Source: a virus. Taken from it: a DNA stretch of 64,000 nt. The stretch spans positions 64,001 through 128,000 of IMG/VR virus record IMGVR_UViG_3300036399_001951; one strand, given 5' to 3'. Both the position numbers and the translations under genes were made by a program. The notes below the pieces were generated by a model, which saw nothing but the letters and a program-made list of their open reading frames with translations, did not search any database and had not been told where the DNA came from. Below, piece after piece: positions 1 through 64,000 of the stretch. The stretch's first letter is position 1. Each line of letters begins with the position of its first letter.

Positions 1-1257
1 GAATTTTATCGAGCAATTTTTCCAACAGTAACAGCTGACCCTAACGGTAGAATAATCATAACGTCTACCCCTAATGGTAAAAATAAATTCTGGGAAATAT
101 GGACAGATGCAATAGGCAAAAAATCAAGCTTTTATCCTTTAAGAGTTGACTGGTGGCAGATTGCAGGTCGTGATGAAGAATGGAAAAAAAGGAAAATTGC
201 AGATCTTGGATCAGAAGAAGATTTCAATCAGGAATATGGCCTACAGTTCTATTCTTCAGACAAATTACTTCTAAATTCAAAGGATCTAAGAAAATTAGAT
301 ATTATTAAACAAGGATACGAGAATGTAAATTTAATATTACAGGAGGATCTATTTGATTACAATCAATATATTTTCTTCCATCGAAATTATCTAAATAGAA
401 CAGTCTCAGATTTTAAACAGGATCTAACTAATTATGTATTTAGCATTGATACTGCAGATGGAATCGGAGGAGACTACTCGGTTCTTAATATCTATAAAGC
501 AGTTCCTTTGCCAGTTAGGGAATTGAGTAAAAAGATAAACATTGTAAAAAATGAGGTCGATGCAGTTTCGCTAGTTCAAATTGGATATTTTAGATCTAAT
601 CAAGTTGATATTAACGAATTTTCAGTAGTGTGCGAACATATTATATATGAAATATTCAATACTGATCAAACTAGAATTGTACTGGAATTAAATCACAAGG
701 GGGACATCTTATTAAACCGATTTAAGGAAAATGATAAATATTGGCCCGGACAGATGGTACATACTAAGCATACTCAGGCAGCACTCTCATTTAAACCTGG
801 TCTAAGATTAGGTCCAACTAACAAAATTAAATATTGTGAGAAGTTTAAATATCTAGTTGCAATTGACCGAATTATTCCAAATGATTGGATAACGGTTTCT
901 GAGCTTGGATCTTTTGGAAAATCTAAAGGTGGTTTATATAGAGGACAAAACGGAACAGATGATATGGCAATGACGTCAGTTAACATGTCCTCAATATTTG
1001 AATCGAGTCAATTTTGGGAAATTGCCGTTGAAACCTTTGAGAGAGCACCATCTGAATATCTTAAAGAAGTAGAGGAAAAAATATTTAACGTTCATAGAAA
1101 TAATGGAAAGTCTTCTCTATATGATTATGATGAGATTAGAAGAATGAACACTGATACGTATACAGCAGCAAGTGGTAAAACTATTAAAAGAAACGTATTT
1201 GATATTGAGACCCAAGATCAGATAGAAAAAATAAAAAACAGATTCTTTAAATCTTAA
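1..1257 (+). CDS. terL: Terminase large subunit, T4 gp17-like (5'-truncated by window edge)
   Basis: Frame 1 is open from base 1. It has the ATPase coupling motif IIITSTPNGKNKFW, WWQIAGRDEEW..FNQEY, the nuclease motif SIDTADGIGGDYS and a late DDMAM motif. The ORF-track start at 508 is internal. Confidence 0.93.
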   Translation, partial: EFYRAIFPTVTADPNGRIIITSTPNGKNKFWEIWTDAIGKKSSFYPLRVDWWQIAGRDEEWKKRKIADLGSEEDFNQEYGLQFYSSDKLLLNSKDLRKLDIIKQGYENVNLILQEDLFDYNQYIFFHRNYLNRTVSDFKQDLTNYVFSIDTADGIGGDYSVLNIYKAVPLPVRELSKKINIVKNEVDAVSLVQIGYFRSNQVDINEFSVVCEHIIYEIFNTDQTRIVLELNHKGDILLNRFKENDKYWPGQMVHTKHTQAALSFKPGLRLGPTNKIKYCEKFKYLVAIDRIIPNDWITVSELGSFGKSKGGLYRGQNGTDDMAMTSVNMSSIFESSQFWEIAVETFERAPSEYLKEVEEKIFNVHRNNGKSSLYDYDEIRRMNTDTYTAASGKTIKRNVFDIETQDQIEKIKNRFFKS

Positions 1258-1300
1258 TTAGGATTGTGGTATAATTAATTTACGATTAATACTGTTCAAC

Positions 1301-1609
1301 ATGAGTAAATTACAATTTCACGGAAAGCTAACGGTAGAACAATTATTTGTTCAATATCGATGGCAAATTTATGATAACATTATAAAATCTATAGAAAATA
1401 ATTATAACGATTCTAAGATTGAAAAAATTGAAATTGTTGAAATTAGTACAGGTGATACTAAATATCCCATAATTTTATCTAGAGATAAATTCGTAGAATG
1501 GCTAAATCGGTGCATTGAATTCTTCGAAGAGTTAGAGGAGTATGAAAAGTGTCAAACTTGTATAAATATCATTCGTGATATAAATAAAAATAATGTAAAA
1601 GCTAACTAA
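1301..1609 (+). CDS. Hypothetical protein with C-terminal UVR-like helix (FFEELEEYEKC)
   Basis: ORF after a GTATAA box at 1269; motif shared with 52798..53124. Confidence 0.6.
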   Translation: MSKLQFHGKLTVEQLFVQYRWQIYDNIIKSIENNYNDSKIEKIEIVEISTGDTKYPIILSRDKFVEWLNRCIEFFEELEEYEKCQTCINIIRDINKNNVKAN

Positions 1610-1613
1610 AAAC

Positions 1614-2243
1614 ATGGGATTTGAAACAACTAACCAACAAGCAAATGAAAGAATTAATTACATTGCATCGAAATTTCAAGATTGTTCGATAACTGAAAGA
1701 CAAAAGAATGAGCTTGTCGAATTAATTTATCCAAAATTAAAGTATTTTGTGTGGACCTTTTGTAGAAATGATGATGATACAGTAGAGGCTCTTCAGTGGT
1801 CTTTAAAAAAAATATTTAAAAATATAGATAAATTTGATTTTAATAAGGCCAAGTTTACAACTTGGATTTATACAATTACTCGTAACGAGACCCTTTTTTA
1901 TCTCTACAAAAAGAATCAGCATCCTACTGTGAGCCTAGAATATATGGGCAGCGGTGGAGATATTTCAATTGAATATGACTCAGACGGAGTTCAGTCCGAA
2001 ATAGACCATCTGTATTCTGAGACAGTATCGGCAATAAATCAAATCGAAGACTCTACTCTTAGAAATATAGCAATTGATAAGATGATAAAGAATGAAAAGA
2101 TTAAGGAGATATCTGTAAAATACGATATAAACGAAAATACAGTTAAAACCAAGCTTAGGAAAATTAGAATTGACGTAAGGGATAACGTACTTTTAAAGAA
2201 TCCTGAATTTAAAGAAACACTAAACCATATATTTGACATATGA
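1614..2243 (+). CDS. RNA polymerase sigma-70 factor, ECF type
   Basis: Region 2 (KIFKNIDKFD..KFTTWIYTITRN) and region 4 HTH (IKEISVKYDINENTVKTKLRK). Confidence 0.88.
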   Translation: MGFETTNQQANERINYIASKFQDCSITERQKNELVELIYPKLKYFVWTFCRNDDDTVEALQWSLKKIFKNIDKFDFNKAKFTTWIYTITRNETLFYLYKKNQHPTVSLEYMGSGGDISIEYDSDGVQSEIDHLYSETVSAINQIEDSTLRNIAIDKMIKNEKIKEISVKYDINENTVKTKLRKIRIDVRDNVLLKNPEFKETLNHIFDI

Positions 2244-2704
2244 AAATTAAAGACTACATTTATCCTTCTCGAGTTTTAAATAGATATCGAGAATATTCTA
2301 AAATCAGAAAATATAGAAAGATCTATATCAAGATTGTAGATAATCTTGAAAGCACAGGTAAACTCCAAGAAATGGGAATTACTCGCCAAAATAAATTTCT
2401 TCTTTTAGGAATTAATTTAAACGAGCAGATTTTAACTTATGATGAACTTACAATTGAACCTGCAGAATTAAGATATGTGGGAGATAAGCTTAAAAAGTAT
2501 ACTGATTTTTTGCAAAAAGAAGGCATATTGGATTCAATTTTTGTAGATTATGAAAGAGTCAAAACTGAAGATTACTATGGATATATCATTCAAATAAAAT
2601 TTGAAGATAGAAAATATAACCAGAGAGATTATATCTATAGCGTATCATATCTTTTTGGAATTCCAACCTTAATAATAGGTTCTTTAGCTCTCATTTTTAT
2701 TTAA
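2240..2704 (+). CDS. Hypothetical protein, C-terminal TM helix
   Basis: ATGA overlap with the sigma gene; hydrophobic C-terminus. Confidence 0.6.
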   Translation: MKIKDYIYPSRVLNRYREYSKIRKYRKIYIKIVDNLESTGKLQEMGITRQNKFLLLGINLNEQILTYDELTIEPAELRYVGDKLKKYTDFLQKEGILDSIFVDYERVKTEDYYGYIIQIKFEDRKYNQRDYIYSVSYLFGIPTLIIGSLALIFI

Positions 2705-2745
2705 CTTCTTTTATTTTTTTAAAATAAATAATAAAAAGAACTCAT

Positions 2746-3057
2746 ATGAACATCAAAGAATTTATTAATAAATGGGTATGGCAGATCTTAGCTGCCCTAT
2801 TTTTTCTATTATATTTAGGAAAAGGGTGCACCAGTAGCAAAGTATCTAAAATAGAAGACAAATCAGATAGATTAGAAGCAAAGATTGATTCCCTATCTAC
2901 TGTTGTTTCTAACTTAGATAAGAAAACTTCCTCTCAAAAGGAAATAAAAGACGCACTTGAATTGGTAATGCTAGACTACCTGATATATGAAGATGATTTA
3001 GATAAAGGAAAAACTAGTCTATCTAAAATAAAAGATAAAATAGAATCAAATGATTAA
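2746..3057 (+). CDS. Membrane-anchored coiled-coil protein (possible lipoprotein/spanin-like)
   Basis: N-terminal hydrophobic segment ending LGKGC, then coiled coil; TAAATA upstream. Confidence 0.5.
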   Translation: MNIKEFINKWVWQILAALFFLLYLGKGCTSSKVSKIEDKSDRLEAKIDSLSTVVSNLDKKTSSQKEIKDALELVMLDYLIYEDDLDKGKTSLSKIKDKIESND

Positions 3058-3685
3058 TTGGTTAAAAAGAAATAAGAATCTAATAATTCAAAATTCATTT
3101 TTGCTTCCAATATTGTTGGTAGTAATTATGTCAATTAGCCATGTAGTTAGCTGGTATGATTTAGGTAATCCTATAAGCTGGGCAATCTATCTCTCTATTG
3201 CAATAGAAATTTTTGCATTAGCTTCAGTTTCAGCAGCAACTATAAAGATAAATCGCGCCTCAATTTGGTTTCTATTTGGCCTAGTGACTTGCATTCAAAT
3301 CATAGGAAACATCTTCTTTGAATACAAAGATATAAATGTAAACGGTCAAGATTTCCTATCCTGGGTTGAATTAATAAAGCCATTTTTTGAAGACTGGGAT
3401 AATACTGATCATCGAAGACTATTGGCAATAATTCAAGGAGGTACTCTTCCGATGATGTCGCTTACTGCCCTTCACTATTACATTAAATTTACCGATCAGA
3501 TTTTAGAATCAAATAGTAAGGATCCAGATGATACAGAAGAGGATTTAGCACAGGTAGATACACCTACAGATATAGAACCTGAAGATTATTCAAATGATGA
3601 AGATAAAATTGAAAAAAATATTCAACCCGAGCCTATATTTAAGGCCGGAAGAGTAAATCCTAAATTTGCTAGGCTTAAAAAATAA
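3050..3685 (+). CDS. Multi-pass membrane protein
   Basis: 3-4 hydrophobic helices followed by an acidic tail. Confidence 0.65.
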   Translation: MINWLKRNKNLIIQNSFLLPILLVVIMSISHVVSWYDLGNPISWAIYLSIAIEIFALASVSAATIKINRASIWFLFGLVTCIQIIGNIFFEYKDINVNGQDFLSWVELIKPFFEDWDNTDHRRLLAIIQGGTLPMMSLTALHYYIKFTDQILESNSKDPDDTEEDLAQVDTPTDIEPEDYSNDEDKIEKNIQPEPIFKAGRVNPKFARLKK

Positions 3686-3697
3686 TAAATAATACAG

Positions 3698-4228
3698 ATG
3701 CTACCCTTAATAAACAATATATGCGATTGCTGTGATAATAATCAATCAATCCTACAATTATTTGAAGATAAATGTCTCAAAATAGTAGAAGGGGCAAATA
3801 TTGTCGGGTCGTTCTGTATTAACGATTTTGCGTTTCCAGTAGATAGTCATTCTTGTATAAATTATAACCTAAGTTCAGGAGAAGAATATACTATGTTTGA
3901 CAATGGAATATTAACGACAGGATCTCCATCACTAGATTTAATATCTGGAAATCTATATGTTAGAGGAATAATGATTAAAATTGTCTATCCTACTAACGAT
4001 GATAATGGTGAAGAAATTTCTATCGTGGATAAGAATGTTGAATTATGGATCGAAGATGCCGAAACTTTAGAATATAAAAGATATTATTTATACAATCTAT
4101 TTACTATGTTTACGAATCCTAAATCAAATGATCCAAAGACTTTAATAAATAAAATAAAAGTAATTAATCCGAATGCTGATTATAAGATTAAATTAATTGG
4201 ATTAATTACTTATGGAAAAGCCCAATAA
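3698..4228 (+). CDS. Hypothetical late protein
   Basis: ORF with TAAATA at about 3686. Confidence 0.6.
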   Translation: MLPLINNICDCCDNNQSILQLFEDKCLKIVEGANIVGSFCINDFAFPVDSHSCINYNLSSGEEYTMFDNGILTTGSPSLDLISGNLYVRGIMIKIVYPTNDDNGEEISIVDKNVELWIEDAETLEYKRYYLYNLFTMFTNPKSNDPKTLINKIKVINPNADYKIKLIGLITYGKAQ

Positions 4229-4240
4229 ATTAATAGATAT

Positions 4241-4669
4241 ATGAACACTAATATCCCTACAGAAATTTTTGAAATACACCCAGCATCATCTGCCAGTCCA
4301 GAATTGTCATATGGTCCAGTTTGGATTAGCACTGATCGCAGAGAGCAGGATCCTAACAAAACTACCCTCAAGTACTCTCAAATAGGAGGACCTAAGGCAT
4401 CCGATAAGATCGGAAATGCACATGGACCTATTTTTAGAATAGAGGTATTAAGCGCAACTGCTTCCTATATCAAGGTTTGGGGATTAGACAATGACGATAT
4501 TAATGCTCCGGTATATCCAATTACTAGATTTACAGCAGCAGGAGCCAGTCCATATCTAGATATATGGCTTAAGAAATTTGAATTCACTAATTCCGCAGGT
4601 GATCCGGTTTCTCCTGGAACTTATAAAGTAATTGGTCATAGAAAAAGAAACTATCCTGCAGTATTCTAA
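4241..4669 (+). CDS. Hypothetical late protein
   Basis: ORF in the co-directional late cluster. Confidence 0.6.
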   Translation: MNTNIPTEIFEIHPASSASPELSYGPVWISTDRREQDPNKTTLKYSQIGGPKASDKIGNAHGPIFRIEVLSATASYIKVWGLDNDDINAPVYPITRFTAAGASPYLDIWLKKFEFTNSAGDPVSPGTYKVIGHRKRNYPAVF

Positions 4670-5139
4670 TGAAGAGACTAAATGAACAGAGCAGCACTGT
4701 AACTGGGTTCCAAAGTAGGGACTACATGAGAGGCCTGCCGTTCTATGGTCAAAAGGGAGATTTTAATTTCGTTACCGGTCGAAGCCAATTTACCCCAGGA
4801 GTATCAATTAAGCAAGTTCCATTAAGCGATATGTCTAGGAGCGGTGATCCTGGAGTGAGCGAGTTTGATCGAAATGTAAATATCATAAGATACAATTATA
4901 AACCAGGAGACAGGGTCAGGGGAATTCTAGTGAATTCTCAAATTAAAAATAAAGGAGGAAAAATGGTAGTCGGTAGACTATTAGAAGTAAAGGTAGACCG
5001 TAGAAATAACACAATCAAAGCCTTTATAAAAGATCCTAAGACTCTACAAAAGAAAGAAATCTATATCGATACGATGGAGCGCTTATATGAATCTAATTCA
5101 TTTAAAGCAATGACGTTCGCTCAGTTTATTGGATCTTAA
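4669..5139 (+). CDS. Hypothetical virion-associated protein (SH3-like core)
   Basis: MKRLNE leader, PGDRVRG beta-barrel pattern, C-terminal YES..MTFAQF. Confidence 0.55.
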   Translation: MKRLNEQSSTVTGFQSRDYMRGLPFYGQKGDFNFVTGRSQFTPGVSIKQVPLSDMSRSGDPGVSEFDRNVNIIRYNYKPGDRVRGILVNSQIKNKGGKMVVGRLLEVKVDRRNNTIKAFIKDPKTLQKKEIYIDTMERLYESNSFKAMTFAQFIGS

Positions 5140-5206
5140 TCTAGCAAAATATATTAATTGCAAAACCTTTTTATTTTTTTTTATATAAAATAAAAAAGAT
5201 CATCCT

Positions 5207-6244
5207 ATGGAAATAAATGAAATTGACGAATCAGAAGCTCAACAATATTTAGATGAGATTGATAAAGCGAGTGGAGTAAACAATTATAAGGAAAAATTAC
5301 AAACGATTGAGCCCGTTTCTGAAGATAGTACTCAAGTTGAAACACCATTACCAAAGCAGACTTCTCTTGGAAAAGCAAGAGGATTTGAGGAAATTAGCTT
5401 AAGTGCAAGCGAAGAATCTCCTTGGAAAATATTAAATCTTGAAACTTTACCATCTAATGGAATGTTTTATCCAGCTAGGGTAGAGATATTGATTAGATCT
5501 GCTAAAACCAAAGAAATCAGACACTGGTCTACTATGGATGACTATGATCCGGTTGATATAGATGAAAAGATAAATTTTATCCTAAATTCGTGCACCCGAA
5601 TTAAAATCCCAGGAGATCCAGCTCAATTTACATATAACGATATTTTACTAATTGATAGATATCACATCCTATTTAGGATATATGAATTGACTTTTCCAAA
5701 TCAAGAAAATAAATTAATGGCAAATATTAAATGCCAAGATAATAAATGTGGATTTGTAAATAAGGTTCAAGTATTGAGTAGAAATTTAAAAGGATTTGAA
5801 TTACCTGGAGAATACTTTAAATGGTATAATGAAGATGAAAGATGTTTTGTTATACCTTCTGAAAAACTACAAGAGACTCTTAAATTCTATATGCCGACAA
5901 TCGGAGTAAATACCAAAATCAGACAGCGTAGAGAGTTTGAAATTAATTCTGGACAGGAGAAAGATCCTTCATTTTATGATATTGCTCCCTATTTAATTGT
6001 AAATTGGAAAGCAGCAAATACTCAAAACCTAGGAGAATTTAAAATTAGCATGGAAGGCTGGTCAAGCGCTAAATTTAGCGCAATCTATAGATTTGTAAAA
6101 GACATGAAGGATACGTCTACAAATAAAGTTCTATGTACATGTGAAAAATGTAAAGAAAGAACGGAGAGCTCGATTTTTTTGGGAGGAAGCTTCACTGTCA
6201 AAGATATTTTCATTATTTCAGCTAGATTTGATGAACTTATTTAA
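5207..6244 (+). CDS. Baseplate hub assembly protein, T4 gp26-like
   Basis: LPSNGMFY..IRSAKTKE pattern, DRYHILFRIYELT, two Cys pairs; followed by a gp51-like ORF. Confidence 0.65.
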   Translation: MEINEIDESEAQQYLDEIDKASGVNNYKEKLQTIEPVSEDSTQVETPLPKQTSLGKARGFEEISLSASEESPWKILNLETLPSNGMFYPARVEILIRSAKTKEIRHWSTMDDYDPVDIDEKINFILNSCTRIKIPGDPAQFTYNDILLIDRYHILFRIYELTFPNQENKLMANIKCQDNKCGFVNKVQVLSRNLKGFELPGEYFKWYNEDERCFVIPSEKLQETLKFYMPTIGVNTKIRQRREFEINSGQEKDPSFYDIAPYLIVNWKAANTQNLGEFKISMEGWSSAKFSAIYRFVKDMKDTSTNKVLCTCEKCKERTESSIFLGGSFTVKDIFIISARFDELI

Positions 6245-6446
6245 GCTTAATAAAGACTTGGCGGTGAAGCTTAATCAATCCTTAGATACTCTTTATAATT
6301 TAGAATATATGGAATATTCTCTCTTAGTTAATATAATTAACGAGGAGACAGAGGAACAAAATAAAGAAATAGATATGCAGAATCAAATTAATTCACAGGG
6401 CGGCAGTTATCAGGTCGGACTGCCTTCTCATTTGAAACCTAAATAA
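6231..6446 (+). CDS. Small baseplate assembly protein, T4 gp51-like
   Basis: MNLFKLNKDLAVKLNQSLDTLYNLEYMEYSLLVNII; size and position match gp51. Start moved from 6141 to the ATG at 6231. Confidence 0.55.
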   Translation: MNLFKLNKDLAVKLNQSLDTLYNLEYMEYSLLVNIINEETEEQNKEIDMQNQINSQGGSYQVGLPSHLKPK

Positions 6447-6471
6447 ATAATAAAAAGAACTTTTAATTAAG

Positions 6472-8982
6472 ATGAGTACAGAGGCTGAGTTAAAGAAATT
6501 ATTAGCAGGTGATTTTAACGAGTATGTTCAAAAATATATTGCTAACTTTGGAACTATTTCAGGATCGGCTAAAAACATAGAAGACCCGGACCCTCAAGCC
6601 CGAAAGAACATTAAGTTTCTTTATCCTAAAATCGACGCATCTGACTCGGATCCAAACACGGGAGCTAGCTCCCCTGTATTAGATAAGATCTTTCCTAAAC
6701 CTGCCGACCCAAATATGTTCGCGTTGGCGCATGATAAGTCTCTTAAAAATTTAAGAGATGGCGTAAAAGGAACTCCAACCACTGCATACGTATACGAACA
6801 ACCAGGATGGAAGCAGTATTTTGATTCATTGTCAATGGCCAGACAGTTTGGATACGAAGCTATATTTCTCTCAATTGGACTATCTAACTATATAATGAGT
6901 CTGGATGAGTATAAGCAATATGTAGAAGATCTTAAGTCGAGTCCCAATTATGGCCAGGCCGTCGTGCAGGAACTTATTGATAATGGATGGTTGACTGCTC
7001 CATCTCAGTATGGAGACGGGGCAATAACCCCTAAAGGTAAAGCAGTTCCTATTGAAACGAGAAAAGAGCAGATTAGAAAAGTAGCTCAGGCCCTGTGGCA
7101 TTGGCAAAATTCAAAGAAGATCATGGCATTCATTGATAGTTATAGATGGTTTCCTTATAAAAAGCCAGATAAATTAAAGAAGAGTGACGATGCGAATAAT
7201 AAAGATCGAATAGCTGCATATAAAGATGATGTTAATATAATCAGTTCAACTGATGCGAACGCATACGGTAAAGTAGATGCATCTGGGCAAATTCCCACAG
7301 TAGATTCAAAATTTGAAGCTAGATATAGTAGAAAGATATTCACCATTCTACAAGACATTCTATATAGCACTGAGCTTGAATTAAAAAAGATTAACCCTGA
7401 ATATAGCGGAAATCTATTTGAAGAGTTAGTAGAAGGGGATAAAATACTTCGAAGAAAAAGAGCACTAGATTCTCTATTAAAGAATGGTGAGCTTGATCCA
7501 GATTTATTTGAAAAAAAGGTATGGGAGGCTCAAATTGAAGCATCATACCGTAAATTTATTGAACACTCTGAAAAAGGAAGTATAAAGGGATATAAAAAAG
7601 ATAAAAACGGAGAATTTGAGCGGGACAAAGACACTGGCGCATTAATACTAATTGACTTTACCCCTGCCCAATATATAGAACAAATTCTATCTGGAAGCAG
7701 TGAATCTTTTATTGCTGCTCTTAATAGTATAAAAATATCACCTAAATATAGAGCATGGAGAACTGACCCTGGGGGTCTACCTGCTGTGCTATTTGTATGG
7801 GAACCAGATCCTGAAATTTTAAGAGGAATATTTATTCTTAAAGCATATGCTGGTGATCCAGATAAAATCAACAGTATTATATATCCAAAGACTCCTCTTG
7901 CTGATGTAGATGCACCTAAATCTGAAGGTGGAGTAATTAGAAAAATATTTGGAGAAAAAGTAGGCTTTAAATCTGGAGAACCAAGCGTGTCTACTTCAGG
8001 TGGATTTCTTTTGACTCCAGAACAAAGAAAAGAATTGAAAGAGGAGAGAAAACAGGCGAGAGTAGAGAAAAGAGAAGAAAGAGAAAATAAAAAAGACGGA
8101 GCTAGTGTAGGGTCTGGATCTAATTCAGTTGGTGTATTTGAAGCCAAGGCAGGATCCCCTGAGCCTGAATCATCTTCTGTAGTAGGTGGAGCTACAAATA
8201 TTACTAATATTAATAATCAAGAAATAACAGCTAATGATCAAAATAAGACTATTAATGAAGGATCTAATGTATTAAATTCAAAGGACAACACAAATGTAAT
8301 GGTTAAAAATGAGAGCCCAGATTCTTCTGGGTCAGGTGGAAGTGGATCCTCTCAGGTTAATGTTAATACGGCAAACGAAACTAAATCAGTTGCAAATATT
8401 AATAATGCTAGCACTGTCTCAGGTTCAGATAAATCAGTGGATATGTCACAAACAAATCCATCTATATCGAATACCCAAAATGAATTATCAAAGTCAATTA
8501 ATAATTCAAATGTAGGAGGATCTGCAGGTTCAAATCAATCACTGAATACATCAGTTACGAACTCAAATCCTGTGATTTCAAGTTCATCCATTAATAATCA
8601 AAATGAATCTAATATTAATTCCTCAAATATTGCTAATAATATTAAAAATGAGTCTAAGGGATCAGACGTTAAAGTAGACCGAAGTCAGGTTAATGTATCT
8701 AACTTAAAATCCAATAGCGTTAATTCTGAATCATTAACTGCATCTTCTCAAAATCCTCCAATGATAAGCAGAGGGGACGCTAATTCTTCAACAGTAAATA
8801 ATATCACTAGTCAAAATGAAGGAGATCAGACTGCGGGTAATGTGACTAATAATACAGATAATTCAATGTCAAAGACTCCAATTATTCAAAACAATATCGA
8901 TATGTCTGAGATGATTAGTCGACTTAAAAGAATTGAGGAGGCCCTATTGAGTCCACTAGAAGTTAAAATAATAGACGCATAA
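6472..8982 (+). CDS. Large virion protein with Ser/Asn-rich C-half (possible baseplate hub/tape-measure-like)
   Basis: 836 aa, low-complexity S/N tail, follows the gp26/gp51-like genes. Confidence 0.45.
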   Translation: MSTEAELKKLLAGDFNEYVQKYIANFGTISGSAKNIEDPDPQARKNIKFLYPKIDASDSDPNTGASSPVLDKIFPKPADPNMFALAHDKSLKNLRDGVKGTPTTAYVYEQPGWKQYFDSLSMARQFGYEAIFLSIGLSNYIMSLDEYKQYVEDLKSSPNYGQAVVQELIDNGWLTAPSQYGDGAITPKGKAVPIETRKEQIRKVAQALWHWQNSKKIMAFIDSYRWFPYKKPDKLKKSDDANNKDRIAAYKDDVNIISSTDANAYGKVDASGQIPTVDSKFEARYSRKIFTILQDILYSTELELKKINPEYSGNLFEELVEGDKILRRKRALDSLLKNGELDPDLFEKKVWEAQIEASYRKFIEHSEKGSIKGYKKDKNGEFERDKDTGALILIDFTPAQYIEQILSGSSESFIAALNSIKISPKYRAWRTDPGGLPAVLFVWEPDPEILRGIFILKAYAGDPDKINSIIYPKTPLADVDAPKSEGGVIRKIFGEKVGFKSGEPSVSTSGGFLLTPEQRKELKEERKQARVEKREERENKKDGASVGSGSNSVGVFEAKAGSPEPESSSVVGGATNITNINNQEITANDQNKTINEGSNVLNSKDNTNVMVKNESPDSSGSGGSGSSQVNVNTANETKSVANINNASTVSGSDKSVDMSQTNPSISNTQNELSKSINNSNVGGSAGSNQSLNTSVTNSNPVISSSSINNQNESNINSSNIANNIKNESKGSDVKVDRSQVNVSNLKSNSVNSESLTASSQNPPMISRGDANSSTVNNITSQNEGDQTAGNVTNNTDNSMSKTPIIQNNIDMSEMISRLKRIEEALLSPLEVKIIDA

Positions 8983-8983
8983 T

Positions 8984-9232
8984 ATGAATATAAAACCCGA
9001 GCTAATTAGCGAGATGATCCGTTTAAGTAATGAATATAATCACCTTCATTCTCAAATGATGGAATTAGAAACAGAACTTATAAATTTATCTAATAAGAGA
9101 GAAATTTTAAGTTCTAAGTTAAATGATTGTCGATCCCTTGAAAAAGTATTGATAAATAAGATTGAGAAGGATACCAAGCAAACGGTAACCGCTGATCTTT
9201 TAAATAATATATTATTAAATGAAAAATCTTAG
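8984..9232 (+). CDS. Hypothetical coiled-coil protein
   Basis: ORF with heptad pattern. Confidence 0.55.
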   Translation: MNIKPELISEMIRLSNEYNHLHSQMMELETELINLSNKREILSSKLNDCRSLEKVLINKIEKDTKQTVTADLLNNILLNEKS

Positions 9233-10010
9233 AGAAAACTTAACTTTCATTATTATCCTAGTCCTAGTCGCTGTGATTCTATGGATGAGATGGGAAAATC
9301 AATTAGCTCAAAAGAAGCTAATGGAAGAAGTCAATTCAGCGAATCGAGAACTGGTAAAATTAGATAAGCTAAAAAAAGAATCAGACGGGCAATATGCAAA
9401 ACTGGTTAATTATTTTAGTTCTCAACGAGAATTAAATCAACAGCTAGCTGAAGATAATAAAGATCTTAGTAAATTATTAAAAAAGCAGGATGAAAGACTA
9501 CTAATGATTAACAAATCTATTATTTCATTAGAAGGAGCAGTATCTGAAGGTGGAGTCACAGTTGATCCTAAAGATACTTCAATTATCAATCTTTCCCTAA
9601 AATATCCGAGCTCGGAAGAGGCATTTATAAATTGGAATGGTAAGATATTTTCAAAAACCAAATCTTATCTTGGAGAATGGTCATTCGGTAAATTACCTTT
9701 ACAAATCATATTAACTGAAACTAGCAGAGGATTATGGAATTCTAGATTAATTGGACCTAGTTGGTTGAAGGTAGATAGTATGCAAATTAACAGTCTACCA
9801 CCTGATAAAATAGTTTCCGTTGAATATCAAAAAGTAGGATTCCTATTAGGAGGAGGATATTTTAAGTCGTTCTCTCAATCTCAAACCGATGCTTTCTCTA
9901 TTACTGGCGGGGCTTATATTAAAAATCATAATCTATTAGTGAATTTAACTAGCATAGGTCAAGTTGGAGTAAGCTATGTATATAGATTTAATGCTAAAAA
10001 GAAAAAATAA
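9219..10010 (+). CDS. Membrane-anchored protein (N-terminal TM, coiled coil, beta-rich C-terminus; possible spanin-like)
   Basis: FIIILVLVAVILW anchor; C-terminal amphipathic beta strands (VGVSYVYRF). Confidence 0.45.
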   Translation: MKNLRENLTFIIILVLVAVILWMRWENQLAQKKLMEEVNSANRELVKLDKLKKESDGQYAKLVNYFSSQRELNQQLAEDNKDLSKLLKKQDERLLMINKSIISLEGAVSEGGVTVDPKDTSIINLSLKYPSSEEAFINWNGKIFSKTKSYLGEWSFGKLPLQIILTETSRGLWNSRLIGPSWLKVDSMQINSLPPDKIVSVEYQKVGFLLGGGYFKSFSQSQTDAFSITGGAYIKNHNLLVNLTSIGQVGVSYVYRFNAKKKK

Positions 10011-10012
10011 AA

Positions 10013-12046
10013 ATGACTCAAAGTAGATTTGTAAATATATCGACATATTGTATTGCAGAATATATGTTTGAGCCCTTAAGCTCAACTAATTTTCTAAGCG
10101 AAGATTTTATATTATTAGAAAACGAAACTCTAGATATTAATCAAATTATAAACACCGATGCTGCCTTAAATACTACTAGAAACGTAAAGGATTTATCAGT
10201 GGTACCGATAGGAAATAATAAGTTTGCATACTTAGATTCTGAAAAGATACCTGACTATTTATCATATGATACTAATATTGTTCAAACTAATGTAAATGGA
10301 TATTCTATTCCATATGATAAGGTAAGATTTCACTTCATATCTGGATTTACTCCAACTCAATTCGAGGGACTGATCTTAAGTATCCGACACCTTCAAAACA
10401 ATGCAAAGACTAATGTTTTTGCAAATATAATTTTAACTAGAGAAACATTTGACGATCTAATAACATTTAATCCTAAGCCTCTATTTTTAGCAAATTCAAC
10501 ATACGATAGGTATGTGGATATTAAAATACCTTCAATTAAAAATATTAATGAAGATTATAAAACGGCTCTTAATCAGGCTAATACGTTTGCAGCTAAAATA
10601 ACGCCATCGCCTAGTGGAGGATATAGTGGATTTGTTTACAATAATCAGATTACTGTAAACCTGTCTGAATGTCGTAGAAGGTCTGTTATAAACACTAATG
10701 TCGGAACAACATACGATATATTTGAAGTTAGTGATAGCTTTGATGCTTCATTATCTCAAAGTAATGAATTTGACTCAGTGGGAGCATATGTTGGAGAATC
10801 TACAAATGGAGATTTTATTGAGTATTATTTAACATACGAAGGAGGATTTCCAGAGGATCTAATTGCTATTTTAAACCGAAGAAATCCGTCTAATGATTGG
10901 ATTGTAATTCACCAACTTAGTATTTTTGAGCAATTAGGAAGCTCATTTGTAAATACAGGCAGACAGGTAATATTCCAAGAGGATAAATTTGATGAACCAC
11001 TTGTTATTAGACCAGTATTGAGAAATGCAGGCCATGCAGTGAGTATGGCAATCGATCTAGTATGTAGATTAACTAATAGATTAAATGGGGAGCAGATAAT
11101 TAGAGAGGCCTCATTTACTCTGCTTTCTCCTAAAAAATACGGAAGAAATCTAACGGTCATTCCATTAACAGACGAGCCGCAAAGTCAAAAAATATACAAC
11201 AAAATAATAAAAGCTAATTTTGAAGCTAGTAACTTATTTATTGAGCCTTCATTTGCCCCTGGATTTGGAGTTACTCCAACTCAAGAAGAGGCCCCTGCTC
11301 AAAAATCAGTAGAGTATATTCCAATATTCTTTAGCAATAATAACATATCTGCATCTAATTCTAATGGACTTTTACAGACTTCAGATACTGCAGATGAGGT
11401 TATATTTGGACCAGGACAATTAAGATTTATTGTTTCTCCATTTGATAACGCAATCAAAATTAAACTATACAACGTAATCAATGAGGTTGCGATTCCATTA
11501 GATTTAAATTTAAATAATTCTAGATTTCAATTAGTCTTTGATTTAGATACTGGCAAGGTACCAATTTCTAATACAAACAGTGCAACTGAGGAGAACCTAT
11601 CAACTGGTGAAATAATGTTTAAAATCTCTAAGGCTGATAGCCAAAAGATTGTAGAATCATCAAATAGATCAGTTTATATAACTTCAATTGCTCAAAACGG
11701 AACTGAAAGCTTAATGTATTCTGGAGAATGGAGATTATCATCTGAGCAGTCTGAAATAGATGACCTTGTGAAGTCTATAAGAGGAGAAGTGACTAAACGA
11801 ATTAGTGATGCTGAGCGAATTATAGAATTAGAAGAAGAAGTAGAAGAATTGAGGAAACAGATACTTAACTCCGCCGTAAAAGGAGCTAGAGATGCGATCA
11901 GGGGATCGATTAAACTAAAAGCAGTTGCTCCAACTGTAAATAGAGTATTTACTAAAAATCCAACCGCAATAAAAACAAACGCTGGGAATTTAGATGATTT
12001 AGGATCCAATAGAAGAAAATTCGATCCATTCGATAGAAGAAAATAA
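10013..12046 (+). CDS. Putative structural protein
   Basis: 677 aa beta-rich ORF in the late cluster. Confidence 0.6.
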   Translation: MTQSRFVNISTYCIAEYMFEPLSSTNFLSEDFILLENETLDINQIINTDAALNTTRNVKDLSVVPIGNNKFAYLDSEKIPDYLSYDTNIVQTNVNGYSIPYDKVRFHFISGFTPTQFEGLILSIRHLQNNAKTNVFANIILTRETFDDLITFNPKPLFLANSTYDRYVDIKIPSIKNINEDYKTALNQANTFAAKITPSPSGGYSGFVYNNQITVNLSECRRRSVINTNVGTTYDIFEVSDSFDASLSQSNEFDSVGAYVGESTNGDFIEYYLTYEGGFPEDLIAILNRRNPSNDWIVIHQLSIFEQLGSSFVNTGRQVIFQEDKFDEPLVIRPVLRNAGHAVSMAIDLVCRLTNRLNGEQIIREASFTLLSPKKYGRNLTVIPLTDEPQSQKIYNKIIKANFEASNLFIEPSFAPGFGVTPTQEEAPAQKSVEYIPIFFSNNNISASNSNGLLQTSDTADEVIFGPGQLRFIVSPFDNAIKIKLYNVINEVAIPLDLNLNNSRFQLVFDLDTGKVPISNTNSATEENLSTGEIMFKISKADSQKIVESSNRSVYITSIAQNGTESLMYSGEWRLSSEQSEIDDLVKSIRGEVTKRISDAERIIELEEEVEELRKQILNSAVKGARDAIRGSIKLKAVAPTVNRVFTKNPTAIKTNAGNLDDLGSNRRKFDPFDRRK

Positions 12047-12098
12047 TTACTTTTTCAATTTAAATGAAGATAAATAAATTAAAATAATTAGCATAGAA

Positions 12099-14117
12099 AT
12101 GAAAGATTTCGTAAATAGTGTGTTACACGAATTGCAAACTAATCCGGAAGTTAACTCAAATCAATTAATCGGACTTGTTATAGAATCTGCAAATAAATCT
12201 ATCCAAACCGGAGAAAGATATGAAGTGATATATGAACAGGTAAAAAGAGGACTAATTGAAGTTAATAAACATGTTAAGAGTAACTCAGTTAAAAATATAT
12301 TAGATCAATTTAGAAAAATAGATTTTAAACCAGAATCTAAATTAAAAGAATTTGCTAAAATAGCTAACTTAGGAGGAAAATTAAAAGGGATTAAGGAATC
12401 TACCGCGTATTCTCATCCAATGATTGCATATAAAGTAGATGAATATTTAAGTCGAATTAATTCTGGAACTCCGGAATTTACTCTATATCCTTCTTTCATT
12501 CAAGATTTTAAACAGCATTCTGTTGAATCTTCTGTTGCCAATGCAGTTAAATCAGTAAGTAAAATAGTAGAATCAAACTTAGCAGATTTTGAGATGCTAA
12601 ACACGATCCAATTAATGGAATCTTACAATTCATCAGGTATGTATGCTAACATTATTCCAGACCTTACTGATATGTTGTTGGAGAATACTTACACATCAGA
12701 TATTATTAACTTTAAGTATGGGCAAACTGGATTACCTATGATAACGGGTCTAGTTAATTCTCTTAAGTTGATAGAGTCTAAATTAGATGATACTTTTAAT
12801 TTGGGAATTGGCGATTCTACTACTACTGTTAGAAATGCAATTGCTCCTGCTATTAAAAGTAGTAAGACATCGGTTTTAACTTATATGGACAATAGATTCA
12901 TTAGAGTTACTGAATCAAACAATTTAGATGGTAGTGAAGTTGAAGTATTCGTTAAAAAAGGAGGATATAGTATTTCTGAAATTGATCCTAATTGGGTTAA
13001 AGAAAATCATTCAGATTTCTATTCTTTTTGCGAATCTTTTGCATATTTAGGATTCAAAGAAATGGGTCTATATGAAGGTATTGAAACTTCTTCTATTAGA
13101 GGATTTAAATTAGGCCTTGTTCCAAATCAAAATAAAGAATTGGATTTATATTTAAATGAATCAAAGGTTCAAAACGTTCATAATATTAATTTAACTGAGG
13201 CTCTTGCCCTAGTTGATGATCGAACTAAGAGAGCAGTTAAAACAGTATTTGAAAATATCAGATCAGTATTTAATTTTGAATTTATCAAGAATATCAAGAA
13301 TGACATTACCTTAGCTGAATCTACCGTATTTAATTTAGGTAAAAACTATTTCTTGTGCCAAAAGCCAAATGTAGCTGAAAGAATTTGGGATCCAGTTGAT
13401 GAGGCTAAATTATATGAACATTTTGCTACTAACTTTAATTATGACATCAGCTCAATATTTAAAACTAAAGTTAATGAATCTTTTAAAAATAAAGAGGCAA
13501 TTGAATTTAGAAAAAGAGAAATATTAGAAAGCGTTGAAAAATTAGAAGCAACTGTTAAAAAATTAGACGTTACCATTAATTCTGATGATGTTGACATCTC
13601 TGATATTTCTAGATTAGAAGAATTAAAAGAATCTATTGAAGGTACTATTGAATCCTTAAAATTAGAATATATTGATACTGATCTATTAAAAAGAAGAGTA
13701 AACGAAAAAAAGAAGATAGATCAAGACGGAGACGGAGATAATGACTGGGATGACGTTAAGATTGCTAGAATGAAAGCATCAGCAGAGGCTGCTAAGTCTA
13801 AAAAAAAAAAGGAAAAAAAGTTAAATGAAGAAGCTGAGGGATTTGGCCTATCTAGCGAAGGTCAAGTAACTGGCTCAACTCAAGTGTACTATCTATCAGG
13901 AACCGAAGTTCCTATGGGAGATAAAGCTAAACTTAAATTATCTAAAGACGGATCTGGCTCACCTATGATGCACAGCGAAGGCGTTTATGTAGTTGAAATT
14001 ATAGAAGCACTACCTGAATTTCCATTTGGACCTGGAGAAGCATGGATCCACCAGGCAAAGAAGGTAGACGGAGACAACAAATGGTATTTAACGAGCAGCG
14101 AAGGAGCTGGAGAATAA
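12099..14117 (+). CDS. Putative head/prohead-core-associated protein
   Basis: TAAATA upstream; several xNE/xxE processing-like sites; DQDGDGDNDWDD Ca-binding-like loop. Confidence 0.55.
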   Translation: MKDFVNSVLHELQTNPEVNSNQLIGLVIESANKSIQTGERYEVIYEQVKRGLIEVNKHVKSNSVKNILDQFRKIDFKPESKLKEFAKIANLGGKLKGIKESTAYSHPMIAYKVDEYLSRINSGTPEFTLYPSFIQDFKQHSVESSVANAVKSVSKIVESNLADFEMLNTIQLMESYNSSGMYANIIPDLTDMLLENTYTSDIINFKYGQTGLPMITGLVNSLKLIESKLDDTFNLGIGDSTTTVRNAIAPAIKSSKTSVLTYMDNRFIRVTESNNLDGSEVEVFVKKGGYSISEIDPNWVKENHSDFYSFCESFAYLGFKEMGLYEGIETSSIRGFKLGLVPNQNKELDLYLNESKVQNVHNINLTEALALVDDRTKRAVKTVFENIRSVFNFEFIKNIKNDITLAESTVFNLGKNYFLCQKPNVAERIWDPVDEAKLYEHFATNFNYDISSIFKTKVNESFKNKEAIEFRKREILESVEKLEATVKKLDVTINSDDVDISDISRLEELKESIEGTIESLKLEYIDTDLLKRRVNEKKKIDQDGDGDNDWDDVKIARMKASAEAAKSKKKKEKKLNEEAEGFGLSSEGQVTGSTQVYYLSGTEVPMGDKAKLKLSKDGSGSPMMHSEGVYVVEIIEALPEFPFGPGEAWIHQAKKVDGDNKWYLTSSEGAGE

Positions 14118-14137
14118 TTAACATTCACATACATTAC

Positions 14138-14170
14138 TAAAGGGCAAATATTTTATTTGCCCTTTTTTAT
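14138..14170 (+). terminator. Intrinsic terminator
   Basis: AAAGGGCAAATA..TATTTGCCCTTTTTT hairpin plus T tract. Confidence 0.85.
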
Positions 14171-14222
14171 TTTAATTTAAATCTTAGTATATTTAATTTA
14201 GTATAATAGAATAAAATTAGAT

Positions 14223-14507
14223 ATGTCAGAAAAAGAACAAGAGGAGAGTCTATGTCAAAGAGCACATCGCATCGTATTTGACCGAACAGAAGAAACAGAT
14301 CGAATGTATGGCCCTTTCTCAGAAGGAATGGATAGAGCTGCTGCAATATTCACCGCAAGTACCGGAATTAAAATAGAAGGTAGACACATGTATTTAGCAA
14401 TGGTTGCCCTTAAATTATCTAGAGAAAGCTATAATCACAAATCTGATAATTTATTAGACGCAATAGCATATTTACAAGGATTAGAAAATTATGAAAATAA
14501 AAAATAA
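14223..14507 (+). CDS. DUF6378-like small protein (nucleotide-modification associated)
   Basis: R..YG.FSEGM..AAAIF..MVALKLSR...HKSDNLLDAIAY pattern. Confidence 0.7.
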   Translation: MSEKEQEESLCQRAHRIVFDRTEETDRMYGPFSEGMDRAAAIFTASTGIKIEGRHMYLAMVALKLSRESYNHKSDNLLDAIAYLQGLENYENKK

Positions 14508-15518
14508 ATGAAGAGAGTAGCTATAACCTCAGTATTTGCCAATCTTACCTATAATGATAAAAATCATAGAGGGCTCGAGGCAATGTTTTTTAAAAAAATG
14601 ATGGAGGAGAATGGGGCCCATGTTGATTGTGTTGGATATAAAAACCGTAATGTTCAAGACCTTGACTTTTACATTGATTATAATGATACTGATTTTTCTG
14701 AATACGGAGCAGTTATACTTCAATTAAGTACTGCTAATTTTTTCGGTGGACAGATGGGAGAACATTGCGAAAAGATATGTAATGATCTTGCTAAATATAC
14801 CGGAAAGATTTATATGCTAGTAAATGATCCTAGAATTCCTCCTATGAATTATGCTAAAGTGATTAGCGAAAGATTTAATCTATGCAATGATTCAGTTGAG
14901 GCATGGGATAAAATTATCGAAAATGCAACCTATCTTTTTTCAGGTAAAGATGTATCTAAGTATCTAGGGTGGAATCCTAAGAATTGGAAGCAATTGGATT
15001 GGTTTACTTATATATTCAAGCATCGATTCACTCAGGATGATTCTATTGATCTCTGGGAATCTTCTAATCAAGATTCAGATAAAGAATGGGATCTTGTCTA
15101 TTATGGAGATAAAAGAGGATCCTTTAGAGAAAATCAAATTAGAAAATATTTTCCATCTGATACCAATAATTTATTAATTGGATATAAATCAGATAAAGTT
15201 CCGGCTACATTCATGAAGAAGCTGCAACACTCCGACCTAATGAAAGAATTAGACAAAGTAAAAGTATCCCTAATAACTGGCGATGAGGAACATCTTAATA
15301 ATGTCACTACTTATAGATTTTATGAGACCCTTGCCTCTAATTGTCTGGCTGCGATTCAAATTGAATATGATCCAGAAAAAAGACTAATTCAAGACCCAGT
15401 TTTAAGAGATCTATTATATGTTAAGAATCAAAAAGACATTAAGAAACTAATTGATGCATGGTCTCCTGAATTAATTAATAGACAAAAAGCAGAACTTAGA
15501 AGAATTTTTAATATATAA
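14508..15518 (+). CDS. bgt: DNA beta-glucosyltransferase, T4 BGT-like
   Basis: Collinear blocks match T4 BGT: NFFGG, AKYTGKIYMLVNDPRIP, DLVYYGDKRGSFRE, LITGD..NNVTTYRFYETLAS, EYDPEKRLI. Confidence 0.85.
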   Translation: MKRVAITSVFANLTYNDKNHRGLEAMFFKKMMEENGAHVDCVGYKNRNVQDLDFYIDYNDTDFSEYGAVILQLSTANFFGGQMGEHCEKICNDLAKYTGKIYMLVNDPRIPPMNYAKVISERFNLCNDSVEAWDKIIENATYLFSGKDVSKYLGWNPKNWKQLDWFTYIFKHRFTQDDSIDLWESSNQDSDKEWDLVYYGDKRGSFRENQIRKYFPSDTNNLLIGYKSDKVPATFMKKLQHSDLMKELDKVKVSLITGDEEHLNNVTTYRFYETLASNCLAAIQIEYDPEKRLIQDPVLRDLLYVKNQKDIKKLIDAWSPELINRQKAELRRIFNI

Positions 15519-15591
15519 CAATAATAAATAACTGAGATGAAGATAAAAATTAATCCATCTGGTTCTCCGCCACATAGCTTCTTGTTAAGTT

Positions 15592-15786
15592 ATGAAAATG
15601 CGAGAGCATCGTTGGCTTTGGAGAGTCAACTGGGTCCATCTTAATGGATACCAAGCCCCAACTAGGACGGTTGAGGCTAAAACCAGAAAGGAAGCAATGA
15701 AACTTGCTAAAGAATCTTCTAGACTTGCGGATTTTCCGAAGAGCTGGAGATTCATCCTAACTAAACTATGGAAAGGGGACGAATAG
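15592..15786 (+). CDS. Small basic hypothetical protein
   Basis: VEAKTRKEAMKLAKE pattern; terminator follows. Confidence 0.55.
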   Translation: MKMREHRWLWRVNWVHLNGYQAPTRTVEAKTRKEAMKLAKESSRLADFPKSWRFILTKLWKGDE

Positions 15787-15828
15787 TCCCCTTTTTTTAG
15801 ATAAATAATAAAAATACTGTTTGTTCAA

Positions 15829-17781
15829 ATGCGTCATATACAGCCTTATGCAAATGATTTTATATTCGAATCAAATAATTTAGATAAATATTTTCCGGGC
15901 TTACCTGCTCTATTATATAGAGCGTCCAATGTTGATATAATATTAGAAGAGGGTAGAAATTTAAATCATATTGAATCCGTTATTCCAGAAGATATTCTAC
16001 TTGAAGCTGAATTAAATATGCTTCTTCATGAAGGATCAGCTGCAGTTACTAATTATCATAAAAATCTAGCGATTGGCAAAAACGTATTAGTTGAAAGCCT
16101 GGCTAATTCTATTCCGAAAGAGATAAAAGAAGCCTTTAATAAATTACAAAGAGAATTTAAAAAACTAAATAAAAGTCAGGTAAATAAAATATTTGAAGAG
16201 GCTGAGGCTAAATTAAATGCATCAGGCATGGATATCCCAACTGATTTTAAAGGAAAAGACGCGGCATTAAATGTATCCGGAATGGATATCCCAACTGATG
16301 CCGATGATGTTTCATCTGAATTCGAAAAAGATTTCCAAGACGTCATGAAAGGCATTGAATCAAATCACGACTTTGCTGCTCAAGTTCAACCTGGAGAGAG
16401 ACCTATATTATCTATTTTAAAAAATTTATGGAATGCATTAACAGAAGGTGGAAGTGCTATTGGAGTATTCCAATTTATATTAGATATAGTTGGCCTAGTA
16501 GGTAGCTTTTTTGAACCTATTGGAATGGTTGCTGATGCAATCAACGCTATCATCTATATGGTTAGAGGAAAATGGATGCTTGCTATAATCTGTGTAATTG
16601 CTGCAATAATTCCATTAGGTGGAGATATTATTAAAGGATTCTTTAAAGCAGGAACTAAGGCAGCTAAGCCGGTTATGGACATTGGCACCGTATACTTCTC
16701 AGCTGCAGGTAGAGCAACAGTCGGTTCAGCTACAATTTCTAAGGAAGTAGTTGAACTGGCGGCCAAAGCCTCTCCGGATAGTATTAAGGCTCTTAATTAT
16801 ATCGGAGCAAGTACAGGTCCTGCGGTTACTGGATTTATGAAATACGTAAAAGGTTTCTTTGATAAGTTTTTAGCATCAGTAGTTGGATGGATTCCTTTCA
16901 TTGGTAAGCCGCTAAGGTCTTTCTTTGAAGGAATTGGAAATATAATTGCTCAATTTGCAGGTAAGGCTACTAATTTTGCAAATGATATTCCTCAAATAAC
17001 AGCACAGGCACAGGCTAAGGTGCTAGATGATTTCTTTGCTGCAACTGCAGTTCAAGGTGCGGAAATTACAGCAAAGGGAGATAAATTAGTTGTTAAGAAT
17101 GCTAACGGAATCGTGGAGCTACCTGGAAATGTATTGAAGCATTCTGATATGTTGGCTAGCCGATATGGTAATCAACTATCTAACAATATATTAAAGCAGG
17201 TAGATAACAACGTTGCCGCTTTTTATACTTCAATGTCAAATGTTATTGGAAAAACAAGTAGTCAATATGGAAACCTTCAGAGATTTGGTAGAGGGGCAGT
17301 TAATACCTTTGTATTTACTAAAAAATTGCCTCTATTCATAGGTAAACAGGTTTTAAAATGGATTTCAGGAGATCCTACTCAGCAATTTACGGATTCCGAA
17401 TATGAGGCATGGGGAACTGCTGCCTTAAGTGATATGGCTCGTCAAAGAAGAGATAGGAACTTGGAAGAAAACCCAGATGCGTTTTATGATGTTCCAGTAT
17501 TCGATGGATTAGAGGACGATGAATTCACTAGAGTTGGAACTAAAGTCTTAAATGACTATGCTGAGAAATTTAATCTTCCAAGCATAGGCATGGTTGGTTA
17601 CTATACTCGTGGAGAAAAGGATAAATTACCAGAGGATGTAGAGAAATTCTACAATTCATGCTATGCTGATAGAGTAGGAAGTGGAATGTTACAGGATATG
17701 GAAAATTTTAGAGACGAAACTGGTATATTTGAATCTAAGCGTTCAGCTGGGATGAAGTATATTAAACCTTTTATTATTTAA
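15829..17781 (+). CDS. Putative internal virion protein with pre-toxin-TG-like hydrophobic hairpin
   Basis: TAAATA at 15802; LDIVGLVG..PIGMVADAINAIIY..G.W..A..AAIIPLGG. Confidence 0.55.
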   Translation: MRHIQPYANDFIFESNNLDKYFPGLPALLYRASNVDIILEEGRNLNHIESVIPEDILLEAELNMLLHEGSAAVTNYHKNLAIGKNVLVESLANSIPKEIKEAFNKLQREFKKLNKSQVNKIFEEAEAKLNASGMDIPTDFKGKDAALNVSGMDIPTDADDVSSEFEKDFQDVMKGIESNHDFAAQVQPGERPILSILKNLWNALTEGGSAIGVFQFILDIVGLVGSFFEPIGMVADAINAIIYMVRGKWMLAIICVIAAIIPLGGDIIKGFFKAGTKAAKPVMDIGTVYFSAAGRATVGSATISKEVVELAAKASPDSIKALNYIGASTGPAVTGFMKYVKGFFDKFLASVVGWIPFIGKPLRSFFEGIGNIIAQFAGKATNFANDIPQITAQAQAKVLDDFFAATAVQGAEITAKGDKLVVKNANGIVELPGNVLKHSDMLASRYGNQLSNNILKQVDNNVAAFYTSMSNVIGKTSSQYGNLQRFGRGAVNTFVFTKKLPLFIGKQVLKWISGDPTQQFTDSEYEAWGTAALSDMARQRRDRNLEENPDAFYDVPVFDGLEDDEFTRVGTKVLNDYAEKFNLPSIGMVGYYTRGEKDKLPEDVEKFYNSCYADRVGSGMLQDMENFRDETGIFESKRSAGMKYIKPFII

Positions 17782-18260
17782 CTAATTCGATCTAATATAA
17801 TTAATTGTTCCCTGTGTATTAATTCATATGCCTTCATGATAGGAACAAAGCCTGCCCAATCAATTTCATGTAATTGAAGTTGTTCTTTCGGAACTCGATC
17901 TTCAATCATACCTAATTGTCGAGGATCTTTAATATTTAGATAGAAATATATTAATTGATGGCTTAGTCTATTTCCTTTATAAATATCAATTACATCAGGT
18001 GAAGGATTTAAATCTGATGCTTCTATGATTATACCTGTTTCTTCTCTAAGTTCCCTAACTGCGGCATCAATAGGTTCTTCTCCTTCTTCTATTTTTCCCT
18101 TAGGAATTCCAAGAGCACTCTTTCTCCAACTAGCTCCAGTTGGGTGAACTAATAATATCTTACCTTCCCAGGATATCGCAACCCCTGCGGTATTTCTTCT
18201 AGCTGGACCAAATGCCATGTCTAGAGAAGATGAGCTATATTCATCAAATCCCTTTATCAT
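17778..18260 (-). CDS. NUDIX hydrolase
   Basis: Nudix box GKIEEGEEPIDAAVRELREETGI. Confidence 0.93.
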   Translation of the reverse strand: MIKGFDEYSSSSLDMAFGPARRNTAGVAISWEGKILLVHPTGASWRKSALGIPKGKIEEGEEPIDAAVRELREETGIIIEASDLNPSPDVIDIYKGNRLSHQLIYFYLNIKDPRQLGMIEDRVPKEQLQLHEIDWAGFVPIMKAYELIHREQLIILDRIS

Positions 18261-18429
18261 ATCTATTCTTGTATTTAGCTCGATTTATTTCTTCTCGTCT
18301 CTTAACTGACTTCTTTTTAAATGTTTTTCTCTCCTTAAGCTCTTTAATTGTGCTTAATTTATCAACCTTTTGTCGATATTCCTTTAGCGCATATTCAATT
18401 TTCTTATTACCAATTGGAATAACTATCAT
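18244..18429 (-). CDS. rpsU: Phage-encoded ribosomal protein bS21
   Basis: 61 aa, basic: IEYALKEYRQKV..IKELKERKTFKKKSVKRREE..AKY. Confidence 0.85.
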   Translation of the reverse strand: MIVIPIGNKKIEYALKEYRQKVDKLSTIKELKERKTFKKKSVKRREEINRAKYKNRYDKGI

Positions 18430-19277
18430 AAATATTTTGAATAATTTAAAGTATGTTTAGATTTAATTAGAGCAGAATCATAAAACTTTCTTTTGTAATA
18501 TGATTTAGTGTGCTCCTCATTAATTTTATTTTTAACCCAATTAGGAAGTCGACTCTTATAGAAATCTCGATAAATAGACTCATATAATAATTTAGATTCA
18601 TGAGGATTTAAATCTAAATTTCGGTCAATTGATTCTACAAATATTTTTCCATTAATAGATTCAATTATATTTACATTATATACGTCTAAATTAAATTTCT
18701 TATTTATGGATTCACATATATTTTCTAGATCTTTAGAATATTGAAATCCGGTTAATTCTACGTCTAATGGAAATTTATTAATCCATTCAACTACACTAAT
18801 TGGATTACCTTTAAATCCTAAAACTTTAAATCTGGTTCTAGCAACTGGATTCTCTCTAAATTTAGAATATATCTTTTCTGCATTCCTTAAAGATCCAATT
18901 GATTTATGTTCGTCTTTAAAATTTTTACCTATTGCAGTTATTGGAAAAGTCAATGATTTTACATTTCTAATGCTATCCACTTCGCTTGGCAAATATCCAA
19001 GATCTTTAAATGATTCTAAAACTGATTCCTGATTTGGAAGCATTGTAGAATTGTATTTATGAGTTAGGCTCTCATTTATAATTTGAGTGGTCTCATTAAA
19101 GGTATCAGTGATAATAATTGGAAAGTCTATTGCAGCCTCCATTAAATCAAACTTATTCTTTATAACTTTAAAATAGGAATGATTAAAATTTTCACTCGTG
19201 GCTATTCCAATCTTATTTAAGAAATTAGAAGGATCCGAAGAGAATTGAGACGAATACTGATCGAAGCTCTTAATCAT
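18426..19277 (-). CDS. Hypothetical protein (possible degenerate ATP-grasp)
   Basis: LTFPITAIG and FNLDVYNVNIIESINGKIFVE weakly resemble RimK-like ATP-grasp. Confidence 0.45.
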   Translation of the reverse strand: MIKSFDQYSSQFSSDPSNFLNKIGIATSENFNHSYFKVIKNKFDLMEAAIDFPIIITDTFNETTQIINESLTHKYNSTMLPNQESVLESFKDLGYLPSEVDSIRNVKSLTFPITAIGKNFKDEHKSIGSLRNAEKIYSKFRENPVARTRFKVLGFKGNPISVVEWINKFPLDVELTGFQYSKDLENICESINKKFNLDVYNVNIIESINGKIFVESIDRNLDLNPHESKLLYESIYRDFYKSRLPNWVKNKINEEHTKSYYKRKFYDSALIKSKHTLNYSKYL

Positions 19278-19337
19278 ATGATTTTTTATAAAGTTTTTAT
19301 TATTTATTCAAATAAATAAAATAAAAGCTAGCAAAAG

Positions 19338-20435
19338 ATGAATTCATTTAGCACATGGCAACAATTAAACGAAGGCTTATTCAACCCAGCAAATAAAGGA
19401 AAAGAGGTCATGCTTACTCCGGACGGAAGAAAGCAAATTGTTAAATATAAAGTTCAAGGAGATAATAAGTTTTTAATAAAATTAATTAAAAATGCAAGTA
19501 TTATCGACGAAGGAGGAAATCTAACTAAGACGGGTGCTTCTAAAATGTTTGAATTTATTAATAATCAATTTGAGATTACTGATGTAATTGGAACATTAAG
19601 TGACGCTTGGTTTAAAGATAAAATTTTAATTTACACAGTTAAGAAGGATACTCAATACTCGGAAGGGGAAGGAGAAAAGGGAAGAGAAAAGGTTCAATTT
19701 ACCGTAGCAAATAGAGCAGATTTTCCAAAGCTTCCACCTGACGCTAAGTTTGTAAATTCGGCAATTGCCGAGACCGCGGGATCTGAAGAAAATGCAGCTG
19801 TTGTTACTCAAATTGTTACAGATAATAAGGAAACTGTCGTTAAGGATGATACTAATGAGAATCCAGAGGAAATAAGACAGGAAGAAACTCAAGATGTTGA
19901 AGTAGAAGAAACTCAAGATGATGCTCTTATTGGAAAGAAATTTAGATATTCCATGAGAACTAATGGAAAACTATATCTAATGGAGTTTATGAATAGTGGA
20001 GCTCTACAGGCTGATATAATTGGAGAAAGTAATCCGAACGGAGTAGTTAGTTATGAAAATAATGAATCAGGAGGAACCATCAATTGGACAACTGATATTG
20101 ATGATACGCAATCAAGCGTATCCTGGCTTAAAAATTGGGGATCAGGCACTCTATTTACAGATCAAGAAATCACTAATAAAGTTGATAGAGAATTTTTTCT
20201 TAAAATATTCACAGATGAAGAATATAGAAATAAGATCATTGCGGATTATGAAGCAGAGTGGGGAGGTTCAGAAATGACCGTTGAGAATCTAAGAAAGATG
20301 CTTTATTACAAGGACAATACTAGGATATTCCCTGAAGCAGGTAGTGTTGCAAGTAACGAACCTTCAGCAGAAGAAAAGGATTTACCTAGTGGATCCTACG
20401 GTGGAGGAGGAACTTATACAGGTCAAATCATTTAA
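19338..20435 (+). CDS. Putative internal virion protein
   Basis: TAAATA upstream; leader MNSFSTWQQLNE. Confidence 0.6.
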   Translation: MNSFSTWQQLNEGLFNPANKGKEVMLTPDGRKQIVKYKVQGDNKFLIKLIKNASIIDEGGNLTKTGASKMFEFINNQFEITDVIGTLSDAWFKDKILIYTVKKDTQYSEGEGEKGREKVQFTVANRADFPKLPPDAKFVNSAIAETAGSEENAAVVTQIVTDNKETVVKDDTNENPEEIRQEETQDVEVEETQDDALIGKKFRYSMRTNGKLYLMEFMNSGALQADIIGESNPNGVVSYENNESGGTINWTTDIDDTQSSVSWLKNWGSGTLFTDQEITNKVDREFFLKIFTDEEYRNKIIADYEAEWGGSEMTVENLRKMLYYKDNTRIFPEAGSVASNEPSAEEKDLPSGSYGGGGTYTGQII

Positions 20436-20452
20436 AAAATAAAATAAACGTT

Positions 20453-22027
20453 ATGTACAACCCGAAATTATACATGAATATTAAAAATTATGGGAATTAT
20501 ATTGCTGAAGCAAGCGCTGTCTTGTCAGAGGAATTGAACCCTAGATTAAAGCAATATCTAGAGGATGATCCTTTTCTTGAATATTTAGCAACTAAGTTTT
20601 CTTCTCTTGAATCTGGAGAAACATATGAATTAACTGATCTTCCAAAATCAGAGTATGGTCTTCGAGAAGAGGATAATATTTGGGTAAAAGTAGATAAGTC
20701 TGATCCTAAAATTCCTAAATTCATGATGTGGATTATGAATGATGAGTACCTATACGGTGGAATAGATTTCAACTTAGCTGCAACTATATTATATGAAGCA
20801 GGTAACGTAGGAAGTGCTGTTGGATACGTTGGAAATTTAATAGGCGGTTTATTCGGTAAAGGGGATCCCGGAGATTCTGGAACTGATGAAGATACTGTAG
20901 TGGCAGTTTGTGGAGCAATGGCTGCAATTGCAGCTGAAAAATCAGTTGATCCTAAATTATATTATGATAAGCTAGCAGAGGCATTCAATCAAAAATACGG
21001 AAGCTTAACTGATTTTTTAGAAACTGAATTTTCAGGTAGAGCAGAATCGGCAGCATTAGCTGCATTTAGACAACCAATTGACTCTTCAGTTTCTAGAGGT
21101 TTAAATCTTGGAAGTATTTTACTTGATATCGGACTTACTATTGTTACATTTGGAGGTGGAACCGTAGTAGCAAGTGCTTTAAGAGGAGCTGGAGCTGCCG
21201 CTAAATCTACTAGAATAGGAGCCGGGGTTGTAAACGTAGGAAGTAAACTTCTCAAAGGACCTGCAGCAATTGCAGCTAGATTTGGAGGATGGGTAGGACT
21301 AAGTGCTGCGCAAAAAACAACTTATTTAGGATCTGCGGTTAAAGTTGGAGAAGAAATAAGCTATATAACTCGAACTGGTAAAAATGCAGGAGCTGCAAAT
21401 GCATGTAAAATAATAGACATAACTGAAAACGGAGTTCAATTACAAAACGTGGCTAAAGGAAATACTTTTATGGCAAGTCTAGATGATTTTATATTAGGAG
21501 CTCCTGCAGCAACAGGTAATCGTATTTTAGATGCAGCTGGACTTACAGCTACTGCAGCTGGACTTGCATTAGCTACTAAAAAGACATCAGATATAGTTGG
21601 AGCATCTTCAAGTGATGTAAACGCAGACGGCGCAAATTGGGCAGAAAAGGGAGCTGAGATTATGGGCTGGTATGATACACTAGCCGCTGATCCAAATCAA
21701 TATATGGCATCTTTAGGAGGATCCGACGCAGCTGGATTGGCTCAAGCAATATTAGATTTAAAGAAAGGTTCTGGATTATTTGGAAATACTACCGATCAAG
21801 AAGAACTAGCAATGGCTCTTATTATATTAAGCTTAACTCCAGAAGGAGCAAAGCAGGTAAAAGATGAATATGCTAAACTAGACAATGTTCCGGTATATGC
21901 AGTAATCGACGACGAATTAGGAGGAGATATGGGTCTCTTTGCTAAATCTTACTGGTCAGCTTGTACTGGAGAAGGAAACATGACAGGGCCAATTAAAGGA
22001 ATCCTTACTAAGATTAGAAAAAAATAA
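20453..22027 (+). CDS. Putative internal virion protein with two annexin-like repeats
   Basis: GDSGTDED..YGSLTDFLETEFSG and GNTTDQEE..VIDDELGG; Gly/Ala-rich hydrophobic middle. Confidence 0.55.
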   Translation: MYNPKLYMNIKNYGNYIAEASAVLSEELNPRLKQYLEDDPFLEYLATKFSSLESGETYELTDLPKSEYGLREEDNIWVKVDKSDPKIPKFMMWIMNDEYLYGGIDFNLAATILYEAGNVGSAVGYVGNLIGGLFGKGDPGDSGTDEDTVVAVCGAMAAIAAEKSVDPKLYYDKLAEAFNQKYGSLTDFLETEFSGRAESAALAAFRQPIDSSVSRGLNLGSILLDIGLTIVTFGGGTVVASALRGAGAAAKSTRIGAGVVNVGSKLLKGPAAIAARFGGWVGLSAAQKTTYLGSAVKVGEEISYITRTGKNAGAANACKIIDITENGVQLQNVAKGNTFMASLDDFILGAPAATGNRILDAAGLTATAAGLALATKKTSDIVGASSSDVNADGANWAEKGAEIMGWYDTLAADPNQYMASLGGSDAAGLAQAILDLKKGSGLFGNTTDQEELAMALIILSLTPEGAKQVKDEYAKLDNVPVYAVIDDELGGDMGLFAKSYWSACTGEGNMTGPIKGILTKIRKK

Positions 22028-22039
22028 AAATTCTAATTT

Positions 22040-24442
22040 ATGAATTTTAATTTATATTTAAATAGATTATATGAAGTGGCACCGGCTTCTCCAGAATCTT
22101 ATGGAACAAATATTGGAATCACTGATAAATCTGATAGTTCATATAGAAACAGTCTTGAACAGCCGAAATCAGGCCCGATTGGAAATTTAGTAAATTCTGC
22201 ATGGGCAAATCTGAATGTCCCGACTAGAAGCATTCCAGACACCAGTAATGGTAACATGGGATGTGCTGCCGCTACTTCAATAATCTTTTATAGAGCAACA
22301 GGTTTACCTATTATTCCAGGTAAAAAGATAGTATTGGGTACCAGTACTCTATGGTCTTCCTTTACTAGCCGACCTAATGAATGGCAAAAAATATCTAATT
22401 GGCAAACTGATTGGCAGCCTGGAGATATAATCTTGACATCTAAGGGAAGTAAAGCTGGTCATGTTGGTGTAATAGTCGATGGTGGAAAGATAATATCTAA
22501 TTCATCAGGAGGATTTAACGGAGATAAGAAAGGACAAATTGAACAGAATTATTCAAGCGTCACATCTTGGCAATCAATTGCTAAGAGAAATCCAAAACAA
22601 ACTGCATGTTTTAGATATATTGGAAAATGGAGAGAATCATGGGGAGGTCCTATATATGATAAACCTCAGGATCCAAGTAGACCAGGTGAAATGGAAATGA
22701 AGCATATTGTTGGTGGAAACTCATTTGTAATGGGACCGGGTCCAGATCAACATGCAGGGTATGAAGGATGGATGAATCAAAACGCATGGGATATAATGGC
22801 CCCTGTTGGAACTCCAATATGCTCTGTGTTTTCTGGTAAAATAAATAAAGTTACTCTCTTAAGTGATAGCGAAAATACTTTTGGCTGGAGTGTCTTAATT
22901 TTATCTGATGATAATAAATATCAAGCATTTTATGCTAACTTTGGAGAAGTAATGCCTGAGATTAAAGAAGGATCAACTATTAAAGTTGGAGATATAATAG
23001 GATATATAGGAAAACCTAAGAGCAATCCTGATTGGAGAACTCACTCGCATATATCAATAGGTCCAGATTCTGGATCGAATCTAAAGAATTTTATAGATAA
23101 TTCTGGAAATATTAAAGGAACTGGAGATGTTCCAGTTAGAACAATAATCCCGGTTAAATCAACTCTAAGCGAGCTTGAATTAATAAAAGCTGAGGATTTT
23201 GTCGGAGATCGACTAATCTTAAAAATGGGATCTACTGGAGAAAAGGTAAGGGATCTACAGTACACACTAAAAACCAAGTATGGTTATCCTCTTCCTCAAA
23301 GTGGAATAGACGGAGAATTCGGACCCGAAACCAGAGCTGCAATTAGAGATTTTCAAAGAAAGAGAGGATTATTAATAGATGGAGAAGTTGGAGAGGAAAC
23401 CGCATATGCTCTAGCCAATAATACTCCGATTGATTTAGATAGAAAATCTAGTAAATGGTTAGATCAAACTAAATTTAAAATCTACGACAGTAAACATCGA
23501 AAGATTTTAATTGCTAAATTGGAATCAAAGACATATATCAAAATTAAAAATAGATATGGAACTGAGATAGGAGACGCTCGACTTGAATCCGGTAGAATTT
23601 CAATAAATTATCGAGTTAAAGGAGATAATATAAATCTAGACGGATCTGATCCAAAAGACTCTGTTTATAAGGGAATATATAACATATTTAATAGAATATC
23701 AGGTGGAATAATATCAGAGATACCTACAAATACTGAAAAAGAAATAATTACTCCTGAAACAGAGGAAGAAGACGTAGTTAGCGGAGATTTTAAAATATCG
23801 CATAGATATTCTGGAGTAAAAGCTACTAATATCCAGGCTTTAATAAATGAAATGAATCGCCAGGGGGTAAAAAATCCATATGCTCAAATTGCAATATTAG
23901 CGGTTATTGGCAAAGAATGTGGGTTTGTTCCAAAAAATGAAATTATGAGTTATTCAAAGGAAAGACTGCCTGAAGTATGGGGAGTTTTTTCAAAAACTGG
24001 AAAACGAGTAGAAAAAGGACAGGGTAAATATAACTGGAATGCTCTAGCTGCTCAGCATGAACGTCAACCTGAAAAATTAGCAAATTTTGTATATGGAGGT
24101 CAATTTCATAATAACAGAAGTGGTGACGGTTGGAAATATCGTGGTAGAGGATTTAATGGAATAACATTTAAATCTGGATACGAAAAATATTCTAGTATTA
24201 CTGGAATAGATCTTGTTAGTAATCCCGATAGATTGAATGATATTAATGTAGCATCAGAAGTAGCAGTAAAGTTTTTAATAAATGGAGTCAAATCTTTAGG
24301 AAAAGACCCTATGCAGTTTACAAATCAACAGGATGCAACGTATTATGCAACCAAAGCAAATGCAGGTGGACGCGAAATAAAATATGATGAAACCTATGCA
24401 AAGGCTAAAGAAGTAGAGAAAAACTTTTTAATCACAGCATAA
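22040..24442 (+). CDS. Multi-domain peptidoglycan hydrolase (NlpC/P60-CHAP-like + M23-like + PG-binding + GH19)
   Basis: GCAAA..GHVGV; WDIMAPVGTPI..HSH; LKMGSTGEKVRDLQ..IDGEFGPETRAAIRDFQ; GDGWKYRGRG. Confidence 0.88.
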   Translation: MNFNLYLNRLYEVAPASPESYGTNIGITDKSDSSYRNSLEQPKSGPIGNLVNSAWANLNVPTRSIPDTSNGNMGCAAATSIIFYRATGLPIIPGKKIVLGTSTLWSSFTSRPNEWQKISNWQTDWQPGDIILTSKGSKAGHVGVIVDGGKIISNSSGGFNGDKKGQIEQNYSSVTSWQSIAKRNPKQTACFRYIGKWRESWGGPIYDKPQDPSRPGEMEMKHIVGGNSFVMGPGPDQHAGYEGWMNQNAWDIMAPVGTPICSVFSGKINKVTLLSDSENTFGWSVLILSDDNKYQAFYANFGEVMPEIKEGSTIKVGDIIGYIGKPKSNPDWRTHSHISIGPDSGSNLKNFIDNSGNIKGTGDVPVRTIIPVKSTLSELELIKAEDFVGDRLILKMGSTGEKVRDLQYTLKTKYGYPLPQSGIDGEFGPETRAAIRDFQRKRGLLIDGEVGEETAYALANNTPIDLDRKSSKWLDQTKFKIYDSKHRKILIAKLESKTYIKIKNRYGTEIGDARLESGRISINYRVKGDNINLDGSDPKDSVYKGIYNIFNRISGGIISEIPTNTEKEIITPETEEEDVVSGDFKISHRYSGVKATNIQALINEMNRQGVKNPYAQIAILAVIGKECGFVPKNEIMSYSKERLPEVWGVFSKTGKRVEKGQGKYNWNALAAQHERQPEKLANFVYGGQFHNNRSGDGWKYRGRGFNGITFKSGYEKYSSITGIDLVSNPDRLNDINVASEVAVKFLINGVKSLGKDPMQFTNQQDATYYATKANAGGREIKYDETYAKAKEVEKNFLITA

Positions 24443-24488
24443 AACCTAGTAATTCTACAGTTGTATAATAAATAAAAATTATATTATT

Positions 24489-25070
24489 ATGCAAACAATG
24501 GGAAACAATTTAAATCCGGAAACAATTTCAGAAGTAGTTGAGGAAACAGTAGAAGACACTGTAGAAAATACTCTTGAAGATTTAGTTGAGGAAACAGTAG
24601 AAGACACTGTAGAAAATACTCTTGAAGATTTAGTAGAGGAAAAAACTGAAGAATTAGTAGAAGAAGAGAACCTTTCTCCAGCTGATAAGTTAGCTAAGCT
24701 TCAGACTGAAAGAATGGGAAATTTTAACGTCACTCTGTCTTATGACGACGCTTCTTATCTTAAAAATCTCTTAGATAAAGTTGAATTTAAAGGACCTCAA
24801 CAGGCATATTTATTGATTATTTCAAAATTAGAAATGACTCAAATCTGTGAAACCATTAAAGGTCTACCGAAAGAGAGCCGACATAGTGTTGAAATCTCTG
24901 CTGCCGCAATTGAATCTATAAGCTTCTTCATTAATTCTAAAACCGGGAAAGGAATAGATTCTGCCCAAAGATTATTCTCTGCATCTATGCAATTAAGACC
25001 TGCTATTTCACATATCAATAGAATTGAAGATGAGATCGATGCTCTTAAAAAAGAGAACGGTATTTCTTAA
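24489..25070 (+). CDS. Hypothetical protein, acidic repeat N-terminus
   Basis: ORF after an AAAC-N17-GTATAA box. Confidence 0.6.
   Translation: MQTMGNNLNPETISEVVEETVEDTVENTLEDLVEETVEDTVENTLEDLVEEKTEELVEEENLSPADKLAKLQTERMGNFNVTLSYDDASYLKNLLDKVEFKGPQQAYLLIISKLEMTQICETIKGLPKESRHSVEISAAAIESISFFINSKTGKGIDSAQRLFSASMQLRPAISHINRIEDEIDALKKENGIS
24535..24637 (+). repeat. 48-bp tandem repeat x2 (VEETVEDTVENTLEDL)
   Basis: Direct duplication visible in DNA and protein. Confidence 0.85.
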
Positions 25071-25144
25071 ATAATTGTATTTTGATAATATTTTTTTTGA
25101 AATTTTCATTTATCTCATAGATAAATAATAAAAAACAAATTAAA

Positions 25145-25498
25145 ATGAAAGTTAAGAATTTTTCAGGATTCATGAGATCTAAGTTAAATGAATCAATGGG
25201 CGAGGAATACGATGAAATGGGAATGGGCATGTACGGTGCAAATCCTGAAGACGCTGATGAAGCTGACGAAGACGCTGATGCCTCTGACGAAGATGGAGCT
25301 GACGAAGAGCCACTTACTTTAGAAGATCTTAAAGCTATGATCGACGAACTTACTGAAAGAGTTGAAGCTCTTGAAGGAGGAGGAGACGAAGATGGAGCTG
25401 ACGAAGATGGAGCTGACGAAGAAGGATCTGACGAAGAAGATCCTGCTGCTAATGAATCTTGGAGATTTAATAAATCTAGAAGATACAAGAGATATTAA
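25145..25498 (+). CDS. Small acidic prohead-core/scaffold-like protein
   Basis: TAAATA upstream; MKVKNFSGFM..LNE leader; DEDGA repeats; short coiled coil. Confidence 0.6.
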   Translation: MKVKNFSGFMRSKLNESMGEEYDEMGMGMYGANPEDADEADEDADASDEDGADEEPLTLEDLKAMIDELTERVEALEGGGDEDGADEDGADEEGSDEEDPAANESWRFNKSRRYKRY

Positions 25499-25586
25499 TC
25501 TTAAGTATTCTAAAATAAATATTATCTAACTAGAAAGGTAAAAGGGCGAATTTATATTTGCCCTTTTTTATTTAAAATCTAATAAT

Positions 25587-26024
25587 ATGCAATATAATAA
25601 TTCAAATAGAATGATTCCTCTCTTTGAGAACTATTGTCGTCAAAATCAGATTGATGGTAAAATGATCACCGCGGACATTGATGGCAAATCGCTTAAATTA
25701 AAGGTGGCCTCTACTCCAGATAGTATGATGAAAGGATATTCAAATTCAGATGAGCCTAAAGAAGGGGAAGGAATGATCTTTATTTATCCAGAATCTGCTC
25801 CTCTCTATTTTTGGATGAAGGGAGTAGATTTTCCTCTTGATATTATATTCTTTGATTCTGCAATGAATATGGTTGAATATCTTACAATGGAGCCTTGTGG
25901 ATCTGCTAGGGAAGAGGATCTACCTAGATATCAATCATCTAAGCCTGCTAGATTTGCAGTCGAGGTGCCTGCAAACTGGTGTGAATCTAATAAAATAAGC
26001 AAGAATTGTAGGCTTAAATTTTAA
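25587..26024 (+). CDS. DUF192 family protein
   Basis: VASTPDSMMKG..GMIFIY..FWMKGVDFPLDIIF..ARFAVEVPA. Confidence 0.88.
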   Translation: MQYNNSNRMIPLFENYCRQNQIDGKMITADIDGKSLKLKVASTPDSMMKGYSNSDEPKEGEGMIFIYPESAPLYFWMKGVDFPLDIIFFDSAMNMVEYLTMEPCGSAREEDLPRYQSSKPARFAVEVPANWCESNKISKNCRLKF

Positions 26025-26068
26025 TACCCAGGTTTAATATAGCTAATATATTTTAGTATATTAAACCT

Positions 26069-27460
26069 ATGAAAATTAAAGAAATATTCGATGAAATAAG
26101 ATTAGAATCTGGAACTAATCTTAAAATGGAAATTCTTAAAGAGAATTCTAAAGCAAATCTTTTAAAAGAAGTTCTATATAATACTTATTCAAATAAGATT
26201 AAGTATCATATCAAGCAAATACCAGAATATTCTCCTAATTCCGGAGAGGAATTTATGGATCTATCGTCTGCCTTAATTATATTAAAATCAATCTCAGATC
26301 GTAAGGTAACTGGAAATGATGCGATCGAATGCTTAAGAGCAGTTTTACAATTGCTTCACCCAGACGATGCTCATGTAGTAGAAAGAATCATTGAGAAAGA
26401 TGCAAAAATTGGGATGGCCCGAACTAATATCAATAAAATATTTCCAGGTCTTATCGAAACAACTCCATACCAAGGAGCCCAATCCTTTAGCGAAAAACGA
26501 GCAAAAGATATATTAGCAGAGGGTCCAGCGTGGAGCCAGATTAAAATGGATGGAAGGTATTGTAATGCCATTATTCAAGAAGGATCTGTATTTTTAGAGA
26601 GTAGATCAGGCGAACCTACTAATATATTAGGAGCAACTATTATAGGGGAGCTTTCTAAATGGGATGACTGTGTTCTAAATGGAGAATTAACTATAGATGG
26701 AGTCGATCGAAATACTAGCAATGGTATTATAAATTCTATCATATCAATGAGCAATAAGATTCAACAAGGTGAAGATATAGATTCTGATATTGAAAACATT
26801 AAGGATCGCCATAGCATTTCATATGAAGATGCACTTGACCTAATTAGATTTACTATATGGGACCGAATTGAGATCGATGAATATTTTGAAGGAGAATCTA
26901 AGGTTCCGTATATGGATAGATTTAGTAAACTCAAAAATCGAATAGATATACACGAATGTTCTATGGTTGGATTAGTAGAGACTCAACTTGTTTTAACATA
27001 TGAAGAAGCTATGAACCACTTTATTTCTGTTTTAGGAAGGGGACTGGAGGGAACTATATTAAAATCAATTACTGCCCCTTGGAAAGATGGTAAGCCTAAA
27101 TGGCAAATTAAAATGAAGCTTGAAATAGATCTCGATATGAAAATAATCGGATTTAATTATGGTACACCAGGAACTAAGAACGAGAATGTCATATCATCAC
27201 TCACGGTGCAATCTTCTTGCGGTAAAGTAGTAACACGTCCAGGTGGAATAGATGAATCTACGATGACCTGGATCACTCAGAATCAACCAAAATTGATGGG
27301 AACCATAGTATCAATGAAATGTTGTGGACTATCTCACGATAATGAGGGAAATTACTCCACGCTACACCCGGTTTTTAAATCTTTGCGTGACGATAAGCAT
27401 GATGCCGATTCTCTAGATAAAATTCTAGAGATTGAAAAAATGGCAAAATTTCTTTCATAA
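26069..27460 (+). CDS. ATP-dependent DNA ligase
   Basis: Motif I KMDG, LNGEL, EGTILK, KMK, OB-fold LHPVFKSLRDDK. Confidence 0.95.
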   Translation: MKIKEIFDEIRLESGTNLKMEILKENSKANLLKEVLYNTYSNKIKYHIKQIPEYSPNSGEEFMDLSSALIILKSISDRKVTGNDAIECLRAVLQLLHPDDAHVVERIIEKDAKIGMARTNINKIFPGLIETTPYQGAQSFSEKRAKDILAEGPAWSQIKMDGRYCNAIIQEGSVFLESRSGEPTNILGATIIGELSKWDDCVLNGELTIDGVDRNTSNGIINSIISMSNKIQQGEDIDSDIENIKDRHSISYEDALDLIRFTIWDRIEIDEYFEGESKVPYMDRFSKLKNRIDIHECSMVGLVETQLVLTYEEAMNHFISVLGRGLEGTILKSITAPWKDGKPKWQIKMKLEIDLDMKIIGFNYGTPGTKNENVISSLTVQSSCGKVVTRPGGIDESTMTWITQNQPKLMGTIVSMKCCGLSHDNEGNYSTLHPVFKSLRDDKHDADSLDKILEIEKMAKFLS

Positions 27461-27513
27461 GAAAACCCGTAAATTATTTAGCTGTATAAATAATCGTTTT
27501 AAATTATATAAAA

Positions 27514-27717
27514 ATGAGATACTATTTAGGAAAAATTCAATTTGAGACCATTGACGACAATAATGGCAGAACTAGAAAAACCAAAGAACAATATTTGGTA
27601 GAAGCATTTGATATTTCAGATGCCGAAAAAAAGCTAAAAGATATGTTTAAAGATAGCATGTCTGATGTTTCAGTAATCAGCGTAGCTGAATCCCCAATCA
27701 TGGGAATTGTTAGATAA
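27514..27717 (+). CDS. DUF4494-like protein (Bacteroidota family)
   Basis: KTKEQYLVEAFDISDAE..SVAESPIM. Confidence 0.75.
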   Translation: MRYYLGKIQFETIDDNNGRTRKTKEQYLVEAFDISDAEKKLKDMFKDSMSDVSVISVAESPIMGIVR

Positions 27718-27719
27718 CT

Positions 27720-27971
27720 ATGGACAGATTGCCGACTAAAGTTGCTGAGGATATTTACGACGTATTGGTAAAATATGCCGAAGTTGATTCTGATTACTAT
27801 CACAGAGAATTATTTGTCTATCACTTTGGATTAAAGAGAGGAATGAAATCATTCAATCTCCATTGCATGGATGGAAAAAACAGATGGTTTGTGAGAGAGC
27901 ATGAAGAATATAAATTAGTTGGAAAAGGAGAAAATAAAGTAAACTCCATTATAAGAGGAATGTTAAAGTGA
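27720..27971 (+). CDS. Hypothetical protein
   Basis: ORF in operon. Confidence 0.55.
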   Translation: MDRLPTKVAEDIYDVLVKYAEVDSDYYHRELFVYHFGLKRGMKSFNLHCMDGKNRWFVREHEEYKLVGKGENKVNSIIRGMLK

Positions 27972-28417
27972 TGCAGTCTCAATTTAGAGTTCCTTTAGAG
28001 AAAGACTCTTTTTTCTATCAGGATTTTTTCATGTTGATGTCTAATTCAATGCAGGAGCTTCTAATAGATTATCAAGAATGGCCTGATGAAATTCAATTTA
28101 TTGGCAAATTAGGGAAAGAATTAAAAGATATTATTGTAGATAAGGGATGGGATTTCTCAAAATTCAATATTAAATGTTTTAATTCTTCTCCCTTAAATAA
28201 AATAGTATTTAAATATTCTAAGCCATTAACTGTATCTGATTTCAAAACCGAGGATGGATCTATTCCTCACATTAACGCAGATAGTTTAAATCAAAAGATG
28301 ATTAATGGTATACCTGGCCCTGAAACTATGAATAAAATAATTTCCAATTCTATTGGCCGAGGATTCAATATTGAAAAAACTGTTCGACCGGAGTTAGAAA
28401 TACTCTTGATTCGATAG
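27968..28417 (+). CDS. Hypothetical protein
   Basis: ORF overlapping the previous stop. Confidence 0.55.
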   Translation: MMQSQFRVPLEKDSFFYQDFFMLMSNSMQELLIDYQEWPDEIQFIGKLGKELKDIIVDKGWDFSKFNIKCFNSSPLNKIVFKYSKPLTVSDFKTEDGSIPHINADSLNQKMINGIPGPETMNKIISNSIGRGFNIEKTVRPELEILLIR

Positions 28418-28476
28418 TTTAATAAAAAATATCTAATCTTATTGGAATAAATAATAAAAATAAATGATTTATTCTA

Positions 28477-29637
28477 ATGAAAAATTTTAGTTACCTTAGA
28501 GGATTTGATTCGTTTGCCGGTCGTTATAGATTAAACGAAATGGCAAGTAATCTAATGTCAATTCCTGAATTTAAGAAAAAGCCCGAATTGATGAGGTTTA
28601 TTCACACTCTTTCAAGTGAATTAGTTGCCAGAGGATCTGGTAAAGCTGGTTTAAGAAGAGGTGGTAAATTTAGAACTCAACAGCAGGATTCAAGCAGACC
28701 TGGTGGATATTATGGTGGAGACTGGCCGGAGCATCAAGATTTTAGATTATCCCATGACGTTATGATTAAAGGAGAGAAAACCGGAAAAGATAGAATATAT
28801 CAGTGGTTGGATAATTTGAATAAGCAAAAAGATACAGATCCTCATGCAATCCTAGTTAGTCCAGATTCAGTTGCACCTCAACTTTGGTATTTAACTAAGA
28901 AGACAGGAACCCTTAATCCAAAGGAAAGAATGGCAAGATTTGGAACAGAAGACAGATCTGCTGCCTGGAAAGAGGGTATTTCAGTTAAAGCTGGTTATTT
29001 CATGAGAGCTATTACGATTGATGCTGAGACAGGAGAACCTATTTCAACATGGACAGGTACCTTAGGTCAATTGATGGATCACGTATCTGAATATTCAGTT
29101 CTTTATATTTTAGAAGATGAAAGAAGAGCCGTTGAAAAGGCAGAAAAGAGAAGAAAAGAAGCTGAAATTAGCAAAGATAAATTCTTAGATTATTTTAAAG
29201 GAGAATATATAAACGTTCTTAATAAAGCATGGCAGAAAAAATCAGGAAATAGAGCATCTGAATTTGAACAAATGAAGAGCCAAATGTCTCCTGAGGATTT
29301 CGCTGACCCTGTAAAATTACAAGAATTAACGCAAAAGGCAAATGAAATAGGCGGCGGCGGATTTAATCCTAGTGATCTTTCAGTTTATTATGATAAGTGG
29401 TTAGAATATATGGCCGAAGCAGGCCATTATAAAGCATCAGAATATTTGCACGATAAGAAAGCAGATCTTGCCGATGTTCTTAAGAAACATACTATAATGG
29501 GAGCATGTAACAGATTTATGCAATATATCTTAACTGGAAAAGTAACCGGACCTCACTTAGATGTTCTAAAAGATTTAGGTATCGATACTGAAGGCATTGA
29601 TTCTGGAGATATTGATCTTTCAGATTTAGATATTTAA
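28477..29637 (+). CDS. Putative internal virion protein
   Basis: TAAATA upstream; leader LRGFDSF..RLNE. Confidence 0.6.
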   Translation: MKNFSYLRGFDSFAGRYRLNEMASNLMSIPEFKKKPELMRFIHTLSSELVARGSGKAGLRRGGKFRTQQQDSSRPGGYYGGDWPEHQDFRLSHDVMIKGEKTGKDRIYQWLDNLNKQKDTDPHAILVSPDSVAPQLWYLTKKTGTLNPKERMARFGTEDRSAAWKEGISVKAGYFMRAITIDAETGEPISTWTGTLGQLMDHVSEYSVLYILEDERRAVEKAEKRRKEAEISKDKFLDYFKGEYINVLNKAWQKKSGNRASEFEQMKSQMSPEDFADPVKLQELTQKANEIGGGGFNPSDLSVYYDKWLEYMAEAGHYKASEYLHDKKADLADVLKKHTIMGACNRFMQYILTGKVTGPHLDVLKDLGIDTEGIDSGDIDLSDLDI

Positions 29638-29654
29638 TCTAAAGTTATATAAAA

Positions 29655-29688
29655 AGAAAAGGAGAATTTTAAAATTCTCCTTTTTTTA
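29655..29688. terminator. Bidirectional intrinsic terminator
   Basis: AAAAGGAGAATTTT/AAAATTCTCCTTTT between convergent genes. Confidence 0.8.
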
Positions 29689-29707
29689 TGTCATTTAAAA
29701 TTTAGAT

Positions 29708-31930
29708 TTAAAGAGATCCAAATGCTCTTAATTGCTCTTGGAATGTTTCTGAGAATGGCTTCATAATTAAATTAATTTTTCTAGCTTTATCTTCAGTTGT
29801 TCTACCTGCTTTAAAATCTTCTGAGATTTTATATAATTGTCCTACACTTTTAGCAAAATTAGGAGCAACCTCAGCTGTATTAGCGACTGCAGTTGCTAAT
29901 AAACCTACATCTTTAACTTTCTTGGTTTCCCATAATTCCTGAATCCATTTACACCAGTATAAAGTTCCTTGTACTTTAAGTGTATCATCTGAATCTTGAA
30001 TATATGAAGTAATTAAACTCAATATTGCTTGTAATTCAGAAGTTTCTTTAACCGGAGGTATATCAGAAAGAGGTCTAGGAAGACTCGGATCTTTAAAAAT
30101 ATTTTCTATTTTTTCATATAGAGTACCGTTGTCATCTGTATATTTAGCGATAATTTTAACCCAGCTTAAAAACTCTTGAGCTGCTGATCGGCCGATAATT
30201 CTACCTAAAGTAGTTCCAATATCATATCTACCATCTTCATCCATCAATGCATATTTAAATGCGCCAGATACCTTCATATTAGGTTCAGTCGCATCAGGTA
30301 CTTGATTTAAGTATTTAGGATCCATTAAGATTTGACTTGAAATCTGAGCCCATGCAACTGTCCAGCTTCTAGGGTTTGGATATCCAAAGAAAACTCCTTC
30401 TTCTGCGGCTTCAGCTTTAGATTTATCTAAGAAATAAAATGCTTTAAAATCAGTTTTAATCGGCTCTCCTTTTCTATCGAAGTATTCAACCTTAGCTGGC
30501 GTGCCATCTATTGTTCTCAGGTAACTTAAAAATTCTTGAGGTATGAAATATTGTTCAGATCCATCAATCATTAGAGGGGCTCCTTGTGATCCCTGTCTCA
30601 TTATACCATTCTTAGGACTTCTAGCAACTTGCTCAATCCAATTTTGAATAGTTGGAACTAGGTGGAAATGACCTCCTGTAAATCGGCTACCTACTGCAGC
30701 TTCTAATTCAGTAACTGGACCATCTGATCTACGGTTACCTGCTGCCATTACTCTCCATCCCCATGGCATAGTATATCTTCCACTTGCAGTTTGTCTATCT
30801 AACAATAGGGTAAGAGAAGCTCCTAGCATCATAGGATCAGCACGGTTAATCTCATCAAAGAATAGGATTCCTTCTTCAGCGTCTGCCTCTCCTGGCAACC
30901 ATCCTGGAATTGTCTGTTCCTGACTAATTTTACCTCTCATTGAAGCAGGTAGGATAACTTTATCAGTTCCTGAAAGATCTCCTAAATCTAATTCTTCTCC
31001 TGGTTTATCTTGATATATTTTTGCTTTCTCAACTGATCCGGTTTGAAATAGTAGAGGAACTCCACCTAAATCAGTCGGAGTAAAGTTAGCTAATGTAACC
31101 ACCATTACCGGAAGACCTTGTTTTAATCCCTTCTGATTAGCAATAAGTTGAGCTACTGATCTTACAATAGCAGTTTTACCAATACCTGGAGCTCCCCAGA
31201 TCATTGGCATATATCTACCGCCGTCGTCATTATAGATTCTAACTAGCTGTCTAATTAGTTCATCCGGGGTATATACTTCAACTTCGCTCTTTCCAGAACT
31301 AGGTGGAGCAACTGCTCCTGAAGCATCCATAGTTGCTTCAAATATACTTTTAACATATTTAAATTTTCTACTCTCAAATGAAGCCAGTTCAGGTTCTCCT
31401 AATAGTTCTTCCATTCCTTGAGAAGATCCACCTTGAGGTAGATCCATCATTTCTGGTTTTTCTAATTTGGTGCCTTGTTTAGCATAATCCGATCCTCCAG
31501 ATACTAATTCTGGGAAAAAGTTTTGAAGTATTTCTTCTTGAAGAGGATCTGACCATTCCATCCATGCTGGTTTCATTCCTAATTTTATAGCCTTATTTGA
31601 GTTTATTCTCCATGCACCTTTACCGATATACCATTCTCCAACTCTTCTAAGTTCTCCTTTATCGACACCTGCAGATTTTCTAGCTTCCCATGCATCTTGC
31701 AAATATTTTAAAGCAGATTCACCTGATGTAACTAGTTGTTTTCCCTTAGATATTGCCTCTGGACTAGATGACTTTTCCATCAATTCATCTGCATATCTTT
31801 GCATCTTTTGTGCAGATTCTTGAGACCCATCATGGTGTAATAGAAGACCCATATTACTTGAATCAATAGACCTAACTGCCTCGAACATCGGCATCTGGCT
31901 ATAATCTAAAAAGTTTTTTAAAAATTTCAT
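29708..31930 (-). CDS. MoxR-like AAA+ ATPase
   Basis: Walker A WGAPGIGKT, Walker B ILFFDEINRA, AAGNR, PNPRSW. Confidence 0.92.
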   Translation of the reverse strand: MKFLKNFLDYSQMPMFEAVRSIDSSNMGLLLHHDGSQESAQKMQRYADELMEKSSSPEAISKGKQLVTSGESALKYLQDAWEARKSAGVDKGELRRVGEWYIGKGAWRINSNKAIKLGMKPAWMEWSDPLQEEILQNFFPELVSGGSDYAKQGTKLEKPEMMDLPQGGSSQGMEELLGEPELASFESRKFKYVKSIFEATMDASGAVAPPSSGKSEVEVYTPDELIRQLVRIYNDDGGRYMPMIWGAPGIGKTAIVRSVAQLIANQKGLKQGLPVMVVTLANFTPTDLGGVPLLFQTGSVEKAKIYQDKPGEELDLGDLSGTDKVILPASMRGKISQEQTIPGWLPGEADAEEGILFFDEINRADPMMLGASLTLLLDRQTASGRYTMPWGWRVMAAGNRRSDGPVTELEAAVGSRFTGGHFHLVPTIQNWIEQVARSPKNGIMRQGSQGAPLMIDGSEQYFIPQEFLSYLRTIDGTPAKVEYFDRKGEPIKTDFKAFYFLDKSKAEAAEEGVFFGYPNPRSWTVAWAQISSQILMDPKYLNQVPDATEPNMKVSGAFKYALMDEDGRYDIGTTLGRIIGRSAAQEFLSWVKIIAKYTDDNGTLYEKIENIFKDPSLPRPLSDIPPVKETSELQAILSLITSYIQDSDDTLKVQGTLYWCKWIQELWETKKVKDVGLLATAVANTAEVAPNFAKSVGQLYKISEDFKAGRTTEDKARKINLIMKPFSETFQEQLRAFGSL

Positions 31931-31952
31931 TGTAGTGATTTATTTTAATTAT

Positions 31953-33470
31953 TTATCTATGTTTATTAAACATATTTGTATCTAAGAAGATTCCAATCTT
32001 CTCTCCGGGTAGATCCCCAGTTAAGGATTCCCACTGCTGATATTGCATACCAGTTGAAGGCTGAATTATTCCCCAGATTAAATTATTGACATCTAGGGCT
32101 TCAGTTGCCTTATTCATTGCCTTTGATCCCGGTGCATGATCTTCTACATATCCATCTGTAAAGATAATGGTAAATTTGTTTTTCCACTTCTTTTCTATAA
32201 TCTTATCGTATGCAGAAATTACTTCAGTACCTCCGCGCTGCCAATTTTTCTGAATATCCTCATTAATTTTAACAAAATCTGTCTTACTTACGCTAGTATA
32301 TGATCCTGTCCAATATGCAGCGCTATGCCACAATATTACATTTAATTTTTTAATTTTTGCCTCTTGTAAAGCTGCCTGTAGCTCAGTTAAAATAACCGAT
32401 AATTCAGAGAATGACATACTGTAACTAGTATCTATTGCAATATTGGTTTCAGGTAACGTATCTTTAGGAGGAATTCTGCTTGGGATTCTGGTTCTAAGCA
32501 TTGGGTTACCTGCGTATCTTTTATCCCAAGGTTTCCATTTACTTAATTCATTTGAATAAGCAGATAGTCTCTTTTTAAATATTTGACCCCAATCAACTGA
32601 TGCGATTTCTTCCATTAAGATTCTATCTCTAAAAGATCCGCCGTCGCCAGAGCCTTTACCTTTCTGTTTTGATCCTTTTGCATTTGTTATCGGATCAGTT
32701 GGAACTCCTGTTGCAATTTTTTTATTAATTTCATCAATTTTTCTAACAGTATCAGGATCGGTCCAAATTCTTTCATTATCTTCTCCGCCGTCTAATTGAC
32801 CTCCAGGTTCACCACCAGGTTCACCACCAGGATCAGATTCTCCAATGTTCCAAGTTCCTTCGGGACCTTCTTTAGATTTCAGTGCCTCATCTATCTTTTT
32901 AAGAAAATCTTCAGGTAAATCAGCTTCCCCTGATGTTAGACCTCCCGGCTGTCCTTGACCTCCAGGCTGACCTTGTCCTCCAGGTTGTCCCTGTCCTCCA
33001 GGCTGACCTTGACCTCCCGGCTGTCCTTGACCTCCGGGCTGACCTTGTCCTCCAGGTTGTCCCTGTCCTCCAGGTTGTCCCTGTCCTCCAGGTTGTCCTT
33101 GTCCTCCAGGCTGACCTTGACCTCCGGGCTGACCTTGTCCTCCAGGTTGTCCCTGTCCTCCAGGTTGTCCCTGTCCTCCAGGTTGTCCTTGTCCTCCAGG
33201 CTGACCTTGTCCTTGACCTCCAGGCTGTCCCTGTCCTCCAGGTTGACCTTGTCCATCTTGACCGTCTTGACCGTCTTGACCTTGTCCGTCTTGACCTTGT
33301 CCATCTTGACCGTCTTGACCTTGTCCGTCTTGACCGTCTTGACCTTGTCCATCTTGACCGTCTTGACCTTGTCCATCTTGACCGTCTTGACCTTGTCCAT
33401 CTTGACCCTGCTGATCTTGCTGCTTTTTATCTAATTTAATTAAGTCTTTGACTTTTACTATTGTACCCAT
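31953..33470 (-). CDS. vWA-domain protein (DUF2201 C-terminal type) with Gly/Gln repeat linker
   Basis: MIDAS AIDTSYSM, RGGT, IIFTDG. Confidence 0.88.
   Translation of the reverse strand: MGTIVKVKDLIKLDKKQQDQQGQDGQGQDGQDGQGQDGQDGQGQDGQDGQGQDGQDGQGQDGQGQDGQDGQDGQGQPGGQGQPGGQGQGQPGGQGQPGGQGQPGGQGQPGGQGQPGGQGQPGGQGQPGGQGQPGGQGQPGGQGQPGGQGQPGGQGQPGGQGQPGGQGQPGGQGQPGGLTSGEADLPEDFLKKIDEALKSKEGPEGTWNIGESDPGGEPGGEPGGQLDGGEDNERIWTDPDTVRKIDEINKKIATGVPTDPITNAKGSKQKGKGSGDGGSFRDRILMEEIASVDWGQIFKKRLSAYSNELSKWKPWDKRYAGNPMLRTRIPSRIPPKDTLPETNIAIDTSYSMSFSELSVILTELQAALQEAKIKKLNVILWHSAAYWTGSYTSVSKTDFVKINEDIQKNWQRGGTEVISAYDKIIEKKWKNKFTIIFTDGYVEDHAPGSKAMNKATEALDVNNLIWGIIQPSTGMQYQQWESLTGDLPGEKIGIFLDTNMFNKHR
32940..33420 (-). 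repeat. Tandem repeats encoding about 17x QPGGQG (18 bp) and about 7x QDGQGQDG-type units
   Basis: Directly visible periodic sequence. Confidence 0.95.
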
Positions 33471-33479
33471 ATCGAAAAA

Positions 33480-34604
33480 TTAAATATCCATATCTTTTAA
33501 TAAGTTGTCCCATTCACCGGACCTTGTTGAATTTTCTGTTCCCTCAACATCTATATCTGCAATTTGAATTATATCTTGGCCCCCAGCCGTTTTTTGCATT
33601 GCTTCTTCTTTGGTTATAGGATTTATTTCAACATCCATGTTATCAGGATCACTGTCATCTCCAATAACGCTAACCACTTCTCCGTATTCTCCAGGTTTAG
33701 ATTTTAATTCTACAATATCACCAGGAGAAAGAGGTACGTTTTTATTAGGCTGAGGTGTTGATTGAGGCGGCGTCGGATCAGGGGCCTTCTTTCCTGCTCT
33801 AGCTGCTTCAATATTTCTTAATAATCTATAGAAAATTCTTTCACTAGAACTAGCTCCAAAGAAGTCTTCTTCTCCGGCCGGGGCTTTAAATCCTCCAGCT
33901 TCATGATCCACTCCTCCTGGAAACATTTCTACCATGTCCGCCAACATAGATTTAATGATTCTATTGATCTCATAATCTTGAGCTAGATTCCATAATCTAT
34001 GTATTTCATATGGAGTTAAATAAGGTGAAACTACATTCTGTTGACGAGTTCTTAAAAAATGCTTTAAACTATTATGCATTATTTCGTGTATAATTACAAA
34101 GGTAGCATAATCATTAAACCACTTTTCTCCATTTCTCATTATTTGCCAAGGGCTACCTTTAGCTGCCACACCCTTCATATGCTTTCTTGCAAATTCAAAA
34201 GTGTACATAACAAATCTAGGACAATATCTGATAGAACTACCATTCGTGTCCATTGTTCCAATCTTTGGAGTTAGTGAAGATCCCGCTAAAAAGAATGGCA
34301 CAGGTGGCATGATATCCCAATAGGGCTTAAACCATTCCAATCTTTCGAAGATTTTTATTCTACATAGAATAATTATATTCTCAGTCTTCTTTAAAACGTC
34401 TGCGTCCGACATTGCTTCAACCCTTGCTATAACTTCAGGGTCCCATCCAAGAGAAGGATGTGCTTGTGATGGATCCAATCTACCTTGAGATCCTCCTACA
34501 CCTGCTTCTTGTTCTAAACCTTCATTTAAATACCAAAGAGATGGATTGAGCCTAGATTCATAAATTTGACCAGACCAGTCTCTAAATCCTTTTATAATAG
34601 TCAT
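33480..34604 (-). CDS. DUF2201 N-terminal-type metallopeptidase
   Basis: TMDTNG, IIHEIMHNSLKH..R, WNLAQDYEIN. Confidence 0.85.
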   Translation of the reverse strand: MTIIKGFRDWSGQIYESRLNPSLWYLNEGLEQEAGVGGSQGRLDPSQAHPSLGWDPEVIARVEAMSDADVLKKTENIIILCRIKIFERLEWFKPYWDIMPPVPFFLAGSSLTPKIGTMDTNGSSIRYCPRFVMYTFEFARKHMKGVAAKGSPWQIMRNGEKWFNDYATFVIIHEIMHNSLKHFLRTRQQNVVSPYLTPYEIHRLWNLAQDYEINRIIKSMLADMVEMFPGGVDHEAGGFKAPAGEEDFFGASSSERIFYRLLRNIEAARAGKKAPDPTPPQSTPQPNKNVPLSPGDIVELKSKPGEYGEVVSVIGDDSDPDNMDVEINPITKEEAMQKTAGGQDIIQIADIDVEGTENSTRSGEWDNLLKDMDI

Positions 34605-34680
34605 TAAATCATAGTATTTTTATTATTTATCTTAAATAGTACTTATATTTTAAGTATTATAAATAATAAAAACCGAAATT

Positions 34681-35016
34681 ATGAATTCGAATAGCTTTGA
34701 AGGAAAACACTCTAAGCTCTATATAGAGATTCCTGATACTGAAGAATCTATTGAGAATAGACTTAGAGAATTATCAAAACGGGATCAATATTTAGCAATC
34801 ATTGGATGGAGGGAATGTTTAAACCAATACACTTCATTTAAACCAGAGGGAGCAAAGATATTAGAAAGAATTTGGAAAGAAATCCTATTTGAAAAAGGAA
34901 TAAGCAAATGGGATGGAATTACCTATCTATATTATCAATTATGCGATATTGTTGCGATTGAGACTGCTATAAAAAAGATTAAAGAAGAGCCGGATAATAG
35001 CCTGGATTTTATTTAG
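34681..35016 (+). CDS. Hypothetical protein
   Basis: ORF; C-terminus SLDFI. Confidence 0.55.
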   Translation: MNSNSFEGKHSKLYIEIPDTEESIENRLRELSKRDQYLAIIGWRECLNQYTSFKPEGAKILERIWKEILFEKGISKWDGITYLYYQLCDIVAIETAIKKIKEEPDNSLDFI

Positions 35017-35101
35017 ATAAGAGCCAAAATATTTATGGAAGGAACAGGGACCTACTGCAAGAGGTCCCTGTTTCATTTATAAATAATAAGAAACAACTGG
35101 C

Positions 35102-35410
35102 ATGAAAAAATTAAATTTTAAATTATTTAAAGATATATTGATGGAAAAAGGATTCTATTCACAAGGAAGAATCTATCTATTTATTTCTATTATTGCATAC
35201 TATGCTGCACTTGCAATATTGACTTGCACTGGATTGAGCCATAAGAAAGCAAATATAGACATCAATAATTTTAAAATAATCATCGATGGTCTACAATATG
35301 CAATGGTGTTATTTGCAGGTTATGTGTTTGGTGGAAAATTCGTAGATGTGTTTAAAGAGGCTAAATATTTAAAGGGAAAAGATAATTCAGCTGAAGAATC
35401 AAATAACTAG
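35102..35410 (+). CDS. Two-TM membrane protein, holin-like
   Basis: YSQGRIYLF, two TM helices, GYVFGGK; TAAATA upstream. Confidence 0.5.
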   Translation: MKKLNFKLFKDILMEKGFYSQGRIYLFISIIAYYAALAILTCTGLSHKKANIDINNFKIIIDGLQYAMVLFAGYVFGGKFVDVFKEAKYLKGKDNSAEESNN

Positions 35411-36439
35411 TCCAACATAATCTTCTCCTGAACTAATAGATCCTTTTGATATATCAGATTTACCAACATACCCAACGCTAGGTCTTTCCAATAGTATTAT
35501 ATATCCAGAGACAGCTGGAGTATCAGGCCCTCTTAGTTTATGAATTGCAACTGAATCTTTATTCTTATTAAATAAATCACTGTGCTCCTCGGTATTTTTT
35601 TCCCAATCTTTTAGAATATACTGTACTCCTGAATAAGATTCCATTGAGCTACGTGCATCCGACGTAAGTCCTGATAAAGATTTTTCGTGCATCTTGACAT
35701 ATACAATATCCCCTGCTTTAAAAGTATTTTTATTATTAGAGTTTGAGGTGTTTGTAAATCCGTTCACTACTACCTTTTTATCAGAATCCGATTTAGAAAT
35801 AACCGGATAGAACATATTATCATTAAAGAACCATGAAACCTTACCTGAAAATTTTGAAGATTTTACAGGTTTAAGTTTAAATTTTTGAAGATTAGAGTCA
35901 ACTGGGACCCAATCAAAGATCCAAGTTTCCTTTCCGTCTTCAGAGAGAGGAGAGAGGGACCAATCTCCAGAGCTAAACTTTTTATAAGCTGAAGTCCTAT
36001 CTACTCCCTCGCCTTTACTTAATCCAATTAAAAAATCCTTAAGATCCCCATTATTCATCTTCTGTATATCGATTATATAATCATTTGAAGAATTTAATAG
36101 ATCCTCCGTTAAAACCTCATTATTATATTTTGTAAATGCATCAAACGCCGAATTATTTAAATTGAGAATTCCAGATTTTACATCGTCATATATTTTACTT
36201 GGAATCTTATTGCCAAATGAGGATGATGCATCGGATGAAGAGCTAGACTCTCCAGTTGACGCAGGTGCTGTACTCGGTGCTGCGGCACCTGAGGAAACTG
36301 CTCCGGCACCTGAGGAAGCTGCCCCGGAAAATGCAGAGGTTGAACTAGATGAATTAAAGGTACCAAAGTTAGGTGCTCCAATAACTGACTGCTCGTTAAC
36401 TAATTTCCAGCCTTTATATGACTTAATGTATCGATTCAT
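35399..36439 (-). CDS. Putative internal virion protein
   Basis: Leader MNRYIKSYKGWKLVNE; Ser/Ala linker. Confidence 0.6.
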   Translation of the reverse strand: MNRYIKSYKGWKLVNEQSVIGAPNFGTFNSSSSTSAFSGAASSGAGAVSSGAAAPSTAPASTGESSSSSDASSSFGNKIPSKIYDDVKSGILNLNNSAFDAFTKYNNEVLTEDLLNSSNDYIIDIQKMNNGDLKDFLIGLSKGEGVDRTSAYKKFSSGDWSLSPLSEDGKETWIFDWVPVDSNLQKFKLKPVKSSKFSGKVSWFFNDNMFYPVISKSDSDKKVVVNGFTNTSNSNNKNTFKAGDIVYVKMHEKSLSGLTSDARSSMESYSGVQYILKDWEKNTEEHSDLFNKNKDSVAIHKLRGPDTPAVSGYIILLERPSVGYVGKSDISKGSISSGEDYVGLVI

Positions 36440-36507
36440 TAAAAAACCTTTTAATTATTTATTCAAATATGGTATAGTATTATTCAATTTTAATTAACTT
36501 ACATTAA

Positions 36508-37416
36508 ATGAGACAGTTTAAAATTTCAGAACGATACACTATTCGCCACAGCGATAGTTTAAATAGATATCTATCTGAAGTATCACAGTATCCTCTTTTA
36601 AATTTAGAAGAAGAATTTAAAGTATCTACTGCAGCAAGATCCGGAGATCAGGCTGCCCTTGAAAAATTAGTTAGATCAAATCTAAGATTTGTAATCAGTG
36701 TTGCCAAAATGTACGGAGGCAGAGATGCAGTCTTATTAGGTGATTTGATAAATGAAGGCAACATGGGCCTAGTTGAGGCAGCTCATTTATTTGATCCAAC
36801 TACTGGTTTTAAATTTATATCATATGCAGTATGGCATGTTAGAAAGAACATGACTAAATATCTAACTGATAATTCCAGAACTGTAAGAATTCCTCAAAAT
36901 AAAGTAAGCGCATTAAATAGAATTAAAGATATTGAATCTAGAATGGCTACTAAATTAGACCGAGATCCTACTCGAGATGAGGTTGTAGAAGAATATGTAA
37001 AGACTTCTCCAGAAATGATGAAGCTTAAGAGCACAGATGGTGCATTTGATTCAATTAAAGAGGTAATGGAAATGGGATCCAAATCGGTTCCACTTGAAGG
37101 AGACTCTAGTAATCCAGATCAAGACTTTGGTCCAATTGAATATCTCAACGGGGACTCAGATGGGGCAGATCACTTGGTGCTTAAAAACGATTCGATTGAA
37201 GTTTTAAATACTCTACTCTCTTTTCTTAATAGTCGTGAACGTGAAGTCATAAGCAAAAGATTTGGAATTGGAGGAGCACACCCTGAGTCTAGAGATTCTC
37301 TTGCTGATCAATTTGAAGTCTCTATAGAAACTATTAGAGGTTGGGAAACTAAGATTATTAGAAAGCTATCTAAGTTGTCTAGGAAGACTGGGATCAATCA
37401 AGATATGTTATCTTAA
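36508..37416 (+). CDS. RNA polymerase sigma-70 factor, RpoD/RpoS-like (Bacteroidota type)
   Basis: MRQFKISERYT..SLNRYL, LVRSNLRFVISVAK, DLINEGNMGL, GFKFISYAVW, RTVRIPQN, region 4. Confidence 0.93.
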   Translation: MRQFKISERYTIRHSDSLNRYLSEVSQYPLLNLEEEFKVSTAARSGDQAALEKLVRSNLRFVISVAKMYGGRDAVLLGDLINEGNMGLVEAAHLFDPTTGFKFISYAVWHVRKNMTKYLTDNSRTVRIPQNKVSALNRIKDIESRMATKLDRDPTRDEVVEEYVKTSPEMMKLKSTDGAFDSIKEVMEMGSKSVPLEGDSSNPDQDFGPIEYLNGDSDGADHLVLKNDSIEVLNTLLSFLNSREREVISKRFGIGGAHPESRDSLADQFEVSIETIRGWETKIIRKLSKLSRKTGINQDMLS

Positions 37417-38037
37417 TCCCATTAAGAAAGCAATTTTAACCATGCTCTTAATATATTCTGGGTCCTCTTCGGATCGATCGAATATATCCTTGGATCTTTG
37501 ATCAAATTCTATTTCTTTTAATTTTGCTTTTAAAGAATTTAGAACTGAAGATGGAATATTCATTTGTTTTCCCATTTTCTTCATTCTCATAATTTCAAGA
37601 TATTCTGGAATTTGAAATACTTTGCTATATAAATTTTCAAAGGCAATATATTCTGAAGACTTATGATGGTGTTTTCGTCCAGTGCCTGGGGTTAAGATTA
37701 CAACTGGCTTGCCATGAGACAATTCACTCCATAAATATCTTAAACCTCGAGTGTCATATTCTTCAAATTCTGGAAGTCCTTCCCAGCCTTCAAATTCATT
37801 TGGGGAATAAAAGATGTGATAGTCGTAGTTTTCAACCCCTTTAGAGATTCGGGTTTCTCCTCGAGCTGCCCAATATCTATCGGCTCCAATAAATTCTCCT
37901 GCCTTAAATTTAGCATTTTGAGCAATTATTATACCCATATTAAAGGACCCCTCTGATCCAAACTCAGTCTCATGATCTATTTTAGATTCATATACCTTTT
38001 TCCACCATCGATCATATGAGGCAACACTAGAATTCAT
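37408..38037 (-). CDS. Hypothetical protein with virion-type leader
   Basis: SYDRWWKKVYES leader. Confidence 0.55.
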   Translation of the reverse strand: MNSSVASYDRWWKKVYESKIDHETEFGSEGSFNMGIIIAQNAKFKAGEFIGADRYWAARGETRISKGVENYDYHIFYSPNEFEGWEGLPEFEEYDTRGLRYLWSELSHGKPVVILTPGTGRKHHHKSSEYIAFENLYSKVFQIPEYLEIMRMKKMGKQMNIPSSVLNSLKAKLKEIEFDQRSKDIFDRSEEDPEYIKSMVKIAFLMGLR

Positions 38038-38079
38038 ACTATATTCTTTTTTATTATTTATCTTCTACCGATAGTAAAA

Positions 38080-38646
38080 CTATCTGGTTTTTAAAATCCA
38101 AAGATTCCACCATATTACAAGAGCAGAATGTACAATCTCAGACGGTGCCATGCCTTTCCAGATTGGAATAAGTACAAGTGGAAAGATTATCATAGAAGTA
38201 CTGATGAGAATCATTTGAATCCAATGTGACCATTTAATGTGCGCTCGATTTAGATATGCTATTACAAAAATAACCAGGGGATATCCAAGAAAGTAGGAAA
38301 ATGCAAATAGGTTATGTAAAAATTCCCAATCCATATTGAATGCACCGGTTAATATTAGGCATGCTGAAACGATCGAACATAATATTTTAGGCACTGACTT
38401 GATTGGCATCCTAGAATAATTTTCAAGCCACATCCATTGATTAATCCAAGTACTAATTCCTATTAAGATAAGGGCCCCGTTCCAGAAATAGGAAATACCT
38501 TCTATTTTACTCCAATAACTTAGTTGAATTTCAGTTATTTTAAATCCAGTAACGGCCCAACATAAGGCAGTAATTAATATAAAAATTAAAACACTAAATA
38601 TAGTCTGAAATTTTCTAATTGTGTTTACTACTGCCTCCCGATCCAC
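38080..38646 (-). CDS. Multi-pass membrane protein (DUF998-like)
   Basis: About 6 TM helices; QLSYW, FWNGALI, LHNLFA. Confidence 0.65.
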   Translation of the reverse strand: MDREAVVNTIRKFQTIFSVLIFILITALCWAVTGFKITEIQLSYWSKIEGISYFWNGALILIGISTWINQWMWLENYSRMPIKSVPKILCSIVSACLILTGAFNMDWEFLHNLFAFSYFLGYPLVIFVIAYLNRAHIKWSHWIQMILISTSMIIFPLVLIPIWKGMAPSEIVHSALVIWWNLWILKTR

Positions 38647-38706
38647 ATCATTTGATTTTTTATAAATTTATTTATAGATAAATAATATTAAATATAGATA
38701 ATTGAA

Positions 38707-39549
38707 ATGAATTCTGGACGTATTTTAAATTTTAATTCTTGGAAAATTAAAGCCCTTAATGAAAACATCGAAGACGAAGTGGTACAGGATCAGTTAGCAC
38801 AAGGAGAATTAATGGATCCTGATATGGGACCCAGTAAAGGATGCGATAATTGGTCCAGTACGGTAACAACTGCAAACACTCCATATCAAACTGGAGTGGT
38901 ATCATCAATTTGGAATGGATCTGGAAAACCTAAGATAACTATAGATAAAGCTGATAAAGATGGATTTGTCTTAACTTATTCTGGAGCGCCAAGTGGATCG
39001 ATATTAATTCATGGAAAATGCGGAGGTGGAGATACTATACATCAGGCTTGCATTGTTTTAGAAAGAGAATTAAATAAGCATTTTAAATGGTTAGCAAAAG
39101 ATGGAATCTTAGTTAAGCCAGATCATAGCGGAATTAAGTTAGATGGACCTGTTTCTGAGGGAGCCGGAAAAATGAGATTGACTATGACTATTCCTCTTCT
39201 TCCAGCAACTGAGGCAGATGCAATTACTAACTTTAAAAGAAGAGGAGGTTGGGGACATCCTCAATTAGCTGGATTTGGAGAAATGAAAACTGAAGCATCT
39301 ACTAAGAGTAGCAAAGGATGTGACGGCGTACACACTTATACCTATCCATCTCAATACCAATCAGATCAAAGCCAATGGTCAAAGGCAAAACTTACAGAAC
39401 ATTTTATATTCTGGAGAGATTTAGCTGGCTCCGGATACGTAAAGAAAGATGCAACAGATTTAGATATTCCTAAAGTTAATGTCGATATCGATAATACCAG
39501 AGTAGATAACATATATGTTGCCCCTACAATTGATTTACCTAAAAATTAA
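38707..39549 (+). CDS. Putative internal virion protein
   Basis: TAAATA upstream; leader ILNFNSWKIKALNE. Confidence 0.6.
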   Translation: MNSGRILNFNSWKIKALNENIEDEVVQDQLAQGELMDPDMGPSKGCDNWSSTVTTANTPYQTGVVSSIWNGSGKPKITIDKADKDGFVLTYSGAPSGSILIHGKCGGGDTIHQACIVLERELNKHFKWLAKDGILVKPDHSGIKLDGPVSEGAGKMRLTMTIPLLPATEADAITNFKRRGGWGHPQLAGFGEMKTEASTKSSKGCDGVHTYTYPSQYQSDQSQWSKAKLTEHFIFWRDLAGSGYVKKDATDLDIPKVNVDIDNTRVDNIYVAPTIDLPKN

Positions 39550-39652
39550 ATTTTATAGATGAGAATACTAGAAGCCGCGTTCTGTTTATTAATTATAGGG
39601 CCGATGGCAATAGTAATCACTTCTATTGTATGTGTATTCGAGCATCTAGGAA

Positions 39653-39868
39653 TTGATGTATAATGAGCTTATAAATATCTTAAATATAAGCAATAAGAAA
39701 TTTTCTATATGCGAAGCTCAAGGAGCAAACGTTAAAGTTGAATTAAGTGGTAAACTCTCTAGTCGACTTAGACTCCAATTAATTAAGGCCGGAAGAATTC
39801 AAAAGGATACCATTGACTGGGATCCCACTGAAGGTAAGACCAGGTTTAATATAAGAATTTGGATATAA
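39653..39868 (+). CDS. Hypothetical protein
   Basis: Short ORF followed by a terminator at about 39893-39921. Confidence 0.45.
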   Translation: MMYNELINILNISNKKFSICEAQGANVKVELSGKLSSRLRLQLIKAGRIQKDTIDWDPTEGKTRFNIRIWI

Positions 39869-39958
39869 TCAACTTTAATTGCATATAAAAATAAAAGTGC
39901 ATCTTTAGGATGCACTTTATTCGTTCAATTGAACATTTGCCTAAGGTAGCAGGCAATT

Positions 39959-41659
39959 TTAAAACTCTGTTCCTTTATCAGATTTAGTTATCTTATTTCC
40001 AGATATAAATCTTTCTCTTTTAATAGTTATCTTATTTCCAGATTCAGTTTCTATCACAGTTCCATTTTTATCTTTAGATATAACAGTTCCAGTCTTTTGT
40101 ATGTTATCTGAAATATTTCCATTATCATCTTTTCCTTTATATACAATCTTATCTCCTTTTATAAGTCGATCATATGATACCGTTGTTTTTCCTATTAATC
40201 CACCGGTTGCCTTCTTTAATTTACTATCTACATTTTTCCCTACCGCAGAATTATCAAATTGAATAACATATTGATGTATAGAAATACCTACTCCCTGGTC
40301 ATTTGACTTATTTAAAAGTTTATTTATAACATACTCATTATCCTTAATTGGAGAAGGAGCTGTGTTTTTACTGACGATATTATATGATAGATTAAATTCG
40401 TTTACTGGACTTTGCTTTTTGATGTTCCACAATATTTCAACTGCTCCTTTTTGTATCCTAGATCCAAGAGAATTATATATCTCATCTTCAATGCATTTAC
40501 CTCTTCTCCAAGCTAACCATTGATTTCCAAGAGCGGTTTTTTCAGCTTTAAATGTTTCATCCGTTAATTTAGTCCCATCCTGTTTAACAGGCTCGCCTGT
40601 TCCGTCTCCAGATGTTTGAATTCCTTGCCAAGTTGGACCTATCGTAGAAGTCAATTGCAGTTTGGTAATAACATCATTGGGTCCTAATTCCTTAATTATA
40701 TTTTTAGCAAATTCAATATAATCTGGGTAATCATCATCGACAACTTCACCTTCCTCATCGTAATCATAATCCAAATTTTTCCAGGATATCCAAGTTCCCT
40801 TTTTTATTATTGGAGCGTCAGCCACTGGAGCTCCCTGTCCTTCTTCTTTACCGGGCTGTCCCTCTTTAGATATACTATATAAATATAAAACGTCGCTCTC
40901 CTTTTTAGCAGCGTCCTCATCTCCACCTTGTCGAGCAAACTGAAATCGTTTATTAAGTGATCCACCGGGTTCCATTAATGAATCGTATAGATTAGAATAT
41001 TGCAAAAAACTTCCGGTTGCCCAATTAGTTAAATTAAAAGTGTTTAAATATCCACAAAAATCAATTATTTTAGATATACCTTGATCCCATTTCTCAACAC
41101 TTTCCAATTTTCCATCTGGTTTTAATTTTTCAACACTATGTATTATTCCGTTTGCTCCTGGTAAATTAAAAGTTTGACTAAATTCTACCTTTAAAGATAA
41201 TTCTTTAAGAACATTTTCGTCTTTAATTATGTTATCTGCATAATTTTCAGCGCTAACGGAATTACCGATGCCCGCTAATACTAATTTAAATACATCTAAT
41301 TTTGTGACTGTATCATTACCTATCTTTTTAAATTTACTATCTATTAAGAAGGATACGTCTGGAATTTTATTAGTTAATTTCATTGCAGTTTCATACTGTA
41401 AAAAATTGTCAGTATTGTTAATTTCAAGATTATCACCAAAATCTCCAATTGATCCCCGTAACCCATTTCCTATTTTATATCCATCAGCTAAGCCTTCCGG
41501 TATGGCAACCTTAGTTTGAGGAATGCTTGCTTCAAATATTCGATTAAGTCCTTTATACATATGAGACTCCAGAATTCTTTGAGATTTTTCATAATTACGA
41601 CCAGCAGATTCATAAACTCTGAACCAGTCTTTAAACGGCAAGATTGAAGGTTTACTCAT
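39959..41659 (-). CDS. Putative virion protein, paralog of 42367..44151, possible OmpA-C-like domain
   Basis: Start moved to MSKPSILPFKDWFRVYES; shared block FKAEKTALGNQWLAWRRGK. Confidence 0.6.
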   Translation of the reverse strand: MSKPSILPFKDWFRVYESAGRNYEKSQRILESHMYKGLNRIFEASIPQTKVAIPEGLADGYKIGNGLRGSIGDFGDNLEINNTDNFLQYETAMKLTNKIPDVSFLIDSKFKKIGNDTVTKLDVFKLVLAGIGNSVSAENYADNIIKDENVLKELSLKVEFSQTFNLPGANGIIHSVEKLKPDGKLESVEKWDQGISKIIDFCGYLNTFNLTNWATGSFLQYSNLYDSLMEPGGSLNKRFQFARQGGDEDAAKKESDVLYLYSISKEGQPGKEEGQGAPVADAPIIKKGTWISWKNLDYDYDEEGEVVDDDYPDYIEFAKNIIKELGPNDVITKLQLTSTIGPTWQGIQTSGDGTGEPVKQDGTKLTDETFKAEKTALGNQWLAWRRGKCIEDEIYNSLGSRIQKGAVEILWNIKKQSPVNEFNLSYNIVSKNTAPSPIKDNEYVINKLLNKSNDQGVGISIHQYVIQFDNSAVGKNVDSKLKKATGGLIGKTTVSYDRLIKGDKIVYKGKDDNGNISDNIQKTGTVISKDKNGTVIETESGNKITIKRERFISGNKITKSDKGTEF

Positions 41660-41750
41660 TAATTTGTATTTATTTTTATTATTTATCAGCAAATTAATTA
41701 AAATATATCATTTACGTTAGTATATTATATTTAACTAAAATTTAAAAATT

Positions 41751-42338
41751 ATGAAAACTTTATTTTTTATATTCTCAATCTTGATCTCAAGAATCGCCAT
41801 TTCTCAAGATACTATTACAATCAGTTCATCTGAATTAGATTCTTTAATTTGGAAAAAGATTAATATTTATAGAAAACAAAAAGGATCTCCTGAATTAACT
41901 ATATTCGAAAACTCTAAACTGAGGGAATTTAGTAAAAAGGTCACACTATCTAATTCTAGTTTAAATTTAGGTAAACACTCATATGATAGTATAGGATATT
42001 CATTTAACGGCGAATGCTTATGGCAACTCGTATCTAGTGGAAACTCAAAATCATTTATTGAAAGAATTAATAATTTATTAAGCGGTGATTACATGTATTG
42101 TGTAGATAAGGCGGTTAATGATTGGATTAATTCTCCAACGCATGAAAAAATATTATCTAGACCGGAATATACAATATCGACAGTATCTGCGATTATAACT
42201 ATCATAAAAAACAAAAATGGAGAATTTAGTCTTAGAATAGATGCATCGTACCATACATTTTCAAATCGCCCAGGAGCTTGCTATAGTAAGGAAGCAAATG
42301 AATACGTGGCTCAATTGATAAAAAAAGGGAAGAAATGA
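41751..42338 (+). CDS. Secreted CAP/SCP-domain protein
   Basis: Signal peptide; INIYRKQKG..L, H, EC, WINSPTHEKIL. Confidence 0.75.
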   Translation: MKTLFFIFSILISRIAISQDTITISSSELDSLIWKKINIYRKQKGSPELTIFENSKLREFSKKVTLSNSSLNLGKHSYDSIGYSFNGECLWQLVSSGNSKSFIERINNLLSGDYMYCVDKAVNDWINSPTHEKILSRPEYTISTVSAIITIIKNKNGEFSLRIDASYHTFSNRPGACYSKEANEYVAQLIKKGKK

Positions 42339-42366
42339 TCTTCCCTTTTTTGCTTTAATTTAATAT

Positions 42367-44151
42367 TTAGAATCCTCCAGTATCAGTATCTTTTTTACCT
42401 ACAGTTGCCAAAGATTTAACAAATTGAGCATCACCAGGTCCTTCAGTTACTTTTACTTCAGTTCCATCCTTTTTAGCAATATAAAGCTGATTCGTATCAG
42501 AGTCCCTTCTAACAATTTCCTTTTCAATTTCTAGGAATTTTCCGGTCTTTTCTCCCCTTGCCATTTCTGGAACTTTAACTATGATTTTATCTCCTTTATC
42601 TAAATCTCCAAATCCAACCTTATCTTTTCCGGCTAATCCGAATGTTATTTTTTTCATCCAATTTGCCTTTAAATCAGTTAGAGCCTTAGTATCCCAAGTA
42701 TATCTATATCTATAAAGAACTAGGCTTTTAGTTGATCCAGTAACAGTTCTTTTAGCTCTAACAAATTCAGTATCTACTATTTCTTTAGGAGCAACTCCAG
42801 CAGAATTAACTGTATATTTTAAATTTTTACCTCCAGCAAGACCTTGTTTTTTAACTTGCCATTCGATTGTAATAGCATCTGCAGTAATTCTATCTTTTAA
42901 TAATTCCCTAAGAGCGTTTTCAAATTGTTTACCTCTTCTCCAAGCTAACCACTCATTTCCAAGAGCAGTTTTTTCAGCTTTAAATGTACTGTCAGTCAAT
43001 TTTCCACCACTAGGATCTCCAGATCCATTAGATTCAGGTACATTTGCAACTCCTGGCCATGATGGGCTTGCTCCAGTTACTATTGTCATTGATGTAATTT
43101 GATCTCCTTCTTTTAGATTCTCTACAATTTTTTGAGCAACTCCTTGAATTTCTGGAAAACTAGAATCTACAGGAAACGGGCCATCTCCTTTCGCGGTCTT
43201 AGCATTCGCAAATTCAAAATCATTAAATTGTATTAATATTTCCTCACTTAGTCCCTCAACCCCTTGTGTAGTTGTAGTTGTAGTTTCAGTAGTTCCTGCC
43301 TCAACCCCTGCTTTAAAAGGAGAATAGATATAAAAAGATGACTCTGCCTTTTCAACTCCCTTTGCTTCTATTCCAAACTGAAGTATCTTATTCGCATCGA
43401 GACAGTTTTCAAGATCAACATATTGAGTACAATCTCCATTTGCAAAATTAATAATATTAAAGGTATTAACGTAGTTACATACCACCTTTGGATTATTAAC
43501 TGGAATTGTTGATTTTCCCTGTCTAGTATTTAACTCTGTTCCCCCATTTTCTATCTTTGCGCTACTACTAATCCATCCGTTTTCTCCCACGGTTGCTCCA
43601 CTGAATTGAACTTCCCCGGCGGGTACTACCTTTAGTCCAAGCTCTTGAATTCTTTTGATTGCAGATTGAGCATCATTTTTAGGATCAAGTCCGTCTATTA
43701 ATTGATCCCCAAAATATTCAATGCCGTGATATCTTCCAATTCCACCGATCATAAGTTTAAATACATCGAATAGAGCATCCATACTGCTAGACTTGCTCCA
43801 AGCTGGATTGTCAGTATATCTTCCTGACATGATATATAACGCTGGCATTGCCTGCCAACCAATTGCCTTATTCATTACCTCAACTAAGATACCATCTTCT
43901 GCTTGATCTACCCATCCCCATGCAGGTGTAACGGAACCATCGGATATATCATATATAGCATTACCCTGTTTTACAGCCGGCACTTCGCCAACTCCATTTT
44001 GTTTTGAACTATTGCTTCGTTGTTCAAATATTCTCTGAAGGCCTCTATAAGATCTGGATTCCAGAATCTGTTGAGATTTTTTAAAATTTCGACCAGCTTG
44101 CTCATAAACTTTAAACCAGCTTCCGAAAGGTAAAATTTTTGGATCTTTCAT
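42367..44151 (-). CDS. Putative virion protein, paralog of 39959..41659
   Basis: Leader KILPFGSWFKVYEQ; FKAEKTALGNEWLAWRRGK. Confidence 0.6.
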   Translation of the reverse strand: MKDPKILPFGSWFKVYEQAGRNFKKSQQILESRSYRGLQRIFEQRSNSSKQNGVGEVPAVKQGNAIYDISDGSVTPAWGWVDQAEDGILVEVMNKAIGWQAMPALYIMSGRYTDNPAWSKSSSMDALFDVFKLMIGGIGRYHGIEYFGDQLIDGLDPKNDAQSAIKRIQELGLKVVPAGEVQFSGATVGENGWISSSAKIENGGTELNTRQGKSTIPVNNPKVVCNYVNTFNIINFANGDCTQYVDLENCLDANKILQFGIEAKGVEKAESSFYIYSPFKAGVEAGTTETTTTTTQGVEGLSEEILIQFNDFEFANAKTAKGDGPFPVDSSFPEIQGVAQKIVENLKEGDQITSMTIVTGASPSWPGVANVPESNGSGDPSGGKLTDSTFKAEKTALGNEWLAWRRGKQFENALRELLKDRITADAITIEWQVKKQGLAGGKNLKYTVNSAGVAPKEIVDTEFVRAKRTVTGSTKSLVLYRYRYTWDTKALTDLKANWMKKITFGLAGKDKVGFGDLDKGDKIIVKVPEMARGEKTGKFLEIEKEIVRRDSDTNQLYIAKKDGTEVKVTEGPGDAQFVKSLATVGKKDTDTGGF

Positions 44152-44253
44152 TTTTAAATCTTTTTTATTATTTATCTGGTCAAAAAAGAAAAATTTTTAA
44201 AAATTTATCTTATTAATTACATTTAGACCAGTTTTGCTCTACTAAATTTTATA

Positions 44254-45102
44254 TTAAACCGGTCCGGATCCCCAAAATATTTTATAGATCCACAGATCAC
44301 TGAGTTCCTTGTGTTTAGGCTCTGGTTTTAGGTGTCTGGCATCAGATTCAAAATCTTCAATCCTTGCCCCTCCACCAGGAGAAGTAATCCAGTTGAAGTT
44401 AATAAAATTATCTCCATAGGTATCGGTCTCCCATTTTACTAATTTTGCCAGTTCCTTCAATTTATTTTCCTGTGAGGTCTTTTCTTTTTCAGGAACAGCA
44501 GGGTCCTCCTTCTTTTTTTGAACATATAATTCTTTACTCGGTGGAGAAATAACTACTGCTCTGGCACCGTGATCAGTAGCCATTTGCACAAGGGTCTGAA
44601 TATTAGTTTTTACATATTCAGCAGTATGATCCCCTCCCCAAATATCATTGCTACCCCCTAAGATAGTAATGATATCATAGTAGTTAGCCCCTTTTTGAGA
44701 CAATCGGGTCCTTAAATTATCAATCATCCAGGTAGTACCTTCCCCTCCTTTAGCAACTCGATCTACGGTTACTCTAGGTTGAGATTGAGAGATATCAGCA
44801 TTTAATCTTTGGCCTGCCCACCAGCCATAGAATTTTCCGCCAGTTGTACTTGCAGTATTACTGTCCCCCACAAATAGGAGATTTAGGACCTTACCTTGGG
44901 CCAGGTTTTCCAGATTTTCTTTTCTCCCCTCGACATCCCCCTTTATAAGTTCAACAAATTTATTGAGCCCGGGTCTCTTTACTTGCCAGCCTCCACTTGG
45001 TAATTTACGATAGATTGAATCTGGCAAGGTAGGATAGGTATAGTAACCGGATCTTTTATCCTCGAATACCCGGTTCCAGTCTTGATATTTTTTAATCCAC
45101 AT
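44254..45102 (-). CDS. SGNH/GDSL hydrolase
   Basis: FVGDSNT, AKGG, GGSND, DARH blocks. Confidence 0.88.
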   Translation of the reverse strand: MWIKKYQDWNRVFEDKRSGYYTYPTLPDSIYRKLPSGGWQVKRPGLNKFVELIKGDVEGRKENLENLAQGKVLNLLFVGDSNTASTTGGKFYGWWAGQRLNADISQSQPRVTVDRVAKGGEGTTWMIDNLRTRLSQKGANYYDIITILGGSNDIWGGDHTAEYVKTNIQTLVQMATDHGARAVVISPPSKELYVQKKKEDPAVPEKEKTSQENKLKELAKLVKWETDTYGDNFINFNWITSPGGGARIEDFESDARHLKPEPKHKELSDLWIYKIFWGSGPV

Positions 45103-45113
45103 TTAACTTAATT

Positions 45114-45695
45114 TTATTTTTTATTAGGATTGGTCCATCTGCCGTAGCCTCTGATTGGTCCCCACCAGCCTTTGGCTTTTACCCCAGTCACTTCCTGAAT
45201 TCCCTTGGAACTGGAGGCATGGATCATAGTAAAGTCTCCACCTTCAACTGCAGAAACAATTCCTACGTGACCTGCACCATTGAATCCAGGATCTGATTTA
45301 AAGAACACCAGGTCCCCTGGTTTAAGATCTGTAAATTCAACCTTTACTGCCCTCTTCTCCTGACCTGGAGCATGACCTGGAAATCCACTATATAGAGCCG
45401 TATCCAGGGTACCATCGGCCTTATTAAACTGACCAGTTGACTTTAGTACCCATTTTACAAAGCCGCTACAGTCAAAGCCCGGTGAACTGTTTCCGCTTAC
45501 CACAGGATCTGTTGAAGCCTTAGGTCTTTGGCCTCCCCACTTATAGGGCACCCCAATCTGGGACTTAGCGTATTTTAGTACTAGTGATGCGGTGCTAGCC
45601 TCAGGACTGGACTCTGGAGTACTCGGATCCCCTGGGATTCCAAACAGGTCCTCTGATACCTGACCCCATCGTTGATAGTTTTTAATCCATTTCAT
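45114..45695 (-). CDS. NlpC/P60 endopeptidase
   Basis: GVPYKWGG, GFDCSGFV, PGDLVFF, HVGIV, MIHASSS. Confidence 0.93.
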   Translation of the reverse strand: MKWIKNYQRWGQVSEDLFGIPGDPSTPESSPEASTASLVLKYAKSQIGVPYKWGGQRPKASTDPVVSGNSSPGFDCSGFVKWVLKSTGQFNKADGTLDTALYSGFPGHAPGQEKRAVKVEFTDLKPGDLVFFKSDPGFNGAGHVGIVSAVEGGDFTMIHASSSKGIQEVTGVKAKGWWGPIRGYGRWTNPNKK

Positions 45696-45805
45696 TTCTG
45701 AACCTTTATTTAGTTTATTTATCCGATCCAGTCACTAATAATTAAAACCCGGGGTCAGGATCGGGTATAATATTCTGGGTCTCACCCTAAAAAAATAAAA
45801 AGAAT

Positions 45806-46237
45806 ATGGAAATAGAATCATTCGTTTTAGGTCTAATTTCGGCTGTCTTACTGGCAAGTCTAGTGAGTCTGGTCTCAGATTGGCTTAGGATTAGAAAATT
45901 AGAAAAATCACATCGGAGCCTAGAGCTCCTAATCAAGGAAGAACTGGAGAACATCTGGCGCAGGCGGGATGAAGACTGGCGCGAAACCCAAAGATGGCTG
46001 GAGGCACACAGTAAAGATGCCACTATGATCGAACGCACCCTTGGCAATCAATTGGGCGAACAATGGGCCAAAACAATACATGAACTGCAGCATCGGGACC
46101 GGGCTCTGCAGGAGCAGAAAGAACATCTTATGAAAAAGGTAGATGAAGCCTTTAGCTATACGGATTCCCGGATCGATCGTGCAATTCAACCTCTCACTCG
46201 AAAAGAAAGAGAAAAAGAAATTAATGTAGAAAAATAA
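45806..46237 (+). CDS. Membrane-anchored coiled-coil protein
   Basis: N-terminal TM; YTDSRIDR; GTATAA box upstream. Confidence 0.6.
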   Translation: MEIESFVLGLISAVLLASLVSLVSDWLRIRKLEKSHRSLELLIKEELENIWRRRDEDWRETQRWLEAHSKDATMIERTLGNQLGEQWAKTIHELQHRDRALQEQKEHLMKKVDEAFSYTDSRIDRAIQPLTRKEREKEINVEK

Positions 46238-46343
46238 AGGTCCTCTAGAGGAACCCAGTGAGACCCGGAGGGGAGCCATTAAGGTTCCCCTTTTTTTTAT
46301 CTTGGGCCAGGGGCCTTAATAAATAGAATAAAAATCAATTGTT

Positions 46344-46709
46344 ATGAATAGTAACGTTAAATCTGTCACGGTATATACCACGAGCGATGGTAAAAAGTGG
46401 AGAGATGAAAAGAGTGCAGTGGGTTGGGAAAGGCAAATATCTATTGAAGATAATTCTGATCTAGTAATGGAAGCCGTAGTGGAGGCAATTAAAGAATCAG
46501 CAAGTGACCAGCTGCCAGAGTCAACCTTACAGATCCTAGATGAATTAATCGACAAGGCCCCGGCAGATTATACCACTTCGCCTGGGGAAAAGATCGAGGA
46601 TCTGATGCTGAACTATATCGACCAGATGTTGGAAATCCTGAATGCCACTATTCCTAAATCAATCGAGGCATCCAAGGACCCGAGAGAAGATGGTGGCAGC
46701 GGCAAATAA
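46344..46709 (+). CDS. Hypothetical protein (YTTSDGKKW N-terminal motif)
   Basis: N-terminal motif shared with the next ORF. Confidence 0.6.
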   Translation: MNSNVKSVTVYTTSDGKKWRDEKSAVGWERQISIEDNSDLVMEAVVEAIKESASDQLPESTLQILDELIDKAPADYTTSPGEKIEDLMLNYIDQMLEILNATIPKSIEASKDPREDGGSGK

Positions 46710-46726
46710 AAATAATTGATTATAAG

Positions 46727-47026
46727 ATGGAAATAGTAAAATCAACCTATTACGTAACAACAGATGGAAAATCATGGGACGACTCTAAAGAGGCAGGGAT
46801 CTGGCAGGACGAGATCGATCTTCAAGAGGCCTATTTAAAACAGGTCGAGCCTTGGAGAGCAGTAAGAAGATTCCTACCGGTATACGGAGAGGATCTTAAA
46901 TTAAATGCAACCGAGTGGAAACAAAAGAGGGGCAATATTCCTTTTAAAACTATATTTAAAGAAATATTTGTTAATAACTATTCTACTGCAAGGGATATCC
47001 TAATTGCATATTCAAAAGAGATCTAA
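46727..47026 (+). CDS. Hypothetical protein (YVTTDGKSW N-terminal motif)
   Basis: N-terminus paralogous to 46344..46709. Confidence 0.6.
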   Translation: MEIVKSTYYVTTDGKSWDDSKEAGIWQDEIDLQEAYLKQVEPWRAVRRFLPVYGEDLKLNATEWKQKRGNIPFKTIFKEIFVNNYSTARDILIAYSKEI

Positions 47027-47127
47027 CCTAAAAATTAATCTGATACGAAAGGGACCCAAGTGGTCCCTTTTTAGGGTCCTAAAAAAAGGGACCCTACCGG
47101 ACCCCTTCTACTTAATTAAGATAAAGA

Positions 47128-47298
47128 TTATTTCTTGGCAGCAATAGACCAGATAGCACCTACTAGGGTAATCACACCACCAGAGATCTCGGCCCATACA
47201 CCCTCATCAATCAAGCCTTTGGTAATTAGGATACCTCCACCAAAAGTCAAGACGTGACGTAGAATACCCATCCATTGTTCTTTAGAAAGATTTAACAT
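47128..47298 (-). CDS. Small 2-TM putative holin (56 aa, missed by ORF track)
   Basis: MLNLSKEQWMGILRHVLTFGGGILITKGLIDEGVWAEISGGVITLVGAIWSIAAKK; TAAATA upstream. Confidence 0.7.
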   Translation of the reverse strand: MLNLSKEQWMGILRHVLTFGGGILITKGLIDEGVWAEISGGVITLVGAIWSIAAKK

Positions 47299-47384
47299 AT
47301 CAATTGGATTTTTTATTATTTATACCCCCGGATTCTTCCTAGGTTTTGGCCCTGCCTGAAAAATTTTTGGGGTGCACTCCTGTA

Positions 47385-47978
47385 CTATCTGAAACGACCC
47401 CTATAGAGACGACTCTCGTTTGTTGGAGGTGTCTGCTGCTCTATCGGAGATTCAGTACCTGGTAATCCTCCTAGGATCTGGGTTCCTTCTAGATTAATTT
47501 TAACCGTGAGCTTGCCACCTTCTACGTTACCAACTAGCTGAAATACTATTTGCTTGGCGTATTGAGTTACAGCTTTTCCTGGACCAGTTATGACTCTAGG
47601 AATATTGACCATTAAATTGCTACTATTAAAAGTTATAGTACTGCAGTTGAGAGCAGAATCCCATTTTAAATTTGCAGCATCAATATCAGTAGGGTTCTTG
47701 ATTAATGACCAGTCTTTCACTGCAATTGTAGTTGCAGCCATGGATCCGCTAACCACCCGAAATCCTCCTGAAATTTTAAGCTGAAGAGTCTCAGCTTCGC
47801 CAAAACTAGTTGATTCAAGCCAGGCTGTCATTGACTTGGAATCAGCTTGATTAGCTTTTACTAGATCCTGACCCTGCTTGTCCATAAGACTGATTTCAAG
47901 ATCTTCGGGTTTTACATTAATCACAGACTCGGTCGCTTCATTTACGAACTGTCTGAAATTTTTAATAAATCTTGCCAT
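47385..47978 (-). CDS. Putative internal virion protein
   Basis: TAAATA upstream; leader MARFIKNFRQFVNE; tail NESRLYRGRFR. Confidence 0.62.
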   Translation of the reverse strand: MARFIKNFRQFVNEATESVINVKPEDLEISLMDKQGQDLVKANQADSKSMTAWLESTSFGEAETLQLKISGGFRVVSGSMAATTIAVKDWSLIKNPTDIDAANLKWDSALNCSTITFNSSNLMVNIPRVITGPGKAVTQYAKQIVFQLVGNVEGGKLTVKINLEGTQILGGLPGTESPIEQQTPPTNESRLYRGRFR

Positions 47979-48029
47979 ATCGCTTTTTTCTTTTATTTAT
48001 CCCATCCAGTGGTAAATTAAAAAGAAAAA

Positions 48030-48338
48030 ATGATTAAGTTACAAGATTTCCTAGGGGATCCGGAGCTGGAGAGGAAGTACGGTCCAGAACTAGTTAAGAG
48101 AATGCAGGATCCTGCCCAGGCAGAATGGTTAATCCGGGAATACTTAATGCAGGCAGGGGACTGGATCCAGATAGAAGAGAACCCAGTACCGCATGGGATC
48201 CAGATCTCCTATACAGTAACTGAACCTAGCGGTAAATGGTACCGACTTCATTTCTTAAAGAGGAGTCAGGCAGGGGACCCTAGGCCGGAAGAACTGGAAT
48301 GGTTAAAGAGGGAAAGAGGAAGAATAGGTATCCAGTGA
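48030..48338 (+). CDS. Hypothetical protein
   Basis: ORF with A-rich leader. Confidence 0.45.
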   Translation: MIKLQDFLGDPELERKYGPELVKRMQDPAQAEWLIREYLMQAGDWIQIEENPVPHGIQISYTVTEPSGKWYRLHFLKRSQAGDPRPEELEWLKRERGRIGIQ

Positions 48339-48339
48339 T

Positions 48340-49340
48340 AGCCCGGGAGTAGATCCGTACCCGGGAAAATTTTTTTCTACCCGAGAAATCACTAGGGCCA
48401 GGATTGGGTCCAGGTAAGGATCCGTACCCGGGAAAATTTTTTGGCCCGTGGGATTTTCATCAGTTTCCCCCGGGCCCTTTAGTTCACAAAAATCAACCTA
48501 TCTGTCCTAATAGTCATCCTGGTACATATATAGTATAGGCCCCGGAGGGCTGTCCTGGTAGGCCCCGGGGTGACTTTTTTCACCCCTAGGCCCGGTGGGG
48601 CTCCATACCGGCACATATAGGTAAAAATAGGTAATAAATCTAGTAGGTGGAGCCCCACCCGATACCGCTCCAGCACTTATGGTCGACTTCTCACTTCAGA
48701 CAGTGAGGGCTCAATGGCTCCGATACTACTAGCAAACAGTGGCTTTACTTCGCAAGGGAGCTTGAAGTCTTAAACCGCTCCTGGAACTTTAAGCCCAGTT
48801 TGCCACCTTTGCACGTGGTGGGAAATCTCGCTCCGCATAGGATTAAAGATTTCTAAATCTGTAAACCTTAGCAAGAAGTGGAAGTTATGGCTCCGCCTGG
48901 AGTGTTGACCTGCATACGCTGATATTTAGGATTTCAATTGGATCCTCGTGGATCTTCTCGCTCCTGCTTTTGCATTCACTTGCTAAGACGGGTAGACGGG
49001 AAATCTCGCTCCCGGGACTTCAGTTACCGGTTATGCGGATAGCCGGAGCGGTTCTACTTGAAAGCTATGCAAAAGCAGGCGGCTCAGTGGGAAAACTATA
49101 GGTTCTCTATGGACTACTAGAGGACTACTTTTTTCGCTCCGCCTGGAGTGTTGACCTGTACAACTGCTGCCTCTTCAAACTTTAATACTATTGCAGACTA
49201 CTGTTCCCGCTCCCGTGGTCTTTTAGAACTTTAAGTCCCGGAGCGGATTTAGTAGAGGACTTAAGTAAAGTCATCGGTACTCTTGAGATTTACTGAGGAT
49301 ATAGAGTCCGGAGCGGGAAAGCCCTCTGGAATTCGGCTCT
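48340..49340. other. Non-coding GC-rich repeat region at the late/early boundary (candidate genome terminus or origin)
   Basis: No credible ORF. Direct repeats GATCCGTACCCGGGAAAATTTTTT x2, GGGAAATCTCGCTCC x2 and GCTCCGCCTGGAGTGTTGACCTG x2; about 13 SGCTCC half-sites. Confidence 0.6.
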
Positions 49341-49422
49341 TAAATATATTCCATCTAATTAGTAAATCTAATCTTAATAATTATTATATTTACTATATAA
49401 CAATAACTTAAAACTTAAAGAG

Positions 49423-49563
49423 ATGAGAACGGTATTAATTGGTATGGCAGGTATAATAATTACTACTTTTGGAATGTGTTCGCAAATACATGTAATAACA
49501 GTAATTGGTTTATTATATATTGGAGCCGCCACCTACTGGATAGCTAAAAATACAATTAAATGA
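49423..49563 (+). CDS. Small 2-TM membrane protein (46 aa, missed by ORF track)
   Basis: MRTVLIGMAGIIITTFGMCSQIHVITVIGLLYIGAATYWIAKNTIK right after the first early promoter. Confidence 0.6.
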   Translation: MRTVLIGMAGIIITTFGMCSQIHVITVIGLLYIGAATYWIAKNTIK

Positions 49564-49853
49564 AAAAGTCTAAATTATTAATTATTATTGCTGGATGGGA
49601 GGCCCTAGTTGGGGGCTTCCTAATTAATAAATCTTTTATCCTAGCTGGGATACTGGTTTTAGGTATTGCCCTTCAACGGGTCCTAAATGCTGTTGAGCCA
49701 GAATACAGTTGGGCAAGCGCAGCTAGCGGACTTGGGATCCGATTTGGAATACTGGTTTGGTTACCATGGAGCGGGTTGGAATCCTACCTTATGCTGCTTG
49801 TACTATTGGAGTCCGCCATTTGGATTCCTCCTCTTTGGAAACTATTAAAATAA
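49560..49853 (+). CDS. Membrane protein
   Basis: Highly hydrophobic; ATGA overlap. Confidence 0.6.
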   Translation: MKKSKLLIIIAGWEALVGGFLINKSFILAGILVLGIALQRVLNAVEPEYSWASAASGLGIRFGILVWLPWSGLESYLMLLVLLESAIWIPPLWKLLK

Positions 49854-49871
49854 GAACCAGTATAAGAAGGT

Positions 49872-50087
49872 ATGGCACTAGATGATAACGCAAAACGAGA
49901 ATTTATTGAAGGTATGGTGGAAGATTTTAAACTTCAATTGGAAGGTAATAAGATCGATCCTAAAGTATTAGCAGGTCAGGTCAAGTGGGCCTCCGGTCTC
50001 TGTAATCGCATTATAACATTGATTCAAAATGGAGAAGTTACCTTTAACCTTGACGGAACGGGCACACAAACCAAGAAGGTCAAATAA
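49872..50087 (+). CDS. Hypothetical protein
   Basis: AAAC-N17-GTATAA upstream; terminator at about 50115-50140. Confidence 0.55.
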   Translation: MALDDNAKREFIEGMVEDFKLQLEGNKIDPKVLAGQVKWASGLCNRIITLIQNGEVTFNLDGTGTQTKKVK

Positions 50088-50158
50088 GTTTCCCCCCAAC
50101 TGTTTGACCGAAAAAAAGCCAGCGAAAGCTGGCTTTTCTATTTTATAGATTTTAAGAT

Positions 50159-50620
50159 TTACATCCCCTTAGATCTCCCGCTCGGGTCGATAAATTTTCG
50201 GCCAATTCCAGTAAATCTATTATCTTTTTTAGCTTCAACTTCAAACGGTCTTGGCTCGTCAGACGTTACATATGTATCGTAGAACGATTCTACATCTTCA
50301 CCTGTCTGATCATGATACCAATCTAACATACTCATGATATCATTTGCTTGTCCTCTAAATGTAACCTCAGGATTACCTCCACCTGGACCATATGGAACAA
50401 GACCAATAATTTGCAAATCAAATTGTTCGCAAATTTCATGTAACATTTGTAGAAAATCATTAGCTGATTCAGAAGGATCATATCCCAAATCGATGCTAAC
50501 TTGCTTTAATCCACCTCTGGATCTTTCCGCTCCGGCAGGATCTACCATTGAGCGCATATCCTCACCGCCTTCAAATTCTTCGCTTTCACGAATGAACGTA
50601 GAAAATTTCTTTACTCTCAT
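50159..50620 (-). CDS. Putative virion-packaged protein, paralog of 54076..54414
   Basis: Start moved to MRVKKFSTFIRESE; TAAATA at 50641; GPGGGNPEVTFRG. Confidence 0.65.
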   Translation of the reverse strand: MRVKKFSTFIRESEEFEGGEDMRSMVDPAGAERSRGGLKQVSIDLGYDPSESANDFLQMLHEICEQFDLQIIGLVPYGPGGGNPEVTFRGQANDIMSMLDWYHDQTGEDVESFYDTYVTSDEPRPFEVEAKKDNRFTGIGRKFIDPSGRSKGM

Positions 50621-50830
50621 TTCTTTTTTAATTTTTATTTTATTTATTTTTCCATGTCCCAAATTTTGCTTATATTTATAGATTGCAGTGACCTGAAAAA
50701 TGGACACCCAACTGGAATCTAAAATAACACTCATAACCGCTCCGCTAAAATTCAGAAAAAAGTTTCCAAATAATTTTTTAGATTCCCAAATTCTTCTTAT
50801 ATTTACTATATAACTTAAAAACAAAAAGAA

Positions 50831-50974
50831 ATGAATTTTGGAGAAAAGATTTTTTTAGGGGTTTTACAAACAATTTCATGGTGTTTAGGAGCCACAGTAA
50901 TGATTGCGTTAAGTTACGCATTTTATCAAATTGCAACGGGTAATATACACGGAACGGCATCATTTGAATTTTAG
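50831..50974 (+). CDS. Small membrane protein (47 aa, missed by ORF track)
   Basis: MNFGEKIFLGVLQTISWCLGATVMIALSYAFYQIATG.. after an early promoter. Confidence 0.6.
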   Translation: MNFGEKIFLGVLQTISWCLGATVMIALSYAFYQIATGNIHGTASFEF

Positions 50975-51209
50975 GTTTTAGTTTATATTTTATTTAAAAT
51001 TTAGAAAGGGGCTCAAAAGGCCCCTTATTTTTTTAATCCTATTTTTAATAATAGTTTAGGATATCTAGTTAGGACTCCCACTCCCGGAGCGAGACTGTAT
51101 CCAAAGGATTCACATAGTGAGAGGCCCGGCTCCGATAATTATTATTTACGAAAGGTACCCAATTGAAAAAAAAGTATTATATTTATATAAGAATTTAAAA
51201 CATATAAAG

Positions 51210-51398
51210 ATGAAGAAAAGAATTTTAGATGGATTAGATGCGGGATTATTTATCGGAATGATAGTGTTCGTATTTTCCGGTATCATAATGTATTTTGGTA
51301 ATCCGATTGGAGATTACTTATTACCTAGAACCGCGATTGTAGTTGTGTTGATAAGTATTATCCGGGAAGGGTTAACCCTAAAGTCCAGCCGAACTTAG
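51210..51398 (+). CDS. Small 2-TM membrane protein
   Basis: Start moved to the ATG after the promoter. Confidence 0.6.
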   Translation: MKKRILDGLDAGLFIGMIVFVFSGIIMYFGNPIGDYLLPRTAIVVVLISIIREGLTLKSSRT

Positions 51399-51476
51399 CG
51401 GAACTTAACAGATTTTAACAATCAGAGCCAGATCTTAGTCTGGCTTTTTAGGTATATTAAAATAAATCAAAATAAA

Positions 51477-51659
51477 ATGAACATGAAAAAAGCGTATTTA
51501 TTAATGGTTCTTTTAGCATTTGCTGGAATGACCTCATGCGGAGAAGCAAAATCTGATTCTGACACAACTGGCGAAGCTACTATTGAAGCAACTGGGGAGT
51601 GTACCTCAGCTGCGGACTCTCTAGAAGTGGCTCCAACTGAAGAAGCTACCGCAGAATAA
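51477..51659 (+). CDS. Small lipoprotein
   Basis: Signal peptide with lipobox MTSC; acidic tail. Confidence 0.7.
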   Translation: MNMKKAYLLMVLLAFAGMTSCGEAKSDSDTTGEATIEATGECTSAADSLEVAPTEEATAE

Positions 51660-51842
51660 GATTTTTCTGCCTCCCAAAAGGGCCCTCAATAGAGGGCTTT
51701 TTTTTGGTCTGGGCCCGGGGCGATGGAGGTCCGTAAGAAACCGCTCCGTAGTAGGCCCGGAGCGAGGCAAGCCTCTAGCAAGTGGTTCCAGGCCTTGCTA
51801 TATTATTATCTAAAAGTTAGTATTATATCTAAAAACAAACCT

Positions 51843-52079
51843 ATGAGCAAATTAACCCGCCCCTTGCTATTGGAATTATATACAGATTGGACTAAACGTT
51901 GGGGCTTGAGCCGCAATAGCGAAGAGATACGGTTCGGACAGTGGGTTTGGATCCATTGGAATACTCAGTTAAGGGAACTAAAGGAGCGGTTCAAAGATTC
52001 CTCAAGCTTGCTAGATGGATTTTATGCTGAATCCCCAAAGACCGCATATGACCAGATTTACCGATTATTGGAATACTGA
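51843..52079 (+). CDS. Hypothetical protein (RFGQW motif)
   Basis: Start moved to MSKLTRP after the variant promoter TATATCTA. Confidence 0.55.
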   Translation: MSKLTRPLLLELYTDWTKRWGLSRNSEEIRFGQWVWIHWNTQLRELKERFKDSSSLLDGFYAESPKTAYDQIYRLLEY

Positions 52080-52191
52080 GCGATGGGATCTTGATCTTCC
52101 GGCTCTTAAAGAATGTTGAAAAAAAGTGATAAAAAGTTTTTCGGATTCCAAAATTCTTATTATATTTATATAAGAATTTAAAACAACAGAA

Positions 52192-52398
52192 ATGAAAAAG
52201 AAACTTGTAAATGGAATTGACCTTAAGACCTTAATAAATCATCATAGACCGTTGCACGATATGCGAGATGATGTTTTATTACCAATGATGTGGACCTCAG
52301 TACGAATGATGGAGGACCCTACAGTTCCAACTGCATTTAAACATCACGCCGTGGAAATGTATCAGGACGCGGAGCGAGAATTAGCGATACGTAACTAA
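52192..52398 (+). CDS. Hypothetical early protein
   Basis: After early promoter. Confidence 0.6.
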   Translation: MKKKLVNGIDLKTLINHHRPLHDMRDDVLLPMMWTSVRMMEDPTVPTAFKHHAVEMYQDAERELAIRN

Positions 52399-52410
52399 AT
52401 AAATTTAAAT

Positions 52411-52611
52411 ATGAATAATAATGAATTAATTCCTGATGAAGGAAGAGTTTGGAAAACCACTAGTGTAGCTATACAGAGCCGATGGTGGACCAAGGAATCA
52501 AGCGCATGGGATCGTGGAGGTAGCTTTAATATGGCATTATATCTCAGATTCTGTGAAGCACAAATGAGTAAGGACCATGAAGAGCAAGTTGAGAAAACAA
52601 ATCGAAAGTGA
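52411..52611 (+). CDS. Hypothetical protein
   Basis: ORF in operon. Confidence 0.5.
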   Translation: MNNNELIPDEGRVWKTTSVAIQSRWWTKESSAWDRGGSFNMALYLRFCEAQMSKDHEEQVEKTNRK

Positions 52612-52744
52612 CATGAGGGAAGACCGTAAAGCGGCTGGCTATTTTGACGGCCGCTTTCGGACCCAAGTGCAACCTAATAAGCGCAAAAAGGAGGAACTGA
52701 AGCGGACTCGCGGAGCGAAAAAAGACTGGGAAAACGAAACTTAG
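52577..52744 (+). CDS. Small basic protein, ArfA-like (55 aa, missed by ORF track)
   Basis: MKSKLRKQIESDMREDRKAAGYFDGRFRTQVQPNKRKKEELKRTRGAKKDWENET. Confidence 0.5.
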   Translation: MKSKLRKQIESDMREDRKAAGYFDGRFRTQVQPNKRKKEELKRTRGAKKDWENET

Positions 52745-52797
52745 GGCAGGTCTTGAAGTATATTAGAAATAAATAATAAAGAAAAAACACTACTAAA

Positions 52798-53124
52798 ATG
52801 GAGACACTAGAACCTATATTTAATCCGGGATTAATTGACTTTATTAACTCCGTAGATGGTGACCTGGGACGGGACCCAGATAGCTTAGAGCTTTTTCAAT
52901 GGATTGTTGAAGACCACTATGATGCGATCATGGAGGATATGTTAGATTATTTTCAGGACCGACCTGACATGCAAGCTATGCAAGCAGAGACCGCTCTTCT
53001 AGAATTAGGAGCGATGTTGAAATACTTTGAAGAGAAGGAGGAATATGAGAAATGTTCTAAATTGGTAAGTGTCCAAAAGGAAATGAAGACCAGTTTTATA
53101 AAGGCTGGCCTTGTAAACCCATGA
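52798..53124 (+). CDS. Hypothetical protein with UVR-like helix (YFEEKEEYEKC)
   Basis: TAAATA and GTATAT boxes upstream. Confidence 0.6.
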   Translation: METLEPIFNPGLIDFINSVDGDLGRDPDSLELFQWIVEDHYDAIMEDMLDYFQDRPDMQAMQAETALLELGAMLKYFEEKEEYEKCSKLVSVQKEMKTSFIKAGLVNP

Positions 53125-53403
53125 TTCTCAAGATTTATAGGATATAAAAGACCCGGTTTGCCGGGTTTTTTTATGACCTTTTGCCCGCCATCTTTGACAA
53201 GAAGAAGCCGCTTCTCGCTCGGGATCCTATTTGATCTGGACATCTCTTGGATTCAGTTAATCCGATCTCGCTCCCGAGCCAAGTGAGATCCAGAATCCAG
53301 AAGGCTGAGCAAATCCAGCTTCGCTCCGATAATAATTATCCCAAACATAGTATCTAATTGAAGAAAAAGTATTATATTTATATAAGAACTTAAAACAATA
53401 AAG

Positions 53404-53622
53404 ATGAAAAACAAAAAAGAATGGGATGGCTTTTGCCATCGATGCTCACAGGCCTCAATAGGCTACACTATGAGCTGGTTTAATCAGGAATTGATATGTC
53501 CGGATTGCGATAAGAAGGAACATCAACATCCCAAGATTGAAGAAGCTAAAGGAGCGGATTGGGAAGCTTGCAAGCAAGGTAACTTTAACTTTTCAGGAAT
53601 CGGTAAACCTCACGACCTATGA
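53404..53622 (+). CDS. Small Zn-finger protein
   Basis: CHRC..MSWFNQELICPDC. Confidence 0.7.
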   Translation: MKNKKEWDGFCHRCSQASIGYTMSWFNQELICPDCDKKEHQHPKIEEAKGADWEACKQGNFNFSGIGKPHDL

Positions 53623-53891
53623 TACGCCCAAGATCAGAAATGTCCCCGCAAATCGAGATTGATTTGAACGGACCTCAAGGAAATGCATTTTGCCTATTAG
53701 GTATGGTGCCTAACTTGTGTAGAAATTATGGAGTAGAAGTAGAAGGCCTGGACGGGATGCGGGATCTAGGATTCGTTACCGCAAAAAACAGTGCAGAATA
53801 CATACAGGACCAGATGAAAAGCGGAGATTATGAGAATCTCTTATCTGTATTCGATTCCTACTTCGGGGAATGGGTAATCCTATATAGATAG
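53619..53891 (+). CDS. Conserved phage hypothetical protein
   Basis: IDLNGPQGNAFCLLG..MKSGDYENLL. Confidence 0.7.
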   Translation: MIRPRSEMSPQIEIDLNGPQGNAFCLLGMVPNLCRNYGVEVEGLDGMRDLGFVTAKNSAEYIQDQMKSGDYENLLSVFDSYFGEWVILYR

Positions 53892-54075
53892 GATATTAAC
53901 TCCGTAGTTGATTGATTTGGAGGGGAACTTGTTTCCCCTTTTTCTTTTTCCCAAGCTTGGAGCCGCTTGCTAGAGGCTTGCCTCGCTCCGCAAAAATGTT
54001 TAAAATAAATTTTCAAAATTGTATTTTATATTTAAAAAATGATTATATTTATATTATAACTTAAAAACAAATAAT

Positions 54076-54414
54076 ATGAAAAGAGAAATTGAATTAGTAT
54101 TTAGCTATGATGCTATGGAAGAAACTTCTAATTTTTTTGAATTTCTTCAAGAAGTTATTGAAGAATTCAGAGTGGAAATAATTGGATTTTGGCCAATGAG
54201 CGCATCTGGATGTTGGCCCGAAATAACATTTAGAGGTGAAGATGATGATCTCTATAGATTATGCTTAAAATATCATGGTGATGATGAAGAAGTAGCTAGA
54301 GATTATTATGATGAATATTCAATAGAGAGTTCATCAAATGAAATTAATATTCTTAAAGATGATCGATGGCCATCAAAGAATAAATGGATTGATAAAGATG
54401 GCAACTTCATTTAA
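54076..54414 (+). CDS. Early acidic protein, paralog of 50159..50620
   Basis: SASGCWPEITFRG, KDDRW..KWIDKDG. Confidence 0.65.
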   Translation: MKREIELVFSYDAMEETSNFFEFLQEVIEEFRVEIIGFWPMSASGCWPEITFRGEDDDLYRLCLKYHGDDEEVARDYYDEYSIESSSNEINILKDDRWPSKNKWIDKDGNFI

Positions 54415-54585
54415 AAATTAAAATTTAAAATTAAAGAAATGAGCAATGAAAGTTGCTCATTTTTTTTTGATGTTTTGCTAGAGCCGCTTGCTAGGGGATC
54501 TCCTCGCTCCGAGATTAATTTATCCGCATTGGTAACGGATTCCCAAAAAAGTATTATATTTATATATAACTTAAAACAAAAGATC

Positions 54586-54741
54586 ATGTACAGTTTAGAT
54601 TGTAATTATTACGAGAAGCAATTTTCCTCCATTGACCAACTCATTGATGATGTGATTCAGAGCGGGATGGATCCGAACTATGAGATTACCTACAATGGCA
54701 AAGGCATTGGGGACCGGGCCATTGACCTAATCCAATTTTAG
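54586..54741 (+). CDS. Small hypothetical protein
   Basis: Start moved to MYSLDCNYY after the promoter. Confidence 0.6.
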   Translation: MYSLDCNYYEKQFSSIDQLIDDVIQSGMDPNYEITYNGKGIGDRAIDLIQF

Positions 54742-54989
54742 AAATTAAAAATTTAAGTGAGGAAACCGGCTAACTGCCGGTTTTTTAGGGTCCGAACTTT
54801 CGCAAACCTTGACCTTGGCAGAGAGTGGGCTCTCCCGCTCGGGAGCGAGTTAAGATCCAGAAATCAGTTGGATTCGGGATCGGCATTCGCTCCGAAAAAT
54901 GTTTGCAATTTTTTTACCCAAAATGATACCAATTGGGAAATATGTATTATATTTATATAAGAATTTAAACCAATTAAAAAACAAAGATT

Positions 54990-55667
54990 ATGAAAAATGT
55001 AGTTTTAAGCAGAACGATTACGAACAAAGATTCTAATTGTGTAGACCGTTACTTCCAGGACATCCAGGAATACGTTCCCCTAAGCGCTGATGAGGAAATC
55101 ATCATAGCACGTAAAGTTAAAGAGGGTGACCCGAGCGCACTGGAGCGATTAGTGAAGCACAATACTAGATTCGTTATTTCGGTAGCAAAGAAGTATCAGG
55201 GACGGGGCACACCCTTAAGTGACCTCATCAGCGAAGGTAATGTGGGTCTAATTGAAGCAGCAAAAAGATTTGACCCAGAACGAGGACATCGCTTTATCAC
55301 TTATGCAGTATGGTGGATTAAACAATCTATCTTAGCATCTATCGATAATGGTATTAAAAACTCTCACACTTCAATTGATGCTACAATTGGTGGCGGAGAG
55401 GATGAAGACTGGACAATTGCAAATCAATTGCGTTCAGATTCTCCCAGCACTGACCACATCGTTGAGCAAGATTCAATTAAAACTCAAGCCAATCGAATGC
55501 TATCACAATTAGCAGAACGTGAAAGAGAGATTATCAAATCACTATTTGGAATTGAGTGTAGAGCAATTGGAATTGATGAAGCTGGTAAGAAGTTTGGATT
55601 AACTCAACAGCGAATTGGACAAATCAGAGATAATGCTTTAAAGACCTTACAATCTAAGGTTAAGTAG
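54990..55667 (+). CDS. RpoD-like sigma-70 factor, short form lacking most of region 3
   Basis: LVKHNTRFVISVAKKYQG, DLISEGNVGL, RFITYAVWWIKQSI, LTQQRIGQI. Confidence 0.92.
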   Translation: MKNVVLSRTITNKDSNCVDRYFQDIQEYVPLSADEEIIIARKVKEGDPSALERLVKHNTRFVISVAKKYQGRGTPLSDLISEGNVGLIEAAKRFDPERGHRFITYAVWWIKQSILASIDNGIKNSHTSIDATIGGGEDEDWTIANQLRSDSPSTDHIVEQDSIKTQANRMLSQLAEREREIIKSLFGIECRAIGIDEAGKKFGLTQQRIGQIRDNALKTLQSKVK

Positions 55668-56056
55668 AACCAAGCAACTCCGTAGTAAGGCCCTCCTTGT
55701 GGGGGCCTTTTTTATTTGCCAGGTCTGGAGCGGTCCTCACCCGGACCTCATGCAGGTCATGGGGTAGGAGATCCGCTCCGTAGTGGCCGTGCCCGCCGAG
55801 GAGCGGCGTCGTCTTGGATGCTCTCGAAGCGGGGTCGCCCTGGAAAATGGGCAAAAAAATAATTCTAAGATTTTTATATTTAATAAATTATTATTACTAT
55901 AGAGCTCGAGAAATTCGGGCTCTTTTTTGCGCCCAAGCTTGGAGATGTACCTTCGTGAATCTTCCCGCTCTGGAAAAGGAGCGAGAAAAGATCCCTTGGA
56001 TTTTCAGGTATCTAGAATTATATGTATATTTACTTATACTTAATAACTTAAACAAC

Positions 56057-56281
56057 ATGGAAACAACAGTGTTTATTAAAATCTCAGGTCGCAAGGAGCC
56101 AGGGTATCCGACAACATCGCATCAGGTAACATTCGATGGGGACCTTACCGTATTTGAAAACCTAGTAGATGGGATTATAGATCAATTAGGTTATCGTAAA
56201 GCAGATGTATACATCGATAATCCTGAGGAATTTAACGAGGACGAGCAGGAGACCCTAGAAACTATGGGATTCATATTATGA
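56057..56281 (+). CDS. Hypothetical early protein
   Basis: Start moved to METTVF after the promoter. Confidence 0.6.
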   Translation: METTVFIKISGRKEPGYPTTSHQVTFDGDLTVFENLVDGIIDQLGYRKADVYIDNPEEFNEDEQETLETMGFIL

Positions 56282-56508
56282 ATTGGCTACCGGTATCTGA
56301 TCGACATCAACAGGGACAAACCTCAATTGGAAATGTCTGGATACGATTTACCCGGTCAGGAGCGATAGATGCATGGTACACCTGCTTTGGAGAGACACGG
56401 AAATGGTGCGCACAGGAAGGGGATACTGTGGAATTAGTAAGAGAGTTAATAGAAGAAGAATATCAACGGGTTCTGTTCTCCCGTCAGTTAGCTGAGAAAA
56501 ACAGATAA
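56278..56508 (+). CDS. Hypothetical protein
   Basis: ATGA overlap. Confidence 0.55.
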   Translation: MNWLPVSDRHQQGQTSIGNVWIRFTRSGAIDAWYTCFGETRKWCAQEGDTVELVRELIEEEYQRVLFSRQLAEKNR

Positions 56509-56529
56509 TCTTTGTTTTAAGTTCTGATC

Positions 56530-56560
56530 AAGCCGATTACTCCGTAGTCGGCTTTTTCTT
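56530..56560 (+). terminator. Terminator hairpin with conserved ACTCCGTAGT apex (similar at about 57985 and 59146)
   Basis: AAGCCGATTACTCCGTAGTCGGCTTTTT. Confidence 0.8.
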
Positions 56561-56687
56561 TGCCCAGTTCCCGGAGCCACTTAACAGGAGCTCGCTTCGC
56601 TCCGAGAAAAGCTCAATAATAAATCAGCAGGATTTTTAGTTGTGGTAAATTTTGATTATATTTACCTATAACTTAAAAGTAGAAATC

Positions 56688-56921
56688 ATGAATGTATTTG
56701 AATTTGTATTAAGCGGCAATGAAATGACAATTGCAGTAGTAGTAGGAGCAGCCAGCCGAGAGCGAGCCCTTGTTCTTCTAAAGGAGAACTATGAAAACTT
56801 TGAAGAAGAATATGATTACGATAATGAAGATGCGATAACATCATATCGAGATTCAATTATCAGTAACACTACATGTACTGCTGAATTTGTACGTGAAATC
56901 TTTTCAACCGAAGAACTATGA
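56688..56921 (+). CDS. Hypothetical early protein
   Basis: Start moved to MNVFEF. Confidence 0.55.
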   Translation: MNVFEFVLSGNEMTIAVVVGAASRERALVLLKENYENFEEEYDYDNEDAITSYRDSIISNTTCTAEFVREIFSTEEL

Positions 56922-57238
56922 GAGCCTATCATGCAACCCAGGCTAGTAATATACCTAGCATCCTAGAGGAAGGATTAAAATCTATGTGGGAAGGAGTATA
57001 TCTAACTGATTCAGAAGAGAGCGCATGCCGATGGATGGGATTCAGATTGGCTGCAGTAGGGGAACCAGTAATGGCCGTGATAGAGGTCGAGGTTAATGAA
57101 TACGATACAGTTGAAGGTATGGACCATTCCCCTCTAATGGAACAGATATTCGGAGTGGGAAAGAGTATCCTACATCCAAAGAGTATAAAACCTGAAAAAA
57201 TTATAAACGTTAATTACTATCGATTAAATCAAAAGTAA
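56918..57238 (+). CDS. ADP-ribosyltransferase-fold protein (Tpt1/KptA/DUF952-like)
   Basis: YHAT..NIPSILEEGL..GVYLT..A..VIEV..IKPEKI. Confidence 0.65.
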   Translation: MRAYHATQASNIPSILEEGLKSMWEGVYLTDSEESACRWMGFRLAAVGEPVMAVIEVEVNEYDTVEGMDHSPLMEQIFGVGKSILHPKSIKPEKIINVNYYRLNQK

Positions 57239-57480
57239 AGGTAATCTAATCTTCTCTAGAAGCCGGCCCAATAAAGGTCGGCTTTTTTAGGGTCCCAACT
57301 AAGAGGACCTCCGCTTCGGCAGGGAGCGGGCATTCCCGCTCCCGAGCGGATCTGGATACTTGACCACCGGGATTCCGGTATCCAAGCTCGCTCCGAAAAG
57401 ATTGATAAATTTTTTCAAAATAATTTTCAAGATTGAGGTATTCTTTGTATATTTACTATATAACTTAAAACAAAAGAGAA

Positions 57481-57729
57481 ATGGTATTACAACCAATTAA
57501 CCCGTCAGAATTGAGAGCGCGATTAAATCGTGGAACTGTTCAGTTTGCGTACAAGAAATTAGATGGCACTCTACGCACTGCCATTGGAACCACTTCACTG
57601 GAGAATGTGCCAGTTGACCATCAACCTAAAGGTGGAGAGAGTAGCCCTAAAGTTGTGGTTTACTTTGACCTTCAAAAAGGTGAATGGAGAAGTGTAAGTA
57701 TTAATCGTGAAATCTTTATTGCAGAATAA
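57481..57729 (+). CDS. WYL_2 / SH3-like phage protein
   Basis: FAYKKLDGTLRTAIGT..VYFDLQKGEWRS. Confidence 0.8.
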   Translation: MVLQPINPSELRARLNRGTVQFAYKKLDGTLRTAIGTTSLENVPVDHQPKGGESSPKVVVYFDLQKGEWRSVSINREIFIAE

Positions 57730-57730
57730 G

Positions 57731-57961
57731 ATGGGAACGAAAGAATTAAACATGGTGGAAGGGCCGGATGGCCTAACCACCGTATCCGGAAAATGCGTAT
57801 TTACAGGGGAAGAGTATTCCTGTCAAGTACCAACAGATGGAATTAAGATGTGGCTCAACGGGGAGCGGATTCAGCGTGCTCTACCGGGCGTGAGCCTAGA
57901 CGATAGGGAATTCCTAATAAGTGGAATTAGTCCTAACGGCTGGAAAAAGACCTTTGGTTAG
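57731..57961 (+). CDS. Hypothetical protein
   Basis: IQRALPGVSLDDREFLISGI motif typical of a small phage family. Confidence 0.6.
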   Translation: MGTKELNMVEGPDGLTTVSGKCVFTGEEYSCQVPTDGIKMWLNGERIQRALPGVSLDDREFLISGISPNGWKKTFG

Positions 57962-58144
57962 GTTGTTTTAAGTTAGATAAGATAAGGGTCGACTCCGTAG
58001 TCGGCCCTTTCTTTTTTCCCTAGCCCGGAGCGGATTACCAAGGGCCGGCCTCGCTCTGAGAAATGTGCAAAAATATATCTCATAGGATTTTCAAGTTAAT
58101 GATAGAATGCCTATATTTACTTATAACTTAAAACTTAAAACAAA

Positions 58145-58399
58145 ATGAAAAAAGAAAAATTAATTGAGAAACTAAATGAGTTTGAAAACGGATTCGAGCG
58201 GGATCCAGAAGTAATTGAACTTGTTTATAAGATAAAAGAGAAGTTTGATTCTCATTTTAATAAAACATTCTCGAGCAAAGAGATTGAATCTGATGAGTTT
58301 GATGAGATGAGCGAAGAGTATTATTATGCCCTGAAAGAGAATGATCCTGATGATGCATCGATTTTTCAGGTAATGTGGTTTGAAAATTGGTTAAAATAA
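58145..58399 (+). CDS. Hypothetical early protein
   Basis: After promoter. Confidence 0.6.
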   Translation: MKKEKLIEKLNEFENGFERDPEVIELVYKIKEKFDSHFNKTFSSKEIESDEFDEMSEEYYYALKENDPDDASIFQVMWFENWLK

Positions 58400-58404
58400 T
58401 AACT

Positions 58405-58614
58405 ATGGAAGCAAACTCAAAACAAGAATGGTGGGATCTAGTAAGAGCGGATCTCGCTAAGTGGAATAGAGAGAACCACCCAGAAGATCGCATGGGTATT
58501 CAAGACTGGATCGGCGAAGTTGGACCTAAGATTCATGGATGGATCGCGTTCAGAGACGAGTATGGAGATTGGGATGCCTCATTGAGCGGATTCCCAGACG
58601 ATGAAGATTATTAA
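58405..58614 (+). CDS. Hypothetical protein
   Basis: ORF from the ATG at 58405. Confidence 0.5.
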   Translation: MEANSKQEWWDLVRADLAKWNRENHPEDRMGIQDWIGEVGPKIHGWIAFRDEYGDWDASLSGFPDDEDY

Positions 58615-58721
58615 AGATTGTGGCACGTGTCTCTTGTAAAACTTTCAAAAAAGTTTCCAAAAAATTTTCAAGTATCAAAAATTCTTTGTATATTTACTTA
58701 TAACTTAAAAACAAAAAAGAA

Positions 58722-59120
58722 ATGAAAGCAGGTAAGTATTATGTTGGTGACCTATGTTATGTACTAGGTGATCGTTGGGACGAAGTTTGTGATCTTATTA
58801 TTAAGGATCATGTATGCTTAGATGGTGTGTTTGAATTAAAGGACGGAACCCAGTTTGCAATATATGGAACAGCTTATGGAGATGGATTCTATAGTGACCA
58901 ATATGCAAATGGATATCCAGTGGATTCAGGTTCAATCGGCTGTGTGTTAGTGGACTCCATAACTTCAGGTGAATTAGATGAATCCTTAGGAAATGTTATA
59001 GATTTCGATGATGATTTTACTACAAGTTCAGATAGTGGAATAATCTATATCGGAGAAATTGAAATAGATACTGAAGGGAGCGAAGGAATAGATGATGAAT
59101 CAATCAATGATATTTGGTAA
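58722..59120 (+). CDS. Conserved phage hypothetical protein
   Basis: GKYYVGDLCYV..TAYGDG..VDSGSIG. Confidence 0.7.
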   Translation: MKAGKYYVGDLCYVLGDRWDEVCDLIIKDHVCLDGVFELKDGTQFAIYGTAYGDGFYSDQYANGYPVDSGSIGCVLVDSITSGELDESLGNVIDFDDDFTTSSDSGIIYIGEIEIDTEGSEGIDDESINDIW

Positions 59121-59304
59121 GAAGTTGTTTTAAGTTAGGTAAAGAAAGGTCAACTCCGTAGTTGGCCTTTTCTTTTGCGGTATCCCCGGAGCGGGTAGCA
59201 TCCCTCCCGCCTCGCTCCGAGAAACGTACAAAAATATATTATCTAAAATTTTCAGGATTAAGGAATTCTTCTTATATTTACTTATAACTTAAAAACAAAA
59301 AGAA

Positions 59305-59670
59305 ATGAAAAATGTAACAGTATTAGCAATTGGAGTAGTTCAACCTGAAAACGGAAAAACTTGTTATGATTGGAATATGTATGATTCTGTGCCAGGAGTG
59401 ATCTCCTTGACCTCAAGTGGATTCTTAATGTATCATGCTAATGAAGATGATTTTACACCGGGCGATCAATTACAATTAATCGCTAATGATTCAAATAGAA
59501 AATTAAAAACGGCAACAATCGTTGAATCATGTAGCGCAAACCGAGAGGATGTCCTAGCAATGTTATTACGTAACCAATATGATTATTATCCAGCTAGAGC
59601 ATTTAAGAAAAAGAGATTCTCTCGTAAATTGAGTACATCATATTCAGTAAAAGGAATTTATATTAGTTAG
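59305..59670 (+). CDS. Hypothetical early protein
   Basis: After promoter. Confidence 0.6.
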   Translation: MKNVTVLAIGVVQPENGKTCYDWNMYDSVPGVISLTSSGFLMYHANEDDFTPGDQLQLIANDSNRKLKTATIVESCSANREDVLAMLLRNQYDYYPARAFKKKRFSRKLSTSYSVKGIYIS

Positions 59671-59870
59671 TTGTTTGTTTTGTTTAAGTTCTGATTAAGC
59701 CGGCACCAGCCGGCTTTTTCTTTTTAGGTGGCCATGCCCGCCCGGAGCCAGCTCTCCTCGGGCGCTCTCGAGGCGGGGCCGCTCCGGAAAATGTACAAAA
59801 ATATATTCTCTAAAATTTTCAAGATTAAAGTATTTTGCCTATATTTACTTATAACTTAAAACAAAACAAT

Positions 59871-60125
59871 ATGATTGATGTAATTTATGTGGCAGTTCTA
59901 GACTTTAATCTATGCAGCGTTAGCCTTTATGAGATTGAAAAGCAAGAAGCATTGGATATTGCAGATGACCTAGATATTGAGTTTGAGATTGACACCTTAG
60001 ATGAGATAGTATGTGAATATATGCATTCAAACCGCGGTCACCGAGCAAGCGAATGTCAGTATATGTTTTCAACTGAACCAATTCCTCTCCATATCCCATA
60101 TCAAATAGAATTAACTGAAGAATAA
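59871..60125 (+). CDS. Hypothetical early protein
   Basis: Start moved to MIDVIYV. Confidence 0.6.
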   Translation: MIDVIYVAVLDFNLCSVSLYEIEKQEALDIADDLDIEFEIDTLDEIVCEYMHSNRGHRASECQYMFSTEPIPLHIPYQIELTEE

Positions 60126-60298
60126 GTTTATTGATTATTACCGCAGGGGCCAGGAGACTGGCCTTTTTTAGGCATTCCTCTCGGAGCGGGTAGCCAGAAG
60201 AGAAACCCGCTCCGAATAATTGACAAAAAAATTTAAAATAAATTTTCAGGATTAAAGTATTTTGCCTATATTTACTATATAACTTAAAACAAAACAAG

Positions 60299-60658
60299 AT
60301 GAATATTGATGTTAACTTAATCTTACCTGAAGGTAAGGATTATCAGAGAGCCAAGGAGATGGACTTCTATAAACATGGCATGAGGAACTGGTTCTATGGG
60401 AACGGTGCGCCAATTCAAAGCCTAGCAGAGAAGCAAGCTAAACTTATTAAAGACCCTGTTAAATTAGTGCGCAGAGCCAAGGCAGTTGCAGCAGTGTGGG
60501 GCACTAGAGATTATCATGGGTATGCAAGTGGAGTACCGAAGGAGGAAAACGTTTGGAATCCCTTTGAGAATGCCCTACGTGCAATGGGATTTACTCATGA
60601 ACAGATCAATTCAATTAGCTCGCATAGAGAATCAGATGAAGTATTAAGAAGAGCTTAA
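60299..60658 (+). CDS. Hypothetical early protein
   Basis: After promoter. Confidence 0.6.
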   Translation: MNIDVNLILPEGKDYQRAKEMDFYKHGMRNWFYGNGAPIQSLAEKQAKLIKDPVKLVRRAKAVAAVWGTRDYHGYASGVPKEENVWNPFENALRAMGFTHEQINSISSHRESDEVLRRA

Positions 60659-60661
60659 GAC

Positions 60662-61138
60662 ATGGAACTTATTCTAAAAATCAAGGACAATCTGCATATC
60701 ATAGGGAATCGGATCTATAGCTACGAAACTGAGGTTGCCTCTATTGGCAAACACATTATCACTGCATACTCCACATACAGCAGAACTACAGGTAAACATG
60801 TAAACTTTATTTCACACCTATTAAACCTGCCAATCGTACACTCTACTCGTAAAAAGGCCGCCTATTCTAAATTGCAATATGGAGCCAGATGTAAGTATGA
60901 TGGCAGCTTATCAAGCAAGGCTAGCATCTCCGTAGTCAATGAACTCAAGTCTGGAGCGAATCTCATGACTGCTTGTGCAAGATGCTGGAACAGTATGGGT
61001 AATCGAGACAGGTCAACAGTAAGAGATTATTATGGATACACTGGCAAGGGAGCGGAGTTCGACGACCTGATTGTAATAGCCGGGCTCGGGATTATCATTA
61101 CAGATGAAGCAATTGATTTATCAAAAATATCAATTTAA
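60662..61138 (+). CDS. Hypothetical protein (IYSYETEVA..YSRTTGKH family)
   Basis: Common small-phage motif; C-terminal IDLSKISI. Confidence 0.6.
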   Translation: MELILKIKDNLHIIGNRIYSYETEVASIGKHIITAYSTYSRTTGKHVNFISHLLNLPIVHSTRKKAAYSKLQYGARCKYDGSLSSKASISVVNELKSGANLMTACARCWNSMGNRDRSTVRDYYGYTGKGAEFDDLIVIAGLGIIITDEAIDLSKISI

Positions 61139-61194
61139 ATTTTCAGGTCCCAAAGATTCTCTGTATATTTACTATATAACTTAAAATAAAAGTA

Positions 61195-62148
61195 ATGAAA
61201 GCAAAGCAAATAACTCTTAGTGCATCCTATATCAAATCACTCAGTGTGGAGAATAAGATAAATTTCTTATCGAATGATATTTGCCCTGATGAAATTATTG
61301 AACTCTTATCAAATGATCGTAGCCATAGAGTAAGAGCCGCAATTGCTGCACACACTAATTGTCCAATTGAACTATTAATTAAGTACTCGAATGATGCGCA
61401 CCCAGGGGTATTATGCGGTATTGCGAGTAATCCAAAAATTCCATATGATATCTTAGTTAAATTGTCAGATTCTGAGACAGATATAGTGGTAGTTGGCGTT
61501 GGTGAAAACCCTTCAATTGATTCTAAATTAAAGAATAAAATTCTAGAGCGATTGGCATTTGAATTTAATTGCTACTATAACGCGGTAGAGAGCCTAATCG
61601 CAAGTCCGGAAATAAAATCTTCTCTTATTAATAAATTATCTAAACACTCTAATTGGAATGTAAGGAGAGCGGTTGCAAGGAAGCCTTATCTCTCTAATGA
61701 TGTAGTGAATCGCTTAGCCGGTGACAACGACTGTGATGTACAAGATGCGATTCTGGAAAATGAATCATTAGAGATTACATCGAAAATGTTAAACATTCTT
61801 GTTAAGACGGGAAGTTGGCAGAATCGTCAAATCATTGCATCACGTATGGATTGTCCCCTAGATGTATTAATCTATATTGCAGAAACAGACGATGATACTG
61901 ATGTATTGAATTCTATGTTGAAGAATAGCAAGTGTCCGCTTGAAGTACTGGTGATTGTTGTTAACCGAGCCGATAGAGGAGAATCGTTAGGTACAGCAAG
62001 TGCAGCAGCACGAAGAAAGTTAACCCAAGCTATAAAATCAGGAGGACTTTTGGTTAAGGAACAAATTGAAGGAATGAAGACAATGTTGGAGCTTGGATTT
62101 AAATTATCAGCAGGTGACTCCGTAGTCTTAAATGAAATTAATATCTAA
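61195..62148 (+). CDS. LRV/HEAT-like repeat protein
   Basis: About 24-aa repeats VRAAIAAHTNCP, GIASNPKIP, VRRAVARKP. Confidence 0.75.
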   Translation: MKAKQITLSASYIKSLSVENKINFLSNDICPDEIIELLSNDRSHRVRAAIAAHTNCPIELLIKYSNDAHPGVLCGIASNPKIPYDILVKLSDSETDIVVVGVGENPSIDSKLKNKILERLAFEFNCYYNAVESLIASPEIKSSLINKLSKHSNWNVRRAVARKPYLSNDVVNRLAGDNDCDVQDAILENESLEITSKMLNILVKTGSWQNRQIIASRMDCPLDVLIYIAETDDDTDVLNSMLKNSKCPLEVLVIVVNRADRGESLGTASAAARRKLTQAIKSGGLLVKEQIEGMKTMLELGFKLSAGDSVVLNEINI

Positions 62149-62203
62149 AAGATTTTCAGGTCCCAACTAAACTTAGTATATTTACTATATAACTTGAATA
62201 AAC

Positions 62204-63010
62204 ATGTACTATCCAACACATCAAGAAATTTTAGACCTACCTTCGGTAAAGAGAAATATTGCAGAATTTAAAAAGCTTGGCTTAGACGTTGCTGTGATCT
62301 GTAACACCGGGACCAGAGCCTATAATAACGGAACCAGAAAGATCCAAATGCCAGCATGGGTGTGGAGAACTAAGAGTAAATATATGTATGAGGAGTTTGC
62401 AATTTACCCAGATCGCGGAACGGTCATAAGCGTTCCGAATGGATACACGATCAAACAAGTTGCACCCTTAAAAACCTTAGAAGATTGGGATAACTTATTT
62501 CAACTCCTGTTTGAACTTAAGTTCTCTCCTGATTTTTATAGAGCGGAGATATCTACTTCAGTTGTGGAATTAGATGAATTGGCTAGATCTAAAGATACTC
62601 GTATAAAAGGACGAGTTGCTAATAATAAGCATACCTCCCCAGATACCTTACGTAAACTTTGGAAATCTTCTAAAGCTGAGGTGGTGTTTGATGGTTTACT
62701 AACTAATCCTAATTTACCCTCAGATATCCTAGCCTTAATATATAAGAAGAGGGAATCTTTTGCTTCTAGATACCACACCAGTGATACATGGATTGAGGCC
62801 CGTATAATGGAGAACCCCAATACTCCAATTGAAATTCTATTGGGAGCAGATTGGAACGAGTATCCAACAGCCAGGGAAATCGTTGTTAACTCTGCAGATA
62901 AATTGACTTCAGAGCAGGATAGGAATAGGATACTTGGTCTAGTTACTATGAAAGACATGGGGATTCCAATTTCCAATGAACCAATTGATTTAAGTAAAAT
63001 AGAAATATAG
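62204..63010 (+). CDS. Protein with C-terminal LRV/HEAT-like repeats
   Basis: VANNKHTSP, LLTNPNLP, IMENPNTP; tail IDLSKIEI. Confidence 0.7.
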   Translation: MYYPTHQEILDLPSVKRNIAEFKKLGLDVAVICNTGTRAYNNGTRKIQMPAWVWRTKSKYMYEEFAIYPDRGTVISVPNGYTIKQVAPLKTLEDWDNLFQLLFELKFSPDFYRAEISTSVVELDELARSKDTRIKGRVANNKHTSPDTLRKLWKSSKAEVVFDGLLTNPNLPSDILALIYKKRESFASRYHTSDTWIEARIMENPNTPIEILLGADWNEYPTAREIVVNSADKLTSEQDRNRILGLVTMKDMGIPISNEPIDLSKIEI

Positions 63011-63189
63011 TGGAAGACAAGATAGATCGCATACTAAACATATTAAGCGAACGCAATAGATCCCTACAGGAAGAGCTTGATTCCTGTGGGGGGAGCGAGG
63101 ATGAGGACGCAAGCTTGATCTTCGAGGTAAACTCGGCTCAGATCGCATTGCTGGAAGAATTATATGAAGAGATAAAAAGTTTAAAATAA
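63010..63189 (+). CDS. Small coiled-coil protein (GTG start, missed by ORF track)
   Basis: VEDKIDRILNILSERNRSLQEEL..LEELYEEIKSLK. Confidence 0.45.
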   Translation: MEDKIDRILNILSERNRSLQEELDSCGGSEDEDASLIFEVNSAQIALLEELYEEIKSLK

Positions 63190-63240
63190 ATTTTCAGGTT
63201 TCAAAGATTCTTTGTATATTTACTTATAATTTAAATAGAG

Positions 63241-63474
63241 ATGAACAAAACTTTTTATTTATTAGTAACTGGACCCAAGGTATATTTACCAGGTGGGCGC
63301 AAACTTGAGAAGATAGAGATTACTCAAGAGGATATTGATGATACTCGTGAAGGGGACGAGAGTGACGAAGATGTACTCAATTATTTTATTGAAGATGAGA
63401 TATCTGCATGGGAACAGCATTGGTGTAAAGCAGTAGTAATTACAGAAGATGAATATAATAAATTAAAACAATAA
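63241..63474 (+). CDS. Hypothetical early protein
   Basis: After promoter. Confidence 0.6.
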   Translation: MNKTFYLLVTGPKVYLPGGRKLEKIEITQEDIDDTREGDESDEDVLNYFIEDEISAWEQHWCKAVVITEDEYNKLKQ

Positions 63475-63539
63475 TCTTAAAATTTTCAGGACCCAAGTAT
63501 TCTTTGTATATTTACTTATAACTTAAAAACAAAGGAAAA

Positions 63540-63758
63540 ATGAAATTATCTAAATGCTGTGATGCAAAAGTAAGAGTAGTAATGACGGACGATGAGGTCG
63601 GACATGGGATGTATGAAACGACTGAATGCTCTGATTGCGGAGAGCTAGAACCTGAGGTATATGAAGCTGCTTGTAAACATGAGAATACATTCGTTTCAAT
63701 ACGCCACACATCTGGAATTGAATTAGTGAAATGTAAAGATTGTGGTGCATCACTATAA
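63540..63758 (+). CDS. Small Zn-ribbon protein
   Basis: SKCC, CSDCG, CKH, CKDCG. Confidence 0.65.
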   Translation: MKLSKCCDAKVRVVMTDDEVGHGMYETTECSDCGELEPEVYEAACKHENTFVSIRHTSGIELVKCKDCGASL

Positions 63759-63774
63759 TTAAAAAGAGAGAGAT

Positions 63775-63990
63775 ATGGAATTATTATTTAAGACATCCGA
63801 GCAAGTAACATTAAACACCGTAACCATGCAGCACCCGACGGAAGGCGTGTTAGTGTACACGGAATGGGTTAATGACCAAGGCCGCATTATGGATTGTGAG
63901 ATTCGCAGCAAAGACGGCCACCTCATTGAGGAATCAGAGGACCACTGTTTAGTATCAGAAGTATACCAGTTTGTAGACAGCTTAAAATAA
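63775..63990 (+). CDS. Hypothetical protein
   Basis: ORF in operon. Confidence 0.55.
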   Translation: MELLFKTSEQVTLNTVTMQHPTEGVLVYTEWVNDQGRIMDCEIRSKDGHLIEESEDHCLVSEVYQFVDSLK

Positions 63991-64000
63991 GAGACAATGA

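What the first reader, a model, noticed from the sequence alone, without database searches (positions are those of the whole stretch)
56040..59720. Early cassettes are bracketed by inverted repeats: the 5' leader AACTTAAAACAA recurs as TTGTTTTAAGTT just after the stop codon
Seen: TAACTTAAAACAA at 57461 pairs perfectly (13 bp) with TTGTTTTAAGTTA at 57963. Near-perfect pairs occur at 56045/56511, 58701/59125 and 59285/59679. In each case the downstream copy sits between the last stop codon and the terminator, with no antisense TATATTTA next to it. Inference: either the finished mRNA closes into a 5'-3' panhandle that hides the A-rich initiation region (a built-in translation timer or stability device), or these are terminal inverted repeats of mobile gene cassettes.
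Basis: partly seen in the sequence, partly recalled or inferred. Interest (0 to 1): 0.8.

Follow-up and report, generated by a model that had tools for sequence, protein, structure and literature searches.

The report
Anti-leader element before phage early terminators
In a lake-water giant phage, about a quarter of the small early gene units carry, between the stop codon and the terminator, a short sequence that is the mirror complement of the start of the phage's early messenger RNAs, most likely so that the RNA can pair with itself.

Summary
AACTTAAAACAA follows the repeated promoter box TATATTTAC. Its reverse complement, TTGTTTTAAGTT, occurs only four times in the 137 kb contig (56512, 57963, 59125, 59680). 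Each copy lies 1-9 nt after a stop codon and 6-9 nt before a terminator hairpin, with no antisense promoter nearby.

The element recurs in related uncultured giant phages. 34 of 135 unique terminators carry it, although their hairpins differ. Across 13 genome groups, 40 of 152 pre-terminator windows hold the reverse complement of a leader 9-mer from the same genome, against 2.2 expected. Only 3 of 152 match in direct orientation. The enrichment also holds in two relatives whose leaders have a different sequence.

I read it as an RNA-level "anti-leader" that pairs with roughly nt 2-14 of the predicted mRNA. The closest precedent is the Bacillus hbs 5'/3'-UTR interaction. Whether its partner is the same mRNA's 5' end, the next unit's leader on read-through RNA, or any leader in trans is unresolved. 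No partner-specific covariation was found, and there is no experimental evidence.

The transposon-like reading is not supported. Units are gained and lost between relatives, but at direct repeats of the promoter and terminator modules, as with the T4-type promoter-terminator cassettes called PeSLs.

Verdict: a new variant of a known kind, of moderate to high interest.

The parts
56025..56055 (+). Unit 1: -7 box TATATTTA (56025-56032) and leader AACTTAAACAA (56045-56055). The -33-like TTTTCA lies at 56001-56006.
56057..56508 (+). Unit 1: two small ORFs (56057-56281 and 56278-56508), no Pfam family.
56512..56523 (+). Anti-leader TTGTTTTAAGTT, 3 nt after the stop codon and 6 nt before the hairpin.
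56530..56554 (+). Terminator hairpin with CTCCGTAG in its loop, followed by an interrupted T tract.
57448..57473 (+). Unit 3: -7 box (57448-57455), predicted start A at 57460, leader TAACTTAAAACAA (57461-57473).
   Evidence: The start site is inferred from the -12..-5 box position given in PMC9723704.
57481..57961 (+). Unit 3: ORFs 57481-57729 (WYL_2 domain, E 6e-18) and 57731-57961.
57963..57975 (+). Anti-leader TTGTTTTAAGTTA, 1 nt after the stop codon. It is a 13-nt perfect complement of 57461-57473, and also of 59852-59864.
57984..58009 (+). Terminator hairpin (11 pairs) with CTCCGTAG in its loop.
58689..58714 (+). Unit 5: -7 box (58689-58696) and leader TAACTTAAAAACAA (58701-58714).
58722..59120 (+). 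Unit 5: ORF of 132 aa, no Pfam family.
59125..59137 (+). Anti-leader TTGTTTTAAGTTA, 4 nt after the stop codon and 8 nt before the hairpin.
59145..59170 (+). Terminator hairpin with CTCCGTAG in its loop.
59273..59298 (+). Unit 6: -7 box (59273-59280) and leader TAACTTAAAAACAA (59285-59298).
59305..59670 (+). Unit 6: ORF of 121 aa, no Pfam family.
59671..59690 (+). Anti-leader, long form TTGTTTGTTTTGTTTAAGTT (core 59680-59690). It fits the next leader at 59852-59870 better than its own.
59697..59716 (+). Terminator hairpin.
59840..59864 (+). Next unit: -7 box and leader TAACTTAAAACAA. It is a perfect 13-nt partner of the anti-leaders at 57963 and 59125, and (as 59853-59865, AACTTAAAACAAA) of TTTGTTTTAAGTT at 56511-56523.
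56657..57283 (+). Contrast unit with the same promoter and leader type but no anti-leader before its terminator (57261-57283).

Best explanation
TTGTTTTAAGTT(A) is an 'anti-leader', a short 3'-UTR element that acts at the RNA level by pairing with the conserved 5'-terminal leader of the phage's early mRNAs.

What the sequence shows. The units are transcribed from a Bacteroidota-type promoter: TTTTC, 19 nt, then TATATTTA. With that box at -12..-5, the RNA is predicted to start at the A of ATAACTTAAAA(A)CAA. It runs about 20 nt to the AUG with no Shine-Dalgarno sequence. The anti-leader sits a modal 4 nt after the last stop codon and about 7 nt before the terminator hairpin. It is complementary to about nt 2-14 of that RNA.

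Most likely partner (inferred, not shown). I take it to be the 5' end of the same terminated mRNA. That gives a closed 5'-3' structure like the Bacillus subtilis hbs 5'/3'-UTR interaction. Such a structure would bury the 5' end, changing decay, and would partly occlude the A-rich initiation region.

A further inference. The element lies within the reach of a ribosome terminating 4 nt upstream. Translation would therefore open the duplex, and its cessation would let it close.

Confidence. I put about 0.7 on RNA-level pairing with some leader, and about 0.35 on the own-5'-end version specifically.
For: 1. Placement. The antisense motif occurs only at four post-stop, pre-terminator sites in 137 kb.

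2. Conservation. 44 of 160 terminators (34 of 135 unique contexts) in related IMG/VR loci carry it with up to 2 edits, although the hairpin sequences differ. The core TTTTAAGTT is nearly invariant. At the first A of AAG the only change is A to G, in 4 of 34, and this would keep a G-U pair. Two further instances differ in T/A-run length.

3. Orientation-specific enrichment. 40 of 152 pre-terminator windows in 13 genome groups hold the reverse complement of a 9-mer from a same-genome leader, against 2.2 expected. Direct-orientation matches number 3 of 152. Two groups are near-identical contigs; without one of them the count is 35 of 142.

4. Lineage-level covariation. G005 has leaders ATAACAAAAACAAAA and a terminator preceded by GTTGTTTTTTTGTTAT. 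There, 4 of 11 windows match its own leaders against 0-2 for other genomes' leaders (p 1.4e-5). In G003 it is 2 of 7.

5. Extent. The complementarity ends near the predicted transcription start. The next position is A in 24 of 34, pairing with nt +2. The start site comes from PMC9723704 passages.

6. Folding. Full transcripts fold into the panhandle in the MFE, with pair probabilities of at least 0.98, in 3 of 4 window units. Over the 71 units of 650 nt or less, the first 14 nt have a mean paired probability of 0.62 in 15 anti-leader units and 0.25 in 56 others (p 2e-5).

7. Precedents.
- The hbs mRNA has a 14-nt, mostly A/U complement lying just upstream of its terminator (PMC5737220 passages).
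- Complements as short as 8 nt act over hundreds of nt in vivo in B. subtilis (PMC12697547 abstract).
Against: - No partner-specific covariation. The anti-leader is no better matched to its own leader than to a random leader of the family (mean rank fraction 0.47, n=28). It is marginally better matched to the next leader (0.41, n=31).
- In all four window units the next leader fits at least as well as the own leader. Read-through folds pair the motif with the next leader in 3 of 4.
- The commonest leader in relatives has five A's against four T's in the motif, so a 1-nt bulge is the norm.
- Only about a quarter of terminators carry it.
- The duplex is weak, about -9 kcal/mol on average.
- It does not reach the AUG.
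- Anti-leader terminators have interrupted T tracts (leading T run 2.3 versus 3.4, p 8e-5). That hints at read-through and so favours the next-leader rival.
- All folding evidence is in silico.
- The metatranscriptome contigs gave no RNA ends.
- The relatives were chosen by a shared 22-nt promoter, so they are not independent.
Confidence: 0.35

Rival explanations
1. The partner is the NEXT unit's leader. On RNA that reads through the terminator, the anti-leader and the downstream leader form a long stem around the terminator-promoter spacer (about 150-200 nt). Only RNA started at the proximal promoter then has a free leader. This is the logic of T4 genes e, soc, 49 and I-TevI.
For: - The promoter lies between the two arms.
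- Read-through folds pair the motif with the next leader, with pair probabilities up to 1.0, in 3 of 4 cases.
- A family promoter follows within 74-281 nt in 31 of the 33 anti-leader terminators that have a downstream promoter in the locus.
- The next leader is marginally better matched than the own leader (rank 0.41 versus 0.47). At 59680 it is clearly better (-13.8 versus -8.3).
- Anti-leader terminators have interrupted T tracts.
- The T4 precedent is described in PMC3014915 passages.
Against: - The stem does not cover the start codon.
- In most copies the complementarity stops near the predicted start site, although read-through RNA would allow it to run on.
- In several relatives the next leader is of another type and does not pair, while the own leader does: L147 T10621 (= L032 710), -13.8 own versus -5.8 next; L024 4562, -12.9 versus -6.9.
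- Read-through was not shown.
Confidence: 0.25
2. The element acts in trans. Stable 3' fragments (anti-leader plus hairpin), or whole early mRNAs, pair with the leaders of many early mRNAs and damp or shut off early translation as early RNA accumulates.
For: - Each anti-leader is 12-13 nt perfectly complementary to several leaders in the window.
- There is no partner-specific covariation, but the motif follows the leader in two relatives with divergent leaders.
- Only a subset of units needs to carry it.
- The layout of seed, hairpin and U tail resembles 3'-UTR-derived small RNAs (recalled, not tested).
Against: A duplex of about -9 kcal/mol made of A/U pairs is weak for a trans interaction without a chaperone. 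No processed 3' fragment has been observed. The constant 4-nt distance from the stop codon has no role in this model.
Confidence: 0.1
3. DNA-level explanation. The inverted copy is part of a repeated terminator module that spreads and is homogenised by recombination, like the PeSL cassettes of T4-type phages. It would have no RNA-pairing function of its own.
For: - Between contigs L003 and L014 (87-99% identical in the long collinear blocks, most at 95% or more), unit indels and replacements break at the promoter/leader in 7 of 8 junction views and at the stop/anti-leader in 1 of 8.
- Identical 3' modules are repeated within L014.
- The motif co-occurs with CTCCGTAG in a composite module (21 of 34 versus 18 of 101).
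- PeSL precedent: PMC2839356 passages and PMC4122927 abstract.
Against: - The motif is conserved while the adjacent hairpins differ completely.
- The orientation is always inverted.
- The same architecture reappears with a different sequence where the leader differs (G005).
- Recombination explains the spread of a module, but not why the module contains the complement of the leader.
Confidence: 0.15
4. The repeats are terminal inverted repeats of transposon-like mobile gene cassettes.
For: Short (12-13 bp) inverted repeats flank small ORFs of unknown function. The unit content differs between relatives.
Against: - All units have one orientation: 143 promoter matches versus 0 on the other strand within 32 loci.
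- No transposase or integrase domain was found in the 10 ORFs.
- The flanks show no target duplication (read).
- Breakpoints lie in direct repeats with 36-72 nt overlaps.
- The left 'repeat' is the transcribed leader of a promoter.
Confidence: 0.03
5. The element is a leader-independent part of the terminator, for example a pause or stop-codon-rich spacer, and its complementarity to the leader is incidental.
For: It contains TAA and is often followed by TAG. It marks a distinct terminator class with interrupted T tracts.
Against: The pre-terminator sequence changes with the leader in G005 and G003. Direct-orientation matches are almost absent (3 of 152).
Confidence: 0.07

Closest known systems
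hbs mRNA 5'/3'-UTR long-range interaction, Bacillus subtilis (PMC5737220; passages read)
   Same: [quoted passage not shown] The pairing alters ribonuclease access, and ribosomes take part in the control.
   Different: That is a single cellular gene with a long, structured 5' UTR, and the pairing is not at the extreme 5' end. Here a 12-13-nt element is repeated in many units of a phage family, targets about nt 2-14 of a roughly 20-nt leader without a Shine-Dalgarno sequence, and is untested.
icaR mRNA 5'-3' UTR pairing, Staphylococcus aureus (PMC3868564; title and start of abstract in a search listing only)
   Same: A 3'-UTR segment pairs with the 5' UTR of the same mRNA and controls its translation.
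   Different: That case involves an anti-SD-like motif in a long 3' UTR, and the start codon region is the target (the motif details are recalled, not read). Here there is no SD and the 3' UTR is only about 50 nt.
T4 genes e, soc, 49 and I-TevI: upstream-started transcripts sequester the initiation region (PMC3014915; passages read)
   Same: The proximal promoter lies within or between the arms of an RNA helix. Only RNA started there is free of the inhibitory 5' arm.
   Different: In T4 the helix is local and covers the SD and/or the AUG. Here the arms are 150-200 nt apart, enclose a terminator, and do not reach the AUG.
PeSL promoter-terminator cassettes of T4-type phages (PMC2839356 passages; PMC4122927 abstract)
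   Same: Repeated composite terminator-plus-early-promoter modules flank small ORFs of unknown function and serve as recombination points for gain and loss of genes.
   Different: In what I read, PeSLs are not described as holding a complement of the mRNA leader. The phage group and promoter type also differ. Mini-circles were not tested here.
Panhandles and cyclisation sequences of RNA viruses (recalled, no call)
   Same: Terminal complementarity closes the RNA.
   Different: Those are genome-replication signals of RNA viruses. These are mRNAs of a DNA phage.

Membership tests
Bacterial 5'/3'-UTR long-range interaction (hbs / icaR type) | Complementary segments in the 5' UTR and the 3' UTR of one transcript | tested here: met
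   Four window units have 11-13 nt of complementarity. This assumes the predicted start and end of the RNA.
Bacterial 5'/3'-UTR long-range interaction (hbs / icaR type) | The 3' arm lies between the stop codon and the terminator hairpin | tested here: met
   Stop-to-motif distance is modally 4 nt (15 of 31). Motif-to-hairpin distance is 6-10 nt in 28 of 34.
Bacterial 5'/3'-UTR long-range interaction (hbs / icaR type) | The pairing forms in the RNA (probing, compensatory mutants) | not testable with these tools
   Only thermodynamic predictions are available.
Bacterial 5'/3'-UTR long-range interaction (hbs / icaR type) | The two arms co-vary in evolution | tested here: inconclusive
   The motif follows the leader in two relatives with divergent leaders (G005, G003). 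There is no own-partner covariation (rank 0.47).
PeSL-type regulatory cassettes | Repeated composite of terminator stem-loop and strong early promoter between small ORFs | tested here: met
   About 29-35 promoter copies in the contig, many preceded by terminators. 9 of 10 ORFs have no Pfam family.
PeSL-type regulatory cassettes | Indel breakpoints between close relatives fall in the repeats | tested here: met
   L003 versus L014: all 8 junction views fall at promoter/leader or stop/anti-leader. This was shown in relatives, not for the window itself.
PeSL-type regulatory cassettes | Sigma-70-type T4 early promoter in a T4-like myovirus | tested here: not met
   The promoter is TTTTC-19-TATATTTA, a Bacteroidota-like -7 box. 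There is no DNA match in the phage collection.
PeSL-type regulatory cassettes | Excised mini-circles | not testable with these tools
   This needs inverse PCR or long reads.
Transposable element with terminal inverted repeats | Target-site duplications next to the repeats | tested here: not met
   The flanks of the four pairs differ (read).
Transposable element with terminal inverted repeats | Transposase, or copies in either orientation and in unrelated sites | tested here: not met
   No such Pfam domain. Strand bias is 143 versus 0. The right arm always lies between stop codon and terminator.
T4 e/soc-type sequestration on upstream-started RNA | The proximal promoter lies between the arms | tested here: met
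   Anti-leader, terminator, promoter, then leader, spaced 150-200 nt.
T4 e/soc-type sequestration on upstream-started RNA | The helix covers the ribosome-binding site or start codon | tested here: not met
   The complement ends 8-11 nt before the AUG.

The most novel reading that the evidence does not exclude
This is a modular, ribosome-gated closed-loop mRNA system in phages of bacteria that lack Shine-Dalgarno pairing. The anti-leader is held 4 nt behind the stop codon. Every terminating ribosome therefore melts the 5'-3' duplex and frees the leader, which then lies next to it in space, for the next initiation. When translation stops, the RNA closes and its fate changes. Copied onto many early units, and tracking the leader sequence across phage lineages, this would act as a genome-wide post-transcriptional timer of the early phase. 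A related bold variant is that the 3' fragments act in trans as a global shut-off RNA for all early leaders.
Probability: 0.15. Interest if true: 0.8.

Novelty: new variant of a known kind. Interest (0 to 1): 0.6.

Why it matters
If the pairing is real, it would be the first case I know of in which a phage uses 5'-3' UTR complementarity as a repeated, exchangeable module on many early genes rather than on one gene. My literature searches for this were few. The paper on related lake phages has no occurrence of 'promoter', 'terminator', 'early' or 'intergenic' in its main text.

The hosts are probably Bacteroidota, whose translation start signals are poorly understood. The feature gives a concrete, cheap test: one leader, one 13-nt element and compensatory mutants, for how mRNA ends talk to each other in these bacteria.

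It also supplies ready-made regulatory parts (promoter, leader, anti-leader, terminator) for Flavobacterium genetics. Finally, the PeSL-like breakpoints extend the idea of regulatory cassettes as recombination points beyond T4-type phages.

Tried and rejected
- blastn of 55000-61000 against 50,697 deposited phages found no match. A protein search with the 740-aa ATPase gave only distant hits of under 60% identity. No cultured relative was found.
- A 14-mer scan with the CTCCGTAG-containing motif returned mostly single, probably chance, hits. I did not use it further.
- Metatranscriptome contigs of four lake runs cover only short pieces inside genes: 10 pieces of 151-354 nt. They show no ends, no strand and no read-through. 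One contig stops at 59137, the last base of an anti-leader, and one spans the promoter at 58689. I draw nothing from either.
- Partner-specific covariation (own versus next) gave no consistent winner.
- A genome-by-genome matrix of mean duplex energies was noisy and had one empty leader set. I replaced it with the 9-mer test.
- I suspected that the motif also follows a tRNA gene in L025 and L002. ARAGORN calls no tRNA in either locus, so I dropped the claim.
- The second rerun covered only units of 650 nt or less (71 units), and the planned shuffle control was left out.
I therefore could not check whether this contig is one of that paper's genomes.
- No protein structure or complex job was run, because none bears on the question.

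Full report
**What the window is.** The window is bases 64001-128000 of a 136,739-base IMG/VR virus record, estimated 54% complete. That makes it a giant phage of roughly 250 kb. DNA runs that hold it are lake-water metagenomes. It has no DNA match among 50,697 deposited phages.

The contig encodes a ribosomal protein bS21 homologue at window 18262-18417 on the minus strand, above Pfam's cut-off. This is the hallmark of the lake phages predicted to infect Bacteroidetes in PMC9723584 (passages read). Whether this contig is one of that paper's genomes could not be checked, because supplements are closed.

**The repeated expression unit.** From window 49385 to the contig end, about 29-35 copies of one promoter lie on the plus strand. 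Its form is ATTTTCAGG, 18-19 nt, TATATTTAC, (T)TATA, AACTTAAAA(A)CAA, a few A-rich bases, then ATG.

The box TATATTTA fits the Flavobacterium sigma-A -7 box TAnnTTTG in every position but the last. That paper places the box at -12 to -5 (PMC9723704 passages). By inference, the transcription start falls on the A of ATAAC, for example 57460.

The leader is about 20 nt long and A-rich, with no Shine-Dalgarno sequence, as expected for Bacteroidota. The ORFs are small, and 9 of 10 in 56057-59670 have no Pfam family. The exception, 57481-57729, is a WYL_2 domain. 'Early' is an inference from this layout.

**Check of the observation.** The pattern AACTTAAAACAA with up to one mismatch gives 13 matches against 1.12 expected. 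None of 100 shuffles reached 13. The plus-strand copies are the leaders.

The reverse complement occurs exactly at 56512, 57963 and 59125, and with one deleted base at 59680. It occurs nowhere else in the 137 kb contig. Each copy lies 1-9 nt after a stop codon and 6-9 nt before a terminator hairpin.

The repeat finder confirms 13-nt perfect arms at 57461-57473 / 57963-57975, or 17 nt at 94%. It also shows that each antisense copy is perfectly complementary to several leaders, not only its own. No antisense TATATTTA lies near any of them.

**The element is conserved in relatives.** A scan of IMG/VR with the 22-nt promoter found 32 loci. After orienting each locus, promoter matches were 143 on one strand and 0 on the other.

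Of 160 plus-strand terminators in these loci and the contig's early region, 44 carry TTGTTTTAAGTT with up to 2 edits within 40 nt upstream. Counted as unique contexts, that is 34 of 135. The hairpins that follow differ completely in sequence, so the motif is conserved in its own right.

The anatomy over 34 unique copies is:
- Stop-to-motif distance is modally 4 nt (15 of 31, range -3 to 48).
- Motif-to-hairpin distance is 6-10 nt in 28 of 34.
- The core TTTTAAGTT is nearly invariant. At the first A of AAG the only change is A to G, in 4 of 34, which would keep a G-U pair with the leader. Two further instances differ in T/A-run length.

These terminators form a class. Their T tracts are interrupted early (leading T run 2.3 versus 3.4, p 8e-5). 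They also co-occur with the 8-mer CTCCGTAG in or just after the hairpin (21 of 34 versus 18 of 101, p 4e-6).

**Is the complementarity to the leader selected?** I fetched the early regions of five more distant relatives. For 13 genome groups I asked how many 26-nt windows just before a terminator hairpin hold the reverse complement of a 9-mer from a leader of the same genome.

The answer is 40 of 152, against 2.2 expected from all 26-nt windows of the same loci. Same-strand matches are 3 of 152. Two groups are near-identical contigs; leaving one out gives 35 of 142.

The signal holds where the leader differs:
- G005 has leaders ATAACAAAAACAAAA. One terminator there is preceded by a stop codon, 2 nt, and GTTGTTTTTTTGTTAT.
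- In G005, 4 of 11 windows match its own leaders, against 0-2 for the leader sets of other genomes (p 1.4e-5).
- In G003, 2 of 7 windows match.

So the pre-terminator element follows the leader sequence in those two lineages. This speaks against a leader-independent terminator part and against chance.

**Which leader is the partner?** This I could not settle.

RNAduplex energies of each anti-leader with its own leader rank no better than with random leaders of the family (mean rank fraction 0.47, n=28). With the next leader the figure is 0.41 (n=31), not significant by my estimate.

Clear cases exist both ways:
- Own much better: L032 710 (the same site as L147 T10621), -13.8 versus -5.8; L024 4562, -12.9 versus -6.9.
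- Next much better: window 59680, -8.3 versus -13.8; L003 5535, -5.9 versus -11.8.

The commonest leader in relatives has five A's opposite four T's, so a one-base bulge is the norm.

In silico, full transcripts from the predicted start to the terminator close into the 5'-3' panhandle in the minimum-energy fold of 3 of 4 window units, with pair probabilities of at least 0.98. Read-through RNAs pair the same motif with the next leader in 3 of 4.

Over the 71 units of 650 nt or less that I folded, the first 14 nt are predicted paired with probability 0.62 in 15 anti-leader units and 0.25 in 56 others (p 2e-5). Leaders are thus otherwise kept open.

**Mechanism I commit to.** This is RNA-level pairing of the anti-leader with the 5'-terminal leader (about 0.7). 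The same mRNA's 5' end is the single most likely partner (about 0.35).

Reasons for preferring the own 5' end:
- The complement covers about nt 2-14 of the predicted RNA and, in most copies, stops near the predicted start. A 5'-end target explains this; a read-through stem does not.
- The geometry is that of the proven hbs interaction, a 14-nt A/U complement just upstream of the terminator (PMC5737220).
- Short complements act over hundreds of nt in vivo (PMC12697547 abstract).

The fixed 4-nt distance from the stop codon puts the element within reach of a terminating ribosome. I infer that translation opens the duplex. Whether closure stabilises the RNA or silences it is open. hbs suggests protection, while the 2025 preprint suggests decay and translational block.

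**Rivals.**
- Next-leader pairing on read-through RNA, the T4 gene e logic (PMC3014915): 0.25.
- Action in trans: 0.10.
- A DNA-level module with no RNA role: 0.15.
- A leader-independent terminator part: 0.07.
- Transposon-like inverted repeats: 0.03.

**The mobile-cassette idea.** Contigs L003 and L014 are 87-99% identical in their long collinear blocks, most of them at 95% or more. They differ by unit insertions, deletions and one replacement.

In the 8 junction views I printed, similarity breaks right after TATATTTACTTATAACTTAAAA, or begins at ATTTTCAGG or the box, in 7 views. In the remaining one it begins at the stop codon and anti-leader (L003:1771 / L014:5863). Overlaps of 36-72 nt at the junctions are the mark of homologous exchange between direct repeats.

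This is what PeSL cassettes do in T4-type phages (PMC2839356 passages; PMC4122927 abstract). Nothing points to transposition by the inverted copies.

**Limits.**
- No experiment and no RNA ends are available.
- Metatranscriptome contigs gave only gene-internal pieces.
- The first set of relatives was picked by the shared promoter and is not independent.
- My terminator finder is simple.
- Host assignment rests on the promoter form, the lack of SD and the bS21 gene.

**Verdict.** This is a real, conserved and statistically solid feature. It is a new variant of known kinds (5'/3'-UTR pairing; promoter-terminator cassettes), and its mechanism is still to be shown.

Noticed in passing
window 51744-64000 and on to the contig end (G000 115744-136563): The 8-mer CTCCGTAG occurs 16 times on the plus strand and never on the minus strand of the 137 kb contig (0.7 expected per strand). 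All copies lie in the early region. They sit in terminator loops (56540, 57993, 59154), just before or after terminators, and apparently also inside ORFs, to judge from their positions. In relatives it typically follows the T tract as TTTACTCCGTAGT. This is a strand-specific signal of unknown role, possibly an RNA cleavage or processing site.
   Followed up: partly
window 50739-59223, for example 56599-56608, 57390-57399, 58053-58062, 59214-59223: GCTCCG(A/C)(A/G)AA is the 3' arm of a GC-rich inverted repeat (GGAGCG...CGCTCC). In 10 promoters of the contig it sits at a nearly fixed distance upstream of the TATATTTA box: 58-59 nt in seven of them and 42-50 nt in three. It looks like a structured or protein-binding upstream element between terminator and promoter.
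   Followed up: partly
window 18262-18417 (-): A ribosomal protein bS21 homologue (Pfam PF01165, 28.9 bits, above the cut-off). It links this contig to the lake phages of Bacteroidetes described in PMC9723584.
   Followed up: partly
window 51178-54948: A second promoter sub-type, GTATTATATTTATATAAGAA(C/T)TTAAAAC, is used by the units upstream of the region studied. The two sub-types form separate blocks.
   Followed up: no
L003 1290-1800 versus window 57481-57729: The WYL_2-like small protein is the last gene of its unit in L003, directly followed by an anti-leader. In the window it is the first of two genes in its unit. So the same gene sits in differently built units.
   Followed up: no
relatives, 3' ends of the last ORFs (for example L004:1102, L021:4517, L022:6640); window 58590-58614: Many small early proteins end in acidic tails (D/E-rich, often ending in Y) just before the stop codon and anti-leader.
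   Followed up: no
window 58614-58689: The unit 58112-58614 has no terminator before the next promoter. One metatranscriptome contig (58628-58778) spans that promoter, which is compatible with read-through there or with DNA carry-over.
   Followed up: no
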